Shown: positions 1 through 64,000 of the stretch, one piece after another | Layout of the letters: the number at the start of each line of letters is the position of its first letter | Position numbering within the stretch: position 1 is the first letter of the stretch | From: Actinomycetota bacterium | Lineage (GTDB): Bacteria > Actinomycetota > Acidimicrobiia > Spongiisociales > UBA4744 | Assembly: GCA_013152275.1 (NCBI GenBank) | Contig: JAADGS010000018.1 | Coordinates: 11,896 to 75,895 of the forward strand | Direction: 5' to 3' | DNA: 64,000 nucleotides | Made by a program: the position numbers and the translations under genes | Notes under the pieces: generated by a model | Told to the model about the DNA's origin: nothing | Databases searched by the model: none | Seen by the model: the letters and a program-made list of their open reading frames with translations, nothing else

Positions 1-3
1 CAC

Positions 4-56
4 TGAACCCAGGGCTCAGGGGGGTCGTGACGACGCATACGAGCCCTGGGTTCAAC
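4..56. repeat. REP-like nested palindromic element, copy A (TGAACCCAGGGCTC...GAGCCCTGGGTTCAAC with inner GTCGTGACGAC hairpin)
   Basis: Perfect ~14-16 bp terminal inverted repeats plus an inner 5-bp-stem palindrome. Highly similar copies at 7197-7248, 8002-8056, 20510-20563 and 20581-20634. Lies just downstream of the xylB 3' end. Confidence 0.8.
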
Positions 57-122
57 GAGATCGCGGTCGGTGGCGGTTTCTGGGACGCCGGTGCAGCGGG
101 AAGAGGTCCGTCCCCCGCGACG

Positions 123-1562
123 TCACAGCCCTCGGGTGTTGAGTTCGAGAGCGAGCGAACGGACGGTGCGGATCCGGTCGATGACCTCCTCATCGCGTGT
201 CGTCGCAGGCAGGACGACTCCCTTTCGTGTCTCCCATCGTCTCGCGACGGCATCGGGTGGTTCCGCGGTGAGTAGCGACGTCGCTTGGGCCGCGGCGCCC
301 AGTGCCACCAACTCCTGTGCGTCCGGCACCTGGACGGATCGGCCGCCGAGAGATCGTATGACGTTGCGCCATGTGGCTCCCCTGGCGCCACCACCGACGA
401 CGACGAGCGGCGCATCGGCACCGACCCCGGAAGATCGATCGTCGATCTCGTCGAGCGCGTCGAGCAACGAGAACACGGCGCCCTGATAGGCGGCCAGGAG
501 AATCTCCGACGGGTCGGTCGTATGTCGGAGACCGAATACCGACCCGGCGGCGTCTGGCAGATTCGGGGTTCGTTCTCCATCGAAGAACGGGAGGACGACG
601 ACGTCCGTGCGGGGTGCGACGGCTTCACGATCGAGCCCGAACCAGCCGGCGATCCGGTCGATCACGAGGGTGCAGTTCAGCGTGGCGGCGAGTGGCAGAA
701 AACGTCCCGTCGCGTCCGCGAAGCCGGCAACGGTGCCCGAAGGGTCCACCGTTCGAGACTCGGATGTGAGAAAGGCCGTTCCCGAAGTGCCGAGACTGAT
801 GACCGGCACACCCGACTCCAGACCCAGGCCCACTGCGGCCCCGGCGTTGTCGCCTGCACCGGGACCGACGGGTATGCCGGGGCGCAGACCGAGGTGTTCT
901 GCGGCGACACGCGTGACGTCACCGGCCCGCTCCTGCGGTCCGAGCACTGTCGGCAGCATGCCCGTGGTGAGTTGCAGGGCCGCCATGTCCAGGACTTCCT
1001 GCGAGTACGTTTCGGTCTTCGTCGACCACCAGGCGGTTCCCGAAGCGTCACTCCGATCGGTCACGCCGTTCCCGGTCAGTCGTTCCGTCAGGAAGTCGTG
1101 GGGGAGTCGGATGGCGTGCGCGGCCGCTGCAACGTCCGGCTCCACCCGTCGAAGCCACGCCCATTTCGTCGCAGTGAAGGAGGCAACCGGCACGATCCCG
1201 ACATGTTCGGCCCACCAACGGGCGCCGCCGGCACATTCGATGAGACCGGAGGCGTCAGGAGCGGATTGCGTGTCGTTCCAGAGCTTCGCAGCTCGCAGTG
1301 GGTTTCCGCTGCCGTCGAGGACGACCAACCCATGTTGTTGGCCTGCCACCGAGATCGCCGCCACCTCGGAAGCCAGACCCGTCTGAGCGAGCGCATCCTG
1401 GAGGGCGGTCCACCAGATCTCCGGATCGGTCTCTCGTGCCCCATCGGTTCCTGTGACCGTGTGCTCCGAGCGCCCGACCGCCGCAACGCGTCCTGTGTCG
1501 CTGTCGAGGAGCAGCGCCTTCGTGGATTGGGTCGAGCAGTCGATTCCGGCGACCAACGGCAT
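123..1562 (-). CDS. xylB: xylulokinase (FGGY carbohydrate kinase)
   Basis: 480-aa FGGY kinase fold starting MPLVAGIDCSTQSTKALL, with a GxGTSG-type region. AAGGAG SD upstream of the ATG at 1562. Divergent from xylA. The ORF-track extension to 1619 lacks an RBS. Confidence 0.85.
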   Translation of the reverse strand: MPLVAGIDCSTQSTKALLLDSDTGRVAAVGRSEHTVTGTDGARETDPEIWWTALQDALAQTGLASEVAAISVAGQQHGLVVLDGSGNPLRAAKLWNDTQSAPDASGLIECAGGARWWAEHVGIVPVASFTATKWAWLRRVEPDVAAAAHAIRLPHDFLTERLTGNGVTDRSDASGTAWWSTKTETYSQEVLDMAALQLTTGMLPTVLGPQERAGDVTRVAAEHLGLRPGIPVGPGAGDNAGAAVGLGLESGVPVISLGTSGTAFLTSESRTVDPSGTVAGFADATGRFLPLAATLNCTLVIDRIAGWFGLDREAVAPRTDVVVLPFFDGERTPNLPDAAGSVFGLRHTTDPSEILLAAYQGAVFSLLDALDEIDDRSSGVGADAPLVVVGGGARGATWRNVIRSLGGRSVQVPDAQELVALGAAAQATSLLTAEPPDAVARRWETRKGVVLPATTRDEEVIDRIRTVRSLALELNTRGL

Positions 1563-1592
1563 GAAGGTGCTCCTTTCGGATGAATCGTAGAC

Positions 1593-1634
1593 GTGTGACG
1601 TTCGGCCGGTCATGCCCATGCCGGGTCGTCACAC
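1593..1634. promoter_or_regulatory. Candidate operator palindrome in xylB/xylA divergent promoter (GTGTGACG-N26-CGTCACAC)
   Basis: Perfect 8-bp inverted repeat with a partially palindromic interior (CGGCCGGTCATG / CATGCCGGGTCG). Centred in the 130-bp divergent intergenic region. Confidence 0.4.
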
Positions 1635-1692
1635 AAGGAGAGCGGACAAGAGCGTAGGCTGACACTTACCCGCATCGAGAAGGAAGAAGTGG

Positions 1693-2856
1693 ATGAGTAA
1701 CTACACCCCCCGCCCCGAGCACAAGTTCACTTTCGGCCTGTGGACCGTGGGTAATACCGGCCGGGATCCGTTCGGCGAGGCAACCAGGCCCCCACTCGAT
1801 CCGGTCGACTCCGTTCACCGCCTGGCAGACCTGGGCGCGTACGGGGTGAGCCTCCACGACAACGACCTCGTTCCTTTCGGTGCTACGCCTGCGGAGCGAG
1901 AGTCCGCCGTCAAACGATTCCGGAAGGCGCTCGACGAGACCGGCATGAAAGTGACGATGTCGACGACGAACCTCTTCGGCCATCCGGCCTTCAAGGACGG
2001 CGCCTTCACCTCCAACGATCGGGGGGTTCGACGGTTCGCGATCGCCAAGACCATGCGGGCCATCGACCTTGGCGCGGAGCTCGGTGCCGGGATCCACGTG
2101 TTCTGGGGTGGCCGCGAAGGCTCGGAGTCGATGGCGGCCAAGCCTGCCGACACGGCACTCGACCGCTACCGGGAGGCCATGAACTTCCTCGCCGACTATG
2201 TGATCGACAACGGCTACCCGACTCGCTTTGCGCTCGAACCGAAGCCCAACGAGCCGCGCGGTGACATGTTCCTGCCGACTGTCGGGCACGCGCTCGCCTT
2301 CATCGAGACGCTCGACCATCCCGAGATGGTCGGCGTCAACCCGGAAGTGGCCCACGAGACGATGTCCGGTCTGAGCTTCTACCACGCGGTCGCGCAGGCG
2401 ATCTGGTCGGGCAAGCTGTTCCACATCGACCTCAACGCGCAGAAGATCGGTCGATTCGATCAGGACCTCCGCTTTGGTTCCGAAGGCATCAAGGACACGT
2501 TCTTCGTCGTCAAGCTTCTCGAAGAATCGGGCTACGGCGGTCCGAAGCACTTCGACGCACACGCGTATCGTGTGGAGGACGGCGACGGAGTCTGGGAGTT
2601 CGCCGCCGGCTGTATGAGGACGTACCTGATGCTCGCCGAGAAGGCCGGTCGCTTCGCCGAAGACCCGGAGATTCAGGCTGCGCTCGCAGCCGCGAGCGTG
2701 CCCGAGCTTGCCGAGGAGACGGCCGGCGGATACTCTCGGACATCTGCCGACGCACTGCTCGCCGAGACGTTCGACCCTGATGCACTGGCTCGGCGCGGGT
2801 ACCACAACGAGCGGCTCGACCAACTCGTCATGGAACTCATCATGGGCATCCGCTGA
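1693..2856 (+). CDS. xylA: xylose isomerase (class I, actinobacterial type)
   Basis: 387 aa. Hallmark N-terminus [15 protein letters not shown], the [11 protein letters not shown] metal-binding region, and HIDLN. GAAGGAAG SD upstream. Confidence 0.95.
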
Positions 2857-3040
2857 GGGCTGTCTTCCCTGGAGGACTAGGATCACCGAGTCGAATTCTG
2901 GCCGCATCTACGCATGAGCCAGGCGCAAGGGAACCAGGGTTCCAAACGGGCGGGTTCTACGACCCGCCGTAAACGGACGGGTCTCGTAACACGTCGAAAC
3001 AGGCGGGTTCGTGATACGTCAAAACAGGAAGGAAACAAGT

Positions 3041-4207
3041 ATGGGACCATTTAGAGGAAAACGATGGATTCTCATCGTCGCGGTTCTCGCAATGGTTGCC
3101 GCTGCGTGCAGCAGCGGTTCAAGCGGAACGACGGCGACCACCACGGCGGCCACCACGGCGGCCACGACGGCCACGACGACGGCCACGACGGCGGCCACGG
3201 TCGAAGAAGGCAGCATTTGGGTGCTGCTCCCTGATAGCGCGTCCTCCTCCCGTTGGGAGACGGACGATCGCCGCTACTTCAAGGCAGCGTTCGAAGACGC
3301 AGGTGTCAAGTACAAGATCGTCAACGCACAGGGCGACCCGTCCCAGCAGCAGCAGCAGGCCGAGCAGGCCATCGCTGCCGGAGCGAAGGTGATCCTGCTG
3401 GTGAATCTCGACTCGGGATCCGGTGCGGCGATTATCGCCGAAGCTCGTGCAGCCGGCGTGTCGATGATCGACTACGACCGGCTGACCATCGAAGGTCCGG
3501 GCGCCGATGTGTACGTCAGCTTCGACAATGTCAAGGTCGGCGCGACGATGGCGGAGATTCTCGAACCTGCCATCGATGCTCTCGGTCTGGCGAAGCCGCG
3601 CATTGTCATGCTCAACGGTGCACCGACCGACAACAACGCGACGCTGTTCCGTCAGGGCTACTACGAGACGGCCGTGAAACCGCGTGTCGCCGCCGGCGAC
3701 TGGGTGCTCGTTGCCGATCAGGCAGTGCCGAACTGGGACAACCAGGAAGCGTTGACGATCTTCGAGCAGATCCTCGTGGCGGCCAATAACGGGGTCGACG
3801 CGGTCTTTGCCGCCAACGACGGTCTGGCCAACTCGGTGATCACGGCCCTCAAGTCCGCTGGGATCGGCCCGATGCCGGTCAGTGGGCAGGATGCCACGGC
3901 CGCCGGGCTGCAGAACATCCTCTCCGGATGGCAGACGATGACGGTGTACAAGCCGATCAAAGCCGAGGCCAATGCCGCCGCAGGCGCGGCCATTGCGCTG
4001 CTGAAAGGCGAGCCGCTGGACGGCGTCAAGGGCGATTTCACTCTGACGACGATCAACAACGGGACGAACGATCTTCCGTTCATGGCGCTGACGCCGGTTG
4101 GCGTCACCAAGGACAACATCAAGGAGACGGTCATCGCAGACGGCTTCCGTACCTGGGACGAGATCTGCGTCGGTGAGTTCGAGCAGTACTGCCCGGCAGA
4201 CCGCTAG
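3041..4207 (+). CDS. xylF: sugar (xylose-type) ABC transporter substrate-binding lipoprotein, PBP1 family
   Basis: Signal peptide plus lipobox (VAAACSSG) and a Thr/Ala-rich linker. Periplasmic sugar-binding fold. GGAAGG SD. Sits upstream of the ABC ATPase and permease genes. Confidence 0.8.
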   Translation: MGPFRGKRWILIVAVLAMVAAACSSGSSGTTATTTAATTAATTATTTATTAATVEEGSIWVLLPDSASSSRWETDDRRYFKAAFEDAGVKYKIVNAQGDPSQQQQQAEQAIAAGAKVILLVNLDSGSGAAIIAEARAAGVSMIDYDRLTIEGPGADVYVSFDNVKVGATMAEILEPAIDALGLAKPRIVMLNGAPTDNNATLFRQGYYETAVKPRVAAGDWVLVADQAVPNWDNQEALTIFEQILVAANNGVDAVFAANDGLANSVITALKSAGIGPMPVSGQDATAAGLQNILSGWQTMTVYKPIKAEANAAAGAAIALLKGEPLDGVKGDFTLTTINNGTNDLPFMALTPVGVTKDNIKETVIADGFRTWDEICVGEFEQYCPADR

Positions 4208-4230
4208 ACGAATCGACGAGACACGATGAT

Positions 4231-4275
4231 GAGGCCTCGGCGGTGCGCGTACTACGCTCCCCGCCGAGGCCTTGT
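4231..4275 (+). terminator. Hairpin between xylF and ATPase gene (AGGCCTCGGCGG-N18-CCGCCGAGGCCT), attenuator/terminator candidate
   Basis: Perfect 12-bp GC-rich inverted repeat directly after the xylF stop, followed by TTGTCGCG. Confidence 0.5.
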
Positions 4276-4298
4276 CGCGATAGGAGTTACCCGAGATC

Positions 4299-5066
4299 AT
4301 GACTGATTCGCCCATCTTGGAGTGCAGGGGAGTCTCCAAGCATTACGGTGCCGTCCAGGCCCTGTACAAAGTCGATTTCGAGGTCCGAGCCGGTGAGGTC
4401 ATGGCGCTCGTGGGCGACAACGGCGCCGGAAAGTCGACCCTGATCAAGGGCATCGCCGGGATCTTCCCCTTCGACGAGGGCGAGGTTCGCTTCGAAGGTG
4501 AGAAGGTCGACATCACAGGTCCGCGGGACGCGGCAGCTCTCGGAATCGAAGTGGTGTATCAGGATCTCGCTCTGGCCGACAACCTCGACGTCGTCGCCAA
4601 CATGTTCCTGGGTAGAGAGCGGGTGCAGAAAGGGCTCATACTCGACGAGGCGAGCATGGAGCGTTCCGCAGAGGAGACGCTCGCCAGTCTCTCGGTCACG
4701 TCTCTCCGCCGGGTCCGTCAGGTGGTTGCCGGGTTGTCCGGTGGTCAGCGACAGTCGGTGGCGGTCGCGAAGGCGGTGATGTGGAACAGCAAGGCCGTGA
4801 TCCTCGACGAGCCAACGGCAGCGCTCGGGGTCGCGCAGACCCGACAGGTCCTCGACCTGGTGCGCAGGCTCGCCGATCGTGGCCTGGGTGTTGTGCTGAT
4901 TTCGCACAACCTTCTCGATGTGTTCGAGGCTGCCGATCGGATCACCGTGCTTCGTCTCGGCCAGCAGGTCGGCGTATACGAACGATCCGAAACGACGCAG
5001 GAAGAGATCGTCTTTGCCATCACTGCCGGATCCGTGAATCAGGTGGCCGAGGAGCAGGTCTCATGA
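4299..5066 (+). CDS. xylG: sugar ABC transporter ATP-binding protein (single NBD)
   Basis: Walker A GDNGAGKST, ABC signature LSGGQRQ, Walker B ILDEPTAAL. Confidence 0.9.
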   Translation: MTDSPILECRGVSKHYGAVQALYKVDFEVRAGEVMALVGDNGAGKSTLIKGIAGIFPFDEGEVRFEGEKVDITGPRDAAALGIEVVYQDLALADNLDVVANMFLGRERVQKGLILDEASMERSAEETLASLSVTSLRRVRQVVAGLSGGQRQSVAVAKAVMWNSKAVILDEPTAALGVAQTRQVLDLVRRLADRGLGVVLISHNLLDVFEAADRITVLRLGQQVGVYERSETTQEEIVFAITAGSVNQVAEEQVS

Positions 5067-6316
5067 GCGCCGGCGAGCCCGCAGACCGGGTCACCTCCAA
5101 TACGGGCACGGGGATGGTGCAAACAACCTTCACCGAATATGCGGCGTCGTGGTGGTCGAACGTGCGCAGTGGCGAGTTGGGATCCCTGCCGATCATCGTG
5201 GGGCTCGGCGTCATCGTCGGCATCTTCGGGAGTCTCGACAGTACGTTCTTCGCCGCGCGGAACTTCACCAACCTTCTCCTTCAGATGGCCGGGCTCGCGG
5301 TGATCGCCATCGGCGCGGTCTTCATCCTGCTCCTCGCCGAGATCGACCTCGCGGTCGCCTACGTGAGCGCCGTCGGCGGTGTCGTGATGACGATGCTGCT
5401 CCGACCCGGCGATCCGGGCTGGCCCTGGTGGCTCGCCATCGGTGTGGCGCTCGCCGCCACGACGCTCATCGGCATGATTCATGCGCTGATCGTGACGAAG
5501 GCCGGCGTGCCGTCGTTCGTCGTGACGCTGGCCGGGTATCTGACCTGGTCCGGTGTCGTCCTCATACTGACCACCACGTACTCCACGGCGGGTACGATTC
5601 TCATCCAGGAGCCGGTTGCCGTCGGCATTGCCGGCAACTTCCTCAGCCATCTTTGGGGATGGATCCTGGCGGGAGTCGCGATTGTCGGGTATCTGTACCT
5701 CGAACTGTCCAAGGCGAGGACGCGCAGTCGTCGTGGTCTTCTTCGGAAACCGATGGCGATGATCGCCCTGCAAGTCGCCGTGGTCGCGGTCGGCAGTCTT
5801 GGTGCCGTGTACTACGCAAACCAGGACCGCGGCGTGCCGATGGCGACGCTCATCCTGTTGATTGCTCTGGTGTTCTGGACGTTCGTCACGAACCGCACCC
5901 GTTTCGGACGTCACATCTACGCCGTTGGAGGCAACCCGGAGGCGGCTCGACGGGCCGGCATCAACGTCGACAGAGTTCGGATTGCGGTCTTCATGATCGG
6001 TGGACTCATGGCCGGTGTAGGTGGCATCATCCTCGCATCCCGACTTCGCTCCGTGGCCACGAATACGGGCGGTGGGAGCCTGCTGCTCAACGTGATTGCC
6101 GCAGCCGTCATCGGCGGCACGAGCCTGTTCGGTGGGAAAGGCCGGGTCGTGGACGCCCTTCTGGGCGCGGCGGTGATCGTGTCGGTGAACAACGGCATGA
6201 ACATGCTCGGGTTTGCTGCCGGAACGAAGTTCGTGATCACCGGCCTCGTTCTGCTCGCGGCCGTGCTCGTGGACGCACTGTCCAAGAAGGGTCGTGCTTC
6301 TCGCGGTATGGCGTGA
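5063..6316 (+). CDS. xylH: sugar ABC transporter permease
   Basis: ATGA start/stop overlap with the ATPase gene. Multi-TM protein with the branched-chain/sugar permease motif (VGGNPEAARRAGINV). The ORF-track N-extension to 4781 overlaps the ATPase gene and is rejected. Confidence 0.85.
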   Translation: MSAGEPADRVTSNTGTGMVQTTFTEYAASWWSNVRSGELGSLPIIVGLGVIVGIFGSLDSTFFAARNFTNLLLQMAGLAVIAIGAVFILLLAEIDLAVAYVSAVGGVVMTMLLRPGDPGWPWWLAIGVALAATTLIGMIHALIVTKAGVPSFVVTLAGYLTWSGVVLILTTTYSTAGTILIQEPVAVGIAGNFLSHLWGWILAGVAIVGYLYLELSKARTRSRRGLLRKPMAMIALQVAVVAVGSLGAVYYANQDRGVPMATLILLIALVFWTFVTNRTRFGRHIYAVGGNPEAARRAGINVDRVRIAVFMIGGLMAGVGGIILASRLRSVATNTGGGSLLLNVIAAAVIGGTSLFGGKGRVVDALLGAAVIVSVNNGMNMLGFAAGTKFVITGLVLLAAVLVDALSKKGRASRGMA

Positions 6317-6434
6317 TGGCCCGGCCGGCGGGTCGGCGCCGAGTGCCTCCCGGAACGGGATGCCGTTCATGGATCGGGCGCGCACTTTGGCCACAACGGA
6401 AAGAGACGGCCGTTTCCGACAACATGGAGGCATC

Positions 6435-7157
6435 ATGAACGACATCACCGGTACGGTCGCTGCGATCACAGGAGCGACGTCGGGTGTCGGCGCTGCAACG
6501 GCGAGAGCTCTGGTCGCGCAAGGTGCACGTGTTGCGATCGGCGCCAGACGCCGTGAGCGACTCGATGCCCTCGTCACCGAACTCGGAGTGGGGAACGCAG
6601 TCGCCGTCGAGATGGATGTGCGCGACCCTGAGGGTTCCCACCGGCTCGTCGAAGCTGCCGTCGAGGAATACGGGCGTCTCGACGCCCTGGTCGCGAGCGC
6701 CGGAATCGGGGCGTACGGCGGGATCATGGATCTCACCGACGAGCAGCTCCAGGAGATGATGGACACAAACGTTGCGGGGACCGTGTGGGCGATTCGGGCA
6801 GCGGTCCCGGCGCTCCTCGAGGCCGGGGGCGGCGATATCGTCACCGTCTCTTCCGTCGCAGGGCTGCGCGGCGCCGGGGACGAAGCGGTGTATGCGGCAA
6901 CGAAGTTTGCCCAGGTGGGTCTCGCCGGAGGCCTCGACAGAGAGCTGCGCGCAAAGGGCATCAGGGTGAGCACCATCTGCCCGGGAGGTATCGCAACCGA
7001 GTTCGCGATGGGTGCCGGACGTACGCCGGACATGCCCGGCCTGGCCGACATGCTGCGTGCCGAGGATGTCGCGGAAGCCATCGTGACGGTGCTGCGCCAG
7101 CCAAAGACCATGCGGACGCTGGTGTGGTCGATGCGCAGCATCCATGAGGACGACTGA
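6435..7157 (+). CDS. short-chain dehydrogenase/reductase (SDR)
   Basis: TGATSGVG cofactor motif, catalytic YAATK, GGAGG SD before the ATG at 6435. Confidence 0.85.
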   Translation: MNDITGTVAAITGATSGVGAATARALVAQGARVAIGARRRERLDALVTELGVGNAVAVEMDVRDPEGSHRLVEAAVEEYGRLDALVASAGIGAYGGIMDLTDEQLQEMMDTNVAGTVWAIRAAVPALLEAGGGDIVTVSSVAGLRGAGDEAVYAATKFAQVGLAGGLDRELRAKGIRVSTICPGGIATEFAMGAGRTPDMPGLADMLRAEDVAEAIVTVLRQPKTMRTLVWSMRSIHEDD

Positions 7158-7196
7158 TTCGGGGTCTGCAGATAGGCCAAGAGGGCCCATACCTGC

Positions 7197-7248
7197 GAAC
7201 CCTGGGTTCGTAGGGGTCGTGGCGACCCCCCTGAGCCCAGGGTTCAAC
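7197..7248. repeat. REP-like palindromic element, copy B (inverted relative to copy C)
   Basis: GAACCCTGGGTTCGTAGGGGTCGTGGCGACCCCCCTGAGCCCAGGGTTCAAC. Essentially the reverse complement of copy C. Confidence 0.8.
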
Positions 7249-7251
7249 GTT

Positions 7252-7935
7252 TTAGCGGGTTCGGAGGTCTTTTGGCAGGTGTTCTCTGTCGTTGAAGGTG
7301 CGGAGCGAGAAGACGTGCCCACCGGCGAGATTGATTGCCCGGAGGCGTGCGATCGAGGCGTGATACAGGATGAATCGTTCCCACTCCCACGGGGTCGGGT
7401 CTGCGCCGAGGAGGAATCCGAGCGCCACCGCATTCGTGCCGCCATGTGCCACGATCACGACCCTTCCGGGCTCACCGGAGAAACGCCAGAGGTGTCGGTG
7501 CGCCGGCTCGGGTCGAATCCCGCGCTCGTCGAGAATGCGGAGCAGCGCGTTCGTGACCCGCTCGTGAAAGTCCCGGAAGCTCTCGCCACCTTCGATGCCG
7601 TTCCACCACTCTTCGGGGGAACGGTCACGACCCTCGGTGAAGATACGCTGCACGGTCGCCTCGAGCATGCCGGACCAATCCGGCATGTGGATCTCGACCA
7701 GGTCGGGGATCGTCACCGGTTCGATACCGGTCAACGCGGCGAGGGGCTCGGCAGTCTCCTGGGATCGGATGGCCGGTGAGACGAGGATTTCGCGAACCGG
7801 CCGTTCCTCGGCGGCGAGGCGCTCTGCAGTGAGCAACGCCTGGCGCCTTCCGAGTTCGGTCAAGTGGGGGTCGATCTGGGACACGCCATCGACCGCCCAC
7901 CTCGGTTGGCCGTGTCGTATGAAGACCAGTTCCAT
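7252..7935 (-). CDS. histidine phosphatase family protein (phosphoglycerate-mutase-like)
   Basis: MELVFIRHGQP (RHG catalytic motif) and a PGM-like fold. The ORF-track N-extension (MNPGFVGVVATPLSPGFN) is a translation of the REP element and is not real. Confidence 0.8.
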   Translation of the reverse strand: MELVFIRHGQPRWAVDGVSQIDPHLTELGRRQALLTAERLAAEERPVREILVSPAIRSQETAEPLAALTGIEPVTIPDLVEIHMPDWSGMLEATVQRIFTEGRDRSPEEWWNGIEGGESFRDFHERVTNALLRILDERGIRPEPAHRHLWRFSGEPGRVVIVAHGGTNAVALGFLLGADPTPWEWERFILYHASIARLRAINLAGGHVFSLRTFNDREHLPKDLRTR

Positions 7936-8001
7936 CGGCGGGAGGTTAGGCCCAAGTTCGTGTTTCGACGTACCGTATCCCGGCTCGAGACCGCTGCTGC
8001 G

Positions 8002-8056
8002 GTTGAACCCAGGGCTCAGGGGGGTCGCCACGACCCCTACGAACCCTGGGTTCAAC
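8002..8056. repeat. REP-like palindromic element, copy C
   Basis: GTTGAACCCAGGGCTCAGGGGGGTCGCCACGACCCCTACGAACCCTGGGTTCAAC. Confidence 0.8.
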
Positions 8057-8071
8057 GGTTTGGGGGGTGCT

Positions 8072-8533
8072 TCAGCCGATCAGGTAGGTGCCCGTCCCGA
8101 CGGCGATCAGGTCGCCGGAGTCGTTGCGCAACTCCATCCGGGTGACGGCCACCTTGTTCCCCGCCCTGAGCGTGTACGCGGTCGCCTCGAACCTCGCGCC
8201 CACTCCTGGCCGAAGATAGTCGACACGCATATCGATCGTGCCGAGATGGGCGAAGCGCTCGGCCATGGTGGACGTATGGTTGCCGACCGCCGCGCTGATC
8301 GCAGACATCCCTCCGGCCACATCGAGGGTGGCCGAGATGACTCCGCCGTGGAGGCTGCCACGTGCGAAATTCCCGATGAGATCATCCCGCATCTCGAAGG
8401 TGAGGGTCGTACGATTCGGTCCCAGATCACCGAGCTGCAGGCCGAGCACCCGGTTGAACGGGATTTGGGCCTCGACGGCCCTCGTCAGATTGGCGAGATC
8501 GTTGGAGTCGTTCATGTAGGCGATTGTATGCAC
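8072..8533 (-). CDS. hotdog-fold thioesterase (PaaI/YbgC-like)
   Basis: The HGGV motif and overall length are typical of PaaI-type thioesterases. Start is uncertain: GTG at 8533 or ATG at 8515. Confidence 0.65.
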   Translation of the reverse strand: MHTIAYMNDSNDLANLTRAVEAQIPFNRVLGLQLGDLGPNRTTLTFEMRDDLIGNFARGSLHGGVISATLDVAGGMSAISAAVGNHTSTMAERFAHLGTIDMRVDYLRPGVGARFEATAYTLRAGNKVAVTRMELRNDSGDLIAVGTGTYLIG

Positions 8534-8554
8534 GGTTCGGGCCGGCCCGGCGCC

Positions 8555-8660
8555 GGGCCAGATTCAGCCCGGACCGGGGCCAGATTCAGCCCGGACCGGG
8601 GACGGACCCAGCCCAGATCCACGCCGGATTCGGCCCAGATCCGGGCCAGGCCCACGAGAA
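8555..8660. repeat. Tandem ~23-bp direct repeats (GGCCAGATTCAGCCCGGACCGGG x2, then CCCAGATCC-type variants)
   Basis: Direct repeats seen in the intergenic region between the thioesterase start and the HAD hydrolase 3' end. Confidence 0.7.
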
Positions 8661-8768
8661 GGAACCGACTCCGCCACGGTCGGGGCCGGCCGGCGTTCGC
8701 TTGCAGGAACGTCGCCTGGCGCAGGGCACCCGGCGGGGCGGTATCAGCTCGTTCGGTCCCGGGAGGGC

Positions 8769-9563
8769 TCAGCCGACGCGTCGGCGCAGACGAAGCATCC
8801 AGAACAGCGCGGCGCCGCCCACCGCCCCGGCGAGTGCGGCACCCGACACGACGGGCGTGGGACGGGGCAGGGACGCCAGACGTGTGCGGATCGTCACCGG
8901 CCGCTCGAAGCGCAGGATCTCCCACCCCCGCTCCTCTGCAACCTTGGCGAGTTCCTTGTCCGGGTTGACCGCCACGGGGTGCCCCACCGCTTCCAACATC
9001 GGAATGTCGGTGTGGGAGTCCGAATAGGCGAAGGACTCCTCGAGTGAGATGCCTTCGCGTTCGGCAAACTTCTCGATCGCCTCCGCCTTGCCCTGACCGT
9101 AGGCGTAGAACTCGATCTCGCCCGTGTACCGGCCGTGGTTGTCGACCGCGGCTCTCGTCGCGATGATCCGATCGACACGGAGATGGGAGGCAAGTGGCTC
9201 CACGATCTCCTCTGCGCTCGATGAGACGATCACGACCAGTCTTCCGGCCTGAAGGTGCTCGTCGATGATTACGAGCGCTTCGGCGAACACGAGTGGTGCC
9301 ACGACCTCGTCGACCGTCTCTCTGGCGATATTGCGTAGCTGTTGTTGATCCCACCCCTTGATGATCGCCATCATCTCTCCCCGGGCCCGCTCCATCTGGT
9401 CGTGGTCTGCTCCGAACATGCGGTACGAGATCTGCGCGAGCCCGGCCTTGAGGAGGGCGCGACGATTCAGCAGGCCCGCCTTGTAGAGGGGGCGGCCGAA
9501 GGCGAGCGTCGACGACTTGGCGATGATCGTCTTGTCGAGGTCGAAGAAGGCGGCTGCGGTCAC
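8769..9563 (-). CDS. HAD-IB family hydrolase (SerB-like), C-terminal TM anchor
   Basis: FFDLDKTII (DxD HAD motif I). C-terminal hydrophobic tail plus RRR. Positioned like Mtb Rv3661 next to the tad locus. Confidence 0.8.
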   Translation of the reverse strand: MTAAAFFDLDKTIIAKSSTLAFGRPLYKAGLLNRRALLKAGLAQISYRMFGADHDQMERARGEMMAIIKGWDQQQLRNIARETVDEVVAPLVFAEALVIIDEHLQAGRLVVIVSSSAEEIVEPLASHLRVDRIIATRAAVDNHGRYTGEIEFYAYGQGKAEAIEKFAEREGISLEESFAYSDSHTDIPMLEAVGHPVAVNPDKELAKVAEERGWEILRFERPVTIRTRLASLPRPTPVVSGAALAGAVGGAALFWMLRLRRRVG

Positions 9564-9719
9564 GGGTTGATTCTACGTGTCGATGGGGGATCGTCTGTGT
9601 TCGGCACGGGCGGTTCCCGGTCCGGAATCCACCATTCATGCCACATTCGCGGCCCCGTGACAAGGGGTTGTCCTCGCTCTTGCCGGCGCATACGTTGCTC
9701 AACGAGAGCAAGGAGTGAT

Positions 9720-10250
9720 GTGCCGGTTCTGTGCGTCCGAACAGAACAAGATGGCCTGCTGTCGGCGATTGCGCCGATCGGTCTCGCCGCGGCGGTCGAA
9801 ACTGCGCTCGTCGTCGACCTCGATCCGGAAGGTCCCGACTATCGGGGTGAGACATCGCTTGCCCGTCTCGTCGCAGACGGTCCGACACGCCGGGATCTGC
9901 ATCCGTCGAGAAGAGGTGTTGCCGTTCTGCGCAACGGCGGGATCGCCTACCAGGAGGCGGAGCAGGTGCTGGACGCACTGAGTGAGGGCTGGCCGCACCT
10001 GGTGCTGCGGCTTCCGGCGCGTGGCCTGTCGGTTCGATACGCGCCGGTCGTCCCGGGGGCACTCGCCATCGCGCAGAAGGGCCCCGCCGTATTCCAGCGA
10101 GCCGGATTTCGACTGAAGCCGCCCGCGCCGGGACCTGTGCTTCCAGCGCCGTCACGACGCACGGTCGGCGGGTTGCTGCGCGGCCAGGTCGATTCGCACA
10201 GCCGTTGGATCCGCGCCTGGCGCGGCATCTGGGAGCTGCCATGGATGTGA
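9720..10250 (+). CDS. degenerate TadZ/CpaE-like (MinD/ParA-fold) protein lacking the P-loop
   Basis: AAGGAG SD 5 nt before GTG 9720. MinD-like N-terminus in which GKGGVGKT is replaced by EQDGLLSA, while the DxD-like VVDLDPEG is retained. 10-nt overlap with tadA. The earlier part of ORF 9342..10250 overlaps the HAD gene on the other strand and is rejected. Confidence 0.5.
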   Translation: MPVLCVRTEQDGLLSAIAPIGLAAAVETALVVDLDPEGPDYRGETSLARLVADGPTRRDLHPSRRGVAVLRNGGIAYQEAEQVLDALSEGWPHLVLRLPARGLSVRYAPVVPGALAIAQKGPAVFQRAGFRLKPPAPGPVLPAPSRRTVGGLLRGQVDSHSRWIRAWRGIWELPWM

Positions 10251-11302
10251 GACGGCGGATCATGGGCCGTCTGCTCGCATCCGACATTCCATTGGAACGC
10301 GCTGCCGTGACCAGGGCAGCCACGGCGATACTCCGAGATGAGGCACCGCTCGCCCCGCCGGGGACCGCCCTGCAGGTCGCCGACGCGCTCGTCGGGCTGG
10401 GCCCGCTCGAGGCGCTTCTGCGGGACCCTGCGGTCTCCGACGTTCTCGTGAACGGTCCCGAGGACATCTGGGTCGAACGCTCCGGCGGACTGTCGCGCTC
10501 CGACGTCGTGTTCGCCGACGATGCCGAGATCGTCGCCGCGGTCGAACGGGTCGTAGGTCCGCTCGGGTTGCGGATCGATCGGGCATCGCCGATGGTGGAT
10601 GCGCGGCTCCCTGACGGCAGCCGCCTCCACGCGGTCGTTCCTCCTGCCGCGGTCGATGGCCCGATCCTCGCCGTTCGACGGTTCACCGCGGCCGTTCCCG
10701 ATCTCGATGCGCTCATCGCCGCCGGGTCCATTCGCAGGGAAGCCTCCGAACTGCTTCGGGCTGCGGTCGGGAATCGGGAGTCGATCGTCATCTCCGGGGG
10801 CACCGGCACCGGCAAGACCACGCTGTTGAACATCCTGTCGACCGAGATCGCGGGATCCGAACGGATCGTGACGGTGGAAGACGCCGCCGAGCTGAGGCTG
10901 AGCGGCCATGTCGTTCGTCTCGAGGCGAGACCCGCGAATGCAGAGGGAGCAGGGGAGGTGTCGCTGCGAGAACTCGTTCGGTCCGCACTGCGTCTCAGAC
11001 CCGATCGGATCATCCTCGGTGAGGTCAGGGGGCCCGAGGCGCTCGACATGATCACCGCCATGAACACGGGGCATCGCGGCTCGATGTCGACGGTGCATGC
11101 CAACAGTCCCGAAGAGGCGATGTGGCGTCTGGAGACCCTTGCGCTCTCCGGTTCCCGGCGGGTCTCCGAGGTCACCGTGCGGCGGCAACTCTTCGCGGCG
11201 ATCGACTATGTCGTCCAGGTCGAGCGCCAGGCCGGTGGACGTCGAGTGGCCACGATCGTGAAGGTCGCGGGAGAAGCGCTCGATCAGGTGTACGCATGCT
11301 GA
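10241..11302 (+). CDS. tadA: Tad/Flp pilus assembly ATPase (CpaF/TadA, type II/IV secretion NTPase)
   Basis: Walker A GGTGTGKTT, Asp box, His box and Walker B typical of the CpaF/VirB11 family. GGGAG SD. Confidence 0.9.
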   Translation: MDVRRRIMGRLLASDIPLERAAVTRAATAILRDEAPLAPPGTALQVADALVGLGPLEALLRDPAVSDVLVNGPEDIWVERSGGLSRSDVVFADDAEIVAAVERVVGPLGLRIDRASPMVDARLPDGSRLHAVVPPAAVDGPILAVRRFTAAVPDLDALIAAGSIRREASELLRAAVGNRESIVISGGTGTGKTTLLNILSTEIAGSERIVTVEDAAELRLSGHVVRLEARPANAEGAGEVSLRELVRSALRLRPDRIILGEVRGPEALDMITAMNTGHRGSMSTVHANSPEEAMWRLETLALSGSRRVSEVTVRRQLFAAIDYVVQVERQAGGRRVATIVKVAGEALDQVYAC

Positions 11303-11961
11303 CGGCCGCCGGTCTCGCCTGGGGGTTCGTGTCGGGTGTCCCCGTTGTCGTACTCGCTCTCGCCGGCCTGGCGGTGTACGAGCCGGGTCTGGCGCTGGGA
11401 GTGATCGCCGGCCTGACGGTGTTCGGTCGATACCAGGCAAGGTCCGAGGAGTACGAGGGGGCGTTCCTGCAGGCCGTCGCCGCAGAGTTGCGAGCAGGCG
11501 CGGGTTTGCGGCTCGCCCTTGCCGATGCGTCCGAGCGCGTCCCGGCGACGTCACTCGCTCCGGTTGCCAGGCTGGCCAGGGCCGGCCGCCCCCTCGACGA
11601 ACTCGCCGGCGCGCTCTCCACCGGCCTCGAACGACACGGTGCGCTCACGGCGGCAGCGGTGCGCATTGCCGGCATCACCGGGGGCCGGGTTGCGGATACG
11701 TTCGACGAACTTGCGCTCCTGGCAGCCGAAGATGCGCAGATGGAGGGGGAACGTCGCGCCGCGACGGCTCAGGCCCGAATCTCCGCGTGGATCGTGGGAG
11801 GCCTGCCGGCTGCGTATCTCGCCTACTCCGCAGGCAGTGGCCGTCTCGCCACGCTGTGGAACGCAGGGACGGTCGGTGTGGTGGTCCTCGGTGTCGGCGG
11901 CCTGTTCTTGTTGAGTGGCGTGGCGGGGATCGTGCTCATGGTGCGGAGGGCAGACCGATGA
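11296..11961 (+). CDS. tadB: Flp pilus assembly membrane protein TadB
   Basis: ATGCTGA overlap with the tadA stop. TM-rich protein in the canonical position after tadA. Confidence 0.75.
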   Translation: MLTAAGLAWGFVSGVPVVVLALAGLAVYEPGLALGVIAGLTVFGRYQARSEEYEGAFLQAVAAELRAGAGLRLALADASERVPATSLAPVARLARAGRPLDELAGALSTGLERHGALTAAAVRIAGITGGRVADTFDELALLAAEDAQMEGERRAATAQARISAWIVGGLPAAYLAYSAGSGRLATLWNAGTVGVVVLGVGGLFLLSGVAGIVLMVRRADR

Positions 11962-12485
11962 TGCTGGCGGCGCTCGTGGTCGCCGGTGCCGTCACCCTCG
12001 CCGAGACGGTCTCGTTGCCTCCTCTCAGGATGCCCGGCCGGCGCCGTCGCAGTGCCGTCGATGTCGGATCGACGGCCAGGATGCTGTTGATCGGGCTCAG
12101 TGCCGGTCTGTCGCTCGCTTCGGCGATGGAGGCCGCCGCCGACGAGCTGGGCCCGGAGTCGGCCGCCGAGTTGCGCCTGGTGTTGCGGCGGGCTCGCGTC
12201 GTGGGGCTCGCGACGGCGTTGGCGACCACCGACGGGAGCTCGATGCGCCTGTTCCACCGTCTCGCTCGTGCACACATGACCGGGGCGCCCACCATCGGAA
12301 CGATCGCCGCGTTCATCGAAGAGCATCGCACGGCCCAACGCGCCGCGATCCTCGAGAGGCTCCGGCGTCTTCCAGTCACGTTGACGGTTCCGCTGGCGCT
12401 GCTCATCCTTCCCGGATTCGTTCTGCTCACGCTCGGCCCCACGGTTGCCAACATCGTCCAACAGCTCGTTGGAGGGTTGCTGTGA
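11958..12485 (+). CDS. tadC: Flp pilus assembly membrane protein TadC
   Basis: ATGA overlap with tadB. TM protein at the canonical position. Confidence 0.7.
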   Translation: MMLAALVVAGAVTLAETVSLPPLRMPGRRRRSAVDVGSTARMLLIGLSAGLSLASAMEAAADELGPESAAELRLVLRRARVVGLATALATTDGSSMRLFHRLARAHMTGAPTIGTIAAFIEEHRTAQRAAILERLRRLPVTLTVPLALLILPGFVLLTLGPTVANIVQQLVGGLL

Positions 12486-12536
12486 TTTCGTTTCCCCCCG
12501 CGTCGGCCGGCAGCCGGCATCGAGAAAGGAGCATGG

Positions 12537-12719
12537 ATGCTCTGGTTGTGGAAATGGTTCGCTCTGCGAGAAGAAGGGCAGGGGACCGTCGAGTATGTGC
12601 TCGTGATCCTCGCCGCTGCGGCGATCGCGCTGTCGTTGATTCAGTGGGCAAGTCATACGAGCTTGCTCCCCGGTCTGTTCGGGACCGTGTTGAAGAAGGT
12701 CATCGGCCTGGCGAAATGA
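12537..12719 (+). CDS. flp: Flp family type IVb prepilin
   Basis: 60 aa. Flp cleavage/maturation motif G/TVEYVLVI (G-XXXXEY) followed by a hydrophobic helix. AAGGAG SD. Confidence 0.85.
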   Translation: MLWLWKWFALREEGQGTVEYVLVILAAAAIALSLIQWASHTSLLPGLFGTVLKKVIGLAK

Positions 12720-13072
12720 GCGAGAACGGATCGGCGGCGGTCGAGTTCGCGCTCGTGCTGCCGGTCGTTCTGCTGGTTCTGCTGGCGGTGACGCAGGTCG
12801 CAGTCGTTGCCCGCACCCAGCTCGAGTTGGCGAACGCCGCCCGAGAAGGAGCCAGGCGTGCAGCGACCGCTCCTGATCCTGCCGAAGCCGTCGACGCGGT
12901 CCGGCGTGCGCTCGATCCCAAGATCGCAGCTCGCGTCCGTGTCCAGGTGCGACGTCCCCACGTCGTGGGACGGCCCGCAGAGGTCACGGTCATCCTCCCT
13001 GTGCGCCTCACCGGGCTCGCCGGTATGACGGTGCGTCTGCGATCGAGCGCGGTGATGCGCGTTGAACGATGA
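12716..13072 (+). CDS. tadE: TadE-like pseudopilin
   Basis: N-terminal AAVEFALVLPVVLLVLL TadE motif. ATGA overlap with flp. Confidence 0.8.
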   Translation: MSENGSAAVEFALVLPVVLLVLLAVTQVAVVARTQLELANAAREGARRAATAPDPAEAVDAVRRALDPKIAARVRVQVRRPHVVGRPAEVTVILPVRLTGLAGMTVRLRSSAVMRVER

Positions 13073-13430
13073 GGCGGGGGCAGTCACGATCGTGCTGGCG
13101 GGTGTCGTCTTTGCCGTCTTGGTCCTGGGACTCGTGATCGCCGGAACCGGGCAGGTGCTCGCTGCCCGGTTCCAGGCGGCGACGGCGGCGGACGCCGCTG
13201 CGCTTGCCGCGGCCCCGGCGACGTTCCGGGCGGATCCGTACGAGGAGGCGGTTCGATTCGCTGAAGCGAACGGCGCTCACCTCGTGTCCTGTGAGTGTCG
13301 GCCGGATCGCTCATGGGCGCCGAGGACGGTCGAGACCGTGACGGAGATCACGGTGGAGGTTCTTGGGCTCGGGTCTCGACGAATCAGGGCAAGGGGGCGA
13401 GCCGAATACGTGCCGTTGACGGTGCCCTGA
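13062..13430 (+). CDS. TadF/Rv3654c-like pseudopilin
   Basis: N-terminal GAVTIVLAGVVFAVLVLGL TM segment, small size, and position after tadE. TTG/GTG start is uncertain. Confidence 0.55.
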   Translation: MNDEAGAVTIVLAGVVFAVLVLGLVIAGTGQVLAARFQAATAADAAALAAAPATFRADPYEEAVRFAEANGAHLVSCECRPDRSWAPRTVETVTEITVEVLGLGSRRIRARGRAEYVPLTVP

Positions 13431-13517
13431 CCGCGCCGCCGGCGCGAAGGGATCGCAACGGGCCGCCTGGCCGTCTCCCATGGTTGCCGTGTCCCGGTGG
13501 CAGGCGAGGCGAGCCGA

Positions 13518-15815
13518 TCAGCGACGACCGGAGAGTACCGCCCGCAGAAGGCGGACCGCCCCCTGCTTGGACAGCGGCTCGTTGTAGTTGCCGCACTTCG
13601 GCGACTGGATACAGGATGGGCAGCCGGACTCGCACGGGCACGAGTCGATCGCCTCGAGAGTCGAGCGCAGATGCCGCTCCCCGGTGGCGAAGGCGACGGG
13701 CGAGATCCCCGCCCCGCCCTGGTACGCCTCGTGGATGAAGATCGTCGCCTCCGCCGTGGCGGGATGCATCGGCGTGGAGAGGCCGCCCAGATCCCAACGA
13801 TCACATATCGCGAACAGGGGGAGCATCCCGATCGCGGCATGCTCCACCGCGTGCAGACTGCCGGGGAGCTCGTTCGCGGCGACACCGGCGGCTTCGATCA
13901 CTTCGTCGGGGACGGTGAACCACACGGCGTCCGTTTCGAGTCGAACCGGTGGAAGATCCAGCGGTTCGGTCGAGAGGATCTCTCCCGATCCGATCTTCTT
14001 TCGCCGGTACGCGACGACCGTGCTCTCCACGAGGACCCGGCCGAGTGAATGGCGGACGGCATGGATGCTCCTGTGCTCCGCGACATCGAGCACTTCGAGC
14101 ATCTTCTCTTCGTGAGGCTGCGTATACCAGTCGACGTCTGCAGGGGTTACGTGCACTTCGTGGAGATCGATGTCGAGCGTGTCGACCAGGTAACTGTCTC
14201 CCTGGTGGAGGTAGACGGCGCCCGGATGGGCCTGTGAGAACACTCGTGTCTCTTCGAGCGTGCCGAGCAGCTCACCGGACGAGATGTCGAGAATCTGATA
14301 CTGGTGACCGCCGGAGCCGCGGATGCTCACCCTGGGAGCGGGACGGCGGCGGCGAGCCCAGAACAGGCGGCCGTTTCGCACCTTGAGGTCGCCGGCCTCG
14401 ACGAGGCGGGTCGCCGCCTCCTCCACATCGCTGCCGAGGAAGTCGCGGTCGGAGAGGTCGAGGGGAAGCTCATACGCTGCGCACGCCGTGTGCGCGTCGA
14501 GGATCGTCGGGTTGTCCGGGTTGACCACGGCCGCTTCCGACGGCCGGGTGAACAGCTCTGCGGGGTGGGTCATGAAGTACTGATCGAGGGCGTCCTCGCC
14601 GCCGACGAGTACTGCCAGCGAGCAGTCCTTGGATCGACCGGCTCTTCCCGCCTGCTGCCAGAAGGAGGCGATCGTGCCGGGGAACGTCGTGATGATCGCG
14701 GCGTCGAGCCCACCGACGTCGATGCCGAGCTCCAGTGCATTCGTTGCCGTCACCCCGACGAGATCTCCGGAGAACAGTGCCGCCTCGATACGGCGCCGGT
14801 CCGATGCCAGGTAGCCGCCCCGGTACGGTGCAATGTGCTCCGCCAGTTCCGGATCGAGCCGATCGGCCGCCCAGCGGTAGATCAGCTCCGTCGCCTTCCG
14901 ACTGCGGGTGAACACGATCGTGTGCTCACCTCGGCGGACCAGATCGACGAACAGATCGGTCGACTCCGACAGGGCGGAGCGGCGGCGATCGTTGTCGCCC
15001 ATCGGCGGATTCCACAGCGCAACGGTCTTCTCGCCGGATGGTGAATCATCCCGGGAGACGACTTCGACGGGCAGCCCCGACAGCCGCTGTGCGAGTTCGC
15101 CGGGGTTCCCGATCGTGGCCGACGCGAAGACGAAGGTGGGATGCGACCCGTAGTGGGCTGCGATGCGCCGGAGCCTTCGCAGGATGTGGGCGACGTGGCT
15201 TCCGAAGATACCCCGCAGGACGTGCAGCTCATCGACGACCACGTAACGGAGGCGCAGGAAGTAGTCGGCCCACGCCCCGTGGTTCGGCAGGATCCCGACG
15301 TGCAGCATGTCCGGGTTGGTCAGCACGACGTTCGCATGGCGGCGAACCCATGCCCGGTCATCCGGTGCCGTGTCGCCGTCGTAGGTGGCGGCGACAAGGC
15401 CGGGGATACGCAGATCCTGAAAACTCCGCAGCTGATCCTGGGCCAGAGCCTTCGTCGGAACCAGCAGCATCGCCGAGGTGCGGGGGTTGTCGAGGATCGC
15501 CTCGACGATCGGTACCTGGTAGCCGAGCGACTTGCCCGAGGCGGTCCCCGACACCATCACCGTGTTGATGCCGGCCCGCACGTTGGCGATCGCCCGTGTC
15601 TGGTGGAGGTAGAGGCGCTCGACGCCGCGTTCTGCAAGACGCTCTTTGAGGACGCCCGCAAGGGGAGGGTCGGGATCCTCGAAGAGAGCCTGGCGTGCCG
15701 GGATCGTCTCCAGATGGGCCGGTGTGCCTTCGAAGTCCGGATGCTCCGCCCACGACCGAACGAGCTCCTCGAAGGAGGTGTTGCCCTTGGGGTCCTCGCC
15801 GTTGTCGGCGCTCAC
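13518..15815 (-). CDS. DEAD/DEAH-box helicase with C-terminal DUF1998 zinc-finger domain (MrfA/Rv3649-like)
   Basis: Walker A GTASGKS, DELH box, helicase C domain, and a C-terminal 4-Cys cluster (CPCESGCPSCIQSPKCGN). Confidence 0.9.
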   Translation of the reverse strand: MSADNGEDPKGNTSFEELVRSWAEHPDFEGTPAHLETIPARQALFEDPDPPLAGVLKERLAERGVERLYLHQTRAIANVRAGINTVMVSGTASGKSLGYQVPIVEAILDNPRTSAMLLVPTKALAQDQLRSFQDLRIPGLVAATYDGDTAPDDRAWVRRHANVVLTNPDMLHVGILPNHGAWADYFLRLRYVVVDELHVLRGIFGSHVAHILRRLRRIAAHYGSHPTFVFASATIGNPGELAQRLSGLPVEVVSRDDSPSGEKTVALWNPPMGDNDRRRSALSESTDLFVDLVRRGEHTIVFTRSRKATELIYRWAADRLDPELAEHIAPYRGGYLASDRRRIEAALFSGDLVGVTATNALELGIDVGGLDAAIITTFPGTIASFWQQAGRAGRSKDCSLAVLVGGEDALDQYFMTHPAELFTRPSEAAVVNPDNPTILDAHTACAAYELPLDLSDRDFLGSDVEEAATRLVEAGDLKVRNGRLFWARRRRPAPRVSIRGSGGHQYQILDISSGELLGTLEETRVFSQAHPGAVYLHQGDSYLVDTLDIDLHEVHVTPADVDWYTQPHEEKMLEVLDVAEHRSIHAVRHSLGRVLVESTVVAYRRKKIGSGEILSTEPLDLPPVRLETDAVWFTVPDEVIEAAGVAANELPGSLHAVEHAAIGMLPLFAICDRWDLGGLSTPMHPATAEATIFIHEAYQGGAGISPVAFATGERHLRSTLEAIDSCPCESGCPSCIQSPKCGNYNEPLSKQGAVRLLRAVLSGRR

Positions 15816-17032
15816 GGGCTCTCCAGGGTCCCGTCGGCGAGATCCTGGAAGGTCGCCAGCGCATCGTCGGTCAGGCGCACGATGGAAGAACCGTTCACCC
15901 TGTCGGGGACTCCGTCGGCGACGACGTTCGACACCGGGCCCGACTCGTAGATGGTCGCGCCCATCGTCAGCAGTGCCGCCGCGTCGAGATCCGTCGTCGT
16001 GTGATCCGTCAGGAGTTCGAGCGAGGCCGGCAGGCGGCGGATGCCCAGCAGGCGCACGGCCCGGAGGCCGGCCAGCATGACGAGTCCCTGATCGTGGCTT
16101 CTCGTGAAGTCGCCACCACGGAGGTGGCGGTTGCGGGAGAATGCGAGTGCGGCTGCTCCGTCGAGCATCTGCTCTCCGGGCTGAAAGAACGCTTGTGAGG
16201 CTCTGTCCGCCATCGCGAACGGTACGTCGAGGACGATTCCACCGAGGTCGTCCACGAGGCCGGTGAATCCTTCGAACCCGGTCAGGACATAACCATCGAT
16301 CGGCAGGGAGGTCAGCTCGCGTGCGGTCGCGAGCAGTGTGTCGACGCCGCGCCGTGACAGGACGGAGGTGAACTTGTCGGTGAGCCCGTCGGGTGTCGTG
16401 ACGTAGGAATCGCGCGGGATTCCAACGATCGTTTCGGCTCCGGACGAAGGAACCATCGCAACGATGTGCAGGCTGTCGGCTCTCGAGCGGAGCGGGTTCT
16501 CGCCCGGCCTGGCGTCGGAACCGACGACGAGAAGGAACTTCGGTTCACTGCCATAGGAGGCGGGCAGGCCGAAGCGGGCCAGCTTCGCGCCGACGATCCT
16601 CCACGTCGGGTCGGCGACGGCGAGGATCACGTCGTCCCCGGCGGTGATCACCGCGATCGGTGTCTCGAGGATCTCGCCGAGTCCGGCTGCGGCGCGAATC
16701 GTGAGCCGGCCCTCTCCAGGGTCGAGGTTCTCGACGAGAGTGTCCAGTCCGGGAGGCAGATCGAGAGGAGGCGACGACGAGGTGTGGGCCTCGATGTAGA
16801 GATCCCCGACCAGCTCGGCGAGGGGTTCCGGTACCCCGCTCAGATAGAGCCTGACGGTGGGAGGTGGCGTGGTCGTCGTCGTGGTCGGGGCTGTCGTTGT
16901 CGAAGCTGCGGCCGTCGTTTCCACCGGTCGCGTCGTCGTTTCCACCGGTCGTGTCGTCGTCGCGGCAGGAATCGAAGAGCACGCGCCGACGACGAATGCA
17001 GACGTGATTACGAGTGCGATCGCGCGAACCAT
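15812..17032 (-). CDS. LytR-CpsA-Psr (LCP) family cell-envelope protein, lipoprotein
   Basis: Lipobox VVGACSS, a Thr/Pro-rich linker with a TTTRPVET duplication, and an LCP domain (LLVVGSDAR...DSLHIV). Confidence 0.8.
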   Translation of the reverse strand: MVRAIALVITSAFVVGACSSIPAATTTRPVETTTRPVETTAAASTTTAPTTTTTTPPPTVRLYLSGVPEPLAELVGDLYIEAHTSSSPPLDLPPGLDTLVENLDPGEGRLTIRAAAGLGEILETPIAVITAGDDVILAVADPTWRIVGAKLARFGLPASYGSEPKFLLVVGSDARPGENPLRSRADSLHIVAMVPSSGAETIVGIPRDSYVTTPDGLTDKFTSVLSRRGVDTLLATARELTSLPIDGYVLTGFEGFTGLVDDLGGIVLDVPFAMADRASQAFFQPGEQMLDGAAALAFSRNRHLRGGDFTRSHDQGLVMLAGLRAVRLLGIRRLPASLELLTDHTTTDLDAAALLTMGATIYESGPVSNVVADGVPDRVNGSSIVRLTDDALATFQDLADGTLESP

Positions 17033-17119
17033 GGATCAGGGATCGTACCTGCCGTATTGGAGGGCGGGCCGCGGGGTTCGTATACTCGCCTGCATTCGGT
17101 TACACGGGGAGAGACGCCG

Positions 17120-19183
17120 ATGGCAGGAACACCCTTCGTTTACGCGGCATTGGTGAGTGCGGCACTTGCGCTCTTACTTGCAGCGTTCTACTCGAGACAG
17201 GTGATGGCCGCTCCGCGCGGCAACGCGCGGATGATCGAGATCTCGGACGCGATCCGTGAAGGAGCGATGGCGTTCCTGCGTCGCGAGTACACGTGGGTTG
17301 CGGTGTTCGTCGTGCTGATGGCCGGCCTGATCGGCGCGCTTCTGCCGTGGGGCCGACCGTGGGGCGCCGTCGCGTACATCTTTGGGGCGTTCCTCTCCGC
17401 ACTGGCGGGATTCGTTGGCATGCGTGTTGCGACGGCGGCGAACAGTCGTACGACCGAAGCCGCCCGCACCGGGGGCGTTACTGCCGCACTGCCTCTCGCG
17501 TTTCGGGGCGGAGCGGTGATGGGCTTCACCGTTGCGGGTCTCGGCCTGACCGGTGTCGGGCTCGGATATCTCGTCTTCAGGGTGTGGCTCAAGGTCGATG
17601 GGTGGGCCGACATCGTGACGGCGATCGGCCTCGGGGCATCATCGATCGCCTTGTTCGCAAGGGTCGGGGGTGGCATCTTCACGAAGGCGGCGGATGTGGG
17701 TGCCGACCTCGTGGGGAAGCTGGAGGCCGGAATCCCCGAGGACGATCCTCGCAACCCTGCGGTGATTGCGGACAACGTCGGAGACAATGTCGGGGATACC
17801 GCCGGCATGGGCGCCGACCTCTATGAGAGTTATGTCGGCTCCCTCGTCGCTCCGATCGCCTACTCGGCGATCGTTTTCGCGTCTGCGGGATTCAAAGACC
17901 GGGCGATCATTTTTCCTCTCGCCATCGCCGCGGTCGGCATGCTCGCATCGATCATCGGCTCGTTCGCCGTTCGGGCTCGCGACGAAGGGCACCTTGCGGC
18001 CGGCCTGCACCGAGGCACGTATCTGGCAGCCATCATCACGGCAATCGGCTCGCTCGGCCTCTCCTACTGGGTGTTCGGTGGAGCCGACGGGGTGAAGAAC
18101 CCGCTTGGCGTTTTCCTCGCCGTGTTTGTCGGGCTCCTGGTCGGGCTGGCGATCGGTCAGATTTCGGAGTGGTTCACTTCCGATCGCTACAAGGTCGTGA
18201 AGGAGATCGCGCGTCAGGCCCAGACGGGACCGGCGACCGTGATCCTCTCGGGTATCTCGGAGGGGATGCGGTCCTCTGCGTTCAGTGTGATCGTCGTGGC
18301 GGCCGGAATCGGCGGCGCCTACTGGGCCGGTGATTGGGGGCTCGGAGCAGGTGGCGGCGTCTACGGCATCGCGATTGCGGCAATCGGCGTCCTCGCCACG
18401 CTTGGCATCACCGTTTCTGTCGACGCCTACGGGCCCATTGCCGACAACGCCGGTGGGATTGCCGAAATGGCCGGGCTGCCTCACGAGGTTCGCGAGAGCA
18501 CGGATGCCCTCGATTCGCTGGGGAACACGACCGCGGCGATCGCCAAGGGATTCGCGATCGGATCGGCCGCCGTGACGGCACTCGCGCTGTTCTCGGCGTT
18601 CGTTCAGGCGGTGAAACTCACCGAGATCAACATCATGGACGTCGGGACCATGATCGGCCTGTTCCTCGGCGGGATGTTCCCGTTCCTGTTCGCCGCGTTG
18701 ACGCTCAACGCGGTCAGTCGGTCGGCCTTTCGCATGATCGAGGAGGTTCGCCGTCAGTTCAGGGAGATCCCCGGGTTGCGTGAAGGCAAAGAGGGGGTCA
18801 AGGCCGAGTACGCGAAGTGTGTCGACATTGCCACCGTCGGAGCGTTGCGGGAGATGATCCTGCCGGGTGCTCTGGCGATCGTGCTTCCGCTCGCCATCGG
18901 GTTCGTCAACACGGAAGCTCTCGGAGGTTTCCTCGCGGGAGCTCTCGTCGTCGGATTCCTGCTCGCCATCTACATGACGAACGCCGGTGGCGCCTGGGAC
19001 AACGCCAAGAAGTTCATCGAGGCCGGAGCGTTCGGCGGAAAAGGTTCCGAGGCGCACTATGCGGCGGTCATCGGTGACACGGTGGGCGATCCGTTCAAAG
19101 ACACGACCGGCCCCGCGATGAACATCATGATCAAGGTGATGACGATCGTCAGCCTGATCTTCGCTTCGGCCTTCATTCGTTGA
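17120..19183 (+). CDS. hppA: membrane-bound proton-translocating pyrophosphatase (V-type H+-PPase)
   Basis: 688 aa, ~16 TM segments. GGG-x-TKAADVGADLVGK, DNVGDNVGD and GDTVGDPFKDT signature motifs. ORF-track N-extension rejected. Confidence 0.95.
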   Translation: MAGTPFVYAALVSAALALLLAAFYSRQVMAAPRGNARMIEISDAIREGAMAFLRREYTWVAVFVVLMAGLIGALLPWGRPWGAVAYIFGAFLSALAGFVGMRVATAANSRTTEAARTGGVTAALPLAFRGGAVMGFTVAGLGLTGVGLGYLVFRVWLKVDGWADIVTAIGLGASSIALFARVGGGIFTKAADVGADLVGKLEAGIPEDDPRNPAVIADNVGDNVGDTAGMGADLYESYVGSLVAPIAYSAIVFASAGFKDRAIIFPLAIAAVGMLASIIGSFAVRARDEGHLAAGLHRGTYLAAIITAIGSLGLSYWVFGGADGVKNPLGVFLAVFVGLLVGLAIGQISEWFTSDRYKVVKEIARQAQTGPATVILSGISEGMRSSAFSVIVVAAGIGGAYWAGDWGLGAGGGVYGIAIAAIGVLATLGITVSVDAYGPIADNAGGIAEMAGLPHEVRESTDALDSLGNTTAAIAKGFAIGSAAVTALALFSAFVQAVKLTEINIMDVGTMIGLFLGGMFPFLFAALTLNAVSRSAFRMIEEVRRQFREIPGLREGKEGVKAEYAKCVDIATVGALREMILPGALAIVLPLAIGFVNTEALGGFLAGALVVGFLLAIYMTNAGGAWDNAKKFIEAGAFGGKGSEAHYAAVIGDTVGDPFKDTTGPAMNIMIKVMTIVSLIFASAFIR

Positions 19184-19277
19184 TGACCCCCGGCCGGTGG
19201 CGGGCCTCTGAGTGAGGCCTGCCGTTCGCGCCGGGACGGGCGATGTGGTGTTACGGCCCGCCTATCCTTGCTCCTCA

Positions 19278-20513
19278 ATGGAAATCGTCTTCCTTCGCCA
19301 CGGTGAGTCGACCGGCAACGCTTCGGGCCTGATCCAGGGGCGCGGCTCCAGTCCCCTGTCCGAAAGGGGCATGGCGCAGGCCGAAGTGGTGGCCCGACGC
19401 CTCACTCGAGGCAGGCCGTTCGATCTGATCGTCAGTTCGGACATGGAGCGAGCGGTGCAAACGGTCGGTGCGCTCGGTCTCCCGTTCGAACGCGACGCAG
19501 CATGGCGGGAGATGGATCTGGGTGCGTGGGATGGTGTGCCGATCACGGAGGTGGCCAAGCGCTTTCCCGAAGAGCTGGCCGCACTGCGGCGCGGAGATCC
19601 GGTGCCGATCGGGGGTACCGGGGAGACGTTCCCCGAGTTCACGGCCAGAGTCCGCGGCGCAATCGAGCGTCTCGTCGAGAAGATGGAAGGGAATGGACGT
19701 GTCCTCGTCTCGGCGCACGGTGGGGTCATCGAGCGAGTCATGGCCATCGTGATCGGCCGACCGCGTGCGGTTGCGTTCGCGGGTCGGGTGGCCAACACTT
19801 CGCTGACGACGGTTTCCGTGCGACCCTCTGGGATGCGTGTCGACCACTACAACGACACCACACACCTCGGGCCGGTCTCCGGATGGGCGGCCGAGCGTCT
19901 CGCCGCGGGGGATACGGTCGTCGCTCTCGTCCGCCACGGGCAGACCGCCGCCAACGATTCGGGCATCTGGCAAGGCCACTCGGACGGCGGCATCGATGAG
20001 GAGGGCAGGCGTCAGGCGACCCGATTGGCCGGCTGGCATGGGACCTTCGAAACGCTGTACTCGTCACCGCTCGGGCGGGCGCTCGAGACGGCTGCCCTGT
20101 TGCGCGCGGATGGCGTCCCCGTGGTCGTGCCCGGTTTGATGGAGCTGGGGATGGGGAAGTGGGAGGGGCACACCGTCGAGGAGATCAAGGCCGGGTGGCC
20201 CGGCGCCTGGCGGGCGATCTACGACGAAGGGGAGGACATTCCCAGGGGCGGTGACGGAGAGACGTGGAGTGGGATGGTTGCCAGGGTGTCCGAGGCGATC
20301 GGCGATATCGCTCGAGCGCATCAGGGCCGGCTCATCGGGGTGGTTTCGCACGGCGCCGCGATCCGAGGGTTCTGCTCGAGCCTCATCGGGTTGGACCATG
20401 AGCGCCGTCAGAGCCTGATCGCTCCGGGCAACACGTCGGTCAGCCACATCGTGTTCGGCGCGGACGGGCCGGTCCTCGCCGACTACAACGTCGGCCCCCT
20501 CCAGGTCACTTGA
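19278..20513 (+). CDS. tandem two-domain histidine phosphatase (two PGM-like domains)
   Basis: Two RHG motifs (IVFLRHGES and ALVRHGQTAAN), each followed by a PGM-like fold. The stop codon TGA at 20511-20513 lies inside REP copy D. Confidence 0.8.
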   Translation: MEIVFLRHGESTGNASGLIQGRGSSPLSERGMAQAEVVARRLTRGRPFDLIVSSDMERAVQTVGALGLPFERDAAWREMDLGAWDGVPITEVAKRFPEELAALRRGDPVPIGGTGETFPEFTARVRGAIERLVEKMEGNGRVLVSAHGGVIERVMAIVIGRPRAVAFAGRVANTSLTTVSVRPSGMRVDHYNDTTHLGPVSGWAAERLAAGDTVVALVRHGQTAANDSGIWQGHSDGGIDEEGRRQATRLAGWHGTFETLYSSPLGRALETAALLRADGVPVVVPGLMELGMGKWEGHTVEEIKAGWPGAWRAIYDEGEDIPRGGDGETWSGMVARVSEAIGDIARAHQGRLIGVVSHGAAIRGFCSSLIGLDHERRQSLIAPGNTSVSHIVFGADGPVLADYNVGPLQVT

Positions 20514-20563
20514 ACCCAGGGCTCGTATGCGTCGTCACGACCCCCCTGAGCCCTGGGTTCAAC
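20510..20563. repeat. REP-like palindromic element, copy D
   Basis: TTGAACCCAGGGCTCGTATGCGTCGTCACGACCCCCCTGAGCCCTGGGTTCAAC. It is the reverse complement of copy A. Confidence 0.85.
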
Positions 20564-20580
20564 GGATGTGGGGTGTGCAC

Positions 20581-20634
20581 TTGAACCCTGGGCTCGTATG
20601 CGTCGTGACGACCCCCCTGAGCCCTGGGTTCAAC
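20581..20634. repeat. REP-like palindromic element, copy E (tandem with D, 17-bp spacer)
   Basis: Near-identical to copy D. Confidence 0.85.
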
Positions 20635-20644
20635 GGATAGGGCG

Positions 20645-23221
20645 TCAGGTTTTGGCGGCGATCCGTTCCCGGCGGAGCTCGAGCAGTTCGGCTGCACGCT
20701 CGATGGTGATCGTTTCGGGATTGTCGCCCTTACGCAGCGAGGCGTTGACCACACCGTCGGTGACGTACGGTCCGAAGCGACCATCCTTGACCACGACCGG
20801 GTTGCCGGAAACCGGGTCGGTCCCGACCTCTCGCAGTGGCGCCGTGGCCGTCCGCTGTCCCCGCCTCCGCTTCGGTTGAGCCAGCAGTGCGATGGCCTCC
20901 TCCAACGTGAGGGTCAGCAGCTGTTCCTCCGATTCCAGGCTGCGAGTCTCCGAGCCCTTCTTGATGAACGGTCCGTACTTGCCGTTGCGGGCCACGATCT
21001 CCGCACCATCGGACGGGTCGACGCCGACGACGCGAGGCAGGCTCAACAGCTGGAGTGCCTGCTCGAGCGTGACGTCCTCGGGGTTCATCGTCTTGAAGAG
21101 CGAGGCCCGTTTCGGTTTCGTCGTGCCATCTTGCTCTCCAAGCTGGACGTACGGCCCGAATCTGCCGACCCGCAGGCTGACCTCCAGGCCGGTTTCGGGG
21201 TCCGTTCCGAGCGTGCGCTCGTCGTTGGGTGCGGCGAGCAACTCCAGAGCCTTCTCGACGGTGAGCTCGTCGGGAGGGGTCTCGTCCGGAATCGAGGCCT
21301 TGTCGCCGTCACGTTCCACGTACGGGCCGTACCGGCCGACGCGGGCGACGATCGGAATGCCGTCGGGATCGTCGCCGATCGGGATCGATCCGATCTCCCT
21401 CGGGTCGATCTCGTCGAGAGGGCCGCTCACCATCGTCTTGAGACCGACGGAACCGTTCCCGAAGTAGAACTTCGTCAGCCACGGGCGCGCCTCCTCTTCT
21501 CCACGGGCGATGCGGTCGAGGTCGCTCTCCATCCGGGCGGTGAACGCGTAATCGATCAGGCTGGAGAAGTGCCGCTCCAGCAGCGTGACCACGGCGAACG
21601 CCGTAAACGTCGGGATCAGGGCGGAGCCACGTTTCCACACGTAGCCACGGTCCTGGATGGTCGAGATGATCGACGCGTAGGTCGAAGGGCGGCCGACACC
21701 GAGTTCCTCGAGCCGGCGAATCAGGGAGGCCTCCGTGAATCGAGCCGGCGCCTTGGTCTCGTGCCCCTTCGGTTCCATCGCGACGATCGCGAGTCGCTGT
21801 TCTTCCTCGAGCCGTGGCAGGCGCCGCTCCTCGTCGTCCCGTTGGGCGTCGGGGCTGTCGCTGCCGGCCACATAGACCTTCAAGAAACCCGGGAACGTGA
21901 TCACCCTGCCGGTCTGGACGAAGCCGGCGGTGCGCCCATCGGACGTGTCGGCCTCGAGGCGGATCTGGACCGATTCGCCGGCAGCGTCGGTCATCTGCGA
22001 AGCGACGGTTCGCTTCCAGATCAGGTCGTAGAGCCGGGCCTCGTCCGAACCGACGTGCCGTTCGACCTCCGACGGGGAGCGGAAGGAATCTCCCGCGGGG
22101 CGGATCGCTTCGTGTGCCTCTTGGGCGTTCTTGACTTTGTTGACATAGATCCGGGGCTTCTTCGGAAGGTAGGCCGACCCGAACTCGTCGGCGATGAGCC
22201 GCCGTGCGGCACTCAGCGCGGCTTCCGAGAGCGCCGTGCTGTCGGTACGCATATAGGTGATGAACCCGTTCTCGTAGAGACGTTGCGCGGCCCGCATCGT
22301 TCGCGAAGCCGAGAAACGCAGCTTTCTGCCGGCCTCCTGCTGCAACGTCGACGTGCGAAACGGCGGATACGGGGACCGGTGATACGGCTTGCTCTCGACC
22401 GAGCGGACGATCGCCTCGGCGCCTTCGAGGGCGTCGGCGAGGATCTGCGCCGCAGCCTCGTCGAGAACGAGCGCTTGCGGGTTGGTGAGGTTCGCCTCCG
22501 CATCGAAGTCCTTGCCGGATGCGACCGGTTTGCCGTCCAGCTTCGTCAGCGGTGCAGTGAATGGAGCGCCTTCGGGCGGCTGGAACGTGCCGAGCAGATC
22601 CCAGTACGACGCGGATCGGAAGGCGATCCGCTGACGTTCGCGCTCGACGACGATGCGTACCGCGACGCTCTGCACCCGGCCTGCCGACAGCTTCGGCTGC
22701 ACCTTACGCCACAGCACCGGGCTCACTTCATAGCCGAAGAGACGGTCGAGGATGCGTCGAGCTTCTTGCGCGTCGACGAGTCGCGTGTCCAGTTCTCTGG
22801 GGTGCTCGAGCGCTTCCGTGATGGCGCGCTTGGTGATCTCATGGAAGACCATGCGTTTGACGGGCACCTTGGGCTTGAGCACCTGGAGGAGATGCCAGGC
22901 GATCGACTCGCCTTCACGGTCCTCGTCGGTTGCGAGGTACACCTCGTCCGCACCGGCGAGAGCGGCCTTGAGTTTGCGCACCTGTTCACGCTTCGCCGCG
23001 GGGACGATGTAGAGCGGCGCAAAGTCCTTCTCCACGTTGACGCCCAGTCGAGCCCACGACTCCTCGCGGTACTTCTTGGGGATCTCCGAAGCCTTCGAAG
23101 GAAGGTCGCGGATATGGCCTATCGAGGACTCGACGGAGTATCCCGAGCCGAGGTACCCGGAGATGGTTCGAGCCTTCGCGGGTGACTCGACGATGATGAG
23201 TGGTTTGGACACGAGGGCCAT
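20645..23221 (-). CDS. topA: DNA topoisomerase I
   Basis: Toprim N-terminus LIIVESPAKARTI, the catalytic Tyr region, and C-terminal repeated GRFGPYV motifs. N-extension to 24043 rejected. Confidence 0.95.
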   Translation of the reverse strand: MALVSKPLIIVESPAKARTISGYLGSGYSVESSIGHIRDLPSKASEIPKKYREESWARLGVNVEKDFAPLYIVPAAKREQVRKLKAALAGADEVYLATDEDREGESIAWHLLQVLKPKVPVKRMVFHEITKRAITEALEHPRELDTRLVDAQEARRILDRLFGYEVSPVLWRKVQPKLSAGRVQSVAVRIVVERERQRIAFRSASYWDLLGTFQPPEGAPFTAPLTKLDGKPVASGKDFDAEANLTNPQALVLDEAAAQILADALEGAEAIVRSVESKPYHRSPYPPFRTSTLQQEAGRKLRFSASRTMRAAQRLYENGFITYMRTDSTALSEAALSAARRLIADEFGSAYLPKKPRIYVNKVKNAQEAHEAIRPAGDSFRSPSEVERHVGSDEARLYDLIWKRTVASQMTDAAGESVQIRLEADTSDGRTAGFVQTGRVITFPGFLKVYVAGSDSPDAQRDDEERRLPRLEEEQRLAIVAMEPKGHETKAPARFTEASLIRRLEELGVGRPSTYASIISTIQDRGYVWKRGSALIPTFTAFAVVTLLERHFSSLIDYAFTARMESDLDRIARGEEEARPWLTKFYFGNGSVGLKTMVSGPLDEIDPREIGSIPIGDDPDGIPIVARVGRYGPYVERDGDKASIPDETPPDELTVEKALELLAAPNDERTLGTDPETGLEVSLRVGRFGPYVQLGEQDGTTKPKRASLFKTMNPEDVTLEQALQLLSLPRVVGVDPSDGAEIVARNGKYGPFIKKGSETRSLESEEQLLTLTLEEAIALLAQPKRRRGQRTATAPLREVGTDPVSGNPVVVKDGRFGPYVTDGVVNASLRKGDNPETITIERAAELLELRRERIAAKT

Positions 23222-23342
23222 GATTATCAGGAATTGGGAGGAGAAGTCAAGGTGGTTGTGCTTTCTCGGTCGTCGCCGGCGTCGTCGATGACGTGTTTCG
23301 ATCATGGTCGCCAGGTCGAACGGGCCGAGTATCGTGCTGGGC

Positions 23343-24728
23343 ATGGAAAGGAAGGGTGACCCCACCCCGGGCGCTCTCGGCCTGGTGCGTCGCGGTCCGT
23401 TCGCGCGTCTCTGGTGGGCCGGTCTGGCGTCCAGCTTCGGCGACTGGGTCGCCCTGTTCGCGACGATCGCTCTCGCCGATGCGATCGGCGGGGTAACGGG
23501 CATCCTGGTCCCGTTGACCGCCCGGATGCTGCCGGGACTCTTCGGTGCCGCCGCCGGAGTGCTCGCCGACCGGTTCAACCGCAAGGTCACCATGGTCGTG
23601 TGTGACGTCGGCCGGGCGCTGCTCGCCCTGTCGCTGGTGTTCGTCCGGACACTTCCGGAGCTGTTTCTCGTCTCCTTCGCCATGGAGGTGCTGGCGTTGT
23701 TCTGGGGGCCTTCGCGTGAGGCGAGTATCCCGAACCTCGTACCGAAGAAGGTGCTGGTGCGAGCGAACAGCTTGAGTCTGGTCGCGGTGTACGGGACGCT
23801 CCCTGTCGGGTCGGCAGCTTTCTCCATCTTCGCCAGGATCTCCGAGGTGACCCATGTTCTGGGCGCGTTCGGATCGGACACCGGGCTTGCCTTTGCAGTG
23901 GATGCGGTCACGTTCATCTTCTCGGCATCGCTGATCGCAACGATTCCGATTCCGCGTCCCAAAGTCAGCGAAGAGAGGAAGGCCCAAGGCAAGCTGGACT
24001 GGAAACTGCCGTTCAGGGACGTCATGGACGGGATCCGATTCATTCTTCGAGAACGTTCCGTGAGGAGTGTGATCGGCGGTATCGCAACCGCCCTGTTCGG
24101 CGCCGGCGTCTTCTTCGCCCTGGGTCAGCCGTTCTCGAGCTCCGTGCTCAATGCCGGAAGTTCCGGATTCGGGATTCTCATCACGGCGCTCGGAAGCGGC
24201 GTCGGCCTCGGCATGATTGGACTGTCGGCGATGGGGATGCACGACTTTCGTCGGGATGTGGTCTTCGCCCTGAGCCTCGTCGCAACAGGCCTGACCATCA
24301 CCGCTGCGGCGCTCTCTCGGACGATCGCCGGCGCGGCGTTCTGGGCGCTGCTGGCGGGTGCCGGGGCCGGTTCCTCCTACGTCATGGGTTTCACCCATCT
24401 GCACGAGCAGGTCACCGACGAGTTGAGAGGGCGAACGTTCGCTGCCCTCTACACACTCACGCGGACGGCCCTGCTGATCTCGATCACGGCCGCCGCGTTC
24501 GTCGCCGCGATCCTGGACGGAAGACTCCCCGGGATATTCTCCAGCGGAATCCGCAGTGCTCTCGTGCTTGGCGGAGTGGTGGTGGCGTTCGCCGGTGCGA
24601 TTACCTTGTGGAATATGCGTAAGACGTTCTCACGACCCCATATCCCCGAAGATGCTCTGCGTTCTCTCGAAGACGCCTCCGATACGTTCACCTCGATCCG
24701 AGGCCGCCGGCGAAAGGAACGTGAATGA
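23343..24728 (+). CDS. MFS transporter
   Basis: About 12 TM segments. MFS-like loop motif (LADRFNRKV). Start choice (ATG 23343) is uncertain. Confidence 0.7.
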   Translation: MERKGDPTPGALGLVRRGPFARLWWAGLASSFGDWVALFATIALADAIGGVTGILVPLTARMLPGLFGAAAGVLADRFNRKVTMVVCDVGRALLALSLVFVRTLPELFLVSFAMEVLALFWGPSREASIPNLVPKKVLVRANSLSLVAVYGTLPVGSAAFSIFARISEVTHVLGAFGSDTGLAFAVDAVTFIFSASLIATIPIPRPKVSEERKAQGKLDWKLPFRDVMDGIRFILRERSVRSVIGGIATALFGAGVFFALGQPFSSSVLNAGSSGFGILITALGSGVGLGMIGLSAMGMHDFRRDVVFALSLVATGLTITAAALSRTIAGAAFWALLAGAGAGSSYVMGFTHLHEQVTDELRGRTFAALYTLTRTALLISITAAAFVAAILDGRLPGIFSSGIRSALVLGGVVVAFAGAITLWNMRKTFSRPHIPEDALRSLEDASDTFTSIRGRRRKERE

Positions 24729-25336
24729 ACATCGGCCGTTACGTCGCGCTCGAAGGCATCGAAGGCGCCGGCAAGAGCACCGTTGCGGCGCTGTTGGCCG
24801 AGCGGCTGAGGGAGATCGGTCACGATGCCGTGATCGTGCGCGAGCCCGGCGGCACGCCGATCGGTGAGGGTATTCGCAGTGTTCTGCTGCATGGCGACGA
24901 CATGGCCGATTGGACCGAGGCGCTTCTGTTCGCAGCCCAGCGCGCCCAACTCGCGGAGGAGGTCATCGCCCCGGCGCTCGCCGGCGGGTCCTGGGTGATC
25001 GGCGACCGCTCCGTCTACTCGTCGCTCGCCTACCAGGGCGGGGCGAGAAGGCTCGGGTTCGATGAAGTGCGGGCAGTGAACGAGGCGGGGCTGCAGGGCA
25101 TCTGGCCCGACACCGTCGTCTTGCTCAGACTTCCGCCACGAGCCGGTCTCGCACGCCAGGATGGCGACGACCGCATCGGAGGTCAGGGACTCGAGTTTCA
25201 GGGACGTGTCGCCGATGCCTACGAACGGTTGGCCGGCGCCGAACCGCTTCGCTTCTTGACCATCGATGCGAGCCGTCCGGTCGAACGCGTCGTCGACGAT
25301 GTCATGAGCGCCTTGAGGGACCGATGGCTCTCCTAG
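24725..25336 (+). CDS. tmk: thymidylate kinase
   Basis: P-loop EGIEGAGKST, DRSVYSSLAYQG. ATGA overlap with the MFS gene stop. Confidence 0.9.
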   Translation: MNIGRYVALEGIEGAGKSTVAALLAERLREIGHDAVIVREPGGTPIGEGIRSVLLHGDDMADWTEALLFAAQRAQLAEEVIAPALAGGSWVIGDRSVYSSLAYQGGARRLGFDEVRAVNEAGLQGIWPDTVVLLRLPPRAGLARQDGDDRIGGQGLEFQGRVADAYERLAGAEPLRFLTIDASRPVERVVDDVMSALRDRWLS

Positions 25337-26400
25337 ACGGCATCGTCGGTCACGGCCCGATCGGCATCCTGCTCGAACGTGAGGCGGAGCGCCCTGCACA
25401 GGCGTACCTGTTCGTCGGCCCTTCGAATGTGGGCAAAGGCACGGTCGCCCGCCGGTTCGCCGCCACGCTCCTGTGCCCTGAACACGGAATCCACGACGGG
25501 ATATGTGCCACCTGCCGGCGTGTCCTGAACGGCAACCATCCGGATGTGACCATGGTGCAACCGGAGGGCCAGGCGGCACTGTCCGTCGTTCAGGCGCGAG
25601 CGGCAATCACCAAGGCGATGCTGGCTCCCGTGGAAGGTGAGCGGAAAGTGATCGTGCTCGACGAGGCGGGATCGATGACCGATCAGGCCGCCAATGCGAT
25701 GCTGAAGACACTCGAAGAGCCGACGCCTTCGACGGTGTTCATCCTCGTTGCAGAATCCGAACAAGACATGCCGGCCACGGTCGCGAGCCGTTGCAGGACG
25801 ATCCAGTTCGGACGTCTGCGCGAAGAGGACCTGGTCGACGCGCTCGTCGCCCAGGGGATCGATGTCGATCAGGCGCGTGAGGTCGCTCGGATCGCCGGCG
25901 GCAGGCCGGGACTGGCGCTGGATCTGGCAAAACGTCCGGAGGTGGCCAAGTTCCGCCGTGTCTGGCTGGGCGTCCCGCTGCAGGTGTCCTCGCATCCGGG
26001 CGTGGCCTTCCGTCTCGCCGAAGAGGTCATGAGCGCCGCCGATCCGCTTCTCGAGGCGATCCGTGAGCGGCAGGCCGCCGGTGCAGAGACAGATCTCACC
26101 GCCGCCGCCCGCAAGGTGCTGAAGGACCGCAATGAACGGGCACTGCGGCAGGCTTCCCGGTCTCTGCTCGTGGCGGGTTTGGAGATCCTGGCCTCATGGT
26201 ATGCGGATGCCGCATCCGCTCAATACGCCGGTCCGGTGAGAAACCGGGACGTGTCCATGGCCACCCTGGCGTTGGTTCGACCGAGGGACGCGGTCGCCAA
26301 TGCCGAACGTGTCTTGGCGGCGGTGCCGGATCTGAGGGCGAACCTTCGTCCTCAGCTCGTCCTGGCCACCTTGTTCACCGAATTGGTTCCGGTTACGTGA
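25324..26400 (+). CDS. holB: DNA polymerase III subunit delta'
   Basis: AAA+ fold with degenerate Walker A GPSNVGKGT, a zinc module CPEHG..CATC, and an SRC motif. Position after tmk matches the actinobacterial topA-tmk-holB order. Confidence 0.85.
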   Translation: MALLDGIVGHGPIGILLEREAERPAQAYLFVGPSNVGKGTVARRFAATLLCPEHGIHDGICATCRRVLNGNHPDVTMVQPEGQAALSVVQARAAITKAMLAPVEGERKVIVLDEAGSMTDQAANAMLKTLEEPTPSTVFILVAESEQDMPATVASRCRTIQFGRLREEDLVDALVAQGIDVDQAREVARIAGGRPGLALDLAKRPEVAKFRRVWLGVPLQVSSHPGVAFRLAEEVMSAADPLLEAIRERQAAGAETDLTAAARKVLKDRNERALRQASRSLLVAGLEILASWYADAASAQYAGPVRNRDVSMATLALVRPRDAVANAERVLAAVPDLRANLRPQLVLATLFTELVPVT

Positions 26401-26407
26401 ATCGGGG

Positions 26408-26479
26408 AGCCGGAGCGGGGAATCGAACCCCGGACCTGCTCATTACGAGTGAGCTGCTCTACCGCTGAGCTACTCCGGC
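26408..26479 (-). tRNA. tRNA-Thr (anticodon CGU)
   Basis: Reverse complement reads GCCGGAGTAGCTCAGCGGTAGAGCAGCTCACTCGTAATGAGCAGGTCCGGGGTTCGATTCCCCGCTCCGGCT. Acceptor stem 7 bp, anticodon loop CTCGTAA, TPsiC GGTTCGATTCC. CCA is not encoded. Confidence 0.9.
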
Positions 26480-26678
26480 GCGGCGTGCATCCTAGTGTCT
26501 CGCCAGGCGACCTTTGCGGTGTTCTGTCGGCCGGGAGGGGGTCGGTTGCACGGACGCCGCTCTCGGCCGCCTGCAGCCCCGAGAATGGTTCGTTCTCACC
26601 GAGGGATGCAGGTACTGTCACGTTGCCGACGGTGTGGGGAGGGATGTGGCCGATCAGAAGAGCTTCGAGGAGGACGCG

Positions 26679-27212
26679 ATGCGGTTCGCTCCGCAGCTCT
26701 ACTCGGCTGCGCTGCGCATGACGCGTAACCCTGCCGACGCCGAGGATCTCGTTCAGGAGACGTTTCTGAAGGCCTACCGCGCCTATCAGACCTTCACGTC
26801 GGGAACGAACCTGAAGGCGTGGCTGTACCGGATCCTCACGAACACCTACATCAATCGGTATCGCAAGCAGATGCGCCGTCCGACCGAGACAGACCTGGGT
26901 GACGTCGAGAACCTGTATCTGTACCGGAGGATCGGAGATTCGGGCCAGGTCACTCGCAGTGCCGAAGAGGAGGTCCTCGAAGGCTTCGTCGACGCCGACG
27001 TCAAAGCGGCGATCGAGTCGCTCCCCGAGCATTTCCGGCTTCCGGTTCTTCTCGCCGACGTCGAGGGTTTCTCCTACAAGGAGATCGCCGAGATCATGGA
27101 TGTGCCGATCGGGACGGTGATGTCCAGGCTCCATCGTGGAAGAAAAGCCCTGGAGCGAGCGTTGTGGAGTTTTGCACGGGAACACGGACTCTCCGGGACA
27201 GACCATGAGTAA
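26679..27212 (+). CDS. sigH: ECF sigma factor SigH/SigR family
   Basis: [19 protein letters not shown] and [15 protein letters not shown] closely match mycobacterial SigH. GAGGAGG SD 5 nt before the ATG at 26679. The longer ORF from 26514 lacks an RBS. Confidence 0.85.
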
Positions 27213-27453
27213 GCGCAGCTGTGAGGAAGCGATCGTCAATGTCTACCTGTATCTCGACAATGAGCTCGGAAGGGTGCATACGGCCAAGATCAGACATCAC
27301 CTCCGACACTGCAATGGATGCCTGGGAGCGTTCCGGTTCGAAGAACACCTGAGGATCGTCATTCGCGATCGAGTGCAGGAAGAGCCGAGACAGGAGGTCC
27401 TGGACCGCTTGTGGGCCTTCCTGAAGGACCAGGAGCCGGGTTTCGGAGACTGA
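27205..27453 (+). CDS. rshA: anti-sigma factor, ZAS family (RshA/RsrA-like)
   Basis: 82 aa. HLRHCNGC (HxxxCxxC zinc/redox motif). 8-nt overlap with the sigH stop. Confidence 0.85.
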
Positions 27454-27588
27454 GTCACCGGTTGCCCGTTGCCGGTTCTCGGCTGCGGGCCGCCGCCCGC
27501 ACTCGCCACGTGTCTCATATCTGATGCCGTCGCCCGTGCAAGAGGTGGGCGCGGGTCTTGCGGCCCATGTGGTCGTATCGGGAGTGTC

Positions 27589-27705
27589 GTGAGTCGACGG
27601 CAGATCATCTGGGTCGAATCCGAGGGGACCATCGGGTTGATCTGTGCCGATGGGGAATGCACGGTCGTCCAGATGCGTGCCAGGTATTGCTCGGGGGTCT
27701 CCTAG
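27589..27705 (+). CDS. hypothetical small Cys-rich protein (38 aa)
   Basis: GGGAG SD 4 nt before the GTG start. Sequence MSRRQIIWVESEGTIGLICADGECTVVQMRARYCSGVS. No family recognised. Confidence 0.3.
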   Translation: MSRRQIIWVESEGTIGLICADGECTVVQMRARYCSGVS

Positions 27706-27717
27706 GCTGCACCCGTC

Positions 27718-28770
27718 GTGACTGCGACTCAGATTCCGTGGGCTGTCTCCACCCGGCTCGCCTCGACCGTTGCCGGGCACCACCCCCTCGAGGGGTCCTA
27801 TCATCAGCGCCTTCTCGAGCTGCAGGCACCCGAATTCGTCGCACGCGCCGAGCCTCTCGTCGCGGAGGCGACCGGGCTCGCCTCGACAGGTGTCCCTGAG
27901 GTCCGGGTCGTCACCAGGACCGAGTGGGCCGAGCGCAACGTCGCCTTCTTCGCCCATCTCATGGACTCCGTCGAGGATCGCCTCTCCGAACGGCTGTCCC
28001 GGTTCGGGCCCCTCGGACAGGGTGCAGGCTATCTGGCCCGGAGAGCCGTGGCCGCAGAGACCGGAGCGCTGCTTGGTGTGATGGCCCGACGCGTCCTCGG
28101 CCAGTACGAACTCGCCCTGCCCACCAAGTTGGACGGGGACACGGTCTATCTCGTCGGCGCCAACATCCTCTCGCTCGAGAGAAGCCATCAGTTCCGTCCT
28201 CTCGAATTCAGACTGTGGCTGGCGCTCCACGAATGCACGCATCGGCTCCAGTTCGTGGGGATTCCCTGGATGCGCGCCTACTTCCTCGATCTCGTGAAGG
28301 CGTTGATCTCCTCGGCGGAACCGGAGCCCGGCCGATTGGTCCGCGTTGCCGCCGAGCTTCGAGACGCAGCGATGCAGGGTCGGCCGCTGGTCGGTGAGAC
28401 CGGCCTGTTCGGGCTTTTTGCGAACGATGGGCAGCGGGCGCTCATCGACAAGGTTCAGGCGTTGATGTCGCTGCTCGAAGGCCACGGTCACGTGATCATG
28501 GACCGGATCGGCGAAGGAATGCTCGTGACCCAGGCCCGCATGTCGAGCATCCTCAAACAGCGAAGAAACGATCCGCGTACGGCCGCGTTCTTCCGGTTGA
28601 CCGGCATGGAGATGAAGTTCAAGCAATACGAGATGGGGGAGCGCTTCGTCAAGATCGTCGAGCGTGAAGCCGGATGGGACGCCATCGGCATTGCCTGGCG
28701 AGGTCCCGAGTTCCTCCCGACCCGCGACGAGATCGACGAGCCGATCCGATGGCTGACTCGCGTCGCTTGA
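27718..28770 (+). CDS. zinc-dependent metalloprotease-like conserved actinobacterial protein (HExxH; DUF2342-like, Rv3626c-like)
   Basis: LALHECTHRLQF (HExxH). Positioned upstream of tilS as in mycobacteria. Confidence 0.7.
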   Translation: MTATQIPWAVSTRLASTVAGHHPLEGSYHQRLLELQAPEFVARAEPLVAEATGLASTGVPEVRVVTRTEWAERNVAFFAHLMDSVEDRLSERLSRFGPLGQGAGYLARRAVAAETGALLGVMARRVLGQYELALPTKLDGDTVYLVGANILSLERSHQFRPLEFRLWLALHECTHRLQFVGIPWMRAYFLDLVKALISSAEPEPGRLVRVAAELRDAAMQGRPLVGETGLFGLFANDGQRALIDKVQALMSLLEGHGHVIMDRIGEGMLVTQARMSSILKQRRNDPRTAAFFRLTGMEMKFKQYEMGERFVKIVEREAGWDAIGIAWRGPEFLPTRDEIDEPIRWLTRVA

Positions 28771-30077
28771 GTGCGCTCGCCCGCACGGTGCCGGCTCGAT
28801 TCGGTGCCCTCACGAGCCCGTGCGTCGTTGCCCTCTCCGGCGGTCCGGACAGTGCCGTCTGCGCGTGGGCCGCACTCGAGGCCGGCCTCACCGTGCGCGC
28901 CGTACACGTCGATCATGGTCTCGCGGGTTCCCCGTTCGTACGTGGGGCCGCCGTTGCGGTTGCGGCGTTCCTCGACATCCCGCTGCACATCGCGGAGGTG
29001 ACCGTTGGCGGAGGATCGTCACCGGAGGGCCGCGCCAGGACTGCTCGCTACGAGGCGCTCGAGGCAGCCCTCGAGCCGGGAGAGTTGCTCCTCACCGGCC
29101 ACACGCTCTCAGACCAGGCCGAGACCGTGTTGGGCAACCTGCTGAGGGGCGCAGGACCGGACGGGCTCGCAGGCATTCCGCGCCGGCGGGGACGAATCGT
29201 CCGCCCCCTTTTGGACGTGACACGATCCCAGACGCGTGAGCTCGCCACACTGTTGGGGCTTCCCTGGGTCGAAGATCCGGTGAATCTGGAAGCGGGGCCA
29301 CGCAGGAATCTCATTCGCCGGGAGGCCATCCCCTATCTCGAAGGGCGGTTCAATCCTTCGCTCGAACGGGCACTCGTACGCACGGCCGACGCGCTCTGCG
29401 CGCACAACGAATACCTGGACCGGCAGGCCGATCGGGTGCCCGTGACGGTCACCGGCGCTTCCGTCCGGTTGTCGGCGGCAATCCTGGCGACGATCGATCC
29501 GGTCATTGCAGTCAGAGCCGTTCGCCGGGCGATACGCATGATCGGCGGCCCGCACGCAGGCGACGCTCGCGACGTGCACCTCGTCCTGAGTGTCGCGCGC
29601 GGGACGCAGATGCGCGCCTCGTTGACCGGCGGCCTGGAGGCGGAGCGCCGCCGGGCGCTGGTCGTGCTTTCGCGACCGGCGGCGGTGGTGGTGCCCGAAT
29701 CGGCCCTCTGGACGCTTCCCGGAAGCGCGGTGTTCGGAACCTGGTCCTTCGACGCATGGGTCGCGGAGGCGCCCCCGGCCGCGTTCCCCGTGAGCCGTTT
29801 CGTCGAGGTCATGGATGCGTCTGCGGTCCCTTCCGCGGTCACGGTGCGGGGCGTGCGCACCGGAGACAGGATCGTGATCGCAGGTGGCCACAAGGACGTG
29901 GCGGAGACGTTGACGGAAGCCGGCGTTCCCGTGTCCGAACGTCCGGTCTGGCCGGTGATCGTCGGCCCGCAGGAGCAGGTCCTGTGGGTTCCGGGTGTGC
30001 GTCGCGCGGATCTCGGCTGGGTGGATTCGGCCACGAGGCGCTACCTTTGGGTCCGCGCGACTCGGGAGGATGCGTGA
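28749..30077 (+). CDS. tilS: tRNA(Ile)-lysidine synthetase
   Basis: PP-loop ALSGGPDSAV, TGHTLSDQAET. Confidence 0.9.
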   Translation: MADSRRLSALARTVPARFGALTSPCVVALSGGPDSAVCAWAALEAGLTVRAVHVDHGLAGSPFVRGAAVAVAAFLDIPLHIAEVTVGGGSSPEGRARTARYEALEAALEPGELLLTGHTLSDQAETVLGNLLRGAGPDGLAGIPRRRGRIVRPLLDVTRSQTRELATLLGLPWVEDPVNLEAGPRRNLIRREAIPYLEGRFNPSLERALVRTADALCAHNEYLDRQADRVPVTVTGASVRLSAAILATIDPVIAVRAVRRAIRMIGGPHAGDARDVHLVLSVARGTQMRASLTGGLEAERRRALVVLSRPAAVVVPESALWTLPGSAVFGTWSFDAWVAEAPPAAFPVSRFVEVMDASAVPSAVTVRGVRTGDRIVIAGGHKDVAETLTEAGVPVSERPVWPVIVGPQEQVLWVPGVRRADLGWVDSATRRYLWVRATREDA

Positions 30078-30601
30078 AGGTCGGGAAGACGCTCATCAGC
30101 GCCGAAGAAATCGAAGCGGCACTCGCCACGATGGGCCGGGCCATATCCGAAGATTACGCCGGAAAGGACCTGCTGATGATCGCCGTCCTCAAGGGCGCCT
30201 TCATCACGTTGGCCGACTTGGCACGCCACATCGAGATACCCGTGGAATTCGACTTCATGGCGGTCTCCTCGTACGGCGCGGCCACCAAGACCTCCGGTGT
30301 CGTGAGGATCCTCAAGGACCTCGACCAGGAGATCGCAGGGCGTGACGTTCTCGTCGTCGAGGACATCATCGATTCCGGGCTCACGCTCAACTACCTGCTC
30401 AAGAGCTTGCGGGTCCGGCACCCGGAGTCGCTCGAGATCGCGGCGCTGCTCGTCAAGAAGGACATCCAGCGGATACCGATCGACGTCAAGTACACGGGTT
30501 TCGAGATCGGTCCCGAATTCGTGATCGGCTATGGGCTCGATTACGCCGGCAAGTATCGGAACCTGCCGCACATCGCGGTGATGGTCGAAGACGACGAATA
30601 G
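30074..30601 (+). CDS. hpt: hypoxanthine phosphoribosyltransferase
   Basis: PRTase motif VLVVEDIIDSGLTL. GTG start overlapping the tilS stop, with GGGAGGA SD. Confidence 0.9.
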   Translation: MKVGKTLISAEEIEAALATMGRAISEDYAGKDLLMIAVLKGAFITLADLARHIEIPVEFDFMAVSSYGAATKTSGVVRILKDLDQEIAGRDVLVVEDIIDSGLTLNYLLKSLRVRHPESLEIAALLVKKDIQRIPIDVKYTGFEIGPEFVIGYGLDYAGKYRNLPHIAVMVEDDE

Positions 30602-30609
30602 GGGTCTCG

Positions 30610-30702
30610 CATCTCGTACTTCGTATCTCGTGCCCCGCACTTCGTACGCGACATGGCACTGCTCCAAGACCGCGAGGCGGGTGAAACGGCGCTCGCCGAC
30701 CG
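30610..30702. repeat. Heptad-array/CGCTCGCC intergenic element (degenerate copy)
   Basis: CATCTCG TACTTCG TATCTCG TGCCCCG CACTTCG TACGCG (period 7), then GGCGCTCGCCGACC at 30687-30702. Lies between hpt and ftsH. Confidence 0.65.
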
Positions 30703-30843
30703 GCCGCGCGCGGAGAGGGCCGTCCCGTCGGGGTGGACTCGACAGATCCCTAACTTTGTAGCCGATCAACGGCGATACTATGAGAAACCCAATCGTGCGC
30801 CGAGAGGTGTGAAACCGTCCCGCGAAGGGGCCTGAGGAGATTC

Positions 30844-32748
30844 GTGAACCGTACCATCCGTTCGATCCTGGTCTACGGGCTGATCGCCATGATCCTGCTG
30901 GTTCTCCTCCAGCAGTATCTCGGCACGACGGCAGAGCCGGACAAGGTCTCGTACAGCGAGTTCTGGAACGACATCACCGCGGGCAAGGTCGCGACCGCGA
31001 CCATCATGCAGAAATCCAACGTGGTGACGGGTGAGTTCGTCGGTTCCGTCGATGGCACCCCGGACTACAAGGTCGATTATCTGCAGGAGGACGAGAACGA
31101 GCTTTCCGCGGCGTTGAGGAAGGCCGGCGTCGACGTGAAGGTCGATCCGGAACCGGCCGGATTCTGGGAGATCTTGATCACGTTCCTGCCGTGGCTGTTC
31201 CTCATCGGCTTCATGGTGTTCATCTTCATGCAGATGCAGGGGTCGGGGAACCGGGTGATGCAGTTCGGCAAGTCGCGGGCGAAACAGGTCTCGCGCGACA
31301 TGCCGAAGATCACCTTTGCCGACGTCGCCGGGGTCGACGAGGCCGTCGAGGAGCTGACCGAGCTCAAGGAGTTTCTCCAATCGCCGGACAAGTTCAGGGC
31401 GTTGGGCGCCAAGATGCCCAAAGGGGTGCTGCTGTTCGGCCCTCCCGGCACCGGTAAGACGTTGCTTGCCCGCGCCGTCGCCGGCGAGGCGGGCGTGCCG
31501 TTCTTCACGATTGCCGGTTCCGACTTCGTCGAGATGTTCGTCGGTGTCGGGGCGTCTCGGGTTCGCGATCTGTTCGAACAGGCCAAGGCGCAGGCACCGG
31601 CCATCGTATTCATCGACGAGATCGACGCCGTCGGCAGGCATCGCGGTGCCGGTCTCGGCGGCGGACACGACGAACGAGAGCAGACACTCAACCAGTTGCT
31701 GGTGGAACTCGACGGATTCGATGTCAACACCGGCGTGATCGTGATCGCAGGCACCAACCGGCCCGACATCCTCGACCCTGCACTGCTGCGCCCGGGACGG
31801 TTCGACCGTCAGATCGTCGTCGACCGTCCGGACCTGCCGGGCCGCAAGGCGATCCTCGCGGTGCATGCGCGCGGAAAGCCGCTCGCCGACGACATCGACC
31901 TGGAGGTGCTGGCTCGCCAGACGCCCGGTTTCACCGGGGCGGACCTGGCCAACCTGCTGAACGAAGGAGCGTTGCTGGCGGCACGCCGCGACAAGGACCT
32001 GATAGCGATGGAGGAACTCGAGGAGTCCATCGAGCGGGTCATCGCCGGGCCCGAGCGCAAGAGCAGGCTGATCTCCGACGGGGAGAAGAAGGTCATCGCC
32101 TATCACGAGACCGGGCATGCGCTGGTCGGGTGGGCGCTTCCGATGGCCGACCCGATCCACAAGGTCACGATCATCCCCCGTGGCCGCTCGCTCGGGCACA
32201 CGCAATCTCTGCCGGAGGAAGACAAGTACATCATGCGGCGTTCCGAGCTCGTCGATCAGTTGGCGATGTTCCTGGGCGGCCGGACGGCAGAGGAGTTGGT
32301 GTTCGACGATCCGAGCACCGGTGCCGGCGACGACATCGAGAAGGCGACCGATATCGCACGCCAGATGGTCATGGAGTACGGGATGAGCGACCGGCTGGGA
32401 CCGATGAAGTACGGGCACGCCGACGGCGAAGTCTTCCTCGGTCGAGACTACGGCCGTCAGCAGGACTACTCGGATGAGGTGGCCGCCTTCATCGACGCCG
32501 AGGTTCGCAAGCTGATCTCTCAGGCGCACAGGGAAGCTCGCCAGATTCTCGAGACTCATCGAGCCGCCCTCGACCGGATGGCGGCCGTGCTCATCGAGAA
32601 GGAAACGATCGACGCCGGCGAAGTCGCCGAGATCTTCAAAGACGTGCCGAAATGGCAGCACGCGCACAGCGACGGCATCCGTATCCGGGTTCCCGGCAGC
32701 GCTCCGGCTGCCGGCGGGGTCGCGGCCGACCACACGGAGACCGTTTGA
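30844..32748 (+). CDS. ftsH: ATP-dependent zinc metalloprotease FtsH
   Basis: N-terminal TM, AAA Walker [12 protein letters not shown], HEtGHAL zinc site. GGAG SD before the GTG start. Confidence 0.95.
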
Positions 32749-33323
32749 TGGGGGACGTTCCGGACCTCGAGGCGATCGCCGGAGCCGTCTACACGATCCT
32801 CGAAGCAGTCGGTGAAGACCCCGAACGTGAGGGCCTCGCGAGCACACCCGAGCGCGTCGCCCGCATGTACGCGGAAGTGTTCGGTGGGCTTCGTCAGGAC
32901 CCTAAAGAGATCCTCGAGACGGTGTTCGTGCGAGAGGAGCACCGTGAGATCGTCATGGTCAGGGATATTCCGTTCTACTCGATGTGCGAGCACCACCTCA
33001 TGCCGTTCCACGGGAGCGCGCATGTCGCCTACCTCCCCAAGGGAACGCTCACGGGACTCTCGAAGCTCGCCCGCCTCGTCGAGGTGTTCGCCCGCAGGCC
33101 TCAGCTCCAGGAACGGCTCACGACGCAGATCGCCGACACGTTGATGGATACCGTCGACCCGTACGGCGTACTGGTGGTCGTCGAGGCCGAGCATCTGTGC
33201 ATGAGCATGCGCGGGGTAAAGAAACCCGGAGCGATCACGACGACCTCTGCGGTCCGGGGCGCCTTCGCGAAGAGCGCGGCGACCCGCTCGGAGGCATTCG
33301 CGCTGTTGTTCGGGAACCGATGA
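32748..33323 (+). CDS. folE: GTP cyclohydrolase I
   Basis: [14 protein letters not shown] motif. TGATG overlap with the ftsH stop. Confidence 0.95.
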
Positions 33324-34159
33324 CCTGGCGGGTGCGCGGCGTGTCCCTCCCCGACAGGGCACTGATCATGGGCATCGTGAACGTCACTCCCGACTCGTTC
33401 TCCGATGGTGGCCGCTTCTTCGATCCGGACGAGGCCATCGCTCTGAGCGTCCGCCTCGTCGCAGAAGGCGCAGACGTCATCGATGTCGGAGGGGAGTCGA
33501 CCAGACCGGGGGCCGAGCCGGTACCGGCCGCCGAAGAGATCAGACGGGTCGAGCCCGTGGTGGAAGCACTCGCAGGTGAAGGCGTCGTCGTCTCCATCGA
33601 CACGACGAAGCCCGAGGTTGCCCACGCTGCACTGGAGGCGGGAGCATCGATCGTCAACGATGTGTCCGCACTCGGCGCAGCCGGGATGGCCGAGGCGGTC
33701 GCCGAGTCCGGTGCGGGGCTCGTGCTCATGCACATGCAGGGGACCCCCCGCACGATGCAGGCCAATCCCACCTATGGCGACGTCATCGCAGAAGTCAGGG
33801 ACTTCCTCGTCGAACGGGCGTTGTTCGCGCAGGACCGGGGCATCTCGCCGGGCCGCATAGTGATCGATCCGGGTATCGGATTCGGCAAGACGGTCGGGCA
33901 CAACCTCGCGTTGCTGGCGCACATCGGTGTCCTCGTGGAGACCGGCTACCCGGTGTTGATCGGAACGTCCCGCAAGTCGTTCCTCGGGGTGCTGACGGGA
34001 GAGGAGCGGCCGGAACATCGCGATGTGGCCACGGCTGCGGCGTCGGCGTTGGCGGTGGCCGCGGGGGCATCCGTCGTTCGTGTACACAATGTTGCCGTTT
34101 CTCGGCCTGCTGTGCAGGTTGCCGACGCTATGGTTCGATGTGGAGGCAGAGTGTCATGA
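33320..34159 (+). CDS. folP: dihydropteroate synthase
   Basis: [37 protein letters not shown] overlap with folE. Confidence 0.95.
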
Positions 34160-34632
34160 CGGGACTGGAACCGAGAGCGTTCACATGGGTGATCAAAGGG
34201 CGCCTGGCAGTGTGTGAGCGGATTGGCGGGCACGGCATTCAGCATCGCCGGGTTCGCCGTGAAGAGGAGATCGTCTGGCTGCAGAGTGGAGCGGGTATCA
34301 ACACGGTTGTGACCCTGCTCGCCGGAGGACAGAACGTGGCGAACTATCAGGACGCCGGTTTCACGGTGTTCCACGAGCCGCTCGTCGGAGAGTACGAACA
34401 GGGAGACGTCGATAGGGTGTTCGACGCCCTCGACCTCGCGTTGTCGGAGCCGGACAGCGTCGTCCTGGTGCACCGTGACCTGGTCGACGACACGATCGCC
34501 GGCCTGCTCGCCGGCTATCTCGTGTACTCGAAGCTGGTCACCGATCCGATCCTCGCCATAGCCGTCATTCAGGAGATCCTTGGCCGACCGCTCGGCCCGG
34601 AGGGCCGGGCGCTCGTGCCAGTCAGAGCCTGA
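34156..34632 (+). CDS. DSP-fold (dual-specificity phosphatase-like) protein with degenerate catalytic loop, putative pseudophosphatase
   Basis: Topology resembles DSP: ...GINTVVTLL...VFHEPLVGEY...SVVLVHRDLVDDTIAGLLAGYLVY. The HCxxGxxR loop is replaced by HRDLVDDT. ATGA overlap with the folP stop. Confidence 0.5.
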   Translation: MTGLEPRAFTWVIKGRLAVCERIGGHGIQHRRVRREEEIVWLQSGAGINTVVTLLAGGQNVANYQDAGFTVFHEPLVGEYEQGDVDRVFDALDLALSEPDSVVLVHRDLVDDTIAGLLAGYLVYSKLVTDPILAIAVIQEILGRPLGPEGRALVPVRA

Positions 34633-34639
34633 GGCTGCG

Positions 34640-34999
34640 ATGAGCGGACGAATCGAGCTGGGCGGTATCCGGGTCTTCGCGCACCACGGCGTGTATCCGG
34701 AAGAACGGCAGGCCGGGCAGACGTTCGTGATCGATGTGACCATGTACCTGGATCTCGAGCCGGCCGCGGCGACGGACGATCTGGCGGCGACGATCGACTA
34801 CGGGGCCCTTGCCCAGGCCATCCATGATCGTGTCGCCGACGAGCGCTGGGGTCTCATCGAACGAGTCGCCGGCCGTGTGGCCGATCTGGTGATGGAGGAT
34901 GTCCGGATCGATGCGGTCGAGGTGACCGTACACAAGCCGGAGGCGCCGATTCCCGTCCCGTTCGACGACGTGTCGGTCTCGATCCGGCGGAGTCGATGA
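34640..34999 (+). CDS. folB: dihydroneopterin aldolase
   Basis: IRVFAHHGVYPEER, QTFVIDV motifs. Confidence 0.9.
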   Translation: MSGRIELGGIRVFAHHGVYPEERQAGQTFVIDVTMYLDLEPAAATDDLAATIDYGALAQAIHDRVADERWGLIERVAGRVADLVMEDVRIDAVEVTVHKPEAPIPVPFDDVSVSIRRSR

Positions 35000-35952
35000 C
35001 ACGGGCGGCGATCGCTCTCGGCTCGAACCTGGGTGACCGGATCGACCATCTCCAGGTCGCCGTCGTGGCGCTCGCCGCCTGTGGTGAGGTCGAGGCCGTG
35101 TCATCGGTGTATGAGACGGCGCCGGTGGGCGGGCCGGAGCAGGGACCGTACCTGAACGCCGTCGCCGTCGTCGAGACGGACCTGGAACCCCACGAGCTGC
35201 TCGACGGCCTGCTCCGGATCGAGCAGGAGGCCGGCAGGGAACGAACGACCCGGTGGGGACCGCGAACGCTCGACCTGGACCTGATCCTGTACGGCGACCG
35301 GATGATCGACGATGAGCGCCTGACGGTGCCGCATCCCCGATTCGCGCTCCGCCGGTTCGTCCTGGAGCCGCTCGCGGAGGTGTGGCCGGATGCTGCGACG
35401 CCCGATGGGGGGTCGGTCGCCGCTCTGCTCCCCTTCGTGCAAGATCAGAACGTGTCGCGGATCAATCGACGGTTGAGCACTCGCCCGGAGACATTCACGT
35501 CTCGGGGAGGCTGGTGGGTGACGGCGCAGGGCGTGGTGCTCGTTGCGGCGGCGGTGGCACTGCTCACCGATGCGGGCTCGTTGGCCTGGCCGCCTTGGGT
35601 CGTCTGGTTGGGAGCGATTCTGGCAGTTGCGGGTGCCGTCGAGTCGTTGCTCGGGTCACGGCACCTCGGTGCGAATCTGACGCCGTATCCGCAGCCGCTG
35701 TCCTCGGGGAGGCTCGTGGCGTCGGGCGCCTACCGGTGGGTGCGGCATCCGATCTACGGGGGGATCGTGCTGCTGCTCGTGGGCGCGGCGCTGCTCCGGT
35801 CGAGTCTCGTCGCGTTGATCGTCGGGATCGTCGGCGCAGCGTTCTTCTGGATGAAGGCCCGCTTCGAGGAGGAGCGCCTCGTCGAGCGCTACGCGGGGTA
35901 CGCGGCGTACCGGGCGCACGTGAGGAAGCGGCTCATCCCCTGGGTCGTGTAA
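34996..35952 (+). CDS. folK: HPPK (FolK) fused to C-terminal ICMT/PEMT-like membrane methyltransferase domain
   Basis: N-terminal AIALGSNLGDR, RWGPRTLDLDLI and TVPHPR are HPPK motifs. The C-terminal half has ~4 TM helices and RWVRHPIYGG with EEER, the ICMT/PEMT family signature. ATGA overlap with folB. Confidence 0.75.
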   Translation: MTRAAIALGSNLGDRIDHLQVAVVALAACGEVEAVSSVYETAPVGGPEQGPYLNAVAVVETDLEPHELLDGLLRIEQEAGRERTTRWGPRTLDLDLILYGDRMIDDERLTVPHPRFALRRFVLEPLAEVWPDAATPDGGSVAALLPFVQDQNVSRINRRLSTRPETFTSRGGWWVTAQGVVLVAAAVALLTDAGSLAWPPWVVWLGAILAVAGAVESLLGSRHLGANLTPYPQPLSSGRLVASGAYRWVRHPIYGGIVLLLVGAALLRSSLVALIVGIVGAAFFWMKARFEEERLVERYAGYAAYRAHVRKRLIPWVV

Positions 35953-35955
35953 CGA

Positions 35956-36669
35956 TCAGGAGTCCAGCGACAGCTCCCAGACGCGGGCCTTCCACAGCAG
36001 GCGGGAGCCCCGCCGGGTGACGGTGACGATCCCGCGGTCGATCAGATCCTTGAGGGCTGCGCTTGCGGCCAACTGACTCGGCAGTGGGATCGGTCGGTCG
36101 GTGAGCGCCTTGACTCTCCCATAGAGGGCACGGGCCCGCTGGATGATCGCGGCCTCGTCCTGAAGGGTGCCTGTCGGCAGGAACAGTCTCCCCATCGGCC
36201 GGAGCCTGCGTTTCGCCTCTTCCAGCATGCGGATCGGCAGCTCGCTGCCGCGCGGACCGCCCCCGCCCTTGGTCGGGAACCAACCGCTGTCATCGGCGAG
36301 CCGGTCCGGGATTCCGGAGACGTCACCGATGATCACGTCGGCTTCGACGTCGTCGGGAATCGGTGAGAACAGGTCGCCCTGGTAGAAGGTGATCCTGTCG
36401 GCGACACCCTGCTCGACGGCATTCGCCAGGCCGACCTCCACGACGTCGGGGCTCTTGTCGACGGCGTGGACACTGGACGCCCCGAGCTTCGCGGCGATGA
36501 TCGCAAGGATCCCCGAACCGCAACCGATGTCGATGACGACATCGCCCGGTTCGACGTGCAGCGCCTCGGCGAGGAGCCCGGAGATCGTCGACGGCCGGAA
36601 CGTCGTATCGGAGATTCGTAGATGTATCGGCCCCAGTCGGCCTTTCCAGTTGAAGATGTTGCTGCCCAT
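35956..36669 (-). CDS. class I SAM-dependent methyltransferase (small-domain MTase)
   Basis: VIDIGCGSGILAI (motif I), acidic motif II, DVSGIP motif IV-like. Confidence 0.7.
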   Translation of the reverse strand: MGSNIFNWKGRLGPIHLRISDTTFRPSTISGLLAEALHVEPGDVVIDIGCGSGILAIIAAKLGASSVHAVDKSPDVVEVGLANAVEQGVADRITFYQGDLFSPIPDDVEADVIIGDVSGIPDRLADDSGWFPTKGGGGPRGSELPIRMLEEAKRRLRPMGRLFLPTGTLQDEAAIIQRARALYGRVKALTDRPIPLPSQLAASAALKDLIDRGIVTVTRRGSRLLWKARVWELSLDS

Positions 36670-36807
36670 GGCGTTTTCCTCGTTCGGTGCTTACACCCTA
36701 TTCGGATTCCGGATGTGTGCACGGCGGGTCTGCGACTTCGACTCGCCGTGCAGGCGTTTGGTTGCAGATCGGCCGCTACGCTGCACCGTCATGACCTTTG
36801 GCGGAAC

Positions 36808-38148
36808 ATGATCGACCGATTGCTCACCACGTTGGGGGTGTGGTCGCCGCTGCTCGTGTTCGCGCTCGCCATGGGGGAGAGCGCCGCGTTCCTCGGACTG
36901 TTTCTCCCCGGAGAGGTGACGGTGATCCTTGGTGGGGTACTCGCCGGAACCGGGGTCGTACCCCTCTGGGCGATGCTGATCGCAGCGGTTCTCGGAGCGG
37001 TGATCGGTGACTCGGTCGGGTTCTGGATGGGTGGCCACTTCGGGCCGGCGGTGCTTCGCAGGCCACGGCTCGCCAGGTTCGCAGGGCGGCTCGACGCGGC
37101 CGAGACGAGTCTGGCCCGACGTGGGTGGTCGGCACTCGTCGTCGCACGGTTCACATCGTTCCTGCGGGCAGTCGTCCCGTTTGCCGCCGGAATGGCGAAG
37201 ATGCCGTACGGGCGATTCGTCGTCGGCAACGTGGTCGGCGGGGTGCTCTGGGGGAGTTCCCTCACGCTCATGGGGTATCTGGCGGGTGACAGCTGGCAGG
37301 AGGTGGAACACTGGCTGTTGCGTGGTGGTTTGACGCTCGCGGGCGCGCTCGTCGTGCTCGGTGTCATCGTGTGGGCGAGCCGTTGGGTCGCGGGGCATCG
37401 CGAGAAGGTACTGGGATGGCTCGACCCGTTGCTGCGGACGCGTGTCGTTCGAGCCCTCGCGGACCGGTTGGAAGGCCCGTCGAGACGCGTGGCTCCCCTC
37501 CTGTATCTGTGGCCGGTCGCGTTGGTCATCGTCGGTGGTCTGTGGCTGTTCGGCGGTCTTCTCCAGGATGTGCTCGGGCAGGAGGAGTTCTTCTTCTTCG
37601 ACAAGCGGGCGCTGGAGTACGTGGCCACTCACCAGATACCGGCAGTCGTGCAGGCGGCGCGGTGGCTTGCCACGACCACACCGCAGTGGATGACGATGGT
37701 GGTCGGCGCGGGAATCGCCGCGGTCATGCTGTCGCGACGCTACGTCGGCCGCGCCATCGGGCTGGTCGTCGCCATCGCCGGCCAGTGGCTGATCGTCGAG
37801 GCGACACGACTTGTGGTCGACCGCTCGGCACCGTCGCTCACCGCGCTCGGCTCACGCGGCGACTACGGGTTCCCGTCCGAGTACATCGCCGCGCTCGTCA
37901 CGCTTCTCGTGATCCTCGCCTGGCCGTGGCGGCCGCAAGGGTGGCGTGCGACCACGTTTCGCTTCGGTGCCGCGATGCTGATCGCGGCCGTCGTGGGCTT
38001 CTGCCGCCTCGTACTGCTCCTCGAGTATCCGTCCGACGTGCTCGCCGGTGCAGCCGTCGGGGCAGGATGGACGGTGATGGCGCTCAGCCTCGCCGACCCG
38101 CGCATCCGGACGATACTCGCCAGGGCCGTGAAACACCCTCGGGAGTAG
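36808..38148 (+). CDS. DedA/SNARE-associated (VTT) domain fused to PAP2 phosphatase domain, membrane protein
   Basis: N-terminal DedA-like helices (FLPGEVTVILGGVLAG). C-terminal PAP2 motifs PSEY...YPSDVLAGAAVG. Confidence 0.7.
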   Translation: MIDRLLTTLGVWSPLLVFALAMGESAAFLGLFLPGEVTVILGGVLAGTGVVPLWAMLIAAVLGAVIGDSVGFWMGGHFGPAVLRRPRLARFAGRLDAAETSLARRGWSALVVARFTSFLRAVVPFAAGMAKMPYGRFVVGNVVGGVLWGSSLTLMGYLAGDSWQEVEHWLLRGGLTLAGALVVLGVIVWASRWVAGHREKVLGWLDPLLRTRVVRALADRLEGPSRRVAPLLYLWPVALVIVGGLWLFGGLLQDVLGQEEFFFFDKRALEYVATHQIPAVVQAARWLATTTPQWMTMVVGAGIAAVMLSRRYVGRAIGLVVAIAGQWLIVEATRLVVDRSAPSLTALGSRGDYGFPSEYIAALVTLLVILAWPWRPQGWRATTFRFGAAMLIAAVVGFCRLVLLLEYPSDVLAGAAVGAGWTVMALSLADPRIRTILARAVKHPRE

Positions 38149-38174
38149 TGCCTGTCGAGGTACCCGGTGCCCGG

Positions 38175-39395
38175 TCAGGCCGGCGCCAGGAACACGACGT
38201 CGGCAACACCGAAATCAGGAGCGACGAGCCGGTCCCGGAGCGGTAGGACATCCGTCTGCTTCAGCATGAGGGATCGCAGCACCCCGGCGCCTGCCGTGGC
38301 ACCGGCGAGCTGAAAGCCGACGATGCGACCGTCGTCCAGGAATACCTTGCGCATCAGGTCGCCCCTGCGCCAGTGCAGCTCCTCGGACCCGCTGCTCGCT
38401 CCGGCCACCATCACCGGCACACCGAGATGCTTCAGGCTGTTCATCGTCTCGGAGCCCTCATAGGCTCCGTCGTAGCCGGCGAGGCCATCGGCCACAACCT
38501 TCGCCTGAGCGACCGCGTTCGGGAAGATGGCATGAACATATCGTTCACCGGTGAGGCGATCGTATGTCTCGGCGACATCGCCTGCTGCGCTGATGCCCGG
38601 GATGTTGGTTCGAAGGTGATCGTCGACGCGTACACCCCAGCCGATGTCGAGACCCGAACCGGCAAGGTAGTCGACGTTCGGTTTCACCCCGGTGGCGGCG
38701 ACATAGGCATCGGCCGTCAGCGACTCACCGGAGTCGAGCATGAGACCCGTCACGCTCGTGGCACCTTCGAAACCGGAAGCCTTGGCCTCCAGGCGGACCA
38801 CGATGCCCCGGCTCTGCAACTCGGCCAGCACGATCGTTGCGGTCTCCGGGTCCAGCATTCTCGGCATGACCCGATCCATCATCTCGACCATGGTGACGTC
38901 CACGCCGAGATCGGTCAGCAGGAGGGCTACCTCCACGCCGATGAAGCCGGCGCCGACGATGAGCGCCCGTTCCACCTTGCCTCGACGGACCCCGTCGACG
39001 AGTTTGGAGGCTGCGGCCATCGACTTGAAGTTGGACACGCCCGGGAGGTCCCGTCCTTCGATCGGCGCGTACAGGCTGCTCCCCGAGGCGATGACCAGAT
39101 GGTCGTACGGCACACGGCCGGCCCCGTCGAGTGTCACCTGTCCGGATGTCGGGTCGATCCCCAGAACCCGGGTTCCGGAGCGGTAGTCGATGCCGAGACG
39201 GTCACAGACGTCACGACCTTTCCAGTAGATCGACTGTTCCCTTCCGGTCAGGAAGAAGTCCGCCATCGCGGGAGGTGCGTACGGCGGGTACGGTTCCGCA
39301 GAGATCATCACGATGTCGGTGTCGACGCCGTGTATGCGGAGCGTCTCTGCCACGGTGAGGCCGGCGGGACCGGCTCCAATGATCACGAGTTTCAT
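38175..39395 (-). CDS. FAD/NAD(P)-binding oxidoreductase (pyridine nucleotide-disulfide oxidoreductase fold, FNOR-like), CODH-associated
   Basis: Dinucleotide motifs VIIGAGPAG and LIVGAGFIGVE. No redox-active CxxxxC. Its ATG overlaps the cooC stop (TGATG). Confidence 0.8.
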   Translation of the reverse strand: MKLVIIGAGPAGLTVAETLRIHGVDTDIVMISAEPYPPYAPPAMADFFLTGREQSIYWKGRDVCDRLGIDYRSGTRVLGIDPTSGQVTLDGAGRVPYDHLVIASGSSLYAPIEGRDLPGVSNFKSMAAASKLVDGVRRGKVERALIVGAGFIGVEVALLLTDLGVDVTMVEMMDRVMPRMLDPETATIVLAELQSRGIVVRLEAKASGFEGATSVTGLMLDSGESLTADAYVAATGVKPNVDYLAGSGLDIGWGVRVDDHLRTNIPGISAAGDVAETYDRLTGERYVHAIFPNAVAQAKVVADGLAGYDGAYEGSETMNSLKHLGVPVMVAGASSGSEELHWRRGDLMRKVFLDDGRIVGFQLAGATAGAGVLRSLMLKQTDVLPLRDRLVAPDFGVADVVFLAPA

Positions 39396-40261
39396 CAGTT
39401 CAGCTCCTGCTCGGTCTCGATGAGGGCGTCACAGAGTCGTGTGACGCCGTCGGCAAATGGGGTCGGGGAGCCGTCGAGCAGGGGGCTCAGGTCCGGCTCG
39501 GTGTCCAGCACGTGCTCGTCGAAGGGGAGGGCATGGCGCGAGGTGAACGGGAACCCGCCTTCGGCCTCGATGCGAGCGAGGGCGCGTTCGACGTCTTCGG
39601 GCTTTCGGACCCGGTTGATCACGAGATGCACGGCGGGGATTCCGAGCTCACGTGCCAGCCTCGCGGTGTTGACCGCCACCTGGATGCCGTTGAACGTCGG
39701 ATCCGACACCACAACGGCCTGGTGGAATCCCTTGGCGATCGCCCGACCGAAGTGCTCGACTCCGGCCTGGGTGTCCATCAGGATGACTTCGTCGTCGCGT
39801 AGTGACAGGTCTCCGACGATGGCGTCGAGGAGCGCGTTCTCCGGGCACAGACAGCCTGCTGCCGGCACGGTCACGGTTCCCATGGCGAGGACGCGGATCC
39901 GGTCGTTCGCCGGCACGGCGAATCGATCGATCACGTCGCGCACGTCAGGGTTCAGACGGAACAGCAGCCCCCAGCCTTCCCCGGGTCTGGCTCCCGTCTT
40001 CTCCTCGACATAGTCTGCATTCCGGCTGAGGGGAACGATTCCCCGAGCTTGCTCGAAGGGAAGCCCGAGGGCGTAGGGAAGGTTCATCTGCGGGTCGGAA
40101 TCCACCGTCAGGACGGCGTAGTCGCGCCGGCCGAGGAGCCCGGCGAGGAGGGCGGTGAGGCTGGTCTTGCCTACGCCCCCCTTGCCGGTGACGACCACGC
40201 GGAAACCATCGAGGGGGCCGGCCGTGTGCCGGCTCCCATGTTCATGGCCGTGATCGCTCAT
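39395..40261 (-). CDS. cooC: CO dehydrogenase nickel-insertion accessory ATPase CooC (MinD/ParA family)
   Basis: Walker A GKGGVGKTS, Ni-binding CLCPEN (CxC). GGAGGAGG SD. ATGA overlap with the cooS stop. The upstream 345 codons of the ORF-track ORF are rejected. Confidence 0.85.
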   Translation of the reverse strand: MSDHGHEHGSRHTAGPLDGFRVVVTGKGGVGKTSLTALLAGLLGRRDYAVLTVDSDPQMNLPYALGLPFEQARGIVPLSRNADYVEEKTGARPGEGWGLLFRLNPDVRDVIDRFAVPANDRIRVLAMGTVTVPAAGCLCPENALLDAIVGDLSLRDDEVILMDTQAGVEHFGRAIAKGFHQAVVVSDPTFNGIQVAVNTARLARELGIPAVHLVINRVRKPEDVERALARIEAEGGFPFTSRHALPFDEHVLDTEPDLSPLLDGSPTPFADGVTRLCDALIETEQELN

Positions 40262-42183
40262 ACCCCTGCTCCGACCTCCTCCGGCATCGCGATGCTGTCC
40301 GGTTCGACGAACGGCAGGCCCAACGCCTTGCGTTTGGCTTCGATGTGGCGTCGGATCAACACTGCTGCCCGTTCCGGGTCCGGTTCGACTCCGAACGTGG
40401 CTCCGACGACGCCCTCGAGCCCGTCGGTCAGGAGGTTGACCACGTTCTCGCTTCCGAAGATCGGTGGTTGCACCCCCAGCACGGTGTAGATGCCGCTGGC
40501 CACGACGTACGCACCGATGGCGACGGCCTTCTCCGAATACCACTCGGGTGCCGCACCTGCCATCGGCAGATCGGAGATGTCGACACCGAGGTGGTTCGCG
40601 AGGGCCGCAGCCAGCACGAGGACGCGGCTGTTGTCCACACACGATCCCATGTGCAGCACCGGCGGGATGCCGAGTGCCTTGGCGATGGCTCCGAGTCCCG
40701 TCCCTGCCAGATCCGCGGCTTCGGGAACCAGGTGGCCCGCCTTCCCGTTGGCGATGGCGGCACAGCCGGTGACGACGACCAGGACGTCGTTCTCGATGAG
40801 TCGCTGTGTCAGCGTCACGTGGCCCTTGTCCTGTGGGATCTTCGGGTTGTTGCAGCCGACGATCGCGACCGCGCCGCGAATCTGTCCGCTCTTGATGGCG
40901 TCCACCAGCGGTTCGGGGGTGCCTCCCAGCGCGCCGAGGATCGCCTCGACGGAGAAGCCGGCCATCATCGGCACCGGTTCTCCCGGGATCAGGACCCGAT
41001 CGGGGACACGGTTGGCGTATGCCTCGACCGCCGCGCGCACGATCTGCTTGCCGATCTCGAGGCCCCGGTGAGGGTCGAACGAGATGTGCGTGGCGCCCGG
41101 GAACTTCGCCTTGTCGGCCGTCGAGATGATCTGTGTGTGGAAGCACTTGGCTATGTCCGTCACCGACGGCATGATGCACTGGTAGTCCACGACCATCGCC
41201 TCGAGCGCTCCCGTCATGATCACCAGTTCCTGTATCAGGTGGTTGCCGGCCATCGGCACCCCTTTGCGCATCAGGAGCTCGTTGCCGGTACAGCACAGTC
41301 CGACGAGGTTGATGCCTTCGGCACCCAGCTCCTTGGCACGTGCCACGAGTTCCGGGTCACCTGCCGCCTGCACGATCACCTCCGACAGCAGCGGGTTGTG
41401 GCCGTGCAGCGCGATGTTCACGTATTCCCTCTTGAGCGTGCCGAGGTTGACCTGGGACATGACCGGTTCGGGCGTGCCGAACAGCACATCCGACAGGTCG
41501 GTGGCGACCATCGACCCTCCCCAGCCGTCGGAGAGGCTCGTACGCAGGCCGTGCAGCAGGATGTTGACGTAGTCGTTGTCGACGCCCATGTGGGTACGGT
41601 GCAGCATCTCGACATTCTCACGATCGATGCCCCGAGGGGTGATCCCCAGCTCTGCCCACTTGGCCCTGCGCACCTCGGGGACGCGGCCCAAGAAACCGAT
41701 GCGCTCCTTGCGGCTTCCGTAGTCTTCGAAGATGGCCTCGGCCAGTTCGACGGCTACGTCCGACGCCGATCGCCCGTCGGAGGCGATGCCGTACTCCGCA
41801 GCCAGGCTCCTCAGTTTCGCTTCGTCCCTGATCTCGTATCCGCTGGTCTCGCCTTGGGCGGTCTCGAGGAAGACTTCGAGGATGTCACGGCCGTGATCTG
41901 AATGTGCGGCCGCGCCGGCGGCGATCGATCGGCCCAGGTTTCGGGCGACGATGGTGTCGGCATCGGCGCCACACACGCCCTTCTGGGGGCCTTCGCCAAA
42001 CGGGTCGACGCGACACGGGCCCATCGCACAGTTGCGACAGCTCACGCCCAGCAGACAGTATCCGCACTGTGGCTGCTGGGCGGCGAGGCGCTCCCACACG
42101 GTGTCGATACCTTCGAGGTGGGCTCGGCGCAGCATCACCTGGGCGTCTGCCGCAATGCTCTGTTTCTCGATTCGACTCGTCAT
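40258..42183 (-). CDS. cooS: anaerobic Ni,Fe carbon monoxide dehydrogenase catalytic subunit CooS
   Basis: D/B-cluster cysteines QCGYCLLGVSCRNCAMGPCR. Apparent C-cluster ligands HGHNP, GLCCTGNE, DYQCIM, VGCNNP, VTGCAA, MGSCVDN. GGGAGGAG SD. Overlaps the cooF stop (TGATG). Confidence 0.9.
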   Translation of the reverse strand: MTSRIEKQSIAADAQVMLRRAHLEGIDTVWERLAAQQPQCGYCLLGVSCRNCAMGPCRVDPFGEGPQKGVCGADADTIVARNLGRSIAAGAAAHSDHGRDILEVFLETAQGETSGYEIRDEAKLRSLAAEYGIASDGRSASDVAVELAEAIFEDYGSRKERIGFLGRVPEVRRAKWAELGITPRGIDRENVEMLHRTHMGVDNDYVNILLHGLRTSLSDGWGGSMVATDLSDVLFGTPEPVMSQVNLGTLKREYVNIALHGHNPLLSEVIVQAAGDPELVARAKELGAEGINLVGLCCTGNELLMRKGVPMAGNHLIQELVIMTGALEAMVVDYQCIMPSVTDIAKCFHTQIISTADKAKFPGATHISFDPHRGLEIGKQIVRAAVEAYANRVPDRVLIPGEPVPMMAGFSVEAILGALGGTPEPLVDAIKSGQIRGAVAIVGCNNPKIPQDKGHVTLTQRLIENDVLVVVTGCAAIANGKAGHLVPEAADLAGTGLGAIAKALGIPPVLHMGSCVDNSRVLVLAAALANHLGVDISDLPMAGAAPEWYSEKAVAIGAYVVASGIYTVLGVQPPIFGSENVVNLLTDGLEGVVGATFGVEPDPERAAVLIRRHIEAKRKALGLPFVEPDSIAMPEEVGAGV

Positions 42184-42794
42184 CAGACTCCTCCCGCCAC
42201 GTGAGCGACTTCCTTGCCCCAGGCTCGCCAGCCGGCCAACATGTCCGGCTCCGTCGGGGCCACGCCTGTGGTGGCATCGATCGCGAGCACCGCCTTCTGG
42301 ATCCGTTCCTCCCTCAGGAGGTCGTTCAGCTCCCCGTAGACGAGGGCATCCACCTTGCAGACTTCGACACACGCCGGTTCCTCGTCACGGCGGATGCGAT
42401 CGAAGCATCCGTCGCACTTGGTGGAGACGACCCGAGGCGCCGCCGCTTCGGCCTGCACATGGAACGTGATCGCAGCGAACGGGCAGACCATGGCGCACAT
42501 CGCGCAGGCGATGCACTTGTCGATGTCGACGAGAACGACGCCGAATTCGTCGTTGCGACCGATGGCCGCGGTCGGGCACACCTGCTGGCATGGCGCTGGG
42601 TCACAGTGGTGGCAACGGTTGGGGAACGAACTCCCCATCCATGGGCCGGATTCGACGTGGATCCTGGGCTTCGGCACAGGACTCTCGAAGATTGCCAGGT
42701 ACGGATCCTTGCTTCTGGAATGTTCGACCGCGCAGGCAAACTCACATTGCCGGCAGCCGATACATCGTTGTGGATTCACGAAGACTGTTTTCAC
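42183..42794 (-). CDS. cooF: CooF-type 4x[4Fe-4S] ferredoxin (CODH electron-transfer subunit)
   Basis: Four CxxCxxCxxxCP-type clusters (CIGCRQCEFAC, CHHCDPAPCQQVCP, CIACAMCAMVCP, CDGC...CVEVC). AGGAGG SD 7 nt before the GTG start. Confidence 0.85.
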   Translation of the reverse strand: MKTVFVNPQRCIGCRQCEFACAVEHSRSKDPYLAIFESPVPKPRIHVESGPWMGSSFPNRCHHCDPAPCQQVCPTAAIGRNDEFGVVLVDIDKCIACAMCAMVCPFAAITFHVQAEAAAPRVVSTKCDGCFDRIRRDEEPACVEVCKVDALVYGELNDLLREERIQKAVLAIDATTGVAPTEPDMLAGWRAWGKEVAHVAGGV

Positions 42795-42945
42795 ATGATC
42801 ACCTCCTGATGCGTCGTCGGGCGGGTTGTGCGCGTGACGGCGGCGCCCGTCGCCCAGGAGCCTGTTGGGCAATGCAAGGCACGTATCTCGACGACCGTGC
42901 AGCGCCCTTCGATGCAGTGAGCGACCGTGCTTTGTCACGCCAGAG

Positions 42946-43021
42946 CCGTCGCGCTCGCCCCGCGATCCCGAATCGACCCGAGGGTGCGATACGGAATGCG
43001 AAGCACCGGGTACGAGATGAG
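42946..43021. repeat. CGCTCGCC-core + CGAAG heptad intergenic element (upstream of cooF / DUF2520 divergent region)
   Basis: CCGTCGCGCTCGCCCCGCG ... GCGATACGGAATGCGAAGCACCGGGTACGAGATGAG. Shares its core and heptads with loci at 59.0, 61.7 and 63.0 kb. Confidence 0.7.
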
Positions 43022-43224
43022 TGATGCGTACAGTCGGCGATCCACGCACCGGCGTTACTCAGGAGACTTCTGGGTGGACAACTGGAAACTACCCCATGAT
43101 GCTTTCCACGCTAGCTCCGTACGTGCGTCGGCGTCGGCCTCGACGCGTTCTTGTGACAGATGGTGAGAACGGCGGGTAGCCTGTTGTCCGGTCGGGTACC
43201 GCGGACTCGAACCGGGAGGTTCCG

Positions 43225-44040
43225 TTGAACATCATCCTCGTCGGACCGGGGCGTGCAGGCACGGCGTTGTGTCTGGCTGCAGCATCGGCGGGTCACCGTG
43301 TCGTCGCCGTGCTCGGGCGCAGACGGGAGGCCGTCGAGGAGGCCGCTGCACGATTCGACGCTTCTGCCCTCTGCTTCGACGACGGTCTCCCCGCGGCGGA
43401 TCTGCTCGTGGTGGCGGTGCGGGACGATGCCATCGAAGAGGTCGCCGGGCGGCTGGCACCGGGTGTGTCCAACGTCGGCGCCGCCGTTCACCTCAGCGGT
43501 CTGAAGCCGGCGTCGGCACTCGGTCCGCTGGCCGATGCGGGAGTGTCGATCGGCGTGCTGCACCCCCTGCAGACGTTGCCGACGCCCGAGGCGGGAGCCG
43601 CGGCCATTCCCGGTTCATGGTTTGCCGTCACCGCACACGATCCGGGACTCCGGTCGGATCTCGAAGACCTCGTCGCGTCGATCGGCGGGCACCCCTTTGC
43701 GCTCGGCGACGAGGATCGTGCCCTCTATCACGCCGCTGCCGCGACCGCAGCGACCGGTACGGTCGCCGTGCTGGCACTCGCGGCAAAGCTGTTTGCGGCG
43801 GCAGGTGTTCCGTTCGAGGCGGCCCGCCCGCTCGTCGAGGCCGTCGTCGCCAACGCATTCCGGCTCGGTCCGGGGGAGTCGCTGACCGGTCCGATCCAGC
43901 GGGGCGACGTCGGGACGGTTGCCGCCCAGCTCCAGGCCGTCGCCGATCGTCTACCCGAAGAGGTCGACCGGTTCCGGATGCTCGGTAGAGTCGTGGCCGA
44001 ACTGGCGGGGACCCGAGACATCTTCGAGGAGATTCTGTGA
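43225..44040 (+). CDS. Rossmann-fold NAD(P)-binding protein with DUF2520 (Rv3603c-like)
   Basis: N-terminal ILVGPGRAG dinucleotide fold. Position immediately before panC as in mycobacteria. TTG/GTG start is uncertain. Confidence 0.65.
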   Translation: MNIILVGPGRAGTALCLAAASAGHRVVAVLGRRREAVEEAAARFDASALCFDDGLPAADLLVVAVRDDAIEEVAGRLAPGVSNVGAAVHLSGLKPASALGPLADAGVSIGVLHPLQTLPTPEAGAAAIPGSWFAVTAHDPGLRSDLEDLVASIGGHPFALGDEDRALYHAAAATAATGTVAVLALAAKLFAAAGVPFEAARPLVEAVVANAFRLGPGESLTGPIQRGDVGTVAAQLQAVADRLPEEVDRFRMLGRVVAELAGTRDIFEEIL

Positions 44041-44930
44041 ACATCGTCACAACGTTCGAGGAGGCTCGGGCAGCGAGAAGGGGTGTCGTTGCCCTCGTGC
44101 CGACGATGGGCTACTTCCACGAGGGACACTTGTCGCTGATCCGCGCCGCACGCACCGGTGCCGACACGGTGCTCGTCAGCCTGTTCGTCAATCCTCTCCA
44201 GTTCGGCGAAGGTGAAGACCTGGACCGGTATCCGCGCGATCTGGACAGGGATGCCGCACTGGCCGACGACGCGGGCGCCGACGTGCTGTTCGCCCCCGCC
44301 GTCGAGACGATGTACCCGCTGGAGCCGGCGACACGGGTCACCGTCGGTTCACTCACCGACCACCTCTGCGGCGCCTACCGGCCGGGGCACTTCGAGGGTG
44401 TGGCGACGGTGGTCACCAAGCTCTTCGCCGGCCTTCAGCCCGACCTCGCCGTGTTCGGACGCAAGGACGCCCAGCAGCTCGCGGTGCTGCGTCGGCTCGC
44501 CATCGACCTGTCGTTTCCGGTTCGGGTGGTCGGCCGGCCCATCGTTCGTGAACAGGACGGACTCGCTCTTTCGAGCCGCAACCTCTATCTGTCGGGGGAG
44601 CAGCGTCGATCGGCGCTCGCGCTGTCGCGTGGCCTTGCCCGCTGCGCGCTGGCGGCGCTGGACGGGGAGCGGTCCGGGGCCGCGCTGGAGTCGATCGTGC
44701 GGACCGAGTGCGAGCAGGCTCCGGGCGTCGACGTGCAGTATGTGCAACTCGTCGACGCGCAAACGGTGCAACCGATCCCGGAACTCGACCGTGACGCGTT
44801 CCTGGCCATCGCCGCGCACGTCGGGACGACACGACTCATCGACAACGTCCATTTCTGGCTCGATGGAGGCAAGCTCACCTACGAGCTCGGCGAACGTCTC
44901 GACCGGGCAACGATTCTGGGAGGCAACTGA
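44037..44930 (+). CDS. panC: pantoate--beta-alanine ligase
   Basis: LVPTMGYFHEGHLSLI (HIGH-type motif), FGRKDAQQL. Confidence 0.9.
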   Translation: MNIVTTFEEARAARRGVVALVPTMGYFHEGHLSLIRAARTGADTVLVSLFVNPLQFGEGEDLDRYPRDLDRDAALADDAGADVLFAPAVETMYPLEPATRVTVGSLTDHLCGAYRPGHFEGVATVVTKLFAGLQPDLAVFGRKDAQQLAVLRRLAIDLSFPVRVVGRPIVREQDGLALSSRNLYLSGEQRRSALALSRGLARCALAALDGERSGAALESIVRTECEQAPGVDVQYVQLVDAQTVQPIPELDRDAFLAIAAHVGTTRLIDNVHFWLDGGKLTYELGERLDRATILGGN

Positions 44931-44931
44931 C

Positions 44932-45699
44932 ATGCTGCTCGCCATCGACATGGGCAACACCCAGACCGTCGTGGGTCTGCTGGAGGGCCCGCAACTGGCT
45001 CATCACTGGCGGTTCGCGACCGACCATGCGCGCACCCCCGACCAGTATCGGCTCCTCCTGAAGGGGTTCTTCGATCTCGATGGCATCGACGCCGACTCGG
45101 TCACCGGTGTCGTCATCTCATCGGTGGTGCCCCATGCGACCGAGACGCTCCACACGGCTGCGGAGTTGTTCGACTCTGCGGAGGTCCTCATCGTGGAGCC
45201 GGGCATCAAGACCGGCATGCCGATCCTGATCGACAATCCGAAGGAGGTGGGTGCGGACAGGATCGTCAACTCGGTTGCCGCGAGGCACGCCTACGGGACC
45301 CCCGTCGTCGTCGTGGACTTCGGCACTTCGACCAACTTCGACATCGTCTCCAGGAAAGGTGAGTACCTCGGCGGTGCGATCGCTCCGGGTCTGGAAGTCT
45401 CCATGGACGCGCTCGTGTCGGCGACCGCGGCGCTGCGGCGAGTTGCCCTCGAGCCGCCCCGTGCGGCGATAGGCAAGGGCACCGTCGAGGCGATCCAGTC
45501 GGGACTCCTCTACGGGCATGCAGGCCTGGTCGACGGGATCATGGCTCGAATCGTCGACGAGCTGGGACCGGACACCGCGACGGTTGCCACCGGTGGGCTC
45601 GCATCGGTGATCGTTCCGCACTGCCGCACCGTCGACCAGATCGACGAGTTCCTGACGCTGTCCGGTCTTCGGCTGCTCTGGGAGCGCAACGCGGGGTAA
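44932..45699 (+). CDS. coaX: type III pantothenate kinase
   Basis: LLAIDMGNTQTVVGL, VVVVDFGTSTNFD motifs. ORF-track N-extension rejected. Confidence 0.9.
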   Translation: MLLAIDMGNTQTVVGLLEGPQLAHHWRFATDHARTPDQYRLLLKGFFDLDGIDADSVTGVVISSVVPHATETLHTAAELFDSAEVLIVEPGIKTGMPILIDNPKEVGADRIVNSVAARHAYGTPVVVVDFGTSTNFDIVSRKGEYLGGAIAPGLEVSMDALVSATAALRRVALEPPRAAIGKGTVEAIQSGLLYGHAGLVDGIMARIVDELGPDTATVATGGLASVIVPHCRTVDQIDEFLTLSGLRLLWERNAG

Positions 45700-45711
45700 G
45701 GTGCTGCGGCC

Positions 45712-47226
45712 ATGACCGACGAACACGAAACACCGCTTTCCGACGAGGACCCCCTTGCCGCGGACCCACTGACCGCACGGCGCCTCGCCAAGGTGGAGGC
45801 GTTGAGGGCGCTCGGCGAGGAGCCCTATCCACAGCGTTTCGAGAGGACCGCCACGGCGGCCGATCTCGCCGGGGAGTACGGGGATCTCGATCCCGGATCG
45901 TCGACGGGGGCGATCGTGTCGGTCGCGGGTCGGATCGTCAACATCCGGCGGCTTGGCAAGCTGAGCTTCTGCGTCTTGCAGGACGTCAGCGGGCAGATCC
46001 AGCTCTTCGTGGACAGGCGCACGATGGGAGATGACCGTTTCGAGCGGTTCGGCGAGGACATCGATACCGGCGACTGGGTCGGGGCGACCGGCGAAGTCAT
46101 CACGACCCGACGAGGCGAACTGAGCGTGCGCACCGGCGAGATCCGTCTGCTCTCCAAGGCGTTACGGCCGCTGCCGGAGAAGTGGCACGGGTTGCAGGAC
46201 AAGGAGCGCAGATTCCGCCGCCGCTACCTCGATCTGCTCGCCAACGAGCAGGCCAGGCGTGTCGCCAAGGTGCGGATCGACACGGTCGCGGCGCTCCGGG
46301 ACTCCTTCGTCCGGCGGGGGTTCGTCGAGGTTGAAACACCGATGCTGCAATCCGAGGCCGGCGGCGCGCTCGCTCGGCCGTTCGTCACCCACCACAACGC
46401 GCTCGATATCGACATGTACCTGCGCATCGCCACGGAGCTGCACCTCAAGCGCCTCGTCATCGGAGGGATGGAGAGAGTCTTCGAACTGGGCAGGGTCTTT
46501 CGCAACGAGGGAATCGACGCGACACACAATCCCGAGTTCACGACGCTGGAGGCATACCAGGCGTTCGCCGACTATCACGACGTGATGGACCTGATGGAGG
46601 GTGTCCTCGGTGCGGTCGCCGAGGCCGCCACGGGGGGAGCGGTCATCGAGTATCAGGGCAGGACGCTCGATTTCACGCCGCCCTATCGTCGGGTCCGCCT
46701 TCTCGATCTGGTGGCCGAGGCGACCGGCGTGGAGATCTCCTTCGACCGCACACGTGAGGAGTTGGCCGATGTGTGCCGGCAACACGGCATCTCGGTGCAT
46801 CCGGTCTGGGGCAAGGGCAAACTGATCGTCGAACTGTACGAGCGGCTGGTGGAGCCGAACTTGTGGGAGCCGACATTCGTGATCGACTTTCCGAAGGAGA
46901 CCTCTCCGCTCGCCAGGGAGCATCGTGATGATCCGAACCTGACGGAACGGTTCGAGCTGTTCGCCGGTGGGATGGAGTTGTGCAACGCATTCAGCGAGCT
47001 GATCGACCCCGTCGACCAGCGGGCGCGCTTCGAGGCCCAGGCTCGGGCCAAGGCCGAAGGCGAGGAGGAGACCCACCCGGTGGATGAGGACTTCCTCAGG
47101 GCGCTCGAATACGGGATGCCACCCACCGGCGGGCTCGGGATCGGTGTGGATCGGCTCGTGATGTTGCTGGCCGGCGAATCAACGATTCGTGAAGTGGTCC
47201 TCTTCCCGACGATGCGCCCCGAATAA
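45712..47226 (+). CDS. lysS: lysine--tRNA ligase (class II)
   Basis: OB anticodon-binding domain, class II motifs (FRNEG..., GGLGIGVDRLVM). Confidence 0.95.
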   Translation: MTDEHETPLSDEDPLAADPLTARRLAKVEALRALGEEPYPQRFERTATAADLAGEYGDLDPGSSTGAIVSVAGRIVNIRRLGKLSFCVLQDVSGQIQLFVDRRTMGDDRFERFGEDIDTGDWVGATGEVITTRRGELSVRTGEIRLLSKALRPLPEKWHGLQDKERRFRRRYLDLLANEQARRVAKVRIDTVAALRDSFVRRGFVEVETPMLQSEAGGALARPFVTHHNALDIDMYLRIATELHLKRLVIGGMERVFELGRVFRNEGIDATHNPEFTTLEAYQAFADYHDVMDLMEGVLGAVAEAATGGAVIEYQGRTLDFTPPYRRVRLLDLVAEATGVEISFDRTREELADVCRQHGISVHPVWGKGKLIVELYERLVEPNLWEPTFVIDFPKETSPLAREHRDDPNLTERFELFAGGMELCNAFSELIDPVDQRARFEAQARAKAEGEEETHPVDEDFLRALEYGMPPTGGLGIGVDRLVMLLAGESTIREVVLFPTMRPE

Positions 47227-47281
47227 CCGTTCTCGTGACGCTTCGATGGGATAATTCCCGTCAACCGTCACGAGAACAGGG
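47227..47281. terminator. Bidirectional hairpin between convergent lysS and aminotransferase (13-14 bp stem, 25-nt loop, followed by GTTTTGAG)
   Basis: CCGTTCTCGTGACG ... CGTCACGAGAACAGG. The right arm overlaps the last codons of the aminotransferase gene. Confidence 0.55.
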
Positions 47282-48407
47282 TTTTGAGTCTTCGCACCGC
47301 TTCGGTGATGTCCGCCGTCGACTCCGCGTAGGAGAACCGCACAAACCGGTTCCCCTTTGCCGGGTCGAAGTCGATTCCCGGCGTGGCCGCCACGCCGGTC
47401 TTCTCCAGCCACGTGCGGCAGAGCTCCTGGCTGTCGTCGGTGATGTGCGAGACGTCGGCGTAGATGTAGAAGGCGCCTTCGGCGGGGGCGAGTCGTGTGA
47501 TCCCGCATGCGGCGAGACCTTCGATGAGGATCCGGCGGTTCGCCGCGTAGCGGGCGACGTTGGCGTCGAGCTCCGCCGTGGAGTCGAACGCGGCCACCGC
47601 CGCGACCTGGGAGAGCGCCGGAGCGGAGATGAACAGGTTCTGGGCGAGTCGCTCCACGGGACGAACGAGGCCGTCGGGCAGGATCAGCCACCCGAGGCGC
47701 CATCCCGTCATCGAGTAGTACTTGGAGAAGCTCTGCACGATGACGGCCGATTCGGAGTGTGCGGCGGCCGTCGGTGCCGCCGGTCCGTACGTGATTCCGT
47801 GGTAGATCTCGTCCGACAGCATGCGGATGCCTCGTTCCTCCGCATAGGCGGCGAGGGTTCGCATCTCTGCGGTCGTGAGGATCGTTCCGGTCGGGTTCGC
47901 GGGGCTGGCGACCACGAGACCGTCGAGGGGCCCTACGGCGTCGAGCAGTCTCGGTGTCGGATTGAACCTCGTATCGGGACCGACCGGGATCGGCACGACC
48001 GCGACGTCCAACGCTTCGAGGATGTTGCGGTACGCCCCATAGCCGGGTTCGGTGATCGCCACCCGATCTCCGGCGTCGAACGCGGCGAGCGTTGCGAGCA
48101 CGAACCCTCCTGACGCTCCGACCGTCACCGCGACACGTTCGGCCGGCACATCGACGCCGTACGTCTCCCTGTAGTGGGTCGCGATCCGGTCGCGAAGCTC
48201 CGGGATGCCGGTGGCATTCGTGTAGCCGAGCCGTTCGGTCTCCAGCGCCTTCGCGGCGGTCTCGCGCACCCGGGTCGGTGCGGGCGTCGATGGCTGGCCG
48301 ACTTCGAGGTGGAGCACGTCGCCGGTGGTCCGTTCCCGCTCTGCGGCGGCTTTCATCACCTCCATCACGTAGAACGGAGCGACTTCGGATCGGCGGGAGG
48401 CTTTCAC
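47268..48407 (-). CDS. PLP-dependent aminotransferase, class I/II (aspartate/aromatic aminotransferase-like)
   Basis: SFSKYYSMTGWRLGW (PLP-lysine motif), NPTG, class I fold. Confidence 0.85.
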   Translation of the reverse strand: MKASRRSEVAPFYVMEVMKAAAERERTTGDVLHLEVGQPSTPAPTRVRETAAKALETERLGYTNATGIPELRDRIATHYRETYGVDVPAERVAVTVGASGGFVLATLAAFDAGDRVAITEPGYGAYRNILEALDVAVVPIPVGPDTRFNPTPRLLDAVGPLDGLVVASPANPTGTILTTAEMRTLAAYAEERGIRMLSDEIYHGITYGPAAPTAAAHSESAVIVQSFSKYYSMTGWRLGWLILPDGLVRPVERLAQNLFISAPALSQVAAVAAFDSTAELDANVARYAANRRILIEGLAACGITRLAPAEGAFYIYADVSHITDDSQELCRTWLEKTGVAATPGIDFDPAKGNRFVRFSYAESTADITEAVRRLKTLFS

Positions 48408-48508
48408 ACGTCGGAGGGTAGCTCACACGCCGGTGACACTCGTGTGGGCGCGACCACGTGACTCGTGGTCGGCGTGGCGACCGCTCCGGCGTCGGTTCGG
48501 GTCTGTGG

Positions 48509-49708
48509 TCAAGCCCCGTATCTGCGAGGATCGGTCAGCTCGCCGTCGACGGCGAGCGTGCGTTCGAACCCATCGATGCCCGACAGCGTGCCTGTGACGA
48601 TCACCGCGTCCCCGGGTTGGAAGCGCGCTGCCGCGGCCGACGCCACGATCACCTTGACGGTCAGTGGCCCGAACAGATCGGTGTCGATGGACCCGACGTC
48701 GACCGTCACACCTGATTCCGACCGCCCGGCCACGGTGCCGTTCCAGCGGATCTGCCGTCCGGCGTACCGTTCTTCGAATATCGCCGCCATCTGAAAGCTG
48801 AGCAGATGACCTCCGAAGAGCACATCGGCGACATCGAGCGGTTTGGGTCCGACCGGCGGGGTGTCGGGTGTGGGCTCGGGGACGGTGTCGCTTGGTTCGG
48901 CCGGTGGGGAGATCGTCACGAACTCGCCCGTCTCCGAGTCGAGTATCTCTTCGGAAGTGACCACTTCGGCCGGTGGGGAGATCGTCACGAACTCGCCCGT
49001 CTCCGAATCGAGTATCTCCTCGGAAGAGACCACTTCGGCCGGCGGCTCCTCGGCAAGAAGCTCCAGCCCGTCCCACGGCTGGAACAGGTCCGGTGCCGGC
49101 GGAGTCGAGTCGTCGTAGCTGGAGCCGACTCTGTTCGTTGGCATGTGCTCGCGTTGTGCGAGGACCGTTCCCGTGGCGAGGAGAAGGCGCGCGGTCTTCA
49201 CGATCCTGTCGAGCTTGCGTTCGAAGATCCTGCGCTCGAACACGATGGTGTCATCGGTGATCTTCGCCGCCGGGAGTGTGACCAGGAGTTCGCGCACCGC
49301 CTGGCGCATCGGAGGGGTAAACACGGTCGCCAGTCGCTCCGGGTCGCTGGTCTTGACCGTGAACACCTCGTCGAACGCCTCGTCTCCCGTCTCTGCGTCC
49401 TGGGCTCCCAGGAACTCCGAGACCTTCGAGAGCCCGGTCTTGCGGGTCACCTGCAGGCCTACGCCGAGCGACGGGTACCGAACGCGATACCTCGTCGATT
49501 TCGTGTTGCCGGATGAGCGCACCTCGATCGTGAGGCCAAGTCCTTCGACCTCACCTTCGATCCTCGGAGGGGCCATGGCACTCTTCTTCTGATAGGCGAC
49601 GCCGAGCAGGCGAGCCGCCCCTCGCCACGTCGCGGTGACCTGCCTGTTCGAGACCAGAGACAGGATGCCGATGCCGATTGCGATGGCGATGATGAGAGGG
49701 AAGTCCAT
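48509..49708 (-). CDS. hypothetical membrane-anchored protein with 23-aa tandem duplication
   Basis: N-terminal TM helix. Internal repeat SPPAEVV[ST]SEEILDSETGEFVTI x2, encoded by two 69-bp DNA copies with 3 mismatches. No recognised domain. Confidence 0.6.
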   Translation of the reverse strand: MDFPLIIAIAIGIGILSLVSNRQVTATWRGAARLLGVAYQKKSAMAPPRIEGEVEGLGLTIEVRSSGNTKSTRYRVRYPSLGVGLQVTRKTGLSKVSEFLGAQDAETGDEAFDEVFTVKTSDPERLATVFTPPMRQAVRELLVTLPAAKITDDTIVFERRIFERKLDRIVKTARLLLATGTVLAQREHMPTNRVGSSYDDSTPPAPDLFQPWDGLELLAEEPPAEVVSSEEILDSETGEFVTISPPAEVVTSEEILDSETGEFVTISPPAEPSDTVPEPTPDTPPVGPKPLDVADVLFGGHLLSFQMAAIFEERYAGRQIRWNGTVAGRSESGVTVDVGSIDTDLFGPLTVKVIVASAAAARFQPGDAVIVTGTLSGIDGFERTLAVDGELTDPRRYGA

Positions 49709-49789
49709 ACAGGTCAGTGTACGGGGTCATCACCCGACCTTTGCGTGAGGATGTTTCAGGAGACCGGCACCGAACTCCGGTACCGGGCC

Positions 49790-50809
49790 CTACGAGCGTG
49801 CCTGCTCGACCTGGGCCAGCAGGTAGTCGCCGAGGCCGGCCAGCACATTCCTGGAGGGGATGGGTGCAAGATCGGCGGCGATCGAGGCTGCCGCCAGGGA
49901 TCTCGTGCGCGCCTCGTCGAGCACCTGATCGACGAAACCGCCGGCCCGGACGATGCGGATGACTTCGTTGATCGTTCCGGCCGCGTACGGGCGATCGGCC
50001 AAGAGCTCTCGGATGTGGGGTCCGTCGGCTCCTTCGAGCGCGTAGAGCAGGGGCAGCGTGAACTTGCCTTCGCCGATGTCCGACCCCGCCGGCTTTCCGA
50101 GGAACTCGTCGGTGGCGACCAGATCGAGCGCATCGTCGGTGATCTGGAAGATGATGCCCAGCTCCCGTGCCCACGCACTCAGCGCCTCGACCGTGGCGGG
50201 TGTCGCGTCGGCTGCCATCGCCCCCACGCGGGCCGACGCCCGGATCAGCGATGCCGTCTTCATCTCCACGACCCGGTAGTACTCGTCCGGTCCATGATCG
50301 AGATCGAAGTCCAACTGCAGCTCCAACGTCTGCCCCTCGACGAGTTCCGCATAGGTGCGGGAGAGAAGTCGAACGGCGTCGCGCCCGAGCGAGTCCGCAG
50401 CGAGCTCCGTCGCGCGGGCCATGAGGAAATCGCCGGCAAGGATCGCGACCGTGTTCCCCCAGTTGGTGTTCACAGAGCCCGTTCCCCGACGGGTCTCCGC
50501 CTCGTCGATGACATCGTCGTGGTAGAGGCTGCCAACGTGGATGAACTCGACGGCGACGCCCGCGTCGACGACACGATCGTCGATCGATCGCCCGAACTCA
50601 CCTGCGATCTGCGCGAGGAGGGGGCGGAAGCGTTTCCCGCCGGCGAGCAGGAGGTGTTGCGCGATGTCGGTGAGGAACTCGTAGCTCGACATCGACACTT
50701 CGGCCAAGCGCGTCTCGACACGCCGCATGCGGTCCCAGACGGCAGGAATCGGGACCAGGTTCTCGAGTTTTGGTGTGTCCACTCGGGTTCTCCGTCGTTG
50801 AGCCAGCAT
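49790..50809 (-). CDS. polyprenyl diphosphate synthase (trans-IPPS)
   Basis: FARM LYHDDVIDEA and SARM FQITDDALD motifs. Start is uncertain (50809 vs 50851). Confidence 0.85.
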   Translation of the reverse strand: MLAQRRRTRVDTPKLENLVPIPAVWDRMRRVETRLAEVSMSSYEFLTDIAQHLLLAGGKRFRPLLAQIAGEFGRSIDDRVVDAGVAVEFIHVGSLYHDDVIDEAETRRGTGSVNTNWGNTVAILAGDFLMARATELAADSLGRDAVRLLSRTYAELVEGQTLELQLDFDLDHGPDEYYRVVEMKTASLIRASARVGAMAADATPATVEALSAWARELGIIFQITDDALDLVATDEFLGKPAGSDIGEGKFTLPLLYALEGADGPHIRELLADRPYAAGTINEVIRIVRAGGFVDQVLDEARTRSLAAASIAADLAPIPSRNVLAGLGDYLLAQVEQARS

Positions 50810-51037
50810 GGTAGCGATCGCTGGGAAGGGGACCGACGCCGGGCATTGCACGACACGATCGAACCGTTCGCTTCCAGAATACGGCTCAGTTGGAATGGCT
50901 ATCGTGTCGATGAGCCCTATAGCGGGTGCAGGTGCGTGTGACGAGGTACCCTGCGGTCGAGTTAGAAAGGGCCATCGCTATACTCTGAAGTTGCCTCCCC
51001 CATCTGTTTGGGGGTAAGGAATAGGAGGCACAAGGCC

Positions 51038-53530
<2,493 letters not shown>

Positions 53531-53550
53531 GCCCGGCGGCCACCGGGTCG

Positions 53551-53687
53551 GTATTTCGTACTTCGTACTTCGTACCGGGCAGCCCTCGGATCGTCCACGG
53601 TTTGCACGTAGCGCGGCGCCGCGACGCTCGCCGCACGGTGTTGGGTCGACATGAGGCCGCGATGCCGAATACCAGGTACCAGGTACC
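53551..53687. repeat. Heptad/CGCTCGCC modular intergenic element (downstream of clpC1, upstream of BMP gene)
   Basis: GTATTTCG TACTTCG TACTTCG TACC ... GCGACGCTCGCCGCACGG ... CCGAATACCAGGTACCAGGTACC. Confidence 0.7.
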
Positions 53688-53815
53688 TCCCACTGCGAGC
53701 CTCTCCGGAGGCCGTCTGATCGGCCGTCCCGCTTCTTCGCTTGCGCCGGGAGTGGCTACACTCATTCGTAATTCTGGGCCCTATGGCCCCACTACCCACT
53801 ACTCAGGAGGGCGTG

Positions 53816-54904
53816 TTGAAGATTCGAAATAGAGCGCTGTTGGTGCTCGTGGTATTTGCGCTCATTGCTGCGGCATGTTCCGGCACGGCGGAGACCACGA
53901 CAACGGCAGCACCCGGAACGACGGCGGCACCTGCGACGACGACTACGGCCGCACCGCTGCCCGGCGCGGGGATCACGGTCGGCATGGCCTACGACATCGG
54001 TGGACGCGGCGACAAGTCGTTCAACGATGCGGCCGCCCGCGGTCTGGACAAGGCCAAGGCCGATTTCGGCATTGATACTCAGGAGCTCGAGCCGACGTCA
54101 GGCGGCGAGAACCGTGAAGAGAACCTCCGGTTGCTGTCCGAGGCCGGTGACCCGCTCGTGTTCGCCATAGGGTTCGCCTTTGCCGACGGGGTTACCGCCA
54201 CCGCCGCGGACTACCCGAACATCCAGTACGCGATCGTCGACTCGGTCGTCGATGCGCCGAATGTTGCTTCGCTCGTATTTGCAGAAGAGCAGGGCTCGTT
54301 CCTGGTCGGCGCCGCTGCCGCGCTCAAGTCCAAGACCGGCAAGATCGGCTTCATCGGTGGTGTCGAGGTCGACCTCATCAAGAAGTTCGAAGCCGGTTAC
54401 ATTGCCGGAGCCAAGGCGGTGAATCCTGACATCGATGTCATGACTCAGTACCTGACGCAGCCGCCGGACTTCAGTGGGTTCGGCGATCCTGCCAAGGGCA
54501 AGGAAGCCGCGCTGGCGATGTACCAGCAGGGCGCGGACGTCGTGTACCACGCAGCGGGTGGTTCCGGTGGCGGCGTTTTTGAGGCCGCGAGGGAGTACTC
54601 CGAATCGAACGACACGCATGTGTGGGCGATCGGTGTCGACTCTGACCAGTACCTCGGTGTCGGTGCCGAACTCCAGCCGTACATTCTCACGTCGATGCTC
54701 AAGCGTGTGGACACGGCCGTGTACGACACGGTGCAGGATTTCGTCAATGGAACCTTCACCGCCGGCGTCCACGTCTTCAACCTTGCAGACGACGGCGTCG
54801 GATATGCCACCTCCGGTGGTTTCATCGATGACATCGTGCCGCAACTCGAGGACTTCAAAGCGAAGATCATTTCGGGCGAAATCACCGTTCCGACCACCCC
54901 GTAA
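53816..54904 (+). CDS. BMP-family (PnrA-like) ABC transporter substrate-binding lipoprotein
   Basis: Lipobox IAAACSG, Thr/Ala linker, BMP/nucleoside-binding fold. AGGAGG SD. GTG 53813 or TTG 53816 start. Confidence 0.8.
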   Translation: MKIRNRALLVLVVFALIAAACSGTAETTTTAAPGTTAAPATTTTAAPLPGAGITVGMAYDIGGRGDKSFNDAAARGLDKAKADFGIDTQELEPTSGGENREENLRLLSEAGDPLVFAIGFAFADGVTATAADYPNIQYAIVDSVVDAPNVASLVFAEEQGSFLVGAAAALKSKTGKIGFIGGVEVDLIKKFEAGYIAGAKAVNPDIDVMTQYLTQPPDFSGFGDPAKGKEAALAMYQQGADVVYHAAGGSGGGVFEAAREYSESNDTHVWAIGVDSDQYLGVGAELQPYILTSMLKRVDTAVYDTVQDFVNGTFTAGVHVFNLADDGVGYATSGGFIDDIVPQLEDFKAKIISGEITVPTTP

Positions 54905-54931
54905 CCCTCGATCCACCAAGTGGAGCCGAGA

Positions 54932-54963
54932 GGTCCGAGGCGCTAGCCTCGGACCTCTCTTCG
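54932..54963 (+). terminator. Hairpin after BMP SBP gene (GAGAGGTCCGAGGC-GCTA-GCCTCGGACCTCTC)
   Basis: Perfect 14-bp stem with a 4-nt loop, followed by TTCGCG. Confidence 0.5.
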
Positions 54964-54976
54964 CGAACGGACGACA

Positions 54977-56512
54977 GTGGCAGGATCACAGGGCGGCGCC
55001 CCGGCGGTGGAACTGCGGGGCATCACGAAACGATTCCCCGGCGTCGTCGCGAATGATCAGGTGAATCTGCAGGTCATGCCGGCCGAAGTCCACGCCGTCG
55101 TGGGTGAGAACGGAGCCGGCAAGTCGACGTTGATGAAGATCCTCTACGGGATGCAGGCCCCCGACGAGGGCCAGATCTTCGTGGGGGGCGACGAGGTTCG
55201 TTTTCGCAGTCCGAAAGACGCGATCAAGGCCGGCATCGGCATGGTCCACCAACATTTCATGCTCGCCGACCAGCTCACGGTGCTCGAGAACATCGTGCTG
55301 GGCGCCGAGCCGCGCTCCGGGCTGGAGATCGACTTCAAGGGTGCGAAGGCCAGGCTCGAGGAGCACTCGAGCGCGTACGGTCTCACCGTGGACCCGGACG
55401 TGCTCGTCGAGGAGCTTTCGGTCGGTGAGCGCCAGCGGGTCGAGATCCTCAAGGTCCTCTTCCGCGGGGCCCGGATCCTGATTCTCGACGAGCCGACTGC
55501 GGTCCTCGTGCCGCAGGAGGTCGACGAACTCTTCGAGTCCATGCGAGACCTGACCCGCGAAGGCGTCACGATCATCTTTATCTCACACAAGCTCGATGAA
55601 GTGCTCACGATTGCAGATGCCATCACCGTCATCCGTCACGGGAAGACGATCGACACGGTCCTGCCGAGCGACGTGGACGCCCGTCGGCTCGCAGAGATGA
55701 TGGTCGGCAGTGAGCTCCCGACGCCGGAGACGCGCGAATCCACCATTCAGGAGAAGGTTCTCCTGAGGGTCGAGGGCCTGACGGTTCGGTCCGAAGAGAC
55801 CGACAGGGTGATCCTCGAAGACGTGTCGTTCACCATCCGCCAAGGCGAGATCGTCGGGGTCGCGGGAGTGGAGGGCAACGGTCAGGCCCCGCTCGTCGAA
55901 GCGTTGATGGGGATGCTCACTCTCGAACAGGGAACCGTCGAGCTGCTTGGTACCGACATCACGGGGTGGACCAACCTCCGACGGCGTGAGGCGGGGCTCG
56001 GTCTCATCCCCGAGGATCGGCAGCGCCAGGGGCTGCTGCTGTCGGAGCCGCTGTGGGAGAACGCCATGCTGGGGCATCAGACGGTCCCGCCGTTCAGTCG
56101 CGGGTTCTGGATCGATCGTGTGGGCGCCCGCAGGCGCACCGCCGAGATCATCTCGTCCTACGGTGTCAAGACTCCGGGAGTCGACGTTCCGGCCATGGCC
56201 CTGTCGGGTGGAAACCAGCAGAAGCTGATCGTCGGACGCGAGATGTTGGCGGAACCGGCCGTGCTGATCGCAGCACAGCCGACGCGCGGGATCGACGTCG
56301 GCGCCCAGGCGTCGGTCTGGGAGGAGCTGCGTCGCGCCCGTGCCGCGGGGCTGGCCGTGCTGTTGATCTCTGCCGATCTGGAAGAGCTCATCGGTCTTTC
56401 GGACACGCTGTATGTGATCTTGCGCGGACGACTGGTTGCACAGCTCGATCCGAAGACCGCGACGCCCGAGGAACTCGGGTCCTACATGACCGGTGTGAGG
56501 AGTGCGACATGA
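54977..56512 (+). CDS. ABC transporter ATP-binding protein, tandem NBDs (nucleoside/sugar type)
   Basis: Two ABC cassettes (GENGAGKST ... LSVGERQR ... ILDEPT; second GVEGNGQ ... LSGGNQQK). Confidence 0.9.
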   Translation: MAGSQGGAPAVELRGITKRFPGVVANDQVNLQVMPAEVHAVVGENGAGKSTLMKILYGMQAPDEGQIFVGGDEVRFRSPKDAIKAGIGMVHQHFMLADQLTVLENIVLGAEPRSGLEIDFKGAKARLEEHSSAYGLTVDPDVLVEELSVGERQRVEILKVLFRGARILILDEPTAVLVPQEVDELFESMRDLTREGVTIIFISHKLDEVLTIADAITVIRHGKTIDTVLPSDVDARRLAEMMVGSELPTPETRESTIQEKVLLRVEGLTVRSEETDRVILEDVSFTIRQGEIVGVAGVEGNGQAPLVEALMGMLTLEQGTVELLGTDITGWTNLRRREAGLGLIPEDRQRQGLLLSEPLWENAMLGHQTVPPFSRGFWIDRVGARRRTAEIISSYGVKTPGVDVPAMALSGGNQQKLIVGREMLAEPAVLIAAQPTRGIDVGAQASVWEELRRARAAGLAVLLISADLEELIGLSDTLYVILRGRLVAQLDPKTATPEELGSYMTGVRSAT

Positions 56513-57621
56513 AGGTGCGCCGAATGCTGATGAGTCTCCTGGCGCCGATCGGAGCACTGGCGTTCTCGTTCGTCGTCGCGTCCGCCGCCTTGCTGCTGGT
56601 GGGAGTCAACCCGTTCACGGCGTTCGCGGAGATGGGCAAGTTCGCCTGGAGTGAGGCGTCGCTGGTCTCCATCGCCAACCGGACGGTGCCGCTGTTCCTC
56701 TCCGGCCTGGCCGTCGCCATCGGGTTCAAGATGGGACTGTTCAACATCGGTGTGGAAGGCCAGTACCTTCTGGCGGCCGTGTTCGCCGCCTACTTCGGAG
56801 CACTTGTCAACCTGCCTCCGGTGCTGCACGTTCTCTTCATCATCTTGGTCGCGATGGTCGTCGGAGCCCTGTGGTCCGGCATCGCCGGCGTCTTGAAGGT
56901 CAAGCGGGGCGTTCATGAGGTGATCAGCACGATCATGCTCAATGTGATCGCGGTCGGGCTGGTTGCCTGGCTCCTGGCGAACTTCTTCCGAAAGGTCGAT
57001 CCGGGGGACCTGAACATCAAGACGGCAGAGCTGCCGCACAGCGCCTGGTTCCCGTCGTTGAATCCTCTGATGAGCGCCATCGGATTGAAACCGCCTCCCG
57101 GTCCCTCCATGCAGGGCTTTCTGCTCGTCGCGATCGTTGTCGGGATCATCTACTACCTGCTCGTCTGGCGCAGCCGGTACGGATTCGAGCTGCGGTCTTC
57201 CGGCATCAACCCCGACGCGGCACGGATGAGCGGCGTCAATCCGGACCGGATGGTGGTCCAGACGATGCTCCTCTCCGGGGCGCTCGCCGGACTCGTCGGC
57301 ATCTCACCGCTCCTCGGCTTCTTTCACAGGTATACCCAGGATTTCTCGACGGGACTCGGGTTTACGGGCATCGCCGTCGCGTTGCTGGGAAGGAACCATC
57401 CGGTGGGTATTGCGTTCGGCGCGTTCCTCTTCGCTCTCATGGATCGTTCCGCGCTGATCCTCGATCTGAAGGGCATCCCGAGAGAGATCGTGACGATCAT
57501 CCAGGGGGTCGTCGTGCTCGCCGTCGTGATCGCCTACGAGATCGTCACGCGCATGACCCAGCGCCAAGAGGTCACCGCTGCAGCAGAGGCGGCGAAGGCG
57601 GACCTGGAGAAGGTGGCATGA
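56509..57621 (+). CDS. ABC transporter permease
   Basis: ATGA overlap. Multi-TM branched-chain/nucleoside permease family. Confidence 0.85.
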   Translation: MKVRRMLMSLLAPIGALAFSFVVASAALLLVGVNPFTAFAEMGKFAWSEASLVSIANRTVPLFLSGLAVAIGFKMGLFNIGVEGQYLLAAVFAAYFGALVNLPPVLHVLFIILVAMVVGALWSGIAGVLKVKRGVHEVISTIMLNVIAVGLVAWLLANFFRKVDPGDLNIKTAELPHSAWFPSLNPLMSAIGLKPPPGPSMQGFLLVAIVVGIIYYLLVWRSRYGFELRSSGINPDAARMSGVNPDRMVVQTMLLSGALAGLVGISPLLGFFHRYTQDFSTGLGFTGIAVALLGRNHPVGIAFGAFLFALMDRSALILDLKGIPREIVTIIQGVVVLAVVIAYEIVTRMTQRQEVTAAAEAAKADLEKVA

Positions 57622-58883
57622 AGATCTGGCAGCCGAAGACGAAGCTGGGACGCAGGCTGTGGGCCGCGACCCTGTGGGGGTCTTCGGGGATCCTCGTTCT
57701 CGCCGTCGTGCAATCCATCGCCGGTACGCAGGAGCTGACGTCACATGGAACGTTCGGTGCGGCACTTCGGATGGCGATGCCGATCATGCTTGCCGGTCTC
57801 GGTGCCGTGTACTCGGAACGATCCGGTGTCGTCAACATCGGTCTCGAAGGCATGATGATCATGGGCACCTGGTTCAGTGCGTGGGGCGCGTGGCAGTTCG
57901 GGAATCCCTGGTGGGGTGTCCTCTTCGGCATCCTCGGCGGGGCGATGGGCGGTCTGATCCACGCCATCGCGACCGTTACCTTCGCCGTCGACCATATCGT
58001 GTCGGGGGTGGCGATCAACATCCTGGCCGCAGGGGGCATGCGCTTCCTGTCGGCGGTGTCCTACGCGCCGGACAGCGGCGGTGGTGCCACCCAGTCGCCG
58101 CACGTGTCGGGGGTCGGGACGTTCAGTGTGCCCTTCCTGGCGGGCGGGAAACTCTTCGGTTGGAAGAGCCCCGACTTCTTCGGATGGCTCGAAGCGCATC
58201 ATTGGTTCTTCCTCTCGGACATGGGAGGGTTGCTGCGCGGGTTGACCGGCGGTCTGTCCTGGTTGACGGTGCTGGCTCTGCTTCTCGTCCCCGCAACGAT
58301 ATGGCTGTTGTGGAAGACACCGTGGGGTCTCCGGCTGCGTTCGTGCGGGGAGAATCCGTACTCTGCCGAGTCGCTGGGTGTGTCGGTGCTGAAGATGAAG
58401 TACTACGGCGTTGTCATTTCCGGAGCGATGGCCGGTCTGGGAGGCACGATGCTGGTCCTCGTGCAGGCCGGTATCTATCGGGAGGGCCAGACCGCAGGGC
58501 GAGGCTACATCGGTCTCGCCGCGCTGATCTTCGGAAACTGGAACCCTGCGGGAGCGCTGGCCGGCGCGTCACTGTTCGGATTCGCCGACGCCCTCCGGCT
58601 GCGATCCGAAGAGGCCGTGCACGCGCTCTTGTTGTTCATCGCCGTGCTGCTCGCGGTGCTGTTGTTCTGGATGCTCTACCGGCGTAGCTGGATCCCGGCG
58701 GCAGCGACGGGGTTCTTCGCCGTGGTGTTCCTCATCCTGTATCTCACGGTCCCTGTCGTCCCCACACAGTTCATCGCCTTCACGCCGCACCTCACGACGC
58801 TGTTGGTGCTGGGGCTTGCCACGCAGCGGCTTCGCATGCCCGCGGCCGATGGCCTGCGATACCGGAAAGGGGAAGCGGTCTAG
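57618..58883 (+). CDS. ABC transporter permease (second)
   Basis: ATGA overlap. Multi-TM. Confidence 0.85.
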   Translation: MKIWQPKTKLGRRLWAATLWGSSGILVLAVVQSIAGTQELTSHGTFGAALRMAMPIMLAGLGAVYSERSGVVNIGLEGMMIMGTWFSAWGAWQFGNPWWGVLFGILGGAMGGLIHAIATVTFAVDHIVSGVAINILAAGGMRFLSAVSYAPDSGGGATQSPHVSGVGTFSVPFLAGGKLFGWKSPDFFGWLEAHHWFFLSDMGGLLRGLTGGLSWLTVLALLLVPATIWLLWKTPWGLRLRSCGENPYSAESLGVSVLKMKYYGVVISGAMAGLGGTMLVLVQAGIYREGQTAGRGYIGLAALIFGNWNPAGALAGASLFGFADALRLRSEEAVHALLLFIAVLLAVLLFWMLYRRSWIPAAATGFFAVVFLILYLTVPVVPTQFIAFTPHLTTLLVLGLATQRLRMPAADGLRYRKGEAV

Positions 58884-58888
58884 CTTTT

Positions 58889-59000
58889 CTTGGTACCTCG
58901 TGCTTGGTGCTTGGTGCTTGGTGCTTGGTACTTGGTACTTGGTACTTGGTACTTGGTACTTGGTACTTGGTACTTGGTACTTGGTACTTGGTACTTGGTA
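58889..59000. repeat. 7-bp microsatellite (CTTGGTA/CTTGGTG) x ~16 uninterrupted
   Basis: CTTGGTA CCTCGTG (CTTGGTG)x3 (CTTGGTA)x11. Intergenic between convergent genes. Confidence 0.95.
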
Positions 59001-59010
59001 CCGGCAGAAG

Positions 59011-59070
59011 CCGCGACGCTCGCCCTACGGTCTTGGTGCCGGGCAGGTTGCGATACGAAATACGAAATAC
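59011..59070. repeat. CGCTCGCC-core + CGAAA heptad element adjacent to microsatellite
   Basis: CCGCGACGCTCGCCCTACGG ... GCGATACGAAATACGAAATAC. Confidence 0.75.
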
Positions 59071-59130
59071 TTTCTCGGCAACCGTCGAAGCGTTCCCGAC
59101 GGATGACCTCGTATCAACCGAGAACCGGGG

Positions 59131-60021
59131 TCACTTGGTCGGGCGGCCCCAGAATTCCAGTTCGGCGATCGCCAGCTCGTTGTACGGGGTCTTACCGTCG
59201 ACGGACTGTGACGCATACGTCGAGGTGACCTTGAAGGTGATCTGGGTCGTGCTGAAGCTCGTCACCGCGATGGGCTGCGCCCTCTTTGTGTCTTCGAGTT
59301 GGTCGATGAACGGGGCGTCCGGTAGATCATCGAAATCGATCTCGAAACCTTTGACCCTGTAGTTCATCTTGAACTTCTTGTCGTCCGAGACGTTCTTGAA
59401 GACGATCGTCTGCAGCGCGTACGCCTGTGCGAACGTCACTTCGATCTCGGCGCCCTTGCCCTTTGCCGAGGCGTCGTTCCAGTACGTGCTGTCTTGACCG
59501 TCGAAGAGGTTGTCACAGGAGAGGCTTTCGTTGAGCTCACTGGAGCAGCGCCAGTCGATCGGGACGATCTTCACCGGGATCGCAGCCACGGTCGTCGATG
59601 TGGTGGAGGACGTCGGTGGGACTGCAGGAGTCTTGTTGCCGAGCAGCGAGTTGACCGCGAACGCGAGGATGGCTACGACCGCGACCGTCCCGAAGATCAC
59701 TGCGAGGGCGCGCGCTCCGGCGGTGGTGCGGATCATGGGCTGGGGAGCGACCGGCAGTGGACCTTGGGTGATGCGGGCGCCACACTGCTCACAGTGACGG
59801 TTCGTGGACGGGTTGGAGGCTCCACATGAGGGGCAGATCACAGCGTCGACCATCGGGGAGACCGAGACAATCGGTTCGATCTCTTGGCCCTCTGGAGGCT
59901 CATCGAGGTCGAACGTTTCGTATCCCGCGGATTGGATCGAGCCGATCCACTGTCCGCAGTTGGGACAGAACTCCTGTTCCTCGAAGACCTCTCCACAGTT
60001 GCTGCATGTGATCTGTGCCAA
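59131..60021 (-). CDS. membrane protein: N-terminal double zinc-ribbon, TM helix, C-terminal discoidin/F5-8-type-C-like domain
   Basis: CSNCG...CPNCG and CPSCG...CEQCG pairs. TM (ALAVIFGTVAVVAILAFAV). C-terminal ...YNELAIAELEFWG typical of galactose-binding-like/discoidin domains. Confidence 0.65.
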   Translation of the reverse strand: MAQITCSNCGEVFEEQEFCPNCGQWIGSIQSAGYETFDLDEPPEGQEIEPIVSVSPMVDAVICPSCGASNPSTNRHCEQCGARITQGPLPVAPQPMIRTTAGARALAVIFGTVAVVAILAFAVNSLLGNKTPAVPPTSSTTSTTVAAIPVKIVPIDWRCSSELNESLSCDNLFDGQDSTYWNDASAKGKGAEIEVTFAQAYALQTIVFKNVSDDKKFKMNYRVKGFEIDFDDLPDAPFIDQLEDTKRAQPIAVTSFSTTQITFKVTSTYASQSVDGKTPYNELAIAELEFWGRPTK

Positions 60022-60197
60022 CGGTGCCTTCCTCGTTCAGTTGCTATTCTGCCACGTGCGTGCCATCTCTCGCGATCAGAACGGCGGAAACTTGGACGGC
60101 CGGCAATCTTGTCGGCGGTTTTCTCCTTCTCGCGCTCGTCGCGCTTGCCGTGATCGCCATCTTTCGTGTCACTCTGCGTCGGTAGCATCACCTCCAC

Positions 60198-61478
60198 ATG
60201 AAGTATCTCTGTTCGTCGTGTGGACATCGATCCGCGAAGTGGATGGGGTTCTGTCCTCAGTGTGGTTCGAGAGAGGCGCTGGTCGAGGATCGAGCTACAC
60301 GGCGCGCTGCGCCACCGGAAGTCGTCCCGGTCGCGTCCGCGGCAGCCTCGGCAGGTGATCGCTCTCCGGTCGGCATCGGTGAGATCGACCGGGTGCTCGG
60401 AGGTGGGATCGTCCCCGGGGCGGTGCTGCTCCTCGGTGGCGAACCCGGCGTCGGCAAATCCACCCTTCTTCTGCAGGCTGCAGGATCGTTCGCCGGGACA
60501 GGGCGCAGCGTGCTCATCGCGACCGCGGAGGAGTCTTCACATCAGGTCGGGCTGCGGGCCAAGCGCCTGGGCGTGGATTCTCCACGGGTGTCACTCGTTG
60601 CCGATTCCGACATCGATGCCATCCTTGCCGCGGCCGACGCGATGCGGCCGGATCTGCTCATCGTCGACTCCATCCAGACGGTCTCCGCTCCCGGAGTCGG
60701 ATCCGTGCCCGGTTCGGTCTCCCAGGTCAGAGAGTGTGCGGCCAGAGTCATCCAACATGCGAAGGAGCATGCCACCGCTGCGGTGCTCGTCGGGCACATA
60801 ACCAAGGACGGAGGCATTGCAGGTCCCAAGACGCTGGAGCACATGGTCGACGTCGTCTTGTACCTCGAGGGTGAGAGCAACATGGGGTTGCGCGCTCTGC
60901 GGGGGCTGAAGAACCGGTTCGGACCGACCCATCGACTCGGCCTGTTCGAGATGCGGAGCGAGGGTCTCGCGGAGGTCGAGGACCCATCTGCGGCGTTTCT
61001 CTCCGACTGGAGGGGCTCCTCGGCGGGGACGGTCGTGTTTCCGACGGTCGAGGGGAGACGCCCGGTTCTCGTCGAAGTTCAGGCCCTCGTGTCGCCGAGT
61101 TCGGTGCCGCAGCCCCGACGCAGTGTCCGTGGCCTCCAACCGGCACGCGTCCATCAGCTTCTCGCCGTCATGGAGCGCCACGCGGGCCTCGGCTTCTCGG
61201 CGCACGAGGTGTACGTCAACGTCGTTGGCGGGATTCGGGTCTCCGAGCCGGGGGCCGACCTTCCGGTCGCGCTCGCGCTTGCATCTTCCCTGCTCGATCG
61301 GCCGCTGGGATCGCTCGCGTCGTGGGGTGAGATCGGCCTGACCGGCGAGGTCCGTCCGGTCGCCCACGAGCGAAGGCGCCGGGAAGAGTCGGCCCGTCTG
61401 GGTATCGAACGAGTCGTCGGCCCGAGGAGCGGTGCCCCTTCCAGTCTGCGCGACGCGTTGGAGAAGGCGTTCGGCTGA
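60198..61478 (+). CDS. radA: DNA repair protein RadA/Sms
   Basis: N-terminal zinc finger CSSCGH...CPQCG, RecA-like Walker A GEPGVGKST, KNRFG motif, and a Lon-like C-terminus. Confidence 0.95.
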   Translation: MKYLCSSCGHRSAKWMGFCPQCGSREALVEDRATRRAAPPEVVPVASAAASAGDRSPVGIGEIDRVLGGGIVPGAVLLLGGEPGVGKSTLLLQAAGSFAGTGRSVLIATAEESSHQVGLRAKRLGVDSPRVSLVADSDIDAILAAADAMRPDLLIVDSIQTVSAPGVGSVPGSVSQVRECAARVIQHAKEHATAAVLVGHITKDGGIAGPKTLEHMVDVVLYLEGESNMGLRALRGLKNRFGPTHRLGLFEMRSEGLAEVEDPSAAFLSDWRGSSAGTVVFPTVEGRRPVLVEVQALVSPSSVPQPRRSVRGLQPARVHQLLAVMERHAGLGFSAHEVYVNVVGGIRVSEPGADLPVALALASSLLDRPLGSLASWGEIGLTGEVRPVAHERRRREESARLGIERVVGPRSGAPSSLRDALEKAFG

Positions 61479-61509
61479 CACGGTGCCCCTCTTGCCGGTT
61501 GCCGAGCAG

Positions 61510-61737
61510 GTACTTCGTTCCTTGTACTTCGTATCGCGACCTGCCCGGCGCCGAGACCGTGGGGCGAGCGTCGCGGCTCCTGATAGCCGTTCGCCGGCTG
61601 CTCAACTGCCGCAACCCTGCCAGGCGTTTCTGCAAGGCATCGAGAGCGGTGATTGTGGGAAGGAGCCACACTCGCCCTGAGGTGCTGCGGCAGTGGTGGC
61701 GGCGGTACCGAATACGAAGCACCGGGTACGAAGAGCG
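61510..61737. repeat. Composite palindromic element: [TACTTCG heptads]-[GGGGCGAGCGTCGCGGCTCC]-~70 bp-[GGAGCCACACTCGCCCTGAGG]-[CGAAG heptads]
   Basis: Heptads at 61510-61536 (+) and 61699-61737 (-). Inverted 22-bp cores at 61557-61580 and 61652-61673. Lies between radA and disA. Confidence 0.8.
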
Positions 61738-61794
61738 AAGCGAGCCCGGCTGATCCCCGTAACCGTTCCGGGGCCGCACTAGTCTTCACCAGCA

Positions 61795-62856
61795 ATGACC
61801 TCCGACCTCTTCCTGCAGACCGTTCAGCGGCTCGCTCCGGGGACTCCGATCCGGATAGCGTTTGGACGTATCATCCAGGAGGAGAACGGTGCCCTCGTCG
61901 TCCTTGGCGACGGACCCGAGGTTCAAGCGATCTGCTCCGGGGGTTTCGATCTTTCCGGCACCGAGTTCTCGTCTGCCAGGCTTGCCGAACTGGCGAAGAT
62001 GGATGGTGCGATCATCATCGACGATTCGTGGAGCAAGATTCTGCGGGCCAACGTGCACCTGTTGCCGGATCCGTCGATCGCGACCGTCGAGACCGGTGCC
62101 CGTCATCGGACTGCCGAACGGGTGGCCGTTCAGACGGGTAAGCCGGTCGTTGCCGTGAGTGAGGATCGACGCGTGGCGACCCTGTTCCTCCATGACATGC
62201 GTCAGGAGCTGCAGGATCCGACGGATCTCATGGCGTCGGTGAACCAGTCTCTTTCCACCCTCGAGCGTGTTCGCAGGCGCCTCGATGAGGCGGAGGAGCG
62301 GCTCACCCCGTTGGAAGTCTCCGACCTGGTCACGTATCGGCGGGTTGTCGTGCTCGTGCAGCGAGCCGAACTCGTCCGCAGGATCGGCGATTCGATCAAA
62401 GAGGATCTCATCGGGCTGGGCGGGGCCGGCGATCTTGCACGCCTGCAGCTGACCGATCTCATGCAGGGAGTCGTCGAGCTCAGGGATCTCGTCGTTCGAG
62501 ATTACGTGCGGCCGTTGCGAGTGGGCACGGTCGAACGCAGGCTCAAACGGCTCGAGGCCGTTCCCACCGCGGAGCTACATGAGCCGGATGCCGTGGCAGA
62601 GGCTCTCGGCTTCGAACATCTCGACGAGCGTGCAGAGCCCTTGGGTATTCGCGTGCTCAATCAGGTTCCCCGCTTGCCGGACAACATTCGCGACGGTGTT
62701 GCCAAGCATTTCCGGAGTCTTCAGAAGATGATGAGTGCCTCGGCGGCCGAGCTGGATTCTGTCACGGGGATCGGCAAGGCGAGAGCGCAGGAGCTGCGCA
62801 GAGTGTTCGACCGATTGCAGGAATCCGTTCATTCGTGGGACCACGAACCGCTCTGA
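61795..62856 (+). CDS. disA: DNA integrity scanning protein DisA (diadenylate cyclase)
   Basis: DAC domain (DGAIIID, RHRTAERV), linker, and a C-terminal HhH. Confidence 0.9.
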   Translation: MTSDLFLQTVQRLAPGTPIRIAFGRIIQEENGALVVLGDGPEVQAICSGGFDLSGTEFSSARLAELAKMDGAIIIDDSWSKILRANVHLLPDPSIATVETGARHRTAERVAVQTGKPVVAVSEDRRVATLFLHDMRQELQDPTDLMASVNQSLSTLERVRRRLDEAEERLTPLEVSDLVTYRRVVVLVQRAELVRRIGDSIKEDLIGLGGAGDLARLQLTDLMQGVVELRDLVVRDYVRPLRVGTVERRLKRLEAVPTAELHEPDAVAEALGFEHLDERAEPLGIRVLNQVPRLPDNIRDGVAKHFRSLQKMMSASAAELDSVTGIGKARAQELRRVFDRLQESVHSWDHEPL

Positions 62857-62970
62857 CGCGTCCGCCAGGCAACGCACACGGCAGTAGCCGGTTTCGGGCC
62901 TTCCGCGGCCGACCTTCAGCAAGAGCCACCACGCTCGTCCCGCGGTCTCGACGCCTGGCGGGTCGTGACA

Positions 62971-63098
62971 CGCAGTACGAAGCACGAGAAACGTACGGAT
63001 GCGGCGGGCCTCCGGCTTCTGGCGAAAGCCGCTACGCTCGCCCCGGCGTCTCATGGCGACTGCCGCTGCGCAACGAAGTACGAAATGCAAAGCACGGG
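62971..63098. repeat. CGCTCGCC-core + CGAAG heptad element, upstream of carD
   Basis: CGCAGTACGAAGCACGAGAAACGTACGG ... GCCGCTACGCTCGCCCCGGCG ... CAACGAAGTACGAAATGCAAAGCACGGG. Confidence 0.75.
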
Positions 63099-63148
63099 TG
63101 AGTGCAGCGAGACCACCGAGTAGAATCCCCCTCCCAACCTGAGGATCT

Positions 63149-63961
63149 ATGGCTACACCGAAGAAACCTGCCGCGAAGAAAACGGCTGCCAAGCCGGCGG
63201 CGAAGAAGCCTGCGGCGAAGAAGCCTGCGGCCAAGACCGGCACGAAGACGGCGGCGAAGAAGCCCGCGGCCAAGAAACCTGCGGCCAAGGCTCCTGCGAA
63301 GACGGCGAAACCCGCAGCAAAGAAAGCGGTTGCGAAGACGGCGGCGAAGAAACCTGCGGCCAAGGCTCCTGCGAAGACGGCGGCGAAGAAGCCTGCCGCG
63401 AAGAAGACAACCGCCAAGACGGCGGCGAAGAAGCCCGCGGCCAAGAAACCGTCGATCTTCAGCGTCGGTGACAAGGTCGTGCATCCACAACACGGTGCCG
63501 CGATCATCGTCAAGAAAGTGCGGCAGACGGTTGCCGGCTCCCGCCAGGAGTACTTCGTGCTCGAGATCGCGACGGAGCAACTCACCGTCTTCGCCCCGGT
63601 CGACACGATCGAGGAAACGATTCGCCCGGTGATCTCCAAGAATCAGGCACGCAAGGTTCTTGCGGTCTTCAAAGATCCTCCGCAGGAGGCAGGGAGCAAC
63701 TGGAGCCGGTGGTACAAGATACTGAATGAGAAGATGACCAGCGGGGACATCTACCAGGTCGCCGAGGTCGTGAGGGATCTCACCTACGCGCAGCAGATCA
63801 AGGGAATCTCCCCGGCTCTCAAGAGGATGCTCTCCCGTGCACGACTGACGTTGACATCCGAGTTGCAGTTTGCGCTGAACGTGGGTGAGGAAGAAGCGAC
63901 CAAACGCCTCGACCGGGCTCTGCCCACCGTGGAGGAGCCGGACGCCGGCGGTACGACGTGA
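63149..63961 (+). CDS. carD: CarD/CdnL-family RNAP-binding transcription regulator with N-terminal Lys/Ala/Pro-rich histone-H1-like repeat extension
   Basis: Residues 1-~95 are AAKKPAAKK repeats, encoded by 18-bp DNA tandem repeats at 63166-63440. They are followed by [16 protein letters not shown]...[25 protein letters not shown], which matches the CarD RID and C-terminal domains. Confidence 0.8.
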
Positions 63962-64000
63962 TCGTCGAGATCGTGCGCCTGCTCATCACGCTGGCGCTGA

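What the first reader, a model, noticed from the sequence alone, without database searches (positions are those of the whole stretch)
7197..8056. REP-like nested-palindrome element (5 copies) brackets a histidine phosphatase gene and supplies the stop codon of another
The element is ~55 bp: GTTGAACCCAGGGCTC-AGGGGGGTCGTGACGAC-GCATAC-GAGCCCTGGGTTCAAC. It has perfect 14-16-bp terminal inverted repeats plus an inner GTCGT-G-ACGAC hairpin.

Copies occur at 4-56, 7197-7248, 8002-8056, 20510-20563 and 20581-20634.
- Copies B and C lie in inverted orientation immediately flanking the single-gene histidine phosphatase (7252-7935), like a MITE/REP-bounded cassette.
- The second (two-domain) histidine phosphatase ends with TGA inside copy D and is followed by tandem copy E.

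Whether both PGM-family phosphatases sit next to these elements by coincidence, for regulation, or through mobilisation is unknown. The elements also create spurious ORF extensions in the six-frame track (...NPGFVGVVATPLSPGFN).
Basis: seen in the sequence. Interest (0 to 1): 0.55.

Follow-up and report, generated by a model that had tools for sequence, protein, structure and literature searches.

The report
Palindromic repeats partnered with a nuclease
The 55-bp hairpin repeat is real and has no special tie to the phosphatase genes; it belongs to a repeat family found across Acidimicrobiia whose copies almost always flank an uncharacterised DNA-binding nuclease gene, which resembles the known REP/RAYT partnership but uses a different enzyme.

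Summary
The window has exactly five copies of a ~55-bp nested palindrome (2-56, 7194-7248, 8002-8056, 20509-20563, 20580-20634), all just behind stop codons. Each copy has two 13-nt boxes, GAACCCWGGGYTC, 23 nt apart, around a small hairpin.

- **Distribution:** the family occurs in at least 55 Acidimicrobiia assemblies. The boxes are conserved. The inner hairpin is specific to each genome and covaries.
- **Phosphatase link not supported:** the 7252-7935 phosphatase is a conserved core gene that keeps its neighbours in relatives, one of which lacks copy C.
- **Real partner:** a ~300-aa gene encoding a full AbiEi-type DNA-binding module fused to a Vsr/DUF559-like nuclease. In 80 loci found through the protein alone, boxes flank it upstream in 66/70 and downstream in 67/70 (background 0.12 per kb).
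- **Tie to the window:** two relatives carry element-nuclease-element exactly where the window has tandem copies D and E.
- **Not found:** no RAYT, no target-site duplication, no Rfam family, no matching paper.

Best reading: a REP/RAYT-like repeat-plus-enzyme system with a new enzyme. How the elements spread is inferred, not shown. A secondary role as transcript-end hairpins is possible.

The parts
2..56 (+). Copy A, subtype AGGGGGGTCGTGACGACGCATAC. It lies 67 nt behind the stop of the FGGY kinase gene (123-1619, minus). Its left flank meets the window edge.
   Evidence: 57.1 bits
7194..7248 (-). Copy B, subtype AGGGGGGTCGCCACGACCCCTAC. It sits between the convergent SDR gene (stop at 7157) and His_Phos_1 (stop at 7252). 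Its outer end coincides with the breakpoint of a 4.95-kb indel relative to BMS3Abin02.
   Evidence: 58.6 bits
8002..8056 (+). Copy C, same subtype as B. It lies 16 nt behind the 4HBT thioesterase stop (8072) and 66 nt before the His_Phos_1 start (7935). The same site is occupied in BMS3Abin02 and empty in L205.
   Evidence: 59.7 bits
20509..20563 (-). Copy D. Its box supplies the GA of the TGA stop (20511-20513) of the two-domain His_Phos_1 gene.
   Evidence: 57.4 bits
20580..20634 (-). Copy E, a direct repeat of D, 11 nt behind the topA stop (20645).
   Evidence: 55.5 bits
20561..20582 (.). 22-nt linker between the boxes of D and E. In relatives L101 and L165 this position holds the ~0.95-kb AbiEi/Vsr-like nuclease gene segment.
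7252..7935 (-). His_Phos_1 gene, 227 aa. It is bracketed by B and C but is a conserved, non-mobile core gene. It is context, not part of the element system.
19278..20513 (+). Two-domain His_Phos_1 gene. Relative L101 ends it with ...GPL-TAG 11 nt before the element. The window has CAG in place of TAG and reads on (VT) to the element's TGA.

Best explanation
The five copies belong to a class-wide family of REP-like, non-coding palindromic repeats in Acidimicrobiia.

**Anatomy.** Two conserved 13-nt boxes (GAACCCWGGGTTC, with a CCWGG core) lie 22-23 nt apart around a 5-8-bp hairpin whose sequence differs from genome to genome.

**Partner gene.** The family is the cognate DNA partner of a low-copy chromosomal gene. 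That gene encodes an AbiEi-type winged-helix DNA-binding module fused to a Vsr/DUF559-like (PD-(D/E)xK) nuclease, and it is itself bounded by these elements.

**Proposed mechanism (inferred).**
1. The protein binds the boxes or hairpin through its AbiEi module.
2. It nicks or cuts there.
3. Repair or copying from other copies spreads and homogenises the elements within a genome. This would resemble homing or gene conversion, or RAYT-style handling of hairpins.

Copies survive mainly just behind stop codons, where they do little harm and may also serve as transcript-end hairpins.

**In this window.**
- The nuclease gene is absent.
- Copies D and E are the two flanks of the site where relatives carry it.
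- The neighbouring phosphatases are bystanders.
For: **Shown: the family.**
- Box spacing is 35-36 nt in 145 neighbouring pairs, although the pattern allowed 28-48.

**Shown: the hairpin.**
- Covariation score 0.261 against 0.139 in shuffles (0 of 500 reached it) and 0.06-0.09 in slid controls.
- Box positions 11 and 39 covary, Fisher p = 2.6e-11.

**Shown: position.**
- 112 of 135 elements face a gene's 3' end, and 80 of those lie within -5 to +30 nt of the stop.
- 37% lie between convergent genes, which hold 12% of intergenic bases. 12% lie between divergent genes, which hold 33%.

**Shown: turnover within genomes.**
- Spacer identity is 0.75 within an assembly and 0.42 between assemblies.
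- The orthologous B and C sites in BMS3Abin02 carry a different, compensated stem.
- Copy C's site is empty in L205.
- The topA/His_Phos2 site holds 1, 2 or 3 units, or element-gene-element, in different relatives.

**Shown: link to the nuclease gene.**
- 5 of 5 gene copies in the element-found loci are bracketed by elements.
- In 80 loci found through the protein alone, a box lies within 250 bp upstream in 66/70 and downstream in 67/70. Background is 0.12 boxes per kb.
- The apparent exception L129 is flanked by diverged repeats.
- Units have a median length of 1063 bp, and most have inverted ends.
- In GWP04 and CBEVHI the spacer type flanking the gene equals that of the genome's dispersed copies.
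- Three of three distant family members are flanked by different ~50-nt palindromes.

**Shown: the protein.**
- PADLOC AbiEi models match at 1e-19 to 1e-31.
- Pfam matches AbiEi_4, with weak MTES_1575/DUF559 hits.
- The AF2 model has pLDDT 91.
- Foldseek matches 6y8q AbiEi (E = 2e-6) and the 3r3p I-Bth0305I catalytic domain (TM 0.76).
- D233, E244, D246 and H251 are invariant in 71 sequences.
- Most protein clusters are seen on only 1-2 contigs.

**From the literature.**
- AbiEi proteins bind inverted repeats (PMC7319586).
- RAYTs are single-copy genes tied to REPs/REPINs (PMC5581495).
Against: - No biochemical or expression data exist. Binding, cleavage and copying are inferred.
- The window has five elements and no nuclease gene, so whether this genome has one is unknown.
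- Co-occurrence across whole genomes could not be tested, because only 8-kb blocks were available.
- Nuclease units keep their position over long divergence. This fits a resident gene but leaves its benefit unexplained.
- Covariation counts are not corrected for shared ancestry.
- The Pfam nuclease hits are below the gathering thresholds (26-29 bits against 38.2; 20.4 against 20.6). The nuclease call rests mainly on fold and on conserved residues.
Confidence: 0.6

Rival explanations
1. The elements are mainly host-selected transcript-end structures: bidirectional terminators without a U-tract, or hairpins that protect the 3' end from exonucleases. On this view the nuclease association is secondary.
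For: - Elements start 5-30 nt behind stop codons and are enriched between convergent genes.
- The hairpins are very stable.
- The first 20 kb of the window has no canonical intrinsic terminators above chance, 7 found against 8.6 expected. Another kind of 3'-end signal is therefore plausible.
Against: - No U-tract follows the hairpin.
- There is no RNA-strand asymmetry: 62 G.U against 53 A.C on the sense strand, p = 0.46, and the sense strand folds no better than the antisense, Wilcoxon p = 0.34.
- A terminator does not need a 13-mer conserved across a whole class, genome-wide identical spacers, or tandem arrays.
- 15 of 122 classified elements lie between divergent genes.
- Near-universal flanking of one gene family goes unexplained.
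Confidence: 0.15
2. The box-gene-box unit is an autonomous IS-like transposon whose transposase is the nuclease. The 55-bp copies are its MITE-type deletion derivatives, moved by cut-and-paste or copy-and-paste transposition.
For: - The ~1.06-kb unit has 50-60-bp terminal inverted repeats made of the same box and spacer.
- The unit occupies at least three different genomic contexts in different lineages.
- Logan contigs break at the unit's ends.
Against: - No target-site duplication of 3 bp or more at any offset.
- The gene is low-copy and stays syntenic across 70-90% nucleotide divergence, unlike typical ISs.
- To my knowledge, no characterised transposase has this architecture.
- In the window's clade the flanking elements are direct repeats, not inverted.
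Confidence: 0.2
3. These are classical REPs or REPINs mobilised by a RAYT (Y1 HUH transposase) that lies outside the sequence available here.
For: - Overall REP-like anatomy.
- In the window's clade a GTAG/GTAT sits next to the inner hairpin.
- RAYTs are single-copy (PMC5581495), so one could be missed in 919 kb.
Against: - phmmer with E. coli RayT found nothing at E <= 10 among 8643 ORFs.
- The gene actually flanked by the elements belongs to another family.
- GTAG is absent in most other genomes.
- No paper in the library holds REP, RAYT and Actinobacteria together.
Confidence: 0.05

Closest known systems
REP/REPIN-RAYT systems of Proteobacteria (Bertels & Rainey, PMC3116915; PMC5581495)
   Same: - Short extragenic palindromes in many copies, as doublets and arrays.
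- Sequence populations specific to each genome.
- A low-copy, largely vertically inherited gene that is itself flanked by the repeats.
- No target-site duplication.
   Different: - The associated gene is an AbiEi wHTH + Vsr/DUF559-like nuclease, not a Y1 HUH tyrosine transposase.
- The outer 13-nt box is conserved across a whole class, while only the inner hairpin varies.
- The host is Actinomycetota.
IS/MITE pairs
   Same: A ~1.06-kb coding unit and ~55-bp non-coding copies share the same terminal sequences.
   Different: - No target-site duplication.
- No recognised transposase.
- The coding unit is low-copy and syntenic.
Vsr-like homing endonuclease I-Bth0305I (PDB 3r3p), and the Vsr/DUF559 nucleases generally
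   Same: - The C-terminal ~100 aa have the same fold (TM 0.76), with conserved acidic and histidine residues.
- A selfish, homing-type way of life is plausible.
- The box core CCWGG is the sequence context of E. coli Vsr (from my own knowledge).
   Different: - Not encoded in an intron or intein.
- Fused to a full AbiEi module.
- Tied to hundreds of dispersed sites.
- Cleavage is untested.
AbiEi antitoxin of type IV AbiE toxin-antitoxin systems (PDB 6y8q; PMC7319586)
   Same: The N-terminal ~200 aa match the two-domain AbiEi. AbiEi proteins bind inverted repeats in DNA.
   Different: - No AbiEii (DUF1814) toxin gene beside it.
- A nuclease domain is fused to the C-terminal end of the AbiEi module.
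E. coli BIMEs and 3'-UTR REP hairpins (from my own knowledge)
   Same: Located behind genes and between convergent genes, where they can stabilise upstream mRNA.
   Different: No expression data here, and no RNA-strand bias detected.

Membership tests
REP/REPIN-RAYT | Short imperfect palindromes, extragenic, repeated many times per genome | tested here: met
   - Five copies in 64 kb.
- 135 clusters in 120 loci, almost all intergenic.
- Counts for whole genomes are not available.
REP/REPIN-RAYT | Copies arranged as inverted doublets or arrays that form long hairpins | tested here: met
   - 106 two-box, 23 three-box and 6 four-box clusters.
- Folds of -33 to -84 kcal/mol.
REP/REPIN-RAYT | Conserved GTAG-type tetranucleotide next to the hairpin | tested here: inconclusive
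   GTAG/GTAT borders the inner hairpin in the window, BMS3Abin02, GWP04 and CBEVHI, but not in most other assemblies.
REP/REPIN-RAYT | Cognate RAYT (Y1 HUH transposase) gene flanked by the repeats | tested here: not met
   - No phmmer hit to E. coli RayT at E <= 10 in 919 kb.
- The flanked gene is an AbiEi + Vsr-like protein.
- Whole genomes were not searchable.
MITE/IS (DDE type) | Target-site duplication flanking the terminal inverted repeats | tested here: not met
   Direct repeats of 3 nt or more were no more frequent than in shuffled flanks, at offsets 0-8, n = 132.
MITE/IS (DDE type) | Autonomous partner with the same ends that encodes a transposase | tested here: inconclusive
   A 1.06-kb unit with the same ends exists, but its protein is not a known transposase.
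Intrinsic (rho-independent) terminator | G+C-rich hairpin followed by a U-tract | tested here: not met
   The hairpin is present. No T-run follows it in 28 oriented copies. None of the elements was called in the terminator scan.
Integron attC site (tests the 'cassette' reading) | RYYYAAC ... GTTRRRY core sites in that order | tested here: not met
   - The window copies read GTTGAAC...GTTCAAC, the reverse order, on both strands.
- Other genomes have GCGAAC...GTTCGC.
- The integron integrase was not searched for.
AbiE type IV toxin-antitoxin | AbiEi-like two-domain DNA-binding protein | tested here: met
   PADLOC AbiEi E = 1e-19 to 1e-31 over residues ~6-200. Foldseek 6y8q E = 2e-6.
AbiE type IV toxin-antitoxin | Adjacent AbiEii (DUF1814 nucleotidyltransferase) toxin gene | tested here: not met
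   - The units hold a single gene.
- Its neighbours are ABC transporter and 2-oxoacid dehydrogenase genes (L212), topA and His_Phos (L101), and pth and mfd (L216).
Vsr/DUF559 (PD-(D/E)xK-like) nucleases | Vsr-like fold with conserved catalytic acidic and histidine residues | tested here: met
   - 3r3p TM 0.76 and 3hrl TM 0.74.
- D233, E244, D246 and H251 invariant in 71 sequences.
- Pfam PF18741 and PF04480 hits are below threshold.
Vsr/DUF559 (PD-(D/E)xK-like) nucleases | Endonuclease activity on a defined DNA site | not testable with these tools
   Needs biochemistry.

The most novel reading that the evidence does not exclude
AbiEi + Vsr-like nuclease fusions form a large, unstudied protein family (3170 representatives at 50% identity with E <= 1e-30). 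They may define a second, RAYT-independent class of long-lived repeat-plus-enzyme partnerships in bacterial genomes. Each lineage's nuclease would recognise its own ~50-nt hairpin repeat, sit between two copies of it, and spread or homogenise hundreds of copies by nuclease-initiated copying.
Probability: 0.45. Interest if true: 0.85.

Novelty: new variant of a known kind. Interest (0 to 1): 0.72.

Why it matters
- **Beyond REP/RAYT.** It would show that the REP/RAYT way of life, where a resident single-copy enzyme gene comes with hundreds of short palindromes, has arisen with an unrelated enzyme and in Actinomycetota. No paper in the searched library links RAYT/REP with Actinobacteria.
- **A testable role for a large family.** Thousands of AbiEi/DUF559 proteins are annotated as "hypothetical" or "AbiEi antitoxin domain" proteins. 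This gives them a concrete DNA substrate to test.
- **A candidate sequence-specific nuclease.**
- **Practical consequences, already visible here.** The repeats supply stop codons, create false ORF extensions, mark indel breakpoints and break metagenome assemblies at unit ends.

Tried and rejected
- **Rfam:** the window at gathering thresholds gave only a tRNA. Six related loci gave nothing.
- **Literature:** full-text search for the 13-mer or 15-mer box found no paper. No paper joined REP/RAYT with Actinobacteria, Acidimicrobiia with palindromic repeats, or Vsr with REP elements. The searches for DUF559, AbiEi_4 or MTES_1575 returned papers, but none whose title or abstract links these proteins to repeats.
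- **RAYT:** phmmer with E. coli RayT found no hit.
- **Exact look-up:** the window's phosphatase is not on record.
- **Apparent orientation bias:** an A at the left box centre, a T at the right, and a C-rich 5' inner arm. I rejected this, because a palindrome reads the same on both strands, so the bias is an artefact.
- **RNA-level selection:** no excess of G.U over A.C and no better folding of the sense strand.
- **Target-site duplications:** none.
- **attC or integron cassette reading:** rejected. The core-site order is wrong and the phosphatase is a core gene.
- **"Gene inserted into the middle of a box" model:** rejected. The gene-proximal variant box GAGCCC-RCRGAAY also occurs in gene-less arrays (L047, L059, L077, L099, L180).
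- **Nuclease gene or pseudogene in the window:** none, best tblastn E = 0.015.
- **Viral contigs:** only 3 hits in the IMG/VR viral-contig collection.
- **NCBIfam:** no family for the nuclease.

Full report
**1. The observation**

The window is 65% G+C. It holds five copies of a ~55-bp element at 2-56(+), 7194-7248(-), 8002-8056(+), 20509-20563(-) and 20580-20634(-).

- The core is two 13-mers, GAACCCWGGGYTC and GARCCCWGGGTTC, exactly 23 nt apart. They match at 10 positions on both strands, where shuffles give 0.39 matches.
- A covariance model built later from related genomes, run with filters off, finds these five at 55-60 bits and nothing else above 15 bits.
- Each copy folds into a long hairpin (-33 to -45 kcal/mol, z = -5 to -7.5). 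The D-E tandem folds at about -81 to -84 kcal/mol.
- There are two inner subtypes: B/C (GGGGTCG-CCA-CGACCCC) and A/D/E (GTCG-TGA-CGAC...GCATAC).

- B and C are inverted and bracket the His_Phos_1 gene 7252-7935.
- The two-domain His_Phos_1 gene ends with TGA 20511-20513, whose GA is the start of D's box.
- The ORF 7252-8055 is a false extension through copy C.

All five copies lie just behind stop codons:
- A is behind the FGGY kinase gene.
- B is between the convergent SDR and His_Phos genes.
- C is behind the 4HBT thioesterase gene.
- D and E are between the convergent His_Phos2 and topA genes.

**2. A class-wide family**

One scan of species-representative genomes for the two-box pattern, with the gap left free at 15-35 nt, returned 120 loci. 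The loci come from 55 assemblies, almost all labelled Acidimicrobiia or Actinomycetota.

In these 855 kb plus the window:
- Neighbouring boxes are 35-36 nt apart in 145 cases.
- There are 106 two-box, 23 three-box and 6 four-box clusters.
- The 22-23-nt spacer differs between genomes but nearly always holds its own hairpin.

On 58 distinct copies, 80% of symmetric positions pair. The covariation score is 0.261, against 0.139 for shuffles (0 of 500 reached it) and 0.06-0.09 for slid controls. Box position 11 covaries with its partner in the other box (91 T/A, 20 C/G, 11 C/A, 5 T/G; Fisher p = 2.6e-11). The central W does not covary.

No Rfam family matches, and no paper in the library contains the box sequence.

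**3. Where the elements sit**

I used a self-trained codon-model gene caller that covers 90% of the sequence.
- 112 of 135 elements face a gene's 3' end.
- 80 of those start between -5 and +30 nt from the stop.
- In seven cases T + GAaccc forms the stop, as in copy D.

| Flanking genes | Elements | Share of element-free intergenic bases |
|---|---|---|
| Convergent | 45 | 12% |
| Tandem | 62 | 55% |
| Divergent | 15 | 33% |

No U-tract follows the hairpin, and the terminator scan calls none of the elements. In 43 tandem contexts the sense strand shows 62 G.U against 53 A.C and folds no better than the antisense strand. RNA-specific selection is therefore not detectable.

**4. Signs of turnover**

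- **Genome-specific spacers.** Spacer identity averages 0.75 within an assembly and 0.42 between assemblies. In the window's clade the frame AGGGG-[5-bp stem]-[3-nt loop]-[stem]-CTAC is kept, while the stem changes by compensated substitutions: GGTCG/CGACC, TACCC/GGGGA, TGCGC/GCGCA, TACCG/CGGTA.
- **Closest genome.** This is "bacterium BMS3Abin02" (L202), 86-88% identical in nucleotides and collinear with the window. It has elements at the sites of B and C, but with its own stem.
- **Presence and absence.** L205, whose phosphatase is 85% identical, has the B-site element but none at the C site.
- **No target-site duplication**.

**5. The phosphatase link**

The 7252-7935 phosphatase has 953 homologues at E <= 1e-20, most of them 226-228 aa and 60-92% identical. 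It keeps its HAD and 4HBT neighbours in L202-L205. It is a core gene, not a cassette.

Neither phosphatase has a homologue in the other 119 element-found loci. The window lacks a 4.95-kb, seven-gene block that BMS3Abin02 has beyond the phosphatase, and the breakpoint abuts the outer end of copy B. That is a single case.

**6. The real partner**

Among genes bracketed by two elements about 1 kb apart, four assemblies had the same ~300-aa protein. A profile search found a fifth. All five are flanked on both sides.

*Protein identity*
- Pfam gives AbiEi_4, plus sub-threshold REase_MTES_1575 and DUF559 hits.
- PADLOC AbiEi models match residues ~6-200 at 1e-19 to 1e-31.
- An AlphaFold model of P0117 has pLDDT 91.3.
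- Foldseek matches AbiEi 6y8q (E = 2e-6), the Vsr-like homing endonuclease domain 3r3p (TM 0.76) and the DUF559 protein 3hrl (TM 0.74).
- D233, E244, D246 and H251 are invariant in 71 sequences.

*Unbiased test*

I found 80 metagenome loci through peptide patterns of the protein alone, at 36-74% identity.
- A box with at most 2 mismatches lies within 250 bp upstream in 66 of 70 loci with enough flank.
- A box lies within 250 bp downstream in 67 of 70.
- Background elsewhere in the same loci is 31 boxes in 249 kb.
- The apparent exception L129 has flanking repeats with diverged boxes.

*Unit structure*
- Units span a median of 1063 bp from box to box.
- Most have inverted ends made of outer box + spacer + a variant inner box.
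- In GWP04 and CBEVHI the spacers flanking the gene equal those of the genome's dispersed copies.

*Size and copy number*
- Most protein clusters sit on only 1-2 contigs, and many Logan contigs are about as long as one unit.
- The family has 3170 representatives at 50% identity with E <= 1e-30.
- Three distant members are each flanked by a different ~50-nt palindrome.

No RAYT homologue was found.

**7. Tie to the window**

L101 (TopA 85% identical) and L165 (75%) carry element-nuclease-element exactly between the ends of topA and the two-domain phosphatase gene. There the window has E, a 22-nt linker, and D.

Other relatives have different states at this site:
- L208 (GWP04) and L211 have one element.
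- L210 has a three-unit array.
- GWP04 keeps its nuclease gene elsewhere.

The window itself has no nuclease gene or remnant. D and E are therefore the flanks of a site that held, or can hold, the gene.

**8. Interpretation**

- **Shown:** the family, its structure, its position, its turnover, and its near-obligate association with a conserved DNA-binding nuclease gene.
- **Inferred:** the protein recognises and cuts the elements and thereby spreads or homogenises them. Their survival behind genes reflects tolerance, and possibly use as transcript-end hairpins.

The closest known system is REP/REPIN-RAYT (PMC3116915, PMC5581495). The membership feature "RAYT" was tested and not met. This system works like a REP system, but it is not a member of that family.

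Noticed in passing
window 7178-7196, compared with L202 10742-15689: The window lacks a 4.95-kb block of seven genes (Rce1-like, NUDIX, DUF3303, DSBA, two hypothetical genes, GFO_IDH) that BMS3Abin02 has between His_Phos and the SDR gene. The breakpoint abuts the outer end of copy B.
   Followed up: partly
window 20645-24043 (-): The topA ORF is 1132 aa, but the Toprim domain starts at residue 282 and relatives are called at 855-861 aa. The N-terminal part is probably an ORF over-extension.
   Followed up: no
window 2930-2942: A lone palindrome, GGAACCAGGGTTCC, lies in the intergenic region upstream of a periplasmic sugar-binding protein gene. It is not a family member (10 bits) and may be an operator.
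   Followed up: no
window 1-64000: All five copies lie in the first 20.7 kb and none in the remaining 43 kb. A tRNA gene is at 26408-26479(-).
   Followed up: no
window 26646-28770, compared with L152, L169, L172: In other lineages the nuclease unit sits between homologues of window genes 26646-27212 and 27718-28770. The window has neither a gene nor an element there.
   Followed up: partly
L017 1615-2092, compared with L036: Two 97%-identical contigs differ by a ~460-bp small gene that ends 11 nt from an element. One of the contigs is labelled Rhodothermales and is probably mis-binned.
   Followed up: partly
upstream of the nuclease start codon in L122-L212: Conserved leader motifs lie 25-40 nt before the ATG: CAAGGGGGTTCC in one subfamily and TGTCACACCC in another. 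The window's D-E linker, AAGTGCACACCCCACATCCGTT, weakly resembles the second.
   Followed up: no
L165 2090-2870 (-): An ORF on the minus strand lies between topA and the nuclease unit in this relative only. From reading its translation it looks like a nucleotidyltransferase, but no domain search was run.
   Followed up: no
L213-L215 (IMG/VR contigs): Three related viral contigs of 55-84 kb each carry two box pairs 119 nt apart. These are the only hits in the viral collection.
   Followed up: no
L216, L218, L219: Distant members of the nuclease family are flanked by different ~50-nt palindromes that start and end with GTTCTGG...CCAGAAC. This suggests protein-specific repeats across the family.
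   Followed up: partly

Follow-up and report, generated by a model that had tools for sequence, protein, structure and literature searches.

The DNA studied is a 64,000-nt stretch (hereafter the window) from an Actinomycetota bacterium (Acidimicrobiia; Spongiisociales; UBA4744), corresponding to positions 11,896-75,895 of the forward strand of contig JAADGS010000018.1 in assembly GCA_013152275.1. Its + strand contains a gap-free chain of genes in the order ftsH-folE-folP-X-folB-folK, in which X (34156-34632) is the ORF of a Cys-less, DUSP23-like protein of 158 aa with a PTP/DSP fold. The first gene of the chain, ftsH (30844-32748), was assigned from the ORF list and from tblastn synteny in 69 loci, with Pfam FtsH domains present in locus L166. 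It is followed by folE (GTP cyclohydrolase I, 32748-33323; Pfam GTP_cyclohydroI, 2.2e-76) and folP (dihydropteroate synthase, 33320-34159; full-length match to Pfam Pterin_bind, 2.8e-86) and, after X, by folB (dihydroneopterin aldolase, 34640-34999; Pfam FolB, 3.3e-39) and folK (HPPK, 34996-35952; Pfam HPPK, 2.4e-40; NCBIfam folK, 2.4e-44), all on the + strand. These matches confirm the identity of the flanking fol genes given in a preliminary description of this DNA. The ftsH and folE genes overlap by 1 nt (TGATG, 32746-32750), and ATGA overlaps join folE to folP (33320-33323) and folB to folK (34996-34999). The folK product is a fusion, with HPPK in residues 1 to ~160 and a C-terminal PEMT/ICMT-like membrane domain in residues ~176-318 (Pfam PEMT, 1.5e-11; ICMT, 2.9e-8). 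No promoter-like or terminator-like sites were found within 30500-36800, and an Rfam search of the window for riboswitches or other RNA control elements returned only one tRNA (26408-26479). The corresponding cluster of M. tuberculosis is folE-folP1-folB-folK, and no gene of this kind is known to interrupt folP-folB in mycobacteria, in line with the preliminary description.

The ATG of X (34156-34158) overlaps the folP stop codon (TGA, 34157-34159) as ATGA, a junction already recognized in the preliminary description, and a GGAGG at 34142-34146 lies 9 nt upstream of the start, giving a folP-X translational coupling element that spans 34142-34159 on the + strand. At the other end, a GAGG overlaps the X stop codon (34630-34632), and folB starts at 34640. 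The same description placed the end of X 8 bp before folB; the closeness stands, and the true spacer is 7 nt, 8 being the distance from the end of the stop codon to the start of the ATG. An upstream ATG at 34138, which would give a longer ORF, was rejected because homologs begin at MTGLEPR, fixing the start at 34156. The translation read from this ORF includes GINTVVTLL, FHEPLVGEY and VVLVHRDLVDDTIAGLLAGYLVY.

Homology searches recovered ~5,700 relatives of X (1135 at E<=1e-3 with the window protein, and >4500 with the sister branch), all apparently from Acidimicrobiia. A metagenome scan seeded with two low-GC members gave no matches. Pairwise dN/dS of X was 0.03-0.14, and its median identity (60.5%) was on a par with that of FolP (57.8%), FolB (60.5%) and FolK (56.7%), so that X is conserved as strongly as these neighbors. 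Residue conservation was scored over 356 unique sequences and position counts were made over 362 near-full-length relatives, and ~23 positions of X were at least 97% conserved. Given the thousands of homologs and the low dN/dS, X is a real gene, and its ORF is far beyond chance. The presence of many chance ORFs on both strands of the window, together with the absence of a significant Pfam or NCBIfam match to X, would suit a phosphatase gene in decay, a spurious ORF in high-GC DNA, or an active DSP altered by sequencing errors. That explanation has a negligible probability, and is refuted by the full-length homologs, the dN/dS of 0.03-0.14, the neighbor-level conservation, the confidently predicted fold and a motif that is Cys-less in every relative.

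Several database proteins appeared to be fusions of X with FolP, FolB, HPPK or TilS (P0142, P0226, P0249, P0251, P0254 and others). These contain long out-of-frame stretches rich in Arg, Pro and Ala, and were rejected as frameshifted gene calls; they were therefore counted as evidence of adjacency only, and Rosetta-stone support was discarded. X had no match in PADLOC or PHROGs, and an origin from a defense system or a phage was rejected on this ground.

The AF2 model of X (pLDDT 92.6) and fold comparison showed an alpha/beta fold with a central sheet and the strand-loop-helix P-loop of the PTP fold. A profile of the X family, compared with PDB sequences, matched 25xa_A with an E of 1.1e-12, and ShufPTP, VHR and Tk-PTP with E values of 3e-4 to 2e-3, establishing sequence homology to bona fide PTP/DSP members. 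The dual-specificity phosphatase fold that had been proposed earlier is borne out by the model and by the 25xa_A match. Searches with the single X sequence were less sensitive: the best Pfam match was the sub-threshold PTP-SAK (E 0.087), NCBIfam gave none, and a PDB match to YjeF (E 0.69) was set aside as a chance match. A few family members reached DSPc and Tc-R-P at E 0.006-0.02 (DSPc 0.011, Tc-R-P 0.006), which is still sub-threshold. Structural neighbors of X include the baculovirus RNA 5'-phosphatase, PIR1, Mce1, Siw14 and PFA-DSP1. Neither Pfam nor NCBIfam contains a model for the X family, and a literature search covering pseudophosphatases in folate operons, dihydroneopterin-monophosphate phosphatase and Acidimicrobiia folK returned nothing on it. 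The X family is a new, unclassified family within the known PTP/DSP superfamily.

The nearest known relatives of X are the DUSP23/VHZ-like proteins, which include human VHZ (4erc/2img), the archaeal SsoPTP and Tk-PTP, and the bacterial 25xa_A. Shared with these are a P-x-x-F-x-W-V-I-x-G-x-L-A strand, a PGG loop, a (V/L)L(V/I)H strand before the P-loop and an A-G-Y-L helix after it. X descends from DUSP23/VHZ-like dual-specificity phosphatases and has kept their fold, including the P-loop geometry. In contrast to these relatives, it has no nucleophilic Cys (0/362), has lost the P-loop Arg in the window clade, and has Gly at the aligned general-acid position, with D/E79 next to it. It also differs from them by a 6-residue insertion (HRxVRR), by a new set of invariant residues (E21, R22, E37, E38, N60 and Y64), by being encoded in a folate operon, and by falling below threshold for all Pfam DSP models.

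The P-loop equivalent of X is HRDLVDDT (codons 106-113; 34471-34494, + strand), which aligns to HCRAGYGR of 25xa_A. In the model, DSSP assigned a strand to residues 103-106, a loop to 107-111 and a helix from 112. In the profile alignment to 25xa_A, the catalytic Cys is replaced by R107 and the P-loop Arg by T113. Among the 362 relatives, position 107 is Arg in 204, Gln in 120, Gly in 11, His in 8 and Leu in 5, with Met, Ala, Ser and Glu also occurring and Cys in none; of 405 clusters, the 150 representatives that were listed likewise have no HC motif. The earlier claim that HCxxGxxR has given way to HRDLVDDT with no Cys holds for X, and the missing Cys is common to all these relatives; one retaining the catalytic Cys, which would have spoken against the claim, was not found. 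The 362 relatives show no alternative conserved Cys, no column exceeding 14% Cys, and C20, the sole Cys of X, is unconserved (Ser in 302/362). As the residue at position 107 varies between clades, this position is not catalytic. At position 113 (+7 from the His), the counts were 164 Thr, 124 Arg, 16 Gly and 13 Ala, and the +7 Arg is kept only in an Acidimicrobiales-like sister branch (HQEELGDR); the P-loop motif differs by clade, taking the forms HRDxxDDT, HQEELGDR and HRRRRTDL. In the window protein, the description of this loop as having no Arg is correct for +7, the canonical position, but not for +1, which is R107; nor does it hold for the sister branch. The general-acid (D-loop) equivalent is at codons 78-79 (G78 and E79; 34387-34392, + strand). 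In the alignment to 25xa_A the general-acid Asp falls on G78 (Gly in 200/362), and the adjacent E79 is Asp or Glu in 312/362 (86%), so a one-residue shift of the loop is possible.

Judged from its sequence, a cysteinyl-phosphate mechanism would be impossible for X, since the catalytic Cys is missing. X combines a PTP fold, replaced catalytic residues and a dN/dS of 0.03-0.14, the features by which we define a pseudophosphatase. The verdict "catalytically dead" made previously is accurate only as regards the canonical Cys/Arg/Asp chemistry, as a rebuilt and strongly constrained pocket leaves other chemistry possible.

One family-specific part of this putative pocket is a Gly-rich loop with an Arg-rich N-terminal extension of helix alpha1 (codons 21-38, ERIGGHGIQHRRVRREEE; 34216-34269, + strand). 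It carries the family motif ERxGGxGxxHRxVRRxEE, with a 6-residue Arg-rich insertion compared with true DSPs, as seen against 25xa_A. Over the 356 unique sequences, E21 is conserved at 92%, and R22, G24, G25, H30, R31, R34, R35, E37 and E38 at 97-100%. Elsewhere, H106 is conserved at 99.7%, D/E108 at 98% and D/E112 at 99%, with N60 and Y64 also in the 92-100% band. Model confidence is lowest at codons 21-38 (pLDDT 78 for the block, and <50 in the model of a sister-branch protein). The loops after beta2, beta3, beta4 and beta5 probably form the canonical active-site crevice, and, when placed by fold topology, these loops appear to carry nearly all the invariant polar residues. We read this pattern as suggesting that the active site of X was rebuilt, rather than decayed. 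The E21-E38 loop and helix, N60, Y64, D/E79, H106, D/E108 and D/E112 would then form a specific ligand pocket, in which the Arg cluster, the Gly loop and the helix dipole may grip a phosphate, diphosphate or triphosphate tail, and the set of Asn, carboxylate and aromatic residues would suit a pterin ring. The binding of phosphate or pterin-pyrophosphate put forward in the preliminary description would be plausible.

The gene context of X was compared at 80 loci from genomes and 83 from metagenomes, with 166 loci in all; adjacency to fol genes was checked also in L081, L164, L165 and L166. A fol gene adjoins X in 79/80 genome loci and in 165/166 loci overall, with L070 as the sole exception, in agreement with a conserved operon position across relatives. 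In the taxonomic order of the window, folE and/or folP followed by X, folB and folK was found in 41 of the 80 genome loci, and folP-X-folK in another 38. In the sister taxonomic order (the sister branch), 40 of the 42 well-flanked metagenome loci have folE-folP-X-folB-folK, and a low-GC lineage has hpt-X-folB-folK. OY970200.1 and CBDCGU010000003.1 are of the folP-X-folK type, OY760694.1, OZ241858.1 and OZ246890.1 are of the full type, and JAMBLJ010000061.1 has X only. folK adjoins X in all loci but one, and folP is missing from beside X in L023 and L164. The folP-X-folK loci form a large, monophyletic clade with neither folE nor folB in the operon or in the +/-10 kb around it, and this clade keeps X with unchanged motifs and a dN/dS of 0.03-0.07. 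Identity of X across the two taxonomic orders is only ~40%. X is always on the strand of the fol genes, with start and stop codons that overlap or nearly so. X is functional and has been inherited vertically as part of the pterin-branch folate operon of Acidimicrobiia, a whole class that keeps in this operon a phosphatase-fold protein without the defining residue of the fold. A functional link to ftsH was rejected, because in the sister order ftsH lies outside the cluster and folP and folB still flank X.

Locus L070 comes from the one genome in which X is retained without any adjacent fol gene: folP and folK are cleanly deleted, and an intact, fully conserved X lies between ftsH and DUF2520-panC-coaX. 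This locus, and the loss of different fol neighbors in different lineages while X stays, would be expected if X worked through protein contacts, as an adaptor or a regulator such as a phospho-protein reader, or acted outside folate synthesis, its place in the operon being inherited synteny of an ancient tilS-hpt-ftsH-fol-pan block. Eukaryotic pseudophosphatases are mostly adaptors. STYX, MK-STYX, the inactive myotubularins and tensin/auxilin act as eukaryotic signaling adaptors, and mostly have a lightly altered P-loop with Arg; X, in contrast, is bacterial, belongs to a biosynthetic operon, has a thoroughly rebuilt pocket, and is related to them in sequence only at the superfamily level. An adaptor or non-folate role is unlikely in view of the persistence of at least one adjoining fol gene in 165/166 loci across two taxonomic orders and ~40% identity, with a constant strand and overlapping or near-overlapping codons, and of the sister order, in which folP and folB flank X in the absence of an adjacent ftsH. 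Invariant charged residues at a ligand crevice would also be unusual for a co-evolving protein interface, and X matches no defense or phage families.

X is instead a candidate folate-pathway accessory, as yet uncharacterized, and a putative handler of phosphorylated pterin intermediates. Of the steps of folate biosynthesis, those that strip phosphate from dihydroneopterin triphosphate have the poorest gene assignment: most bacteria have no assigned pyrophosphatase gene, and the final phosphate is left to an unspecified phosphatase (PMC1971073). In the folKEPQC cluster of L. lactis, an extra gene, folQ, follows folP (PMC1971073). X is similarly an extra gene after folP, and could serve the same pathway segment as FolQ/NudB and the FolQ2 (HD-domain) candidates. 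The likeness is one of operon position: in contrast to FolQ/NudB, X has an unrelated fold, lacks a Nudix box, matches neither NUDIX nor HD in Pfam, and is retained in operons that have lost folE and folB.

A possible, if doubtful, role for X is that of a cysteine-independent phosphohydrolase for the dephosphorylation between FolE and FolB, taking dihydroneopterin triphosphate to the monophosphate and/or dihydroneopterin. These are the FolQ/NudB and the "non-specific phosphatase" steps, and X would stand in for the Nudix enzyme as a non-orthologous substitute. The triphosphate would be gripped by the Arg cluster and the Gly loop, and E21, D/E79, H106, D/E108, D/E112 and H30 would provide for metal-activated water or a phospho-His. 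The operon encodes FolE, FolP, FolB and FolK, leaving only the phosphatase steps without a gene, and contains no conserved extra gene besides X; a Nudix box is absent from the 64-kb window and from all 166 loci. The ancestral fold is that of a phosphatase, some structural neighbors act on tri- or diphosphate ends, and the ~15 invariant charged or polar residues make a pattern typical of an active site. However, the positions equivalent to the Cys, the +7 Arg and the general acid are unconserved. The cysteine phosphatases that act on polyphosphate ends, namely the RNA 5'-triphosphatases (baculovirus BVP and mammalian Mce1/PIR1) and the inositol-pyrophosphate phosphatases Siw14/PFA-DSP, all use the HCX5R Cys, which X lacks. 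We know of no PTP-fold hydrolase that works without it. The phosphohydrolase would, moreover, be needless in the folP-X-folK clade if its members relied on PTPS-III or on salvage, yet this large clade, with no folE or folB in the operon or the surrounding +/-10 kb, keeps X at a dN/dS of 0.03-0.07, and X survives in L070 with no adjacent fol gene. We hold the broader proposal to be similarly improbable, namely that the PTP fold has become a metal- or His-using, cysteine-independent phosphohydrolase for dihydroneopterin tri- or monophosphate, or one that repairs damaged pterin pyrophosphates. If this is true, an intensively studied fold would have gained a new catalytic mechanism, and the folate pathway a new enzyme family that fills its gap.

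The explanation that we prefer, while giving it somewhat less than an even chance, is that X is a true pseudophosphatase that binds a phosphorylated dihydropterin without hydrolyzing it, and serves the HPPK/DHPS part of folate synthesis as a stoichiometric accessory. Its putative ligand would be HMDHP-PP or dihydroneopterin tri- or monophosphate, and it may act as a hand-off or protection factor or as a regulatory subunit. To our knowledge, all characterized Cys-less PTP-fold proteins (STYX, MK-STYX, the inactive myotubularins, tensin and auxilin) are non-catalytic. The HPPK/DHPS part was chosen because folK and folP are the most constant companions of X, and the retention of X in the clade without folE and folB makes this link a better fit than the FolE-to-FolB segment. 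Against a non-hydrolytic binder, other bacteria do without such a carrier, the need for which is not obvious; the dense invariant His, Asp, Glu and Arg resemble an active site more than passive binding; the P-loop sequence itself is clade-variable; and the placement of the pocket derives from fold topology. The lack of folP and folK in L070, and of folP in L023 and L164, indicates that X is not strictly dependent on an adjacent FolP or FolK. If the pseudophosphatase reading is true, X would be the first bacterial one built into a vitamin pathway, giving HPPK and DHPS, which are antibiotic targets, an accessory or regulatory subunit of a new kind. X is a soluble protein of 17 kDa and pterins are commercially accessible, making both functional outcomes directly testable.

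The gene X is a 158-aa ORF (34156–34632, + strand) with the boundaries first reported for it, and its translation contains all of the peptides quoted in the preliminary description. As also described there, its start overlaps the folP stop (ATGA, 34156–34159). Seven nucleotides separate its stop codon (TGA, 34630–34632) from the folB ATG at 34640. A GGAGG motif lies 9 nt 5′ of the X ATG, and a GAGG straddles the X stop, 5′ of folB. Homologs begin with MTGLEPR, and none uses the alternative ATG at 34138, 5′ of X. Pfam matches established the identity of the fol neighbors (GTP_cyclohydroI 2e-76, Pterin_bind 3e-86, FolB 3e-39, HPPK 2e-40). ATGA overlaps are also present at the folE/folP and folB/folK junctions, and ftsH and folE overlap by one base (TGATG). 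Because the junctions overlap or nearly so, the six genes ftsH-folE-folP-X-folB-folK (30844–35952, + strand) form a gap-free chain, inside which no promoter-like or terminator-like sites and no Rfam elements were found. The cluster continues from a tilS-hpt block upstream (28674–30601).

A search with X yielded 1135 homologs (E ≤ 1e-3), all ~158 aa and all from Acidimicrobiia or Actinomycetota MAGs, none containing a Pfam domain. An identical protein is recorded as a hypothetical protein in an 'Actinobacteria bacterium' MAG (P0001). When 1.84 billion cluster representatives were searched exhaustively with an HMM, 405 clusters matched, and a member of a distant branch (P0144, ~40% identical to X) yielded >4500 further relatives labelled Acidimicrobiales. 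Pairwise dN/dS values for X were 0.03–0.14. X is conserved as strongly as the operon enzymes, with a median identity to the window protein of 60.5%, compared with 57.8% for FolP, 60.5% for FolB and 56.7% for FolK; between orders, X (39.7%) resembles FolB (41.7%). That X is a relic or an artefact is extremely improbable.

The AlphaFold2 model of X (pLDDT 92.6, pTM 0.88, 37-sequence alignment) has the secondary-structure order of a dual-specificity phosphatase (DSP), and Foldseek matched it to human VHZ (4erc, E 4e-8), in agreement with the fold proposed by eye. A less confident model of a sister-branch protein (pLDDT 78) matched the same structures. A family profile built from 33 diverse members matched 25xa_A (E 1.1e-12), and, at E ~1e-3, ShufPTP, VHR and Tk-PTP. 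Of the solved relatives, 25xa_A is nearest in sequence; this 162-aa protein, a 'dual specificity protein phosphatase family protein', keeps the HCRAGYGR loop intact and would be the natural active comparator. X thus belongs to the PTP/DSP superfamily by fold and sequence homology, nearest to the DUSP23/VHZ-like branch. However, it lacks the HCX5R signature that defines the superfamily, and therefore is not to be filed as a phosphatase. All Pfam DSP models scored below threshold on X and NCBIfam gave no matches; the family is unclassified in both, and a literature search for it found no paper.

LVH-R107-DLVDD-T113 of X corresponds to LIH-C-RAGYG-R in the alignment with 25xa_A, such that the nucleophilic Cys is replaced by R107 and the phosphate-binding Arg by T113, while the general-acid Asp of LPLPD aligns with G78. 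Among 362 near-full-length relatives, position 107 is occupied by R (204), Q (120), G (11), H (8), L (5), then M/A/S/E/D/K/P, and never by Cys. Relatives therefore do not retain the Cys at this position, and no other alignment column is Cys-rich. Position 113 is T in 164 and R in 124, with other residues fewer; position 78 is G in 200, and the adjacent position 79 is D/E in 312. Cysteinyl-phosphate chemistry is impossible in X, which is a pseudophosphatase in the working sense of the term, in that the fold is kept, the catalytic residues are replaced, and the gene is under selection. The earlier label 'catalytically dead' holds for the canonical mechanism only.

The active site is not decayed. 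Across 356 unique sequences, H106 (99.7%), D/E108 (98%) and D/E112 (99%) are conserved, as are N60, Y64 and W41 and the segment E21-R22-x-G24-G25-...-H30-R31-x-x-R34-R35-x-E37-E38 (92–100%). Within this segment lies a six-residue insertion, HRxVRR, that true DSPs lack; the segment is modelled with the least confidence in both the window and sister proteins, and is presumably mobile. Fold topology would place the canonical crevice at the loops after β2 (21–27), β3 (54–60), β4 (74–81) and β5 (107–111), and therefore the conserved polar residues would lie around the former active site. The result would be a rebuilt pocket in which an Arg cluster, a Gly-rich lid and a helix dipole are combined with carboxylate, Asn and Tyr groups. 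Selection on this pocket is strong. The P-loop varies by clade: HRDxxDDT in the order of the window, HQEELGDR (invariant) in the Acidimicrobiales-like branch, and HRRRRTDL in a low-GC lineage. Unlike STYX-type pseudophosphatases, X is bacterial, is encoded alongside metabolic enzymes in an operon, and is extensively rebuilt.

The genomic context of X was compared in 80 species-level genome loci, all from Acidimicrobiia-type MAGs. X lies on the fol strand in 80/80. The arrangement ftsH-folE-folP-X-folB-folK was found in 36 loci, and the same without folE in 4; a further 38 have ftsH-folP-X-folK, with no space for folE or folB; one has ftsH-X-folB-folK (L023) and one ftsH-X only (L070). In the sister branch, 40 of 42 well-flanked metagenome loci have folE-folP-X-folB-folK after tilS-hpt, without ftsH. 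The operon position of X is thus kept in relatives, and X is a class-wide member of the pterin-branch operon. X represents a new family of Cys-less DSP-fold proteins that occurs throughout the class and is tied to folate synthesis. The synteny tilS-hpt-(ftsH)-fol-DUF2520-panC-coaX-lysS recurs in related loci.

In a tree of X, the folP-X-folK loci group together in a single large clade of Acidimicrobiia (L015, L020, L022, L025, L030–L033, L035, L037–L045, L047–L052, L054, L056, L057, L059–L063, L065, L069, L075, L078, L079), so that folE and folB were lost from the operon in essentially one event. Annotation over ±10 kb of two loci of this kind (L165, L166) gave tilS-hpt-ftsH-folP-X-folK-DUF2520-panC-coaX-lysS, with no folE, folB, PTPS or FolE2 in that range. 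L070 (X at 3986–4468, contig JAMBLJ010000061.1) differs from its sister L065, with which it is otherwise collinear, by two clean deletions that removed folP and folK on either side of X. Its X is intact with all motifs, between ftsH and DUF2520-panC-coaX, and has a dN/dS of 0.08 relative to its sister. This locus is the best support for X acting outside folate synthesis or as a pure protein adaptor, which we consider unlikely.

X is a candidate for a new type of pathway accessory or for a long-missing folate enzyme. As an enzyme, it would be a cysteine-independent phosphohydrolase filling the FolQ/NudB and/or 'non-specific phosphatase' step. The operon has genes for all steps but these, X is its sole extra gene, no Nudix box was found in the window or any of 166 X loci, and the pattern of invariant His, Asp, Glu and Arg residues resembles a catalytic one. 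X is not a homolog of FolQ/NudB. Against this role, X is kept in the clade lacking folE and folB, and we know of no precedent for cysteine-independent hydrolysis in the PTP fold. We regard this role as somewhat less likely than the non-catalytic one described next.

We tentatively favor a true pseudophosphatase that binds a phosphorylated pterin. The pocket would suit a ligand whose phosphate tail could be bound by the Arg cluster, the Gly loop and the helix dipole, and whose head is heteroaromatic; three ligands in the pathway fit this description: DHNTP, DHNMP and HMDHP-PP. FolB, HPPK and DHPS usually recognise pterins through an Asn, a carboxylate and an aromatic residue. X may bind one of these three ligands without hydrolysing it, and assist HPPK/DHPS as a subunit for hand-off, protection or regulation. 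Non-catalytic binding is favored because all characterised Cys-less PTP-fold proteins are, to our knowledge, non-catalytic, and because the Cys-equivalent position is variable. The link to HPPK/DHPS is favored because folK and folP are the most constant neighbors of X, which stays where folE and folB are gone.

The window folK (34996–35952, + strand) encodes a 318-aa fusion of HPPK (residues 1 to ~160) and a C-terminal PEMT/ICMT-like polytopic membrane methyltransferase-type domain (Pfam PEMT 1.5e-11, ICMT 2.9e-8, DUF1295 3e-5; NCBIfam isoprenylcysteine methyltransferase 7.5e-15, below cut-off), which would anchor HPPK in the membrane. By tblastn, this domain lies directly 3′ of folK in ~33/80 related loci, almost only those containing folB. 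Two putative genes without Pfam matches, a 193-aa ORF directly downstream of folK in L059 (4991–5572, +) and a 174-aa ORF directly downstream of X in L070 (4365–4889, +), could encode, for example, a DUF3180-like membrane protein of the kind that follows folK in mycobacteria.

A low-GC contig (L164, ENA ERZ25878690 contig_20, 8001–10325) reads tilS-hpt-X-folB-folK::panC; X, with the basic P-loop HRRRRTDL, directly follows hpt without folE or folP, and folB is followed by a 436-aa HPPK and pantoate-ligase protein, an apparent FolK-PanC fusion. Proteins in the database that seem to fuse X to FolP, FolB or HPPK were rejected as frameshifted gene calls, which show adjacency only. Long X-containing chimeras (P0142, P0226, P0240, P0249, P0251, P0254, P0255, P0265, P0269) combine in-frame and out-of-frame translation of the high-GC fol operon; they carry long Arg/Pro/Ala-rich stretches, and would mislead domain-fusion analysis.

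Follow-up and report, generated by a model that had tools for sequence, protein, structure and literature searches.

Background

The folate-pathway kinase HPPK (FolK) is by textbook account a soluble enzyme, and it is also an antibacterial drug target. Where FolK is on record as part of a fusion, its partners are FolB and/or FolP and never a membrane enzyme (PMC1971073, PMC4224340). The protein described here, encoded in a 64,000-nucleotide stretch of DNA (the whole of which we call the window), differs from the HPPK/FolK proteins of E. coli (1hka) and H. influenzae (1cbk) by an added C-terminal domain of four transmembrane helices. It also differs from the known classes of FolK fusion (FolB-FolK, FolK-FolP and FolB-FolK-FolP) in that folB and folP are separate genes at this locus; in the fusion polypeptide itself Pfam finds no domains but those of HPPK and the PEMT/ICMT clan, and FolB and FolP domains are absent from it. 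The HPPK-NadA fusion of the Gaiellales (L016, L029), a related actinobacterial lineage, likewise carries the product of another gene at the C-terminus of FolK, but there the partner is a soluble quinolinate synthase, unlike the membrane methyltransferase found here.

The described proteins with which the C-terminal domain (C-domain) can be compared include RhlM, a membrane enzyme of the bacterial ICMT family that methyl-esterifies rhamnolipids (PMC11069360), which shows that small amphiphilic compounds are methylated by bacterial members of this family. Amphiphiles are the substrates of those bacterial ICMT-family enzymes for which a substrate is known. A conserved His and a conserved Glu contact SAM/SAH in RhlM, Ma-MTase and Tc-ICMT (PMC11069360), and the same His and Glu are conserved in the C-domain. 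We claim no orthology with RhlM, which is a stand-alone protein encoded in a rhamnolipid cluster; the fusion locus has no rhl genes. Ma-ICMT/Ma-MTase (PDB 4a2n) and Tribolium ICMT (5v7p, 5vg9) have five or eight helices, as against four in the C-domain. The best sequence match of the C-domain in the PDB is AtTam46 (8xku_G, E 7e-10), which belongs to a complex derived from FtsH and is itself of unproven enzymatic role (PMC13533914). AtTam46 (PDB 8xku/8xkv, chain G) is a eukaryotic, seven-helix, ICMT-like subunit of the chloroplast Ycf2-FtsHi import motor, whereas the C-domain is bacterial and four-helix. A search of the literature for HPPK joined to an ICMT-type or DUF3180 protein found no report; as an architecture, this union of two known families is undescribed.

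The fusion gene and its operon

The positions of the genes and protein features considered here are collected in Table 1.

Table 1. Genes of the folate operon and features of the fusion protein (positions in the window)
Feature	Position	Strand	Remarks
ftsH	30844..32748	+	ORF boundaries; identified by Pfam on its orthologue in L085; first of the overlapping genes
folE (GTP cyclohydrolase I)	32748..33323	+	Pfam 255.7 bits
folP (dihydropteroate synthase)	33320..34159	+	Pfam Pterin_bind 289.8 bits
gene X, phosphatase-fold protein without catalytic Cys	34156..34632	+	158 aa; between folP and folB
folB (dihydroneopterin aldolase)	34640..34999	+	Pfam FolB 134 bits; not part of the fusion gene but translationally coupled to it
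folK::ICMT-like fusion gene	34996..35952	+	318 aa and stop; start codon shares the letters ATGA with the folB stop
HPPK (FolK) domain	34996..35445	+	aa 1-150; catalytic positions invariant in the fusion family
interdomain linker	35446..35508	+	aa 151-171; basic, poorly conserved
four-helix ICMT/PEMT-superfamily membrane methyltransferase domain	35509..35949	+	aa 172-318
RHPxY cofactor-binding motif	35743..35757	+	R250 H251 P252 I253 Y254
E291 E292, predicted C-terminal cytoplasmic helix	35866..35871	+	invariant; the glutamates of the ICMT cofactor motif

The reading frame of the fusion gene opens with ATG, closes with TAA and has no internal stops, and its GC content at third codon positions (GC3), which lies between 0.73 and 1.0 along the ORF, runs unbroken through the domain junction (0.77-0.80), where stops interrupt one of the two other frames. 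A preliminary description of this DNA had proposed that HPPK continues in frame into a membrane methyltransferase, and this is borne out, the ORF coordinates being exact and both domains scoring above curated cut-offs. The motifs that it quoted are all present, with GSNLGDR at residues 9-15, RWGPRTLDLDLI at 86-97 and PHPR at 112-115 in the HPPK half, and RWVRHPIYGG at 247-256 and EEER at 291-294 in the C-domain. Of an indel or stop codon between the domains, which it named as something that would speak against the fusion, there is no sign, the full-length fusion recurring in at least 120 independent clusters and contigs. The product of the gene is a genuine two-domain protein and no frameshift artefact; the public record of the identical protein (NOY54636.1) is named as a diphosphokinase only.

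The fusion gene, the single folK of the operon, stands last in the overlapping gene string ftsH-folE-folP-X-folB-folK::ICMT, and all fused loci examined have it as the 3'-terminal gene of their folate operon. In every examined locus that covers the region, ftsH is found 5' of folE, an order that is usual among Actinomycetota, whether folK is fused or not. Gene X is conserved and is a member of the operon, and has no part in the fusion. No structured RNA or riboswitch in the operon reaches an Rfam gathering score, and its interior shows neither promoter-like nor terminator-like sites. The convergent gene at 35956-36669 encodes a class-I methyltransferase. A connection between it and the fusion, which the coupling of the stand-alone relatives P0122 and P0123 to such an enzyme had suggested, was rejected: the two methyltransferases share a SAM motif only (E 0.048), and the convergent gene sits in a block inserted in this sub-clade only.

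The two halves of the protein

The N-terminal half matches the Pfam HPPK model (PF01288) over residues 6-131 with 138 bits (cut-off 25.7) and the NCBIfam folK model (TIGR01498) with 150.5 bits (cut-off 54.1), and fold comparison of the predicted structure finds in it the three-layer alpha/beta HPPK fold. Residues N54, R81/R83, W87, R90, D93, D95, H113, R119/R120 and F121 are invariant among 36 fusion-family sequences, and residues of this half align with the catalytic residues of the E. coli and H. influenzae enzymes; in E. coli HPPK the catalytic and ligand-binding residues are Asn55, Arg82, Trp89, Arg92, Asp95, Asp97, His115, Arg121 and Phe123. By its sequence, the N-terminal stretch of 150 residues reads as an HPPK with its catalytic residues intact, and its dN/dS of 0.14-0.34 indicates purifying selection.

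The C-domain matches Pfam PEMT (PF04191) over residues 202-299 with 45.1 bits (cut-off 25), an assignment at the level of the domain, and Pfam ICMT (PF04140) over residues 221-296 with 34.4 bits (cut-off 24). Models for particular functions score well below their cut-offs, with 55.3 bits against 160 for the protein-S-isoprenylcysteine O-methyltransferase equivalog (NF040696), 21.8 against 270 for the methanethiol S-methyltransferase MddA equivalog (NF045656) and 19.1 against 325 for the lipid A phosphate methyltransferase LmtA (TIGR04571). The structural model and hydropathy place helices at residues 172-191, 200-227, 252-267 and 271-298, and fold comparison finds an ICMT-type helical membrane fold. 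R250, H251, P252, Y254, E291 and E292 are invariant in all 36 fusion-family members, and dN/dS for this half is 0.21-0.28, again a value of purifying selection. Both domains assigned in the preliminary description thus hold by profile models, by sequence matches to solved structures and by fold, and the four helices that it predicted are seen both in the model and in the hydropathy profile.

Over the fusion family the linker ranges from 13 to 59 residues, changing by whole codons only, and its mean pairwise identity is 33%; the predicted structure of the fusion reaches a pTM of only 0.62, although its pLDDT is high. From its variable length, its low identity and this modest pTM, the linker is best explained as a flexible tether. 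Family-wide, Lys and Arg are frequent in the linker, in the loop between helices 2 and 3 and in the C-terminal region, and are nearly lacking in the loop between helices 1 and 2 and in the turn between helices 3 and 4.

Spread of the fusion and relatives of the C-domain

Full-length fusions with both Pfam domains make up at least 120 protein clusters, 47-99% identical and mostly from Acidimicrobiia MAGs; all 36 members sampled match HPPK, PEMT and ICMT, and independent NCBI, JGI, ENA and Logan assemblies contain the same uninterrupted architecture. A clade of Acidimicrobiia conserves the fusion under purifying selection. Its earlier characterization as atypical is right across bacteria but not inside this one clade, where fusion is the norm. 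Sister lineages (L005, L049, L079) have the same operon with the C-domain wholly absent, and related lineages encode FolK alone, a FolB-FolK fusion or a FolK-NadA fusion. No locus examined has the split arrangement, in which a PEMT gene of its own would come after folK. Several candidates were set aside, namely P0121 (L081), which appeared as a stand-alone C-domain gene beside DUF2520-panC and is really a fused gene split by an N-run; P0378, P0382 and P0420, apparent stand-alone C-domains that are truncated calls of fused genes; and L012 (Polyangiales), nominally a match over residues 6-311, which is a plain HPPK of 192 aa.

True stand-alone relatives also exist. Short "Ste14/ICMT-family" proteins of ~155 aa are 40-53% identical to the C-domain across its entire length and have in common with it an N-terminal RGGWWV motif and the RHPxY...EE signature, but they are unfused and are encoded away from folate genes. 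The closest of them, P0122, P0123, P0133 and P0154, reach 45-53% identity. The neighbours of these four are class-I methyltransferase, luciferase-like oxidoreductase or glyoxylate-cycle genes, and the genes for P0122 and P0123 are translationally coupled to a class-I methyltransferase gene. In an exhaustive search such proteins are interleaved with fused forms, and in a neighbor-joining tree of the C-domain the fused forms do not fall into one clean clade, as fits either a single fusion with later fissions or several fusions. The short bacterial ICMT-like family to which they belong has 1,184 cluster representatives at E<=1e-10.

A proposed role for the fusion

We think it fairly likely that the protein combines a membrane-tethered housekeeping HPPK with an active SAM methyltransferase that works on a membrane or amphiphilic substrate, and that the fusion has been kept without the two activities sharing a pathway. 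Motif conservation suggests that the C-domain is probably a SAM methyltransferase. By the distribution of Lys and Arg, the protein would have both termini inside, so that the cytoplasmic side would hold the HPPK domain together with the RHPxY loop and the EE helix, and in such a topology HPPK would act as an ordinary folate-pathway kinase on the cytoplasmic surface of the membrane. Bacteria are not known to make CaaX-prenylated proteins, and the substrate of the C-domain must for this reason differ from that of ICMT. By likeness to ICMT, RhlM, PEMT and LmtA, it would most plausibly be a membrane-embedded or amphiphilic molecule, methylated on a carboxylate or on another lipid head-group nucleophile. 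Most likely, loss of the stop codon that separated the operon's last gene from a membrane-protein gene downstream of it gave rise to the fusion, and we propose that the fusion persists because co-expression and membrane localization have become fixed, and not through a common substrate.

Alternative explanations

Two alternatives deny either the fusion or its methyltransferase half. An indel in sequencing or assembly, or a read-through, might have merged folK with a downstream gene, and assembly problems do occur in this gene, as the broken frame within the C-domain in L004 and the N-run that splits the gene in L081 demonstrate; against such an artefact, the independent assemblies agree, the linker varies by whole codons, GC3 is continuous and both halves are under purifying selection, and its probability is close to nil. 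In other Actinomycetota, such as mycobacteria, a DUF3180-type membrane protein of similar size (~150 aa, four helices) is said to occupy the same slot, between folK and DUF2520-panC, and the C-terminal part could be such an ordinary neighbour mistaken for a methyltransferase. Yet none of the 36 fusion members matches DUF3180 at E<=10, while PEMT and ICMT match them all and the RHPxY...EE motif is invariant, which makes this very improbable and bears out the methyltransferase assignment of the preliminary description. Among class-Actinomycetes loci, L011, L014, L015 and L028 carry no DUF3180 sequence.

The remaining alternatives accept both domains and differ as to what the second one does. A C-domain without catalysis might serve as an anchor or scaffold that holds HPPK at the membrane or docks it to a membrane complex, for which FtsH would be a candidate: AtTam46 offers a precedent in the Ycf2-FtsHi motor, and ftsH comes first in the same overlapping gene string. 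But the constancy of ftsH before folE reduces the FtsH link to an argument from coincidence, and with cofactor-motif residues that never vary among the 36 members, a C-domain dN/dS as low as that of HPPK and stand-alone homologues that retain these motifs although they have no partner to tether, we hold an inert anchor to be unlikely. Gene fusions often signal functional links, and SAM regeneration requires methyl-THF; the methyltransferase half might in the manner of a Rosetta stone act in, or be tied to, the pterin, folate and one-carbon system, either by methylating a pterin-, pABA- or folate-related amphiphile or as a major SAM consumer (a phospholipid N-methylase) locked to the folate supply. 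The stable 3'-terminal place of the fusion among the fused loci examined, and its retention across at least 120 clusters, speaks for such coupling, as does PEMT being the top-scoring Pfam model for the C-domain. The closest stand-alone homologues, however, never adjoin folate genes but occur in unrelated contexts, the sister lineages keep the operon without the C-domain, a comparative-genomics survey of folate genes has no such partner, and FolK is fused to NadA of an unrelated pathway as well, so that a C-terminal fusion to FolK need not mean a shared pathway. No ICMT-family enzyme is known to act on pterins. On account of the stand-alone homologues and the NadA fusion in particular, a functional link to folate seems rather unlikely. 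Of the earlier suggestions that the fusion tethers HPPK to the membrane or couples it to a methylation step, tethering follows directly from the anatomy of the protein, while nothing beyond the fusion itself speaks for coupling.

Even so, conservation of the fusion down to 47% identity, with the gene invariably last in its folate operon, exceeds what is expected of a neutral accident and could reflect a real functional link. HPPK might then need its four-helix membrane partner, perhaps throughout the Actinomycetota in view of the DUF3180 protein said to lie in the same slot, whether for the modification of a membrane metabolite linked to pterin, pABA, folate or one-carbon metabolism or for docking of a folate assembly to the membrane, conceivably beside FtsH; we regard this as quite unlikely.

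Significance

A version of HPPK fixed to a membrane methyltransferase is present clade-wide and maintained by selection, although public annotation names the kinase alone. At the minimum, the annotation of several hundred proteins is corrected, and HPPK can probably work while tethered to the membrane. The fusion also offers access to the short ICMT-like proteins of bacteria, a very large family in which hardly any member has a known substrate. Were the functional link true, which we judge unlikely, it would reveal a membrane-associated aspect, step or organization of bacterial folate and one-carbon metabolism that has so far gone unrecognized.

Identity and reality of the fused gene

The gene folK::ICMT, which joins an HPPK (FolK) N-domain to an ICMT/PEMT-type C-domain, reads from ATG to TAA through 318 codons with no internal stop, exactly where the preliminary description had placed it. 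The motifs quoted in that description are all present in the 318-aa product: GSNLGDR (aa 9-15), RWGPRTLDLDLI (86-97) and PHPR (112-115) in the kinase, and RWVRHPIYGG (247-256) and EEER (291-294) in the C-domain. Its two-domain reading is correct, as both domains exceed curated cut-offs in Pfam and NCBIfam profile searches: HPPK (aa 6-131; 138 bits vs 25.7) and folK TIGR01498 (5-130; 150.5 vs 54.1) for the first, PEMT (202-299; 45.1 vs 25) and ICMT (221-296; 34.4 vs 24) for the second. The N-domain belongs to HPPK by every feature tested, and profile, fold and motif all assign the C-domain to the ICMT/PEMT superfamily. Models for isoprenylcysteine methyltransferase (55 bits against a cut-off of 160), MddA (22 against 270) and LmtA (19 against 325) fall short, so that naming the C-domain after any of these enzymes would be unwarranted. 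An identical protein from an 'Actinobacteria bacterium' MAG, NOY54636.1, is annotated as a diphosphokinase only.

Genes of the folate operon and its surroundings in the window
Feature	Position	Strand	Remark
tRNA	26408-26479	-	Rfam, 72 bits
ftsH	30844-32748	+	first of overlapping gene string
folE	32748-33323	+	
folP	33320-34159	+	
158-aa gene (X)	34156-34632	+	between folP and folB
folB	34640-34999	+	
folK::ICMT	34996-35952	+	last of overlapping gene string
Class-I methyltransferase, PrmA/HemK-like	35956-36669	-	stop 3 nt from fusion gene's stop
VTT/DedA-PAP2 two-domain membrane protein	36805-38148	+	
Pyridine-nucleotide-disulfide oxidoreductase	38175-39395	-	followed by CbiA-like, prismane-family and ferredoxin genes

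The fusion is real, since four lines of evidence converge: GC at third codon positions (GC3) continues at 0.73-1.0 over the entire ORF (0.77-0.80 at the domain junction); searching 5.8 billion proteins recovered at least 120 clusters, 47-99% identical, all full-length and all with PF01288 and PF04191; in an alignment of 36 sequences the linker between the domains is 13 to 59 residues long and always differs by whole codons; and purifying selection acts on both the HPPK half (dN/dS 0.14-0.34) and the membrane domain (0.21-0.28). Mean pairwise identity is 58% for HPPK, 46% for the membrane domain and lowest, 33%, for the linker. Stops occur at the junction in one of the two alternative frames. 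The assemblies behind the clusters are independent (NCBI, JGI, ENA and Logan), and those clusters that carry a name are mostly from Acidimicrobiia MAGs. The frameshift or sequencing error considered at the outset has left no sign of an indel, and an artefact is effectively excluded by the full-length clusters and unbroken GC3. A DUF3180 identity (the membrane protein family proposed as an ordinary folK neighbour) is effectively excluded for the C-terminal part by profile search. Among loci of relatives (L-numbers), the frame in L004:6001-6980 is broken within the membrane domain (a pseudogene or assembly error), and the ORF in L002:6001-7146 extends beyond the usual C-terminus to 381 aa; in some MAGs such irregularities may reflect sequencing errors or local decay.

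Structure and topology

An AlphaFold2 model built from the family alignment has high overall confidence (mean pLDDT 87.6), but its pTM reaches only 0.62, in keeping with two domains that lack rigid packing against each other. Its N-domain matches HPPK 1cbk (score 25.0, 43% identity), and its C-domain matches archaeal ICMT 4a2n (13.7; 2.0 A over 144 residues), Tribolium ICMT 5vg9 (13.2), AtTam46 8xkv_G (12.0) and, at lower scores, membrane sterol/steroid reductases of the same superfamily. Sequence-only matches of the C-domain were to 8xku_G (7e-10), 4a2n (1.9e-7) and 5v7p/5vg9 (0.01). The HPPK positions N54, R81/R83, W87, R90, D93, D95, H113, R119/R120 and F121, all invariant in the family, align with the catalytic and ligand-binding residues of the E. 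coli and H. influenzae enzymes. The membrane domain has 18 invariant positions, including R250-H251-P252-x-Y254 and E291-E292; in this motif, the His and one Glu correspond to conserved residues that reportedly contact SAM/SAH in RhlM, Ma-MTase and Tc-ICMT (PMC11069360).

Four membrane helices, the number predicted initially, appear in the model (172-191, 200-227, 252-267 and 271-298). Across the family, Lys and Arg are abundant in the C-terminal region, the linker and loop 2-3 but nearly absent from loop 1-2 and turn 3-4. This pattern indicates an N-in/C-in topology, which would place the kinase, RHPxY loop and EE helix all in the cytoplasm. Such an arrangement would be topologically coherent and agree with the cytosol-facing cofactor site of ICMT.

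Operon context and distribution

The operon genes are joined by ATGA or TGATG overlaps, except for a 7-nt gap upstream of folB, and the operon interior showed neither a riboswitch nor any promoter-like or terminator-like site; the tRNA is the sole Rfam match at gathering score in the 64-kb window. The order Zincin_2-tilS-hpt-ftsH-folE-folP-X-folB-folK::ICMT is constant in relatives. DUF2520-panC-coaX-lysS directly continues the string in L088; in the window's sub-clade (L085-L087) a six-gene block intervenes, comprising a convergent class-I methyltransferase, a VTT-PAP2 protein, a pyridine-nucleotide-disulfide oxidoreductase, CbiA, a prismane-family protein and ferredoxin (35956-39395 and onward in the window; L085:7961-14822; L086:8012-14710). 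In several Acidimicrobiia (L001:7078-7398, L002:6977-7420, L003:7054-7395, L004:7100-7441, L005:6637-6975) a conserved and strongly basic protein of ~112 aa (MAKRSREHRQ...KVWKTKFWKRR...SNWPVIT) is encoded downstream of folK, whether that gene is fused or unfused, and ahead of DUF2520-panC; this protein has no significant Pfam match and is missing from the window's own sub-clade.

For the 158-aa protein, neither Pfam nor the PDB gave a significant match by sequence, and its 1,135 homologues are all annotated 'hypothetical'. Its conservation exceeds that of the fusion protein, and it occurs with fused and unfused folK alike. An invariant H-R-D-x-x-D-D-T stands at the expected place of the catalytic H-C-x-x-G-x-x-R loop. 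The protein may serve in a dephosphorylation or the step just before, or be a pterin-phosphate-binding pseudo-phosphatase.

FolK is fused to the methyltransferase domain in L001-L003 and, with a broken frame, in L004; it stands alone in other Acidimicrobiia (L005, L009, L049, L079), is joined to FolB in L007, L025 and L031, and in Gaiellales MAGs is fused in frame to NadA (quinolinate synthase) in a 475-aa protein (L029:6004-7431, L016:5210-6640; HPPK 131 bits, NadA 401 bits) with a nadB-like gene next, apparently a folate/NAD fusion of unrelated pathways.

Searches with the C-domain alone recovered a large family of ~155-aa stand-alone proteins, 40-53% identical over the whole domain and sharing its N-terminal RGGWWV motif. 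An exhaustive HMMER scan over 1.84 billion representatives yielded 10,119 matches at E<=1e-3, of which 1,184 reached E<=1e-10, and the ranking mixes fused with stand-alone forms. A crude NJ tree resolved no single fused clade. No folate context was found for the closest true stand-alone forms (P0122, P0123, P0133 and P0154, proteins from the homologue searches). The genes for P0122 and P0123, the two closest of these, each overlap a class-I SAM methyltransferase gene at its stop codon (L090:725-1950; L082:1100-2274), the two neighbouring methyltransferases being 77% identical, which suggests a two-methyltransferase module unrelated to the methyltransferase downstream in the window. P0133 lies downstream of a luciferase-like oxidoreductase, and P0154 has glyoxylate-cycle genes nearby. 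P0121 was rejected as a stand-alone form, since it comes from a fused gene that a run of Ns splits.

Interpretation

Judged from its sequence, folK::ICMT encodes a conserved, selectively maintained polypeptide in which the catalytic residues of HPPK and the cofactor motif of the ICMT superfamily are both intact. We think it probable, taking its parts jointly, that HPPK would run its ordinary folate-pathway reaction, held by a flexible linker at the cytoplasmic face of the membrane; that the C-domain would be an active SAM-dependent methyltransferase with a membrane-embedded or amphiphilic acceptor, by analogy with ICMT, RhlM, PEMT and LmtA; that the two genes merged when the stop codon separating the operon's last gene from the one downstream was lost; and that it would be retained for co-expression and localisation and not for a shared substrate. 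A shared substrate is disfavoured because stand-alone homologues occur in unrelated contexts, sister lineages with the same operon lack the domain, and FolK-NadA offers a precedent.

Nothing but the fusion speaks for the earlier suggestion of a methylation step coupled to HPPK: although the fusion stays stably at the operon's end, the only point in its favour, a true pathway or one-carbon coupling seems improbable, and there is no evidence of a chemical link between the two activities of this clade-wide fusion. The C-domain might instead be a catalytically inert anchor or scaffold, perhaps docked to FtsH from the same operon; the analogue would be TAM46, a subunit of the Ycf2-FtsHi motor for which an enzymatic role is likewise unproven (PMC13533914); we regard this as unlikely, given that the cofactor motif is invariant and recurs in stand-alone homologues and that dN/dS of the domain is low.

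The FolK fusion partners described so far are FolB and/or FolP (PMC1971073, PMC4224340), whereas the partner here is a membrane methyltransferase domain, a combination that we did not find reported in the literature. The component families are already known; what is new is their architecture, a fusion that is clade-wide and unannotated.

Follow-up and report, generated by a model that had tools for sequence, protein, structure and literature searches.

Gene clusters that encode the catalytic subunit of a Ni,Fe-CO dehydrogenase (CODH; CooS) together with a polyferredoxin (CooF) and an NAD(P) oxidoreductase dependent on FAD (FNOR) have been linked to either NAD(P)H generation or oxidative-stress defense, and in connecting the locus analyzed here with these roles, the original prediction is in line with the literature (PMC4703632, PMC6344411). 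The closest described system is GSU2098–2095 of Geobacter sulfurreducens (cooS-cooC-cooF-FNOR), one predicted operon for which a path CO → CooS → CooF → FNOR → NAD(P)+ has been proposed (Geelhoed et al. 2016, PMC4703632), and CO-dependent NADP+ reduction has been measured for it in cell extracts, not with purified enzyme (PMC4703632). The combination of CooF, CooS, and FNOR is also found in the CODH-IV cluster of Carboxydothermus hydrogenoformans (cooF-cooS-FNOR-rubrerythrin) and in the cooS-cooF-FNOR clusters of Clostridium (PMC4703632, PMC6344411). The FNOR-linked form of CODH has never been purified, no biochemistry was reported for the FNOR of this cluster type (PMC6344411), and our search of the later literature for a purified CODH–FNOR found nothing. 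A structural precedent comes from the AorABC complex of Aromatoleum aromaticum (8c0z), in which a four-cluster polyferredoxin, AorA, feeds an NAD+-reducing FAD subunit, AorC, with a distance of 9.5 Å between FS4 and FAD (PMC10413684). As to the host side, a survey from 2019 listed Ni-CODHs in only five actinobacterial genomes (PMC6344411), and we found nothing specific in the literature on the genome BMS3Abin02, or on cooS in Acidimicrobiia or Kentrum.

The locus lies in a 64-kb stretch of actinobacterial DNA, which was analyzed as a whole and is called the window in the following, and it has the composition of this cluster type, with a single directon that comprises cooS, cooF, and the gene of a COG1251-like FAD-NAD(P) oxidoreductase. 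Four co-directional, overlapping genes on the minus strand (38175–42794) follow each other in the order cooF (42183–42794; a polyferredoxin of 203 aa, with a GTG start preceded by an AGGAGG Shine-Dalgarno sequence), cooS (40258–42183; the CODH catalytic subunit of 641 aa), cooC (39395–40261; a Ni-insertion ATPase of 288 aa), and FNOR (38175–39395; 406 aa). The three junctions are, in order, TGATG (−1), ATGA (−4), and TGATG (−1), and GGAGG or CAGGAG runs resembling Shine-Dalgarno sequences precede each start. The −1/−4/−1 nt overlaps are kept in the window and in the related loci L002, L093, and L005, and the cooF start with its Shine-Dalgarno sequence is conserved in L002 and L005. The coupling of the four genes by such junctions and ribosome-binding sites was thus found as originally described, and the analysis confirmed an intact operon that is predicted to encode a Ni enzyme of the oxygen-sensitive type for CO oxidation. 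As in G. sulfurreducens, the four products would center on a cytoplasmic monofunctional CODH with neither a hydrogenase nor an acetyl-CoA synthase, but the gene order differs (cooF-cooS-cooC-FNOR here, cooS-cooC-cooF-FNOR there), no RcoM gene is located upstream, and the host is an actinobacterium and not a deltaproteobacterium. We read the locus, with a probability of roughly 0.62, as a functional operon, complete in itself, that encodes a cytoplasmic CO:NAD(P)+ oxidoreductase, with the mechanism, role, and history proposed below.

CooS scored 712 bits on the CODH model TIGR01702 (cutoff 478), while hybrid-cluster protein models gave only 57–62 bits against cutoffs of about 360, so that the assignment as a CODH was upheld and the hybrid-cluster alternative failed. 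Its best PDB match is the Desulfovibrio vulgaris CODH 6b6v (E 4e-244, 58.5% identity over 620 residues), whose cluster ligands served as reference (PMC6168284). When mapped onto this enzyme, the D-cluster ligands C40 and C43, the B-cluster ligands C49, C52, C57, and C71, and the C-cluster ligands H262, C298, C336, C444, C474, and C515 (D. vulgaris H266, C302, C340, C448, C478, and C519) are all kept, as are the acid–base pair H94 and K552 (D. vulgaris H97 and K556) and C297, with the D. vulgaris residue C301 conserved. Every ligand that had been expected from the sequence is therefore in place, and the two enzymes have in common the complete C-, B-, and D-cluster ligands, C301, K556, and the C-X2-C-X5-C motif (PMC6168284, PMC6344411). 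In CooS, this D-cluster motif reads C40-GY-C43-LLGVS-C49 and is thus of type III. As structural group E-2 is defined by the type III motif Cys-X2-Cys-X5-Cys together with complete active-site motifs (Inoue et al. 2019, PMC6344411), the motif shared with the D. vulgaris enzyme, which is of this group, places CooS by its motifs in E-2, and the D-cluster is presumed to be a [2Fe-2S] cluster of the D. vulgaris type. In contrast, the CooS of Geobacter falls into group E-1 and its D-cluster is of type II, and the enzymes of Clostridium are members of clade C without the His/Lys acid–base pair that H94 and K552 form here (PMC6344411). When PDB entries are simply ranked by similarity, which is not a tree, the D. 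vulgaris enzyme comes first (815 bits), followed by the Thermococcus enzyme 6t7j (776), CODH-IV 6elq (644), and the enzymes of Rhodospirillum rubrum (594) and CODH-II (579). The D. vulgaris cooS is presumably paired with cooC and the CooA regulator and not with cooF and FNOR, and with these different partners, the electron acceptors would differ as well. The cluster type, the clade, and the NCBI annotation of this protein were already known, and our result refines this understanding and does not change it.

CooF adjoins CooS in the gene order and has the properties of its type, namely a mass of about 20 kDa and 16 cysteines arranged in four CxxCxxCxxxC-type [4Fe-4S] binding motifs (11/14/17/21, 61/64/69/73, 94/97/100/104, and 127/130/142/146), in agreement with the four Fe-S clusters that had been proposed for it. 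It matches Fer4_11 and other Fer4 families of Pfam, and in the PDB HycB4 of 7qv7 and AorA (8c0z_C, E 1e-13). CooC belongs to the Pfam family CbiA and carries the deviant Walker A P-loop GKGGVGKT, and the predicted CxC Ni motif could be assigned to C137-L-C139, which aligns with C-Y-C of C. hydrogenoformans CooC1 (3kje, E 2e-34); an NCBIfam profile search gave no equivalog match for CooC. The N-terminal tail of CooC is His-rich (DHGHEHG), a feature that is conserved in eight cassette homologues.

FNOR (Pfam Pyr_redox_2 and Pyr_redox) has a pair of Rossmann motifs (GAGPAG, GAGFIG) and only one cysteine, C64; residues 35–47 read PYPPYAPPAMADF. With this single cysteine, there is neither a CxxxxC disulfide nor a Nox-type cysteine near position 42, which sets FNOR apart from the Cys- or disulfide-based reductases of the GR, Nox, Npx, or CoADR kind and bears out the original description of an oxidoreductase without a redox disulfide. 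Among PDB entries, FNOR is most similar to AorC (8c0z_E, E 1e-48), with a match over residues 1–342; the C-terminal residues 343–406 do not align, and the C-terminal domain by which AorC docks to AorA is unmatched. In NCBIfam, partial matches below the cutoffs were obtained with PadH and the N-terminus of NirB (183 bits on the N-terminal NirB model), and the partial sub-cutoff matches to PadH and PadI, components of NADH-dependent phenylglyoxylate dehydrogenase, are consistent with the same electron path. The correspondence of FNOR to AorC and of CooF to the four-cluster AorA (PMC10413684) relates the pair to a solved NAD+-reducing module and supports a path from CO to NAD(P)+, so that electrons from CO are probably passed to NAD(P)+. 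In AorABC, and putatively here, a polyferredoxin wires a low-potential metal site to an NAD+-reducing FAD subunit, but the catalytic subunit of AorABC is a tungstopterin aldehyde oxidoreductase and that of the present locus a Ni-CODH, and the filaments formed by AorA through its C-terminal helix are a further difference. One residue, E171, points to the nucleotide: this glutamate ends the β2 strand of the NAD domain, and a glutamate after the second Rossmann strand favors NAD+ over NADP+.

In the mechanism that we propose for the CO:NAD(P)+ oxidoreductase, the CooC ATPase, with its CxC motif and His-rich tail, would load Ni into the C-cluster of a CooS dimer, where CO would be oxidized to CO2. 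The electrons would leave CooS via the B-cluster and then the Cys-X2-Cys-ligated D-cluster, the four [4Fe-4S] clusters of CooF, in a putative complex with its partners, would carry them on to the FAD of FNOR, and FNOR would reduce NAD+ or NADP+. The operon would likely allow its host to harvest CO, as an additional source of reductant and energy, where oxygen is low in sediments or sulfide deposits. A CO sensor (CooA or RcoM), a Ni transporter, and a downstream NADH-consuming partner were sought in the 64-kb window, and none was found. The conserved cassette family is well suited for testing whether the CODH/CooF/FNOR combination makes NAD(P)H from CO.

A variant of this reading goes further, and we consider it conceivable but rather doubtful: the cooF-cooS(E-2)-cooC-FNOR cassette, moving horizontally, may encode a CO:NAD+ oxidoreductase that is comparatively tolerant of O2 and that feeds trace CO directly into the NADH pool of facultative or microaerobic bacteria. 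Its defining features may be the Cys-X2-Cys D-cluster, the His-tailed CooC, and the CooF/FNOR pair homologous to AorA/AorC, and its hosts may include, besides Actinomycetota, genomes labelled Chromatiales, Gemmatimonadales, Chloroflexia, and Kentrum. If this were true, the cassette would occupy a niche that lies between aerobes with a Mo-CODH and strict anaerobes, and the cassette family lends itself to testing the oxygen tolerance of the D. vulgaris-type D-cluster beyond sulfate reducers.

That the operon serves in oxidative-stress defense, with CO electrons passing via CooF to FNOR acting as an oxidase, or feeding enzymes that detoxify peroxide or O2, is in our view unlikely. Two systems serve as proposed models for such a role, the O2-induced cluster of Clostridium ljungdahlii and CODH-IV of C. 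hydrogenoformans with its rubrerythrin, and the literature puts the role forward for CooS-CooF-FNOR clusters (PMC6344411 and PMC4703632, which cite Wu 2005 and Whitham 2015). Moreover, O2 resistance of the CODH from D. vulgaris has been tied to a D-cluster of the Cys-X2-Cys type (Wittenborn 2020, cited in PMC13240472), the motif present here, and the weaker PDB matches of FNOR include NADH oxidases and peroxidases. However, the redox-active cysteine of Nox, Npx, and CoADR is missing from FNOR, whose nearest relative of known structure reduces NAD+ and is not an oxidase, and a gene for rubrerythrin, a peroxidase, or a flavodiiron protein borders the cassette neither here nor in any of nine contexts examined, which also sets the locus apart from the CODH-IV cluster and its rubrerythrin gene.

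The history of the locus can be read from its neighborhood. On the left, a 26-bp spacer (38149–38174) separates the convergent stops of FNOR and of a plus-strand gene for a DedA(VTT)-PAP2 fusion membrane protein (36808–38148; PF09335 and PF01569, with an identical gene call in L001). On the right, the plus-strand promoter/leader of DUF2520-panC (43178–43224; TAGCCTG...GGTACCGCGGACTCGAACCGGGAGG) lies outside the coo block and precedes the DUF2520 gene (43225–44040, plus strand; PF10728), the first of a DUF2520-panC-coaX-lysS block that is conserved in all relatives examined. The 24-nt core of this right boundary is exact, with one free position, in L001–L007, in L093, and in the sister genome L094, and a related form exists in L095. 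The coo block occupies the identical site in the window, L002, L093, and L005–L007. At least four taxa have inherited it at this position, with flank identities down to 76%. L094, which was located by a PanC protein search and contig look-ups, has no coo genes, and its DedA/PAP2 gene is 68 bp from DUF2520. In the remoter relatives L095, L096, L012, and L019, the block is likewise lacking, and folK abuts DUF2520. A genome scan by PanC alignment (motif VPTMGY[FL]H) yielded, among the matches listed, relatives of at most 61% identity, without the close lineage, and Acidimicrobiia loci in which folK adjoins DUF2520. The block therefore does break a conserved gene order, as had been proposed, and since it is absent from L094 and the remoter relatives, it is not a universal constituent of this locus. 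The site provides a natural comparison, with the cassette at one chromosomal position in the window, L002, and L005, and without it in L094.

The original prediction had also seen in the block an inserted island in what it took for an aerobic actinobacterium, and of this claim, the insertion is real, but it is neither recent nor compositionally distinct. The interrupted gene order, the absence of the block from L094, L095, and L096, and the exchange of the cassette between phyla would fit a recent genomic island in an otherwise aerobic host. On the other hand, the GC content is indistinguishable from that of the flanks, GC3 is 0.77–0.83 in the coo genes and 0.74–0.86 in neighboring genes, and in comparison with BMS3Abin02, the coo genes (dS 0.23–0.39, dN/dS 0.10–0.22, with 0.10 for cooS) have diverged like the flanking housekeeping genes (dS 0.27–0.39, dN/dS 0.11–0.16). 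No integrase, transposase, or tRNA was found at the block, and no target-site duplication or direct repeat flanks it, the longest shared word being an 11-nt inverted match. Plasmid carriage was rejected, as the closest match among the PLSDB plasmids is 51% identical. An aerobic host found no support either, as there is no aerobic marker within the window, and the 94%-identical relative originates from a massive sulfide deposit below the seafloor (PMC6759336). Together with the shared site across lineages at only 76% flank identity, the co-divergence data largely refute a recent island, which we regard as very improbable, and to judge from the sequences, the view of an old acquisition in the actinobacterial lineage holds. 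We propose that an ancestor of this lineage would have received the four genes together, at the position between DedA/PAP2 and the promoter of DUF2520-panC, and that they would then have been inherited vertically under purifying selection, while one sister lineage would have lost them or never have fixed them. The flanks group as ((window, L002, L093), (L005, L094)), with L005 and L094 as mutual nearest neighbors in 500 of 500 resamplings; for all four cassette proteins, the window group and L005 are the closest pair. Eight further loci contain the conserved cassette, and at 76–82% CooS identity, it recurs with unrelated surroundings in genomes that are assigned by label to other phyla, so that sequence comparison clearly indicates its movement between phyla.

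That the enzyme works in reverse or in carbon fixation, making CO from CO2 for an acetyl-CoA synthase or a different acceptor whose gene lies elsewhere, is hardly credible. In its favor, Ni-CODHs are reversible, and a mutant in an FNOR-linked CODH of Clostridium autoethanogenum suggested that this enzyme functions in CO2 reduction (PMC6344411, citing Liew 2016). However, by the established redox potentials, the CO2/CO couple at about −520 mV is out of reach for NAD(P)H at about −320 mV unless there is bifurcation, the operon encodes no bifurcating partner, and no acsB/cdhC or Wood–Ljungdahl gene is near the cassette in any context examined.

The gap between cooF and DUF2520 varies in length (window, 430 bp; L002, 590 bp; L005, 217 bp), and in the window, all but its last 47 bp constitute the upstream leader of the coo operon (42795–43177), which is poorly conserved, with differing lengths and only patchy conservation among the aligned relatives. 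No regulator site was recognized in the leader, and searches of the 430-bp region revealed no sigma-70 consensus site, no Rfam match, and no tRNA. A sub-threshold Rfam match to the NiCo riboswitch (E 0.13) lies inside cooF on the opposite strand and was taken as a chance match. Next to DUF2520, the T-arm-like sequence GGTTCGAGTCC was considered as a tRNA-derived att remnant and rejected, since L094 has it just as well at its empty site and it sits in the DUF2520 leader. The codon-usage distances of FNOR and cooS are slightly high in comparison with housekeeping genes of similar length, yet inside the range of the window, and were not counted as foreignness. The upstream repeat element of the original prediction dissolved into short two-copy repeats that form no repeat family and a single copy of the octamer CGCTCGCC (at 42952), which occurs 23 times across the window.

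The coo cassette consists of four minus-strand genes, cooF (42183-42794), cooS (40258-42183), cooC (39395-40261) and the FAD/NAD(P) oxidoreductase gene FNOR (38175-39395), whose neighbours overlap by 1, 4 and 1 nt (TGATG, ATGA and TGATG); it is flanked by a plus-strand DedA(VTT)-PAP2 fusion gene (36808-38148) on one side and by DUF2520-panC-coaX-lysS, from 43225, on the other. The coupled operon of the original prediction is borne out by the gene coordinates and the junction sequences, and gene calls at both sides returned the flanks that it had named. The GTG start of cooF and its Shine-Dalgarno sequence (AGGAGG, 8 nt before) are kept in relatives, and a longer in-frame cooF, reaching upstream to 43049, was rejected, as the extension is not kept. 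CooS reached 712 bits with TIGR01702, above its cutoff of 478, and no more than 57-62 bits with the hydroxylamine-reductase models, which excludes a hybrid-cluster protein, the outcome that would have spoken against a Ni-CODH, and the predicted identity stands. NCBI already lists this exact protein under the name of an anaerobic CODH catalytic subunit. Among solved structures, CooS is closest to the Desulfovibrio vulgaris CODH (6b6v, E 4e-244; 58.5% identity over 620 aligned residues), and all functional residues defined in that structure (PMC6168284) are conserved in the alignment, in agreement with the predicted ligand retention: the C-cluster ligands H262, C298, C336, C444, C474 and C515, the additional cysteine used in Ni insertion (C297), the catalytic pair K552 and H94, the B-cluster ligands C49, C52, C57 and C71, and the D-cluster ligands C40 and C43. 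Ranked similarity to solved CODHs points to clade E, and C40-X2-C43-X5-C49 is a type III D-cluster motif. On motif grounds CooS is placed in E-2, the structural group that Inoue et al. (PMC6344411) define by this motif plus complete active-site motifs. In D. vulgaris the type III motif binds a [2Fe-2S] cluster and is linked to oxygen resistance, to judge from how Wittenborn 2020 is cited in PMC13240472.

The two redox partners also have the expected features, as CooF holds 16 cysteines in four cluster motifs, and FNOR has two Rossmann motifs and, with C64 as its single cysteine, neither a CxxxxC disulfide nor the active cysteine of Nox/CoADR. The closest solved relative of FNOR is AorC (8c0z_E, E 1e-48, over residues 1-342), a subunit of an NAD+-reducing tungsten aldehyde oxidoreductase, and CooF has a match to AorA in that entry (E 1e-13). 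In NCBIfam, FNOR partially matched PadH and CooF partially matched PadI, both below cutoff; PadH and PadI are subunits of the NADH-dependent phenylglyoxylate dehydrogenase. By general Rossmann-fold rules, E171, which closes the second strand of the FNOR NAD domain (VTMVE, compare TVVE in AorC), suggests NAD+ as the nucleotide. In the cryo-EM structure 8c0z, a four-cluster polyferredoxin connects the tungsten site, which has a low potential, with the FAD of the NAD+-reducing AorC; this FAD is 9.5 A from the last cluster (PMC10413684). Based on the AorA/AorC and partial PadH/PadI matches, the CooF-FNOR pair looks like one more instance of a "polyferredoxin + flavoprotein" unit that reduces NAD+, in this operon joined to a Ni-CODH. 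Electrons from CO would then pass from the C-cluster via the B- and D-clusters and the four CooF clusters to FAD and on to NAD(P)+, a path whose steps beyond gene identity we infer from sequence and which agrees with that proposed for Geobacter sulfurreducens, whose cooS-cooC-cooF-FNOR cluster goes along with the CO-dependent reduction of NADP+ seen in extracts (PMC4703632). The Geobacter prototype differs in gene order and D-cluster type, and the window locus is without an adjacent RcoM. The D. vulgaris CODH, for its part, is not known to come with CooF and an FNOR, which the window locus has. A role in oxidative-stress defence is a weaker reading than NAD(P)+ reduction, as FNOR is without a redox cysteine and no rubrerythrin or peroxidase gene neighbours the cassette in any of nine contexts. 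No purified FNOR of the CODH-linked type was known in PMC6344411, and our literature search found nothing newer. CODH/CooF/FNOR clusters were described in 2015-2016, and Ni-CODH surveys have treated them as a standard category of gene context since 2019, with E-2 among the recorded groups (PMC4703632, PMC6344411, PMC8776680, PMC13240472). The locus therefore belongs to a known cluster type, well preserved and no surprise to the specialist; it gives a tidy presence/absence comparison and bears on FNOR-linked CODH biochemistry and on whether the E-2 cassette serves oxygen-exposed hosts.

CooC matches CooC1 of C. hydrogenoformans (3kje, E 2e-34) and has the P-loop GKGGVGKT; its C137-L-C139 aligns onto the Ni-binding C-Y-C, which confirms the predicted CxC motif. 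A His-rich N-terminal extension (residues 1-19, 40205-40261) is present in the cassette family and absent from CooC1, reading MSDHGHEHGSRH in the window and HHHAHEHEHEHAHEHPHGHAH in a 2-Mb contig with a related cassette (L008, 9940-10030; CooC alignment A3), and this could be a built-in Ni-binding tail in place of CooJ or CooT. A NiCo riboswitch match inside cooF (42490-42651, plus strand; 23.4 bits, gathering score 37, E 0.13) was taken as chance, being sub-threshold, within coding sequence and on the opposite strand.

The claim that the cassette was inserted into a conserved gene order holds: the block does interrupt this order, but the evidence for vertical inheritance indicates an old insertion, not a recent one. 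The block occupies the same site in BMS3Abin02 (GCA_002897675.1; CooS 94% identical), in L093 (92%) and in the more distant L005-7 (CooS 85%, flanking proteins 76%). A PanC-guided search found the empty site in L094 (GCA_964496205.1), where the order folK-PEMT, methyltransferase, DedA/PAP2, DUF2520, panC matches the window surroundings, with only 68 bp and no coo genes between DedA/PAP2 and DUF2520. In the remoter L095, L096, L012 and L019 (the last two labelled Acidimicrobiia), folK adjoins or nearly adjoins DUF2520. An alignment of 1,208 ungapped columns (PanC, LysS, DUF2520 and CoaX) made L094 and L005 each other's nearest neighbours in all 500 resamplings (81% identity versus ~75% to the window group, i.e., window, BMS3Abin02 and L093). 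The simplest history would be that the block was gained once, before these two groups split, and later lost in L094; it may also have spread among relatives by recombination through the flanks. In all four cassette proteins, the window group is most similar to L005. Against BMS3Abin02, the coo genes had dS of 0.23-0.39 and dN/dS of 0.10-0.22, and the flanks 0.27-0.39 and 0.11-0.16. The GC3 of the coo genes (0.77-0.83) lies within the range of other window genes (0.74-0.86), and neither a tRNA nor a mobility gene or a flanking repeat marks the block borders. NCBI lists the source as "Actinobacteria bacterium"; among the matches listed, Acidimicrobiia MAGs (~60% PanC identity) are the nearest named relatives of the flanks. 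The MAG with the 92%-identical CooS and PanC (P0004/P0121; L093) is labelled "Gammaproteobacteria bacterium" at NCBI; this is probably a binning or labelling error, since the locus on the contig is the actinobacterial folK...panC-lysS block found in the window. The window folK product (34996-35952, plus strand, 318 aa) joins HPPK to a PEMT/ICMT-like methyltransferase domain at the C-terminus, a fusion of 314-327 aa in relatives (e.g., L095 7128-8111, L014 6936-7880) that is kept in the window lineage and some remoter relatives and absent in L096, L012 and L019.

The right border of the block lies just upstream of a conserved 47-nt element, also present at the empty site, that directly precedes DUF2520 (TAGCCTG...GGTCGGGTACCGCGGACTCGAACCGGGAGG; window 43178-43224, plus strand; L094 8154-8200; L005 9179-9225, minus strand). 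Its complement resembles a tRNA T-arm and acceptor end (GGTTCGAGTCC...ACC), ARAGORN and Rfam found nothing in it, and it is most simply the promoter/leader of the DUF2520-panC operon. The coo upstream gap is 430 bp in the window and 590 and 217 bp in relatives. The 430 bp yielded no repeat family, nor any recognisable regulator site, in line with the predicted lack of an obvious CooA/RcoM site; the repeat element postulated there amounts to one copy of the octamer CGCTCGCC, which occurs 23 times in the window (12.6 expected; 0 of 100 shuffles reached 23), for example at 2291, 24975, 25023 and 42952. With 18 of the 23 copies on the plus strand, it is a strand-skewed oligomer and not a repeat element. 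Within the coo leader (42795-43177), BMS3Abin02 has an extra ~150 nt (L002 ~9090-9240) that are absent from the window, and L005 is without most of the leader. The block common to all three, TAGCGTGGAAAGCATCATGGGGTAG (window ~43085-43115), is the only candidate coo promoter or operator.

The original prediction also took the surrounding genes to suggest an aerobic host. The window encodes sugar and nucleoside ABC transporters, xylose and Tad pilus genes, an H+-pyrophosphatase and a typical actinobacterial housekeeping run (topA, tmk, tilS, hpt, ftsH and fol genes through clpC, radA, disA and carD); no window gene indicates aerobic respiration, and the window cannot decide the lifestyle. The nearest relative came from a massive sulfide deposit below the seafloor (PMC6759336). 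CooS homologues of 76-82% identity are abundant in metagenomes under the source labels Chromatiales, Lysobacterales, Kentrum, Gemmatimonadales, Chloroflexia, Myxococcales and Acidobacteriota, and PLSDB plasmids held no close cassette copy. In all five contexts inspected (L008; L009, the Chromatiales genome CP070671; L010, Chloroflexia-labelled and without cooC; L091; L092), the order cooF-cooS-(cooC)-FNOR is kept; the genes overlap or lie close together, and their neighbourhoods are unrelated. The same order in such neighbourhoods under diverse labels argues that the unit is exchanged between phyla. Some neighbours elsewhere are typically O2-using enzymes, namely an acyl-CoA oxidase, a xanthine-dehydrogenase-type Mo enzyme, a luciferase-like monooxygenase and an amine oxidase (L091 3882-6182 and 12862-15701; L009 12729-13739; L008 16509-17828), which gives a weak hint that some cassette hosts are not strict anaerobes.
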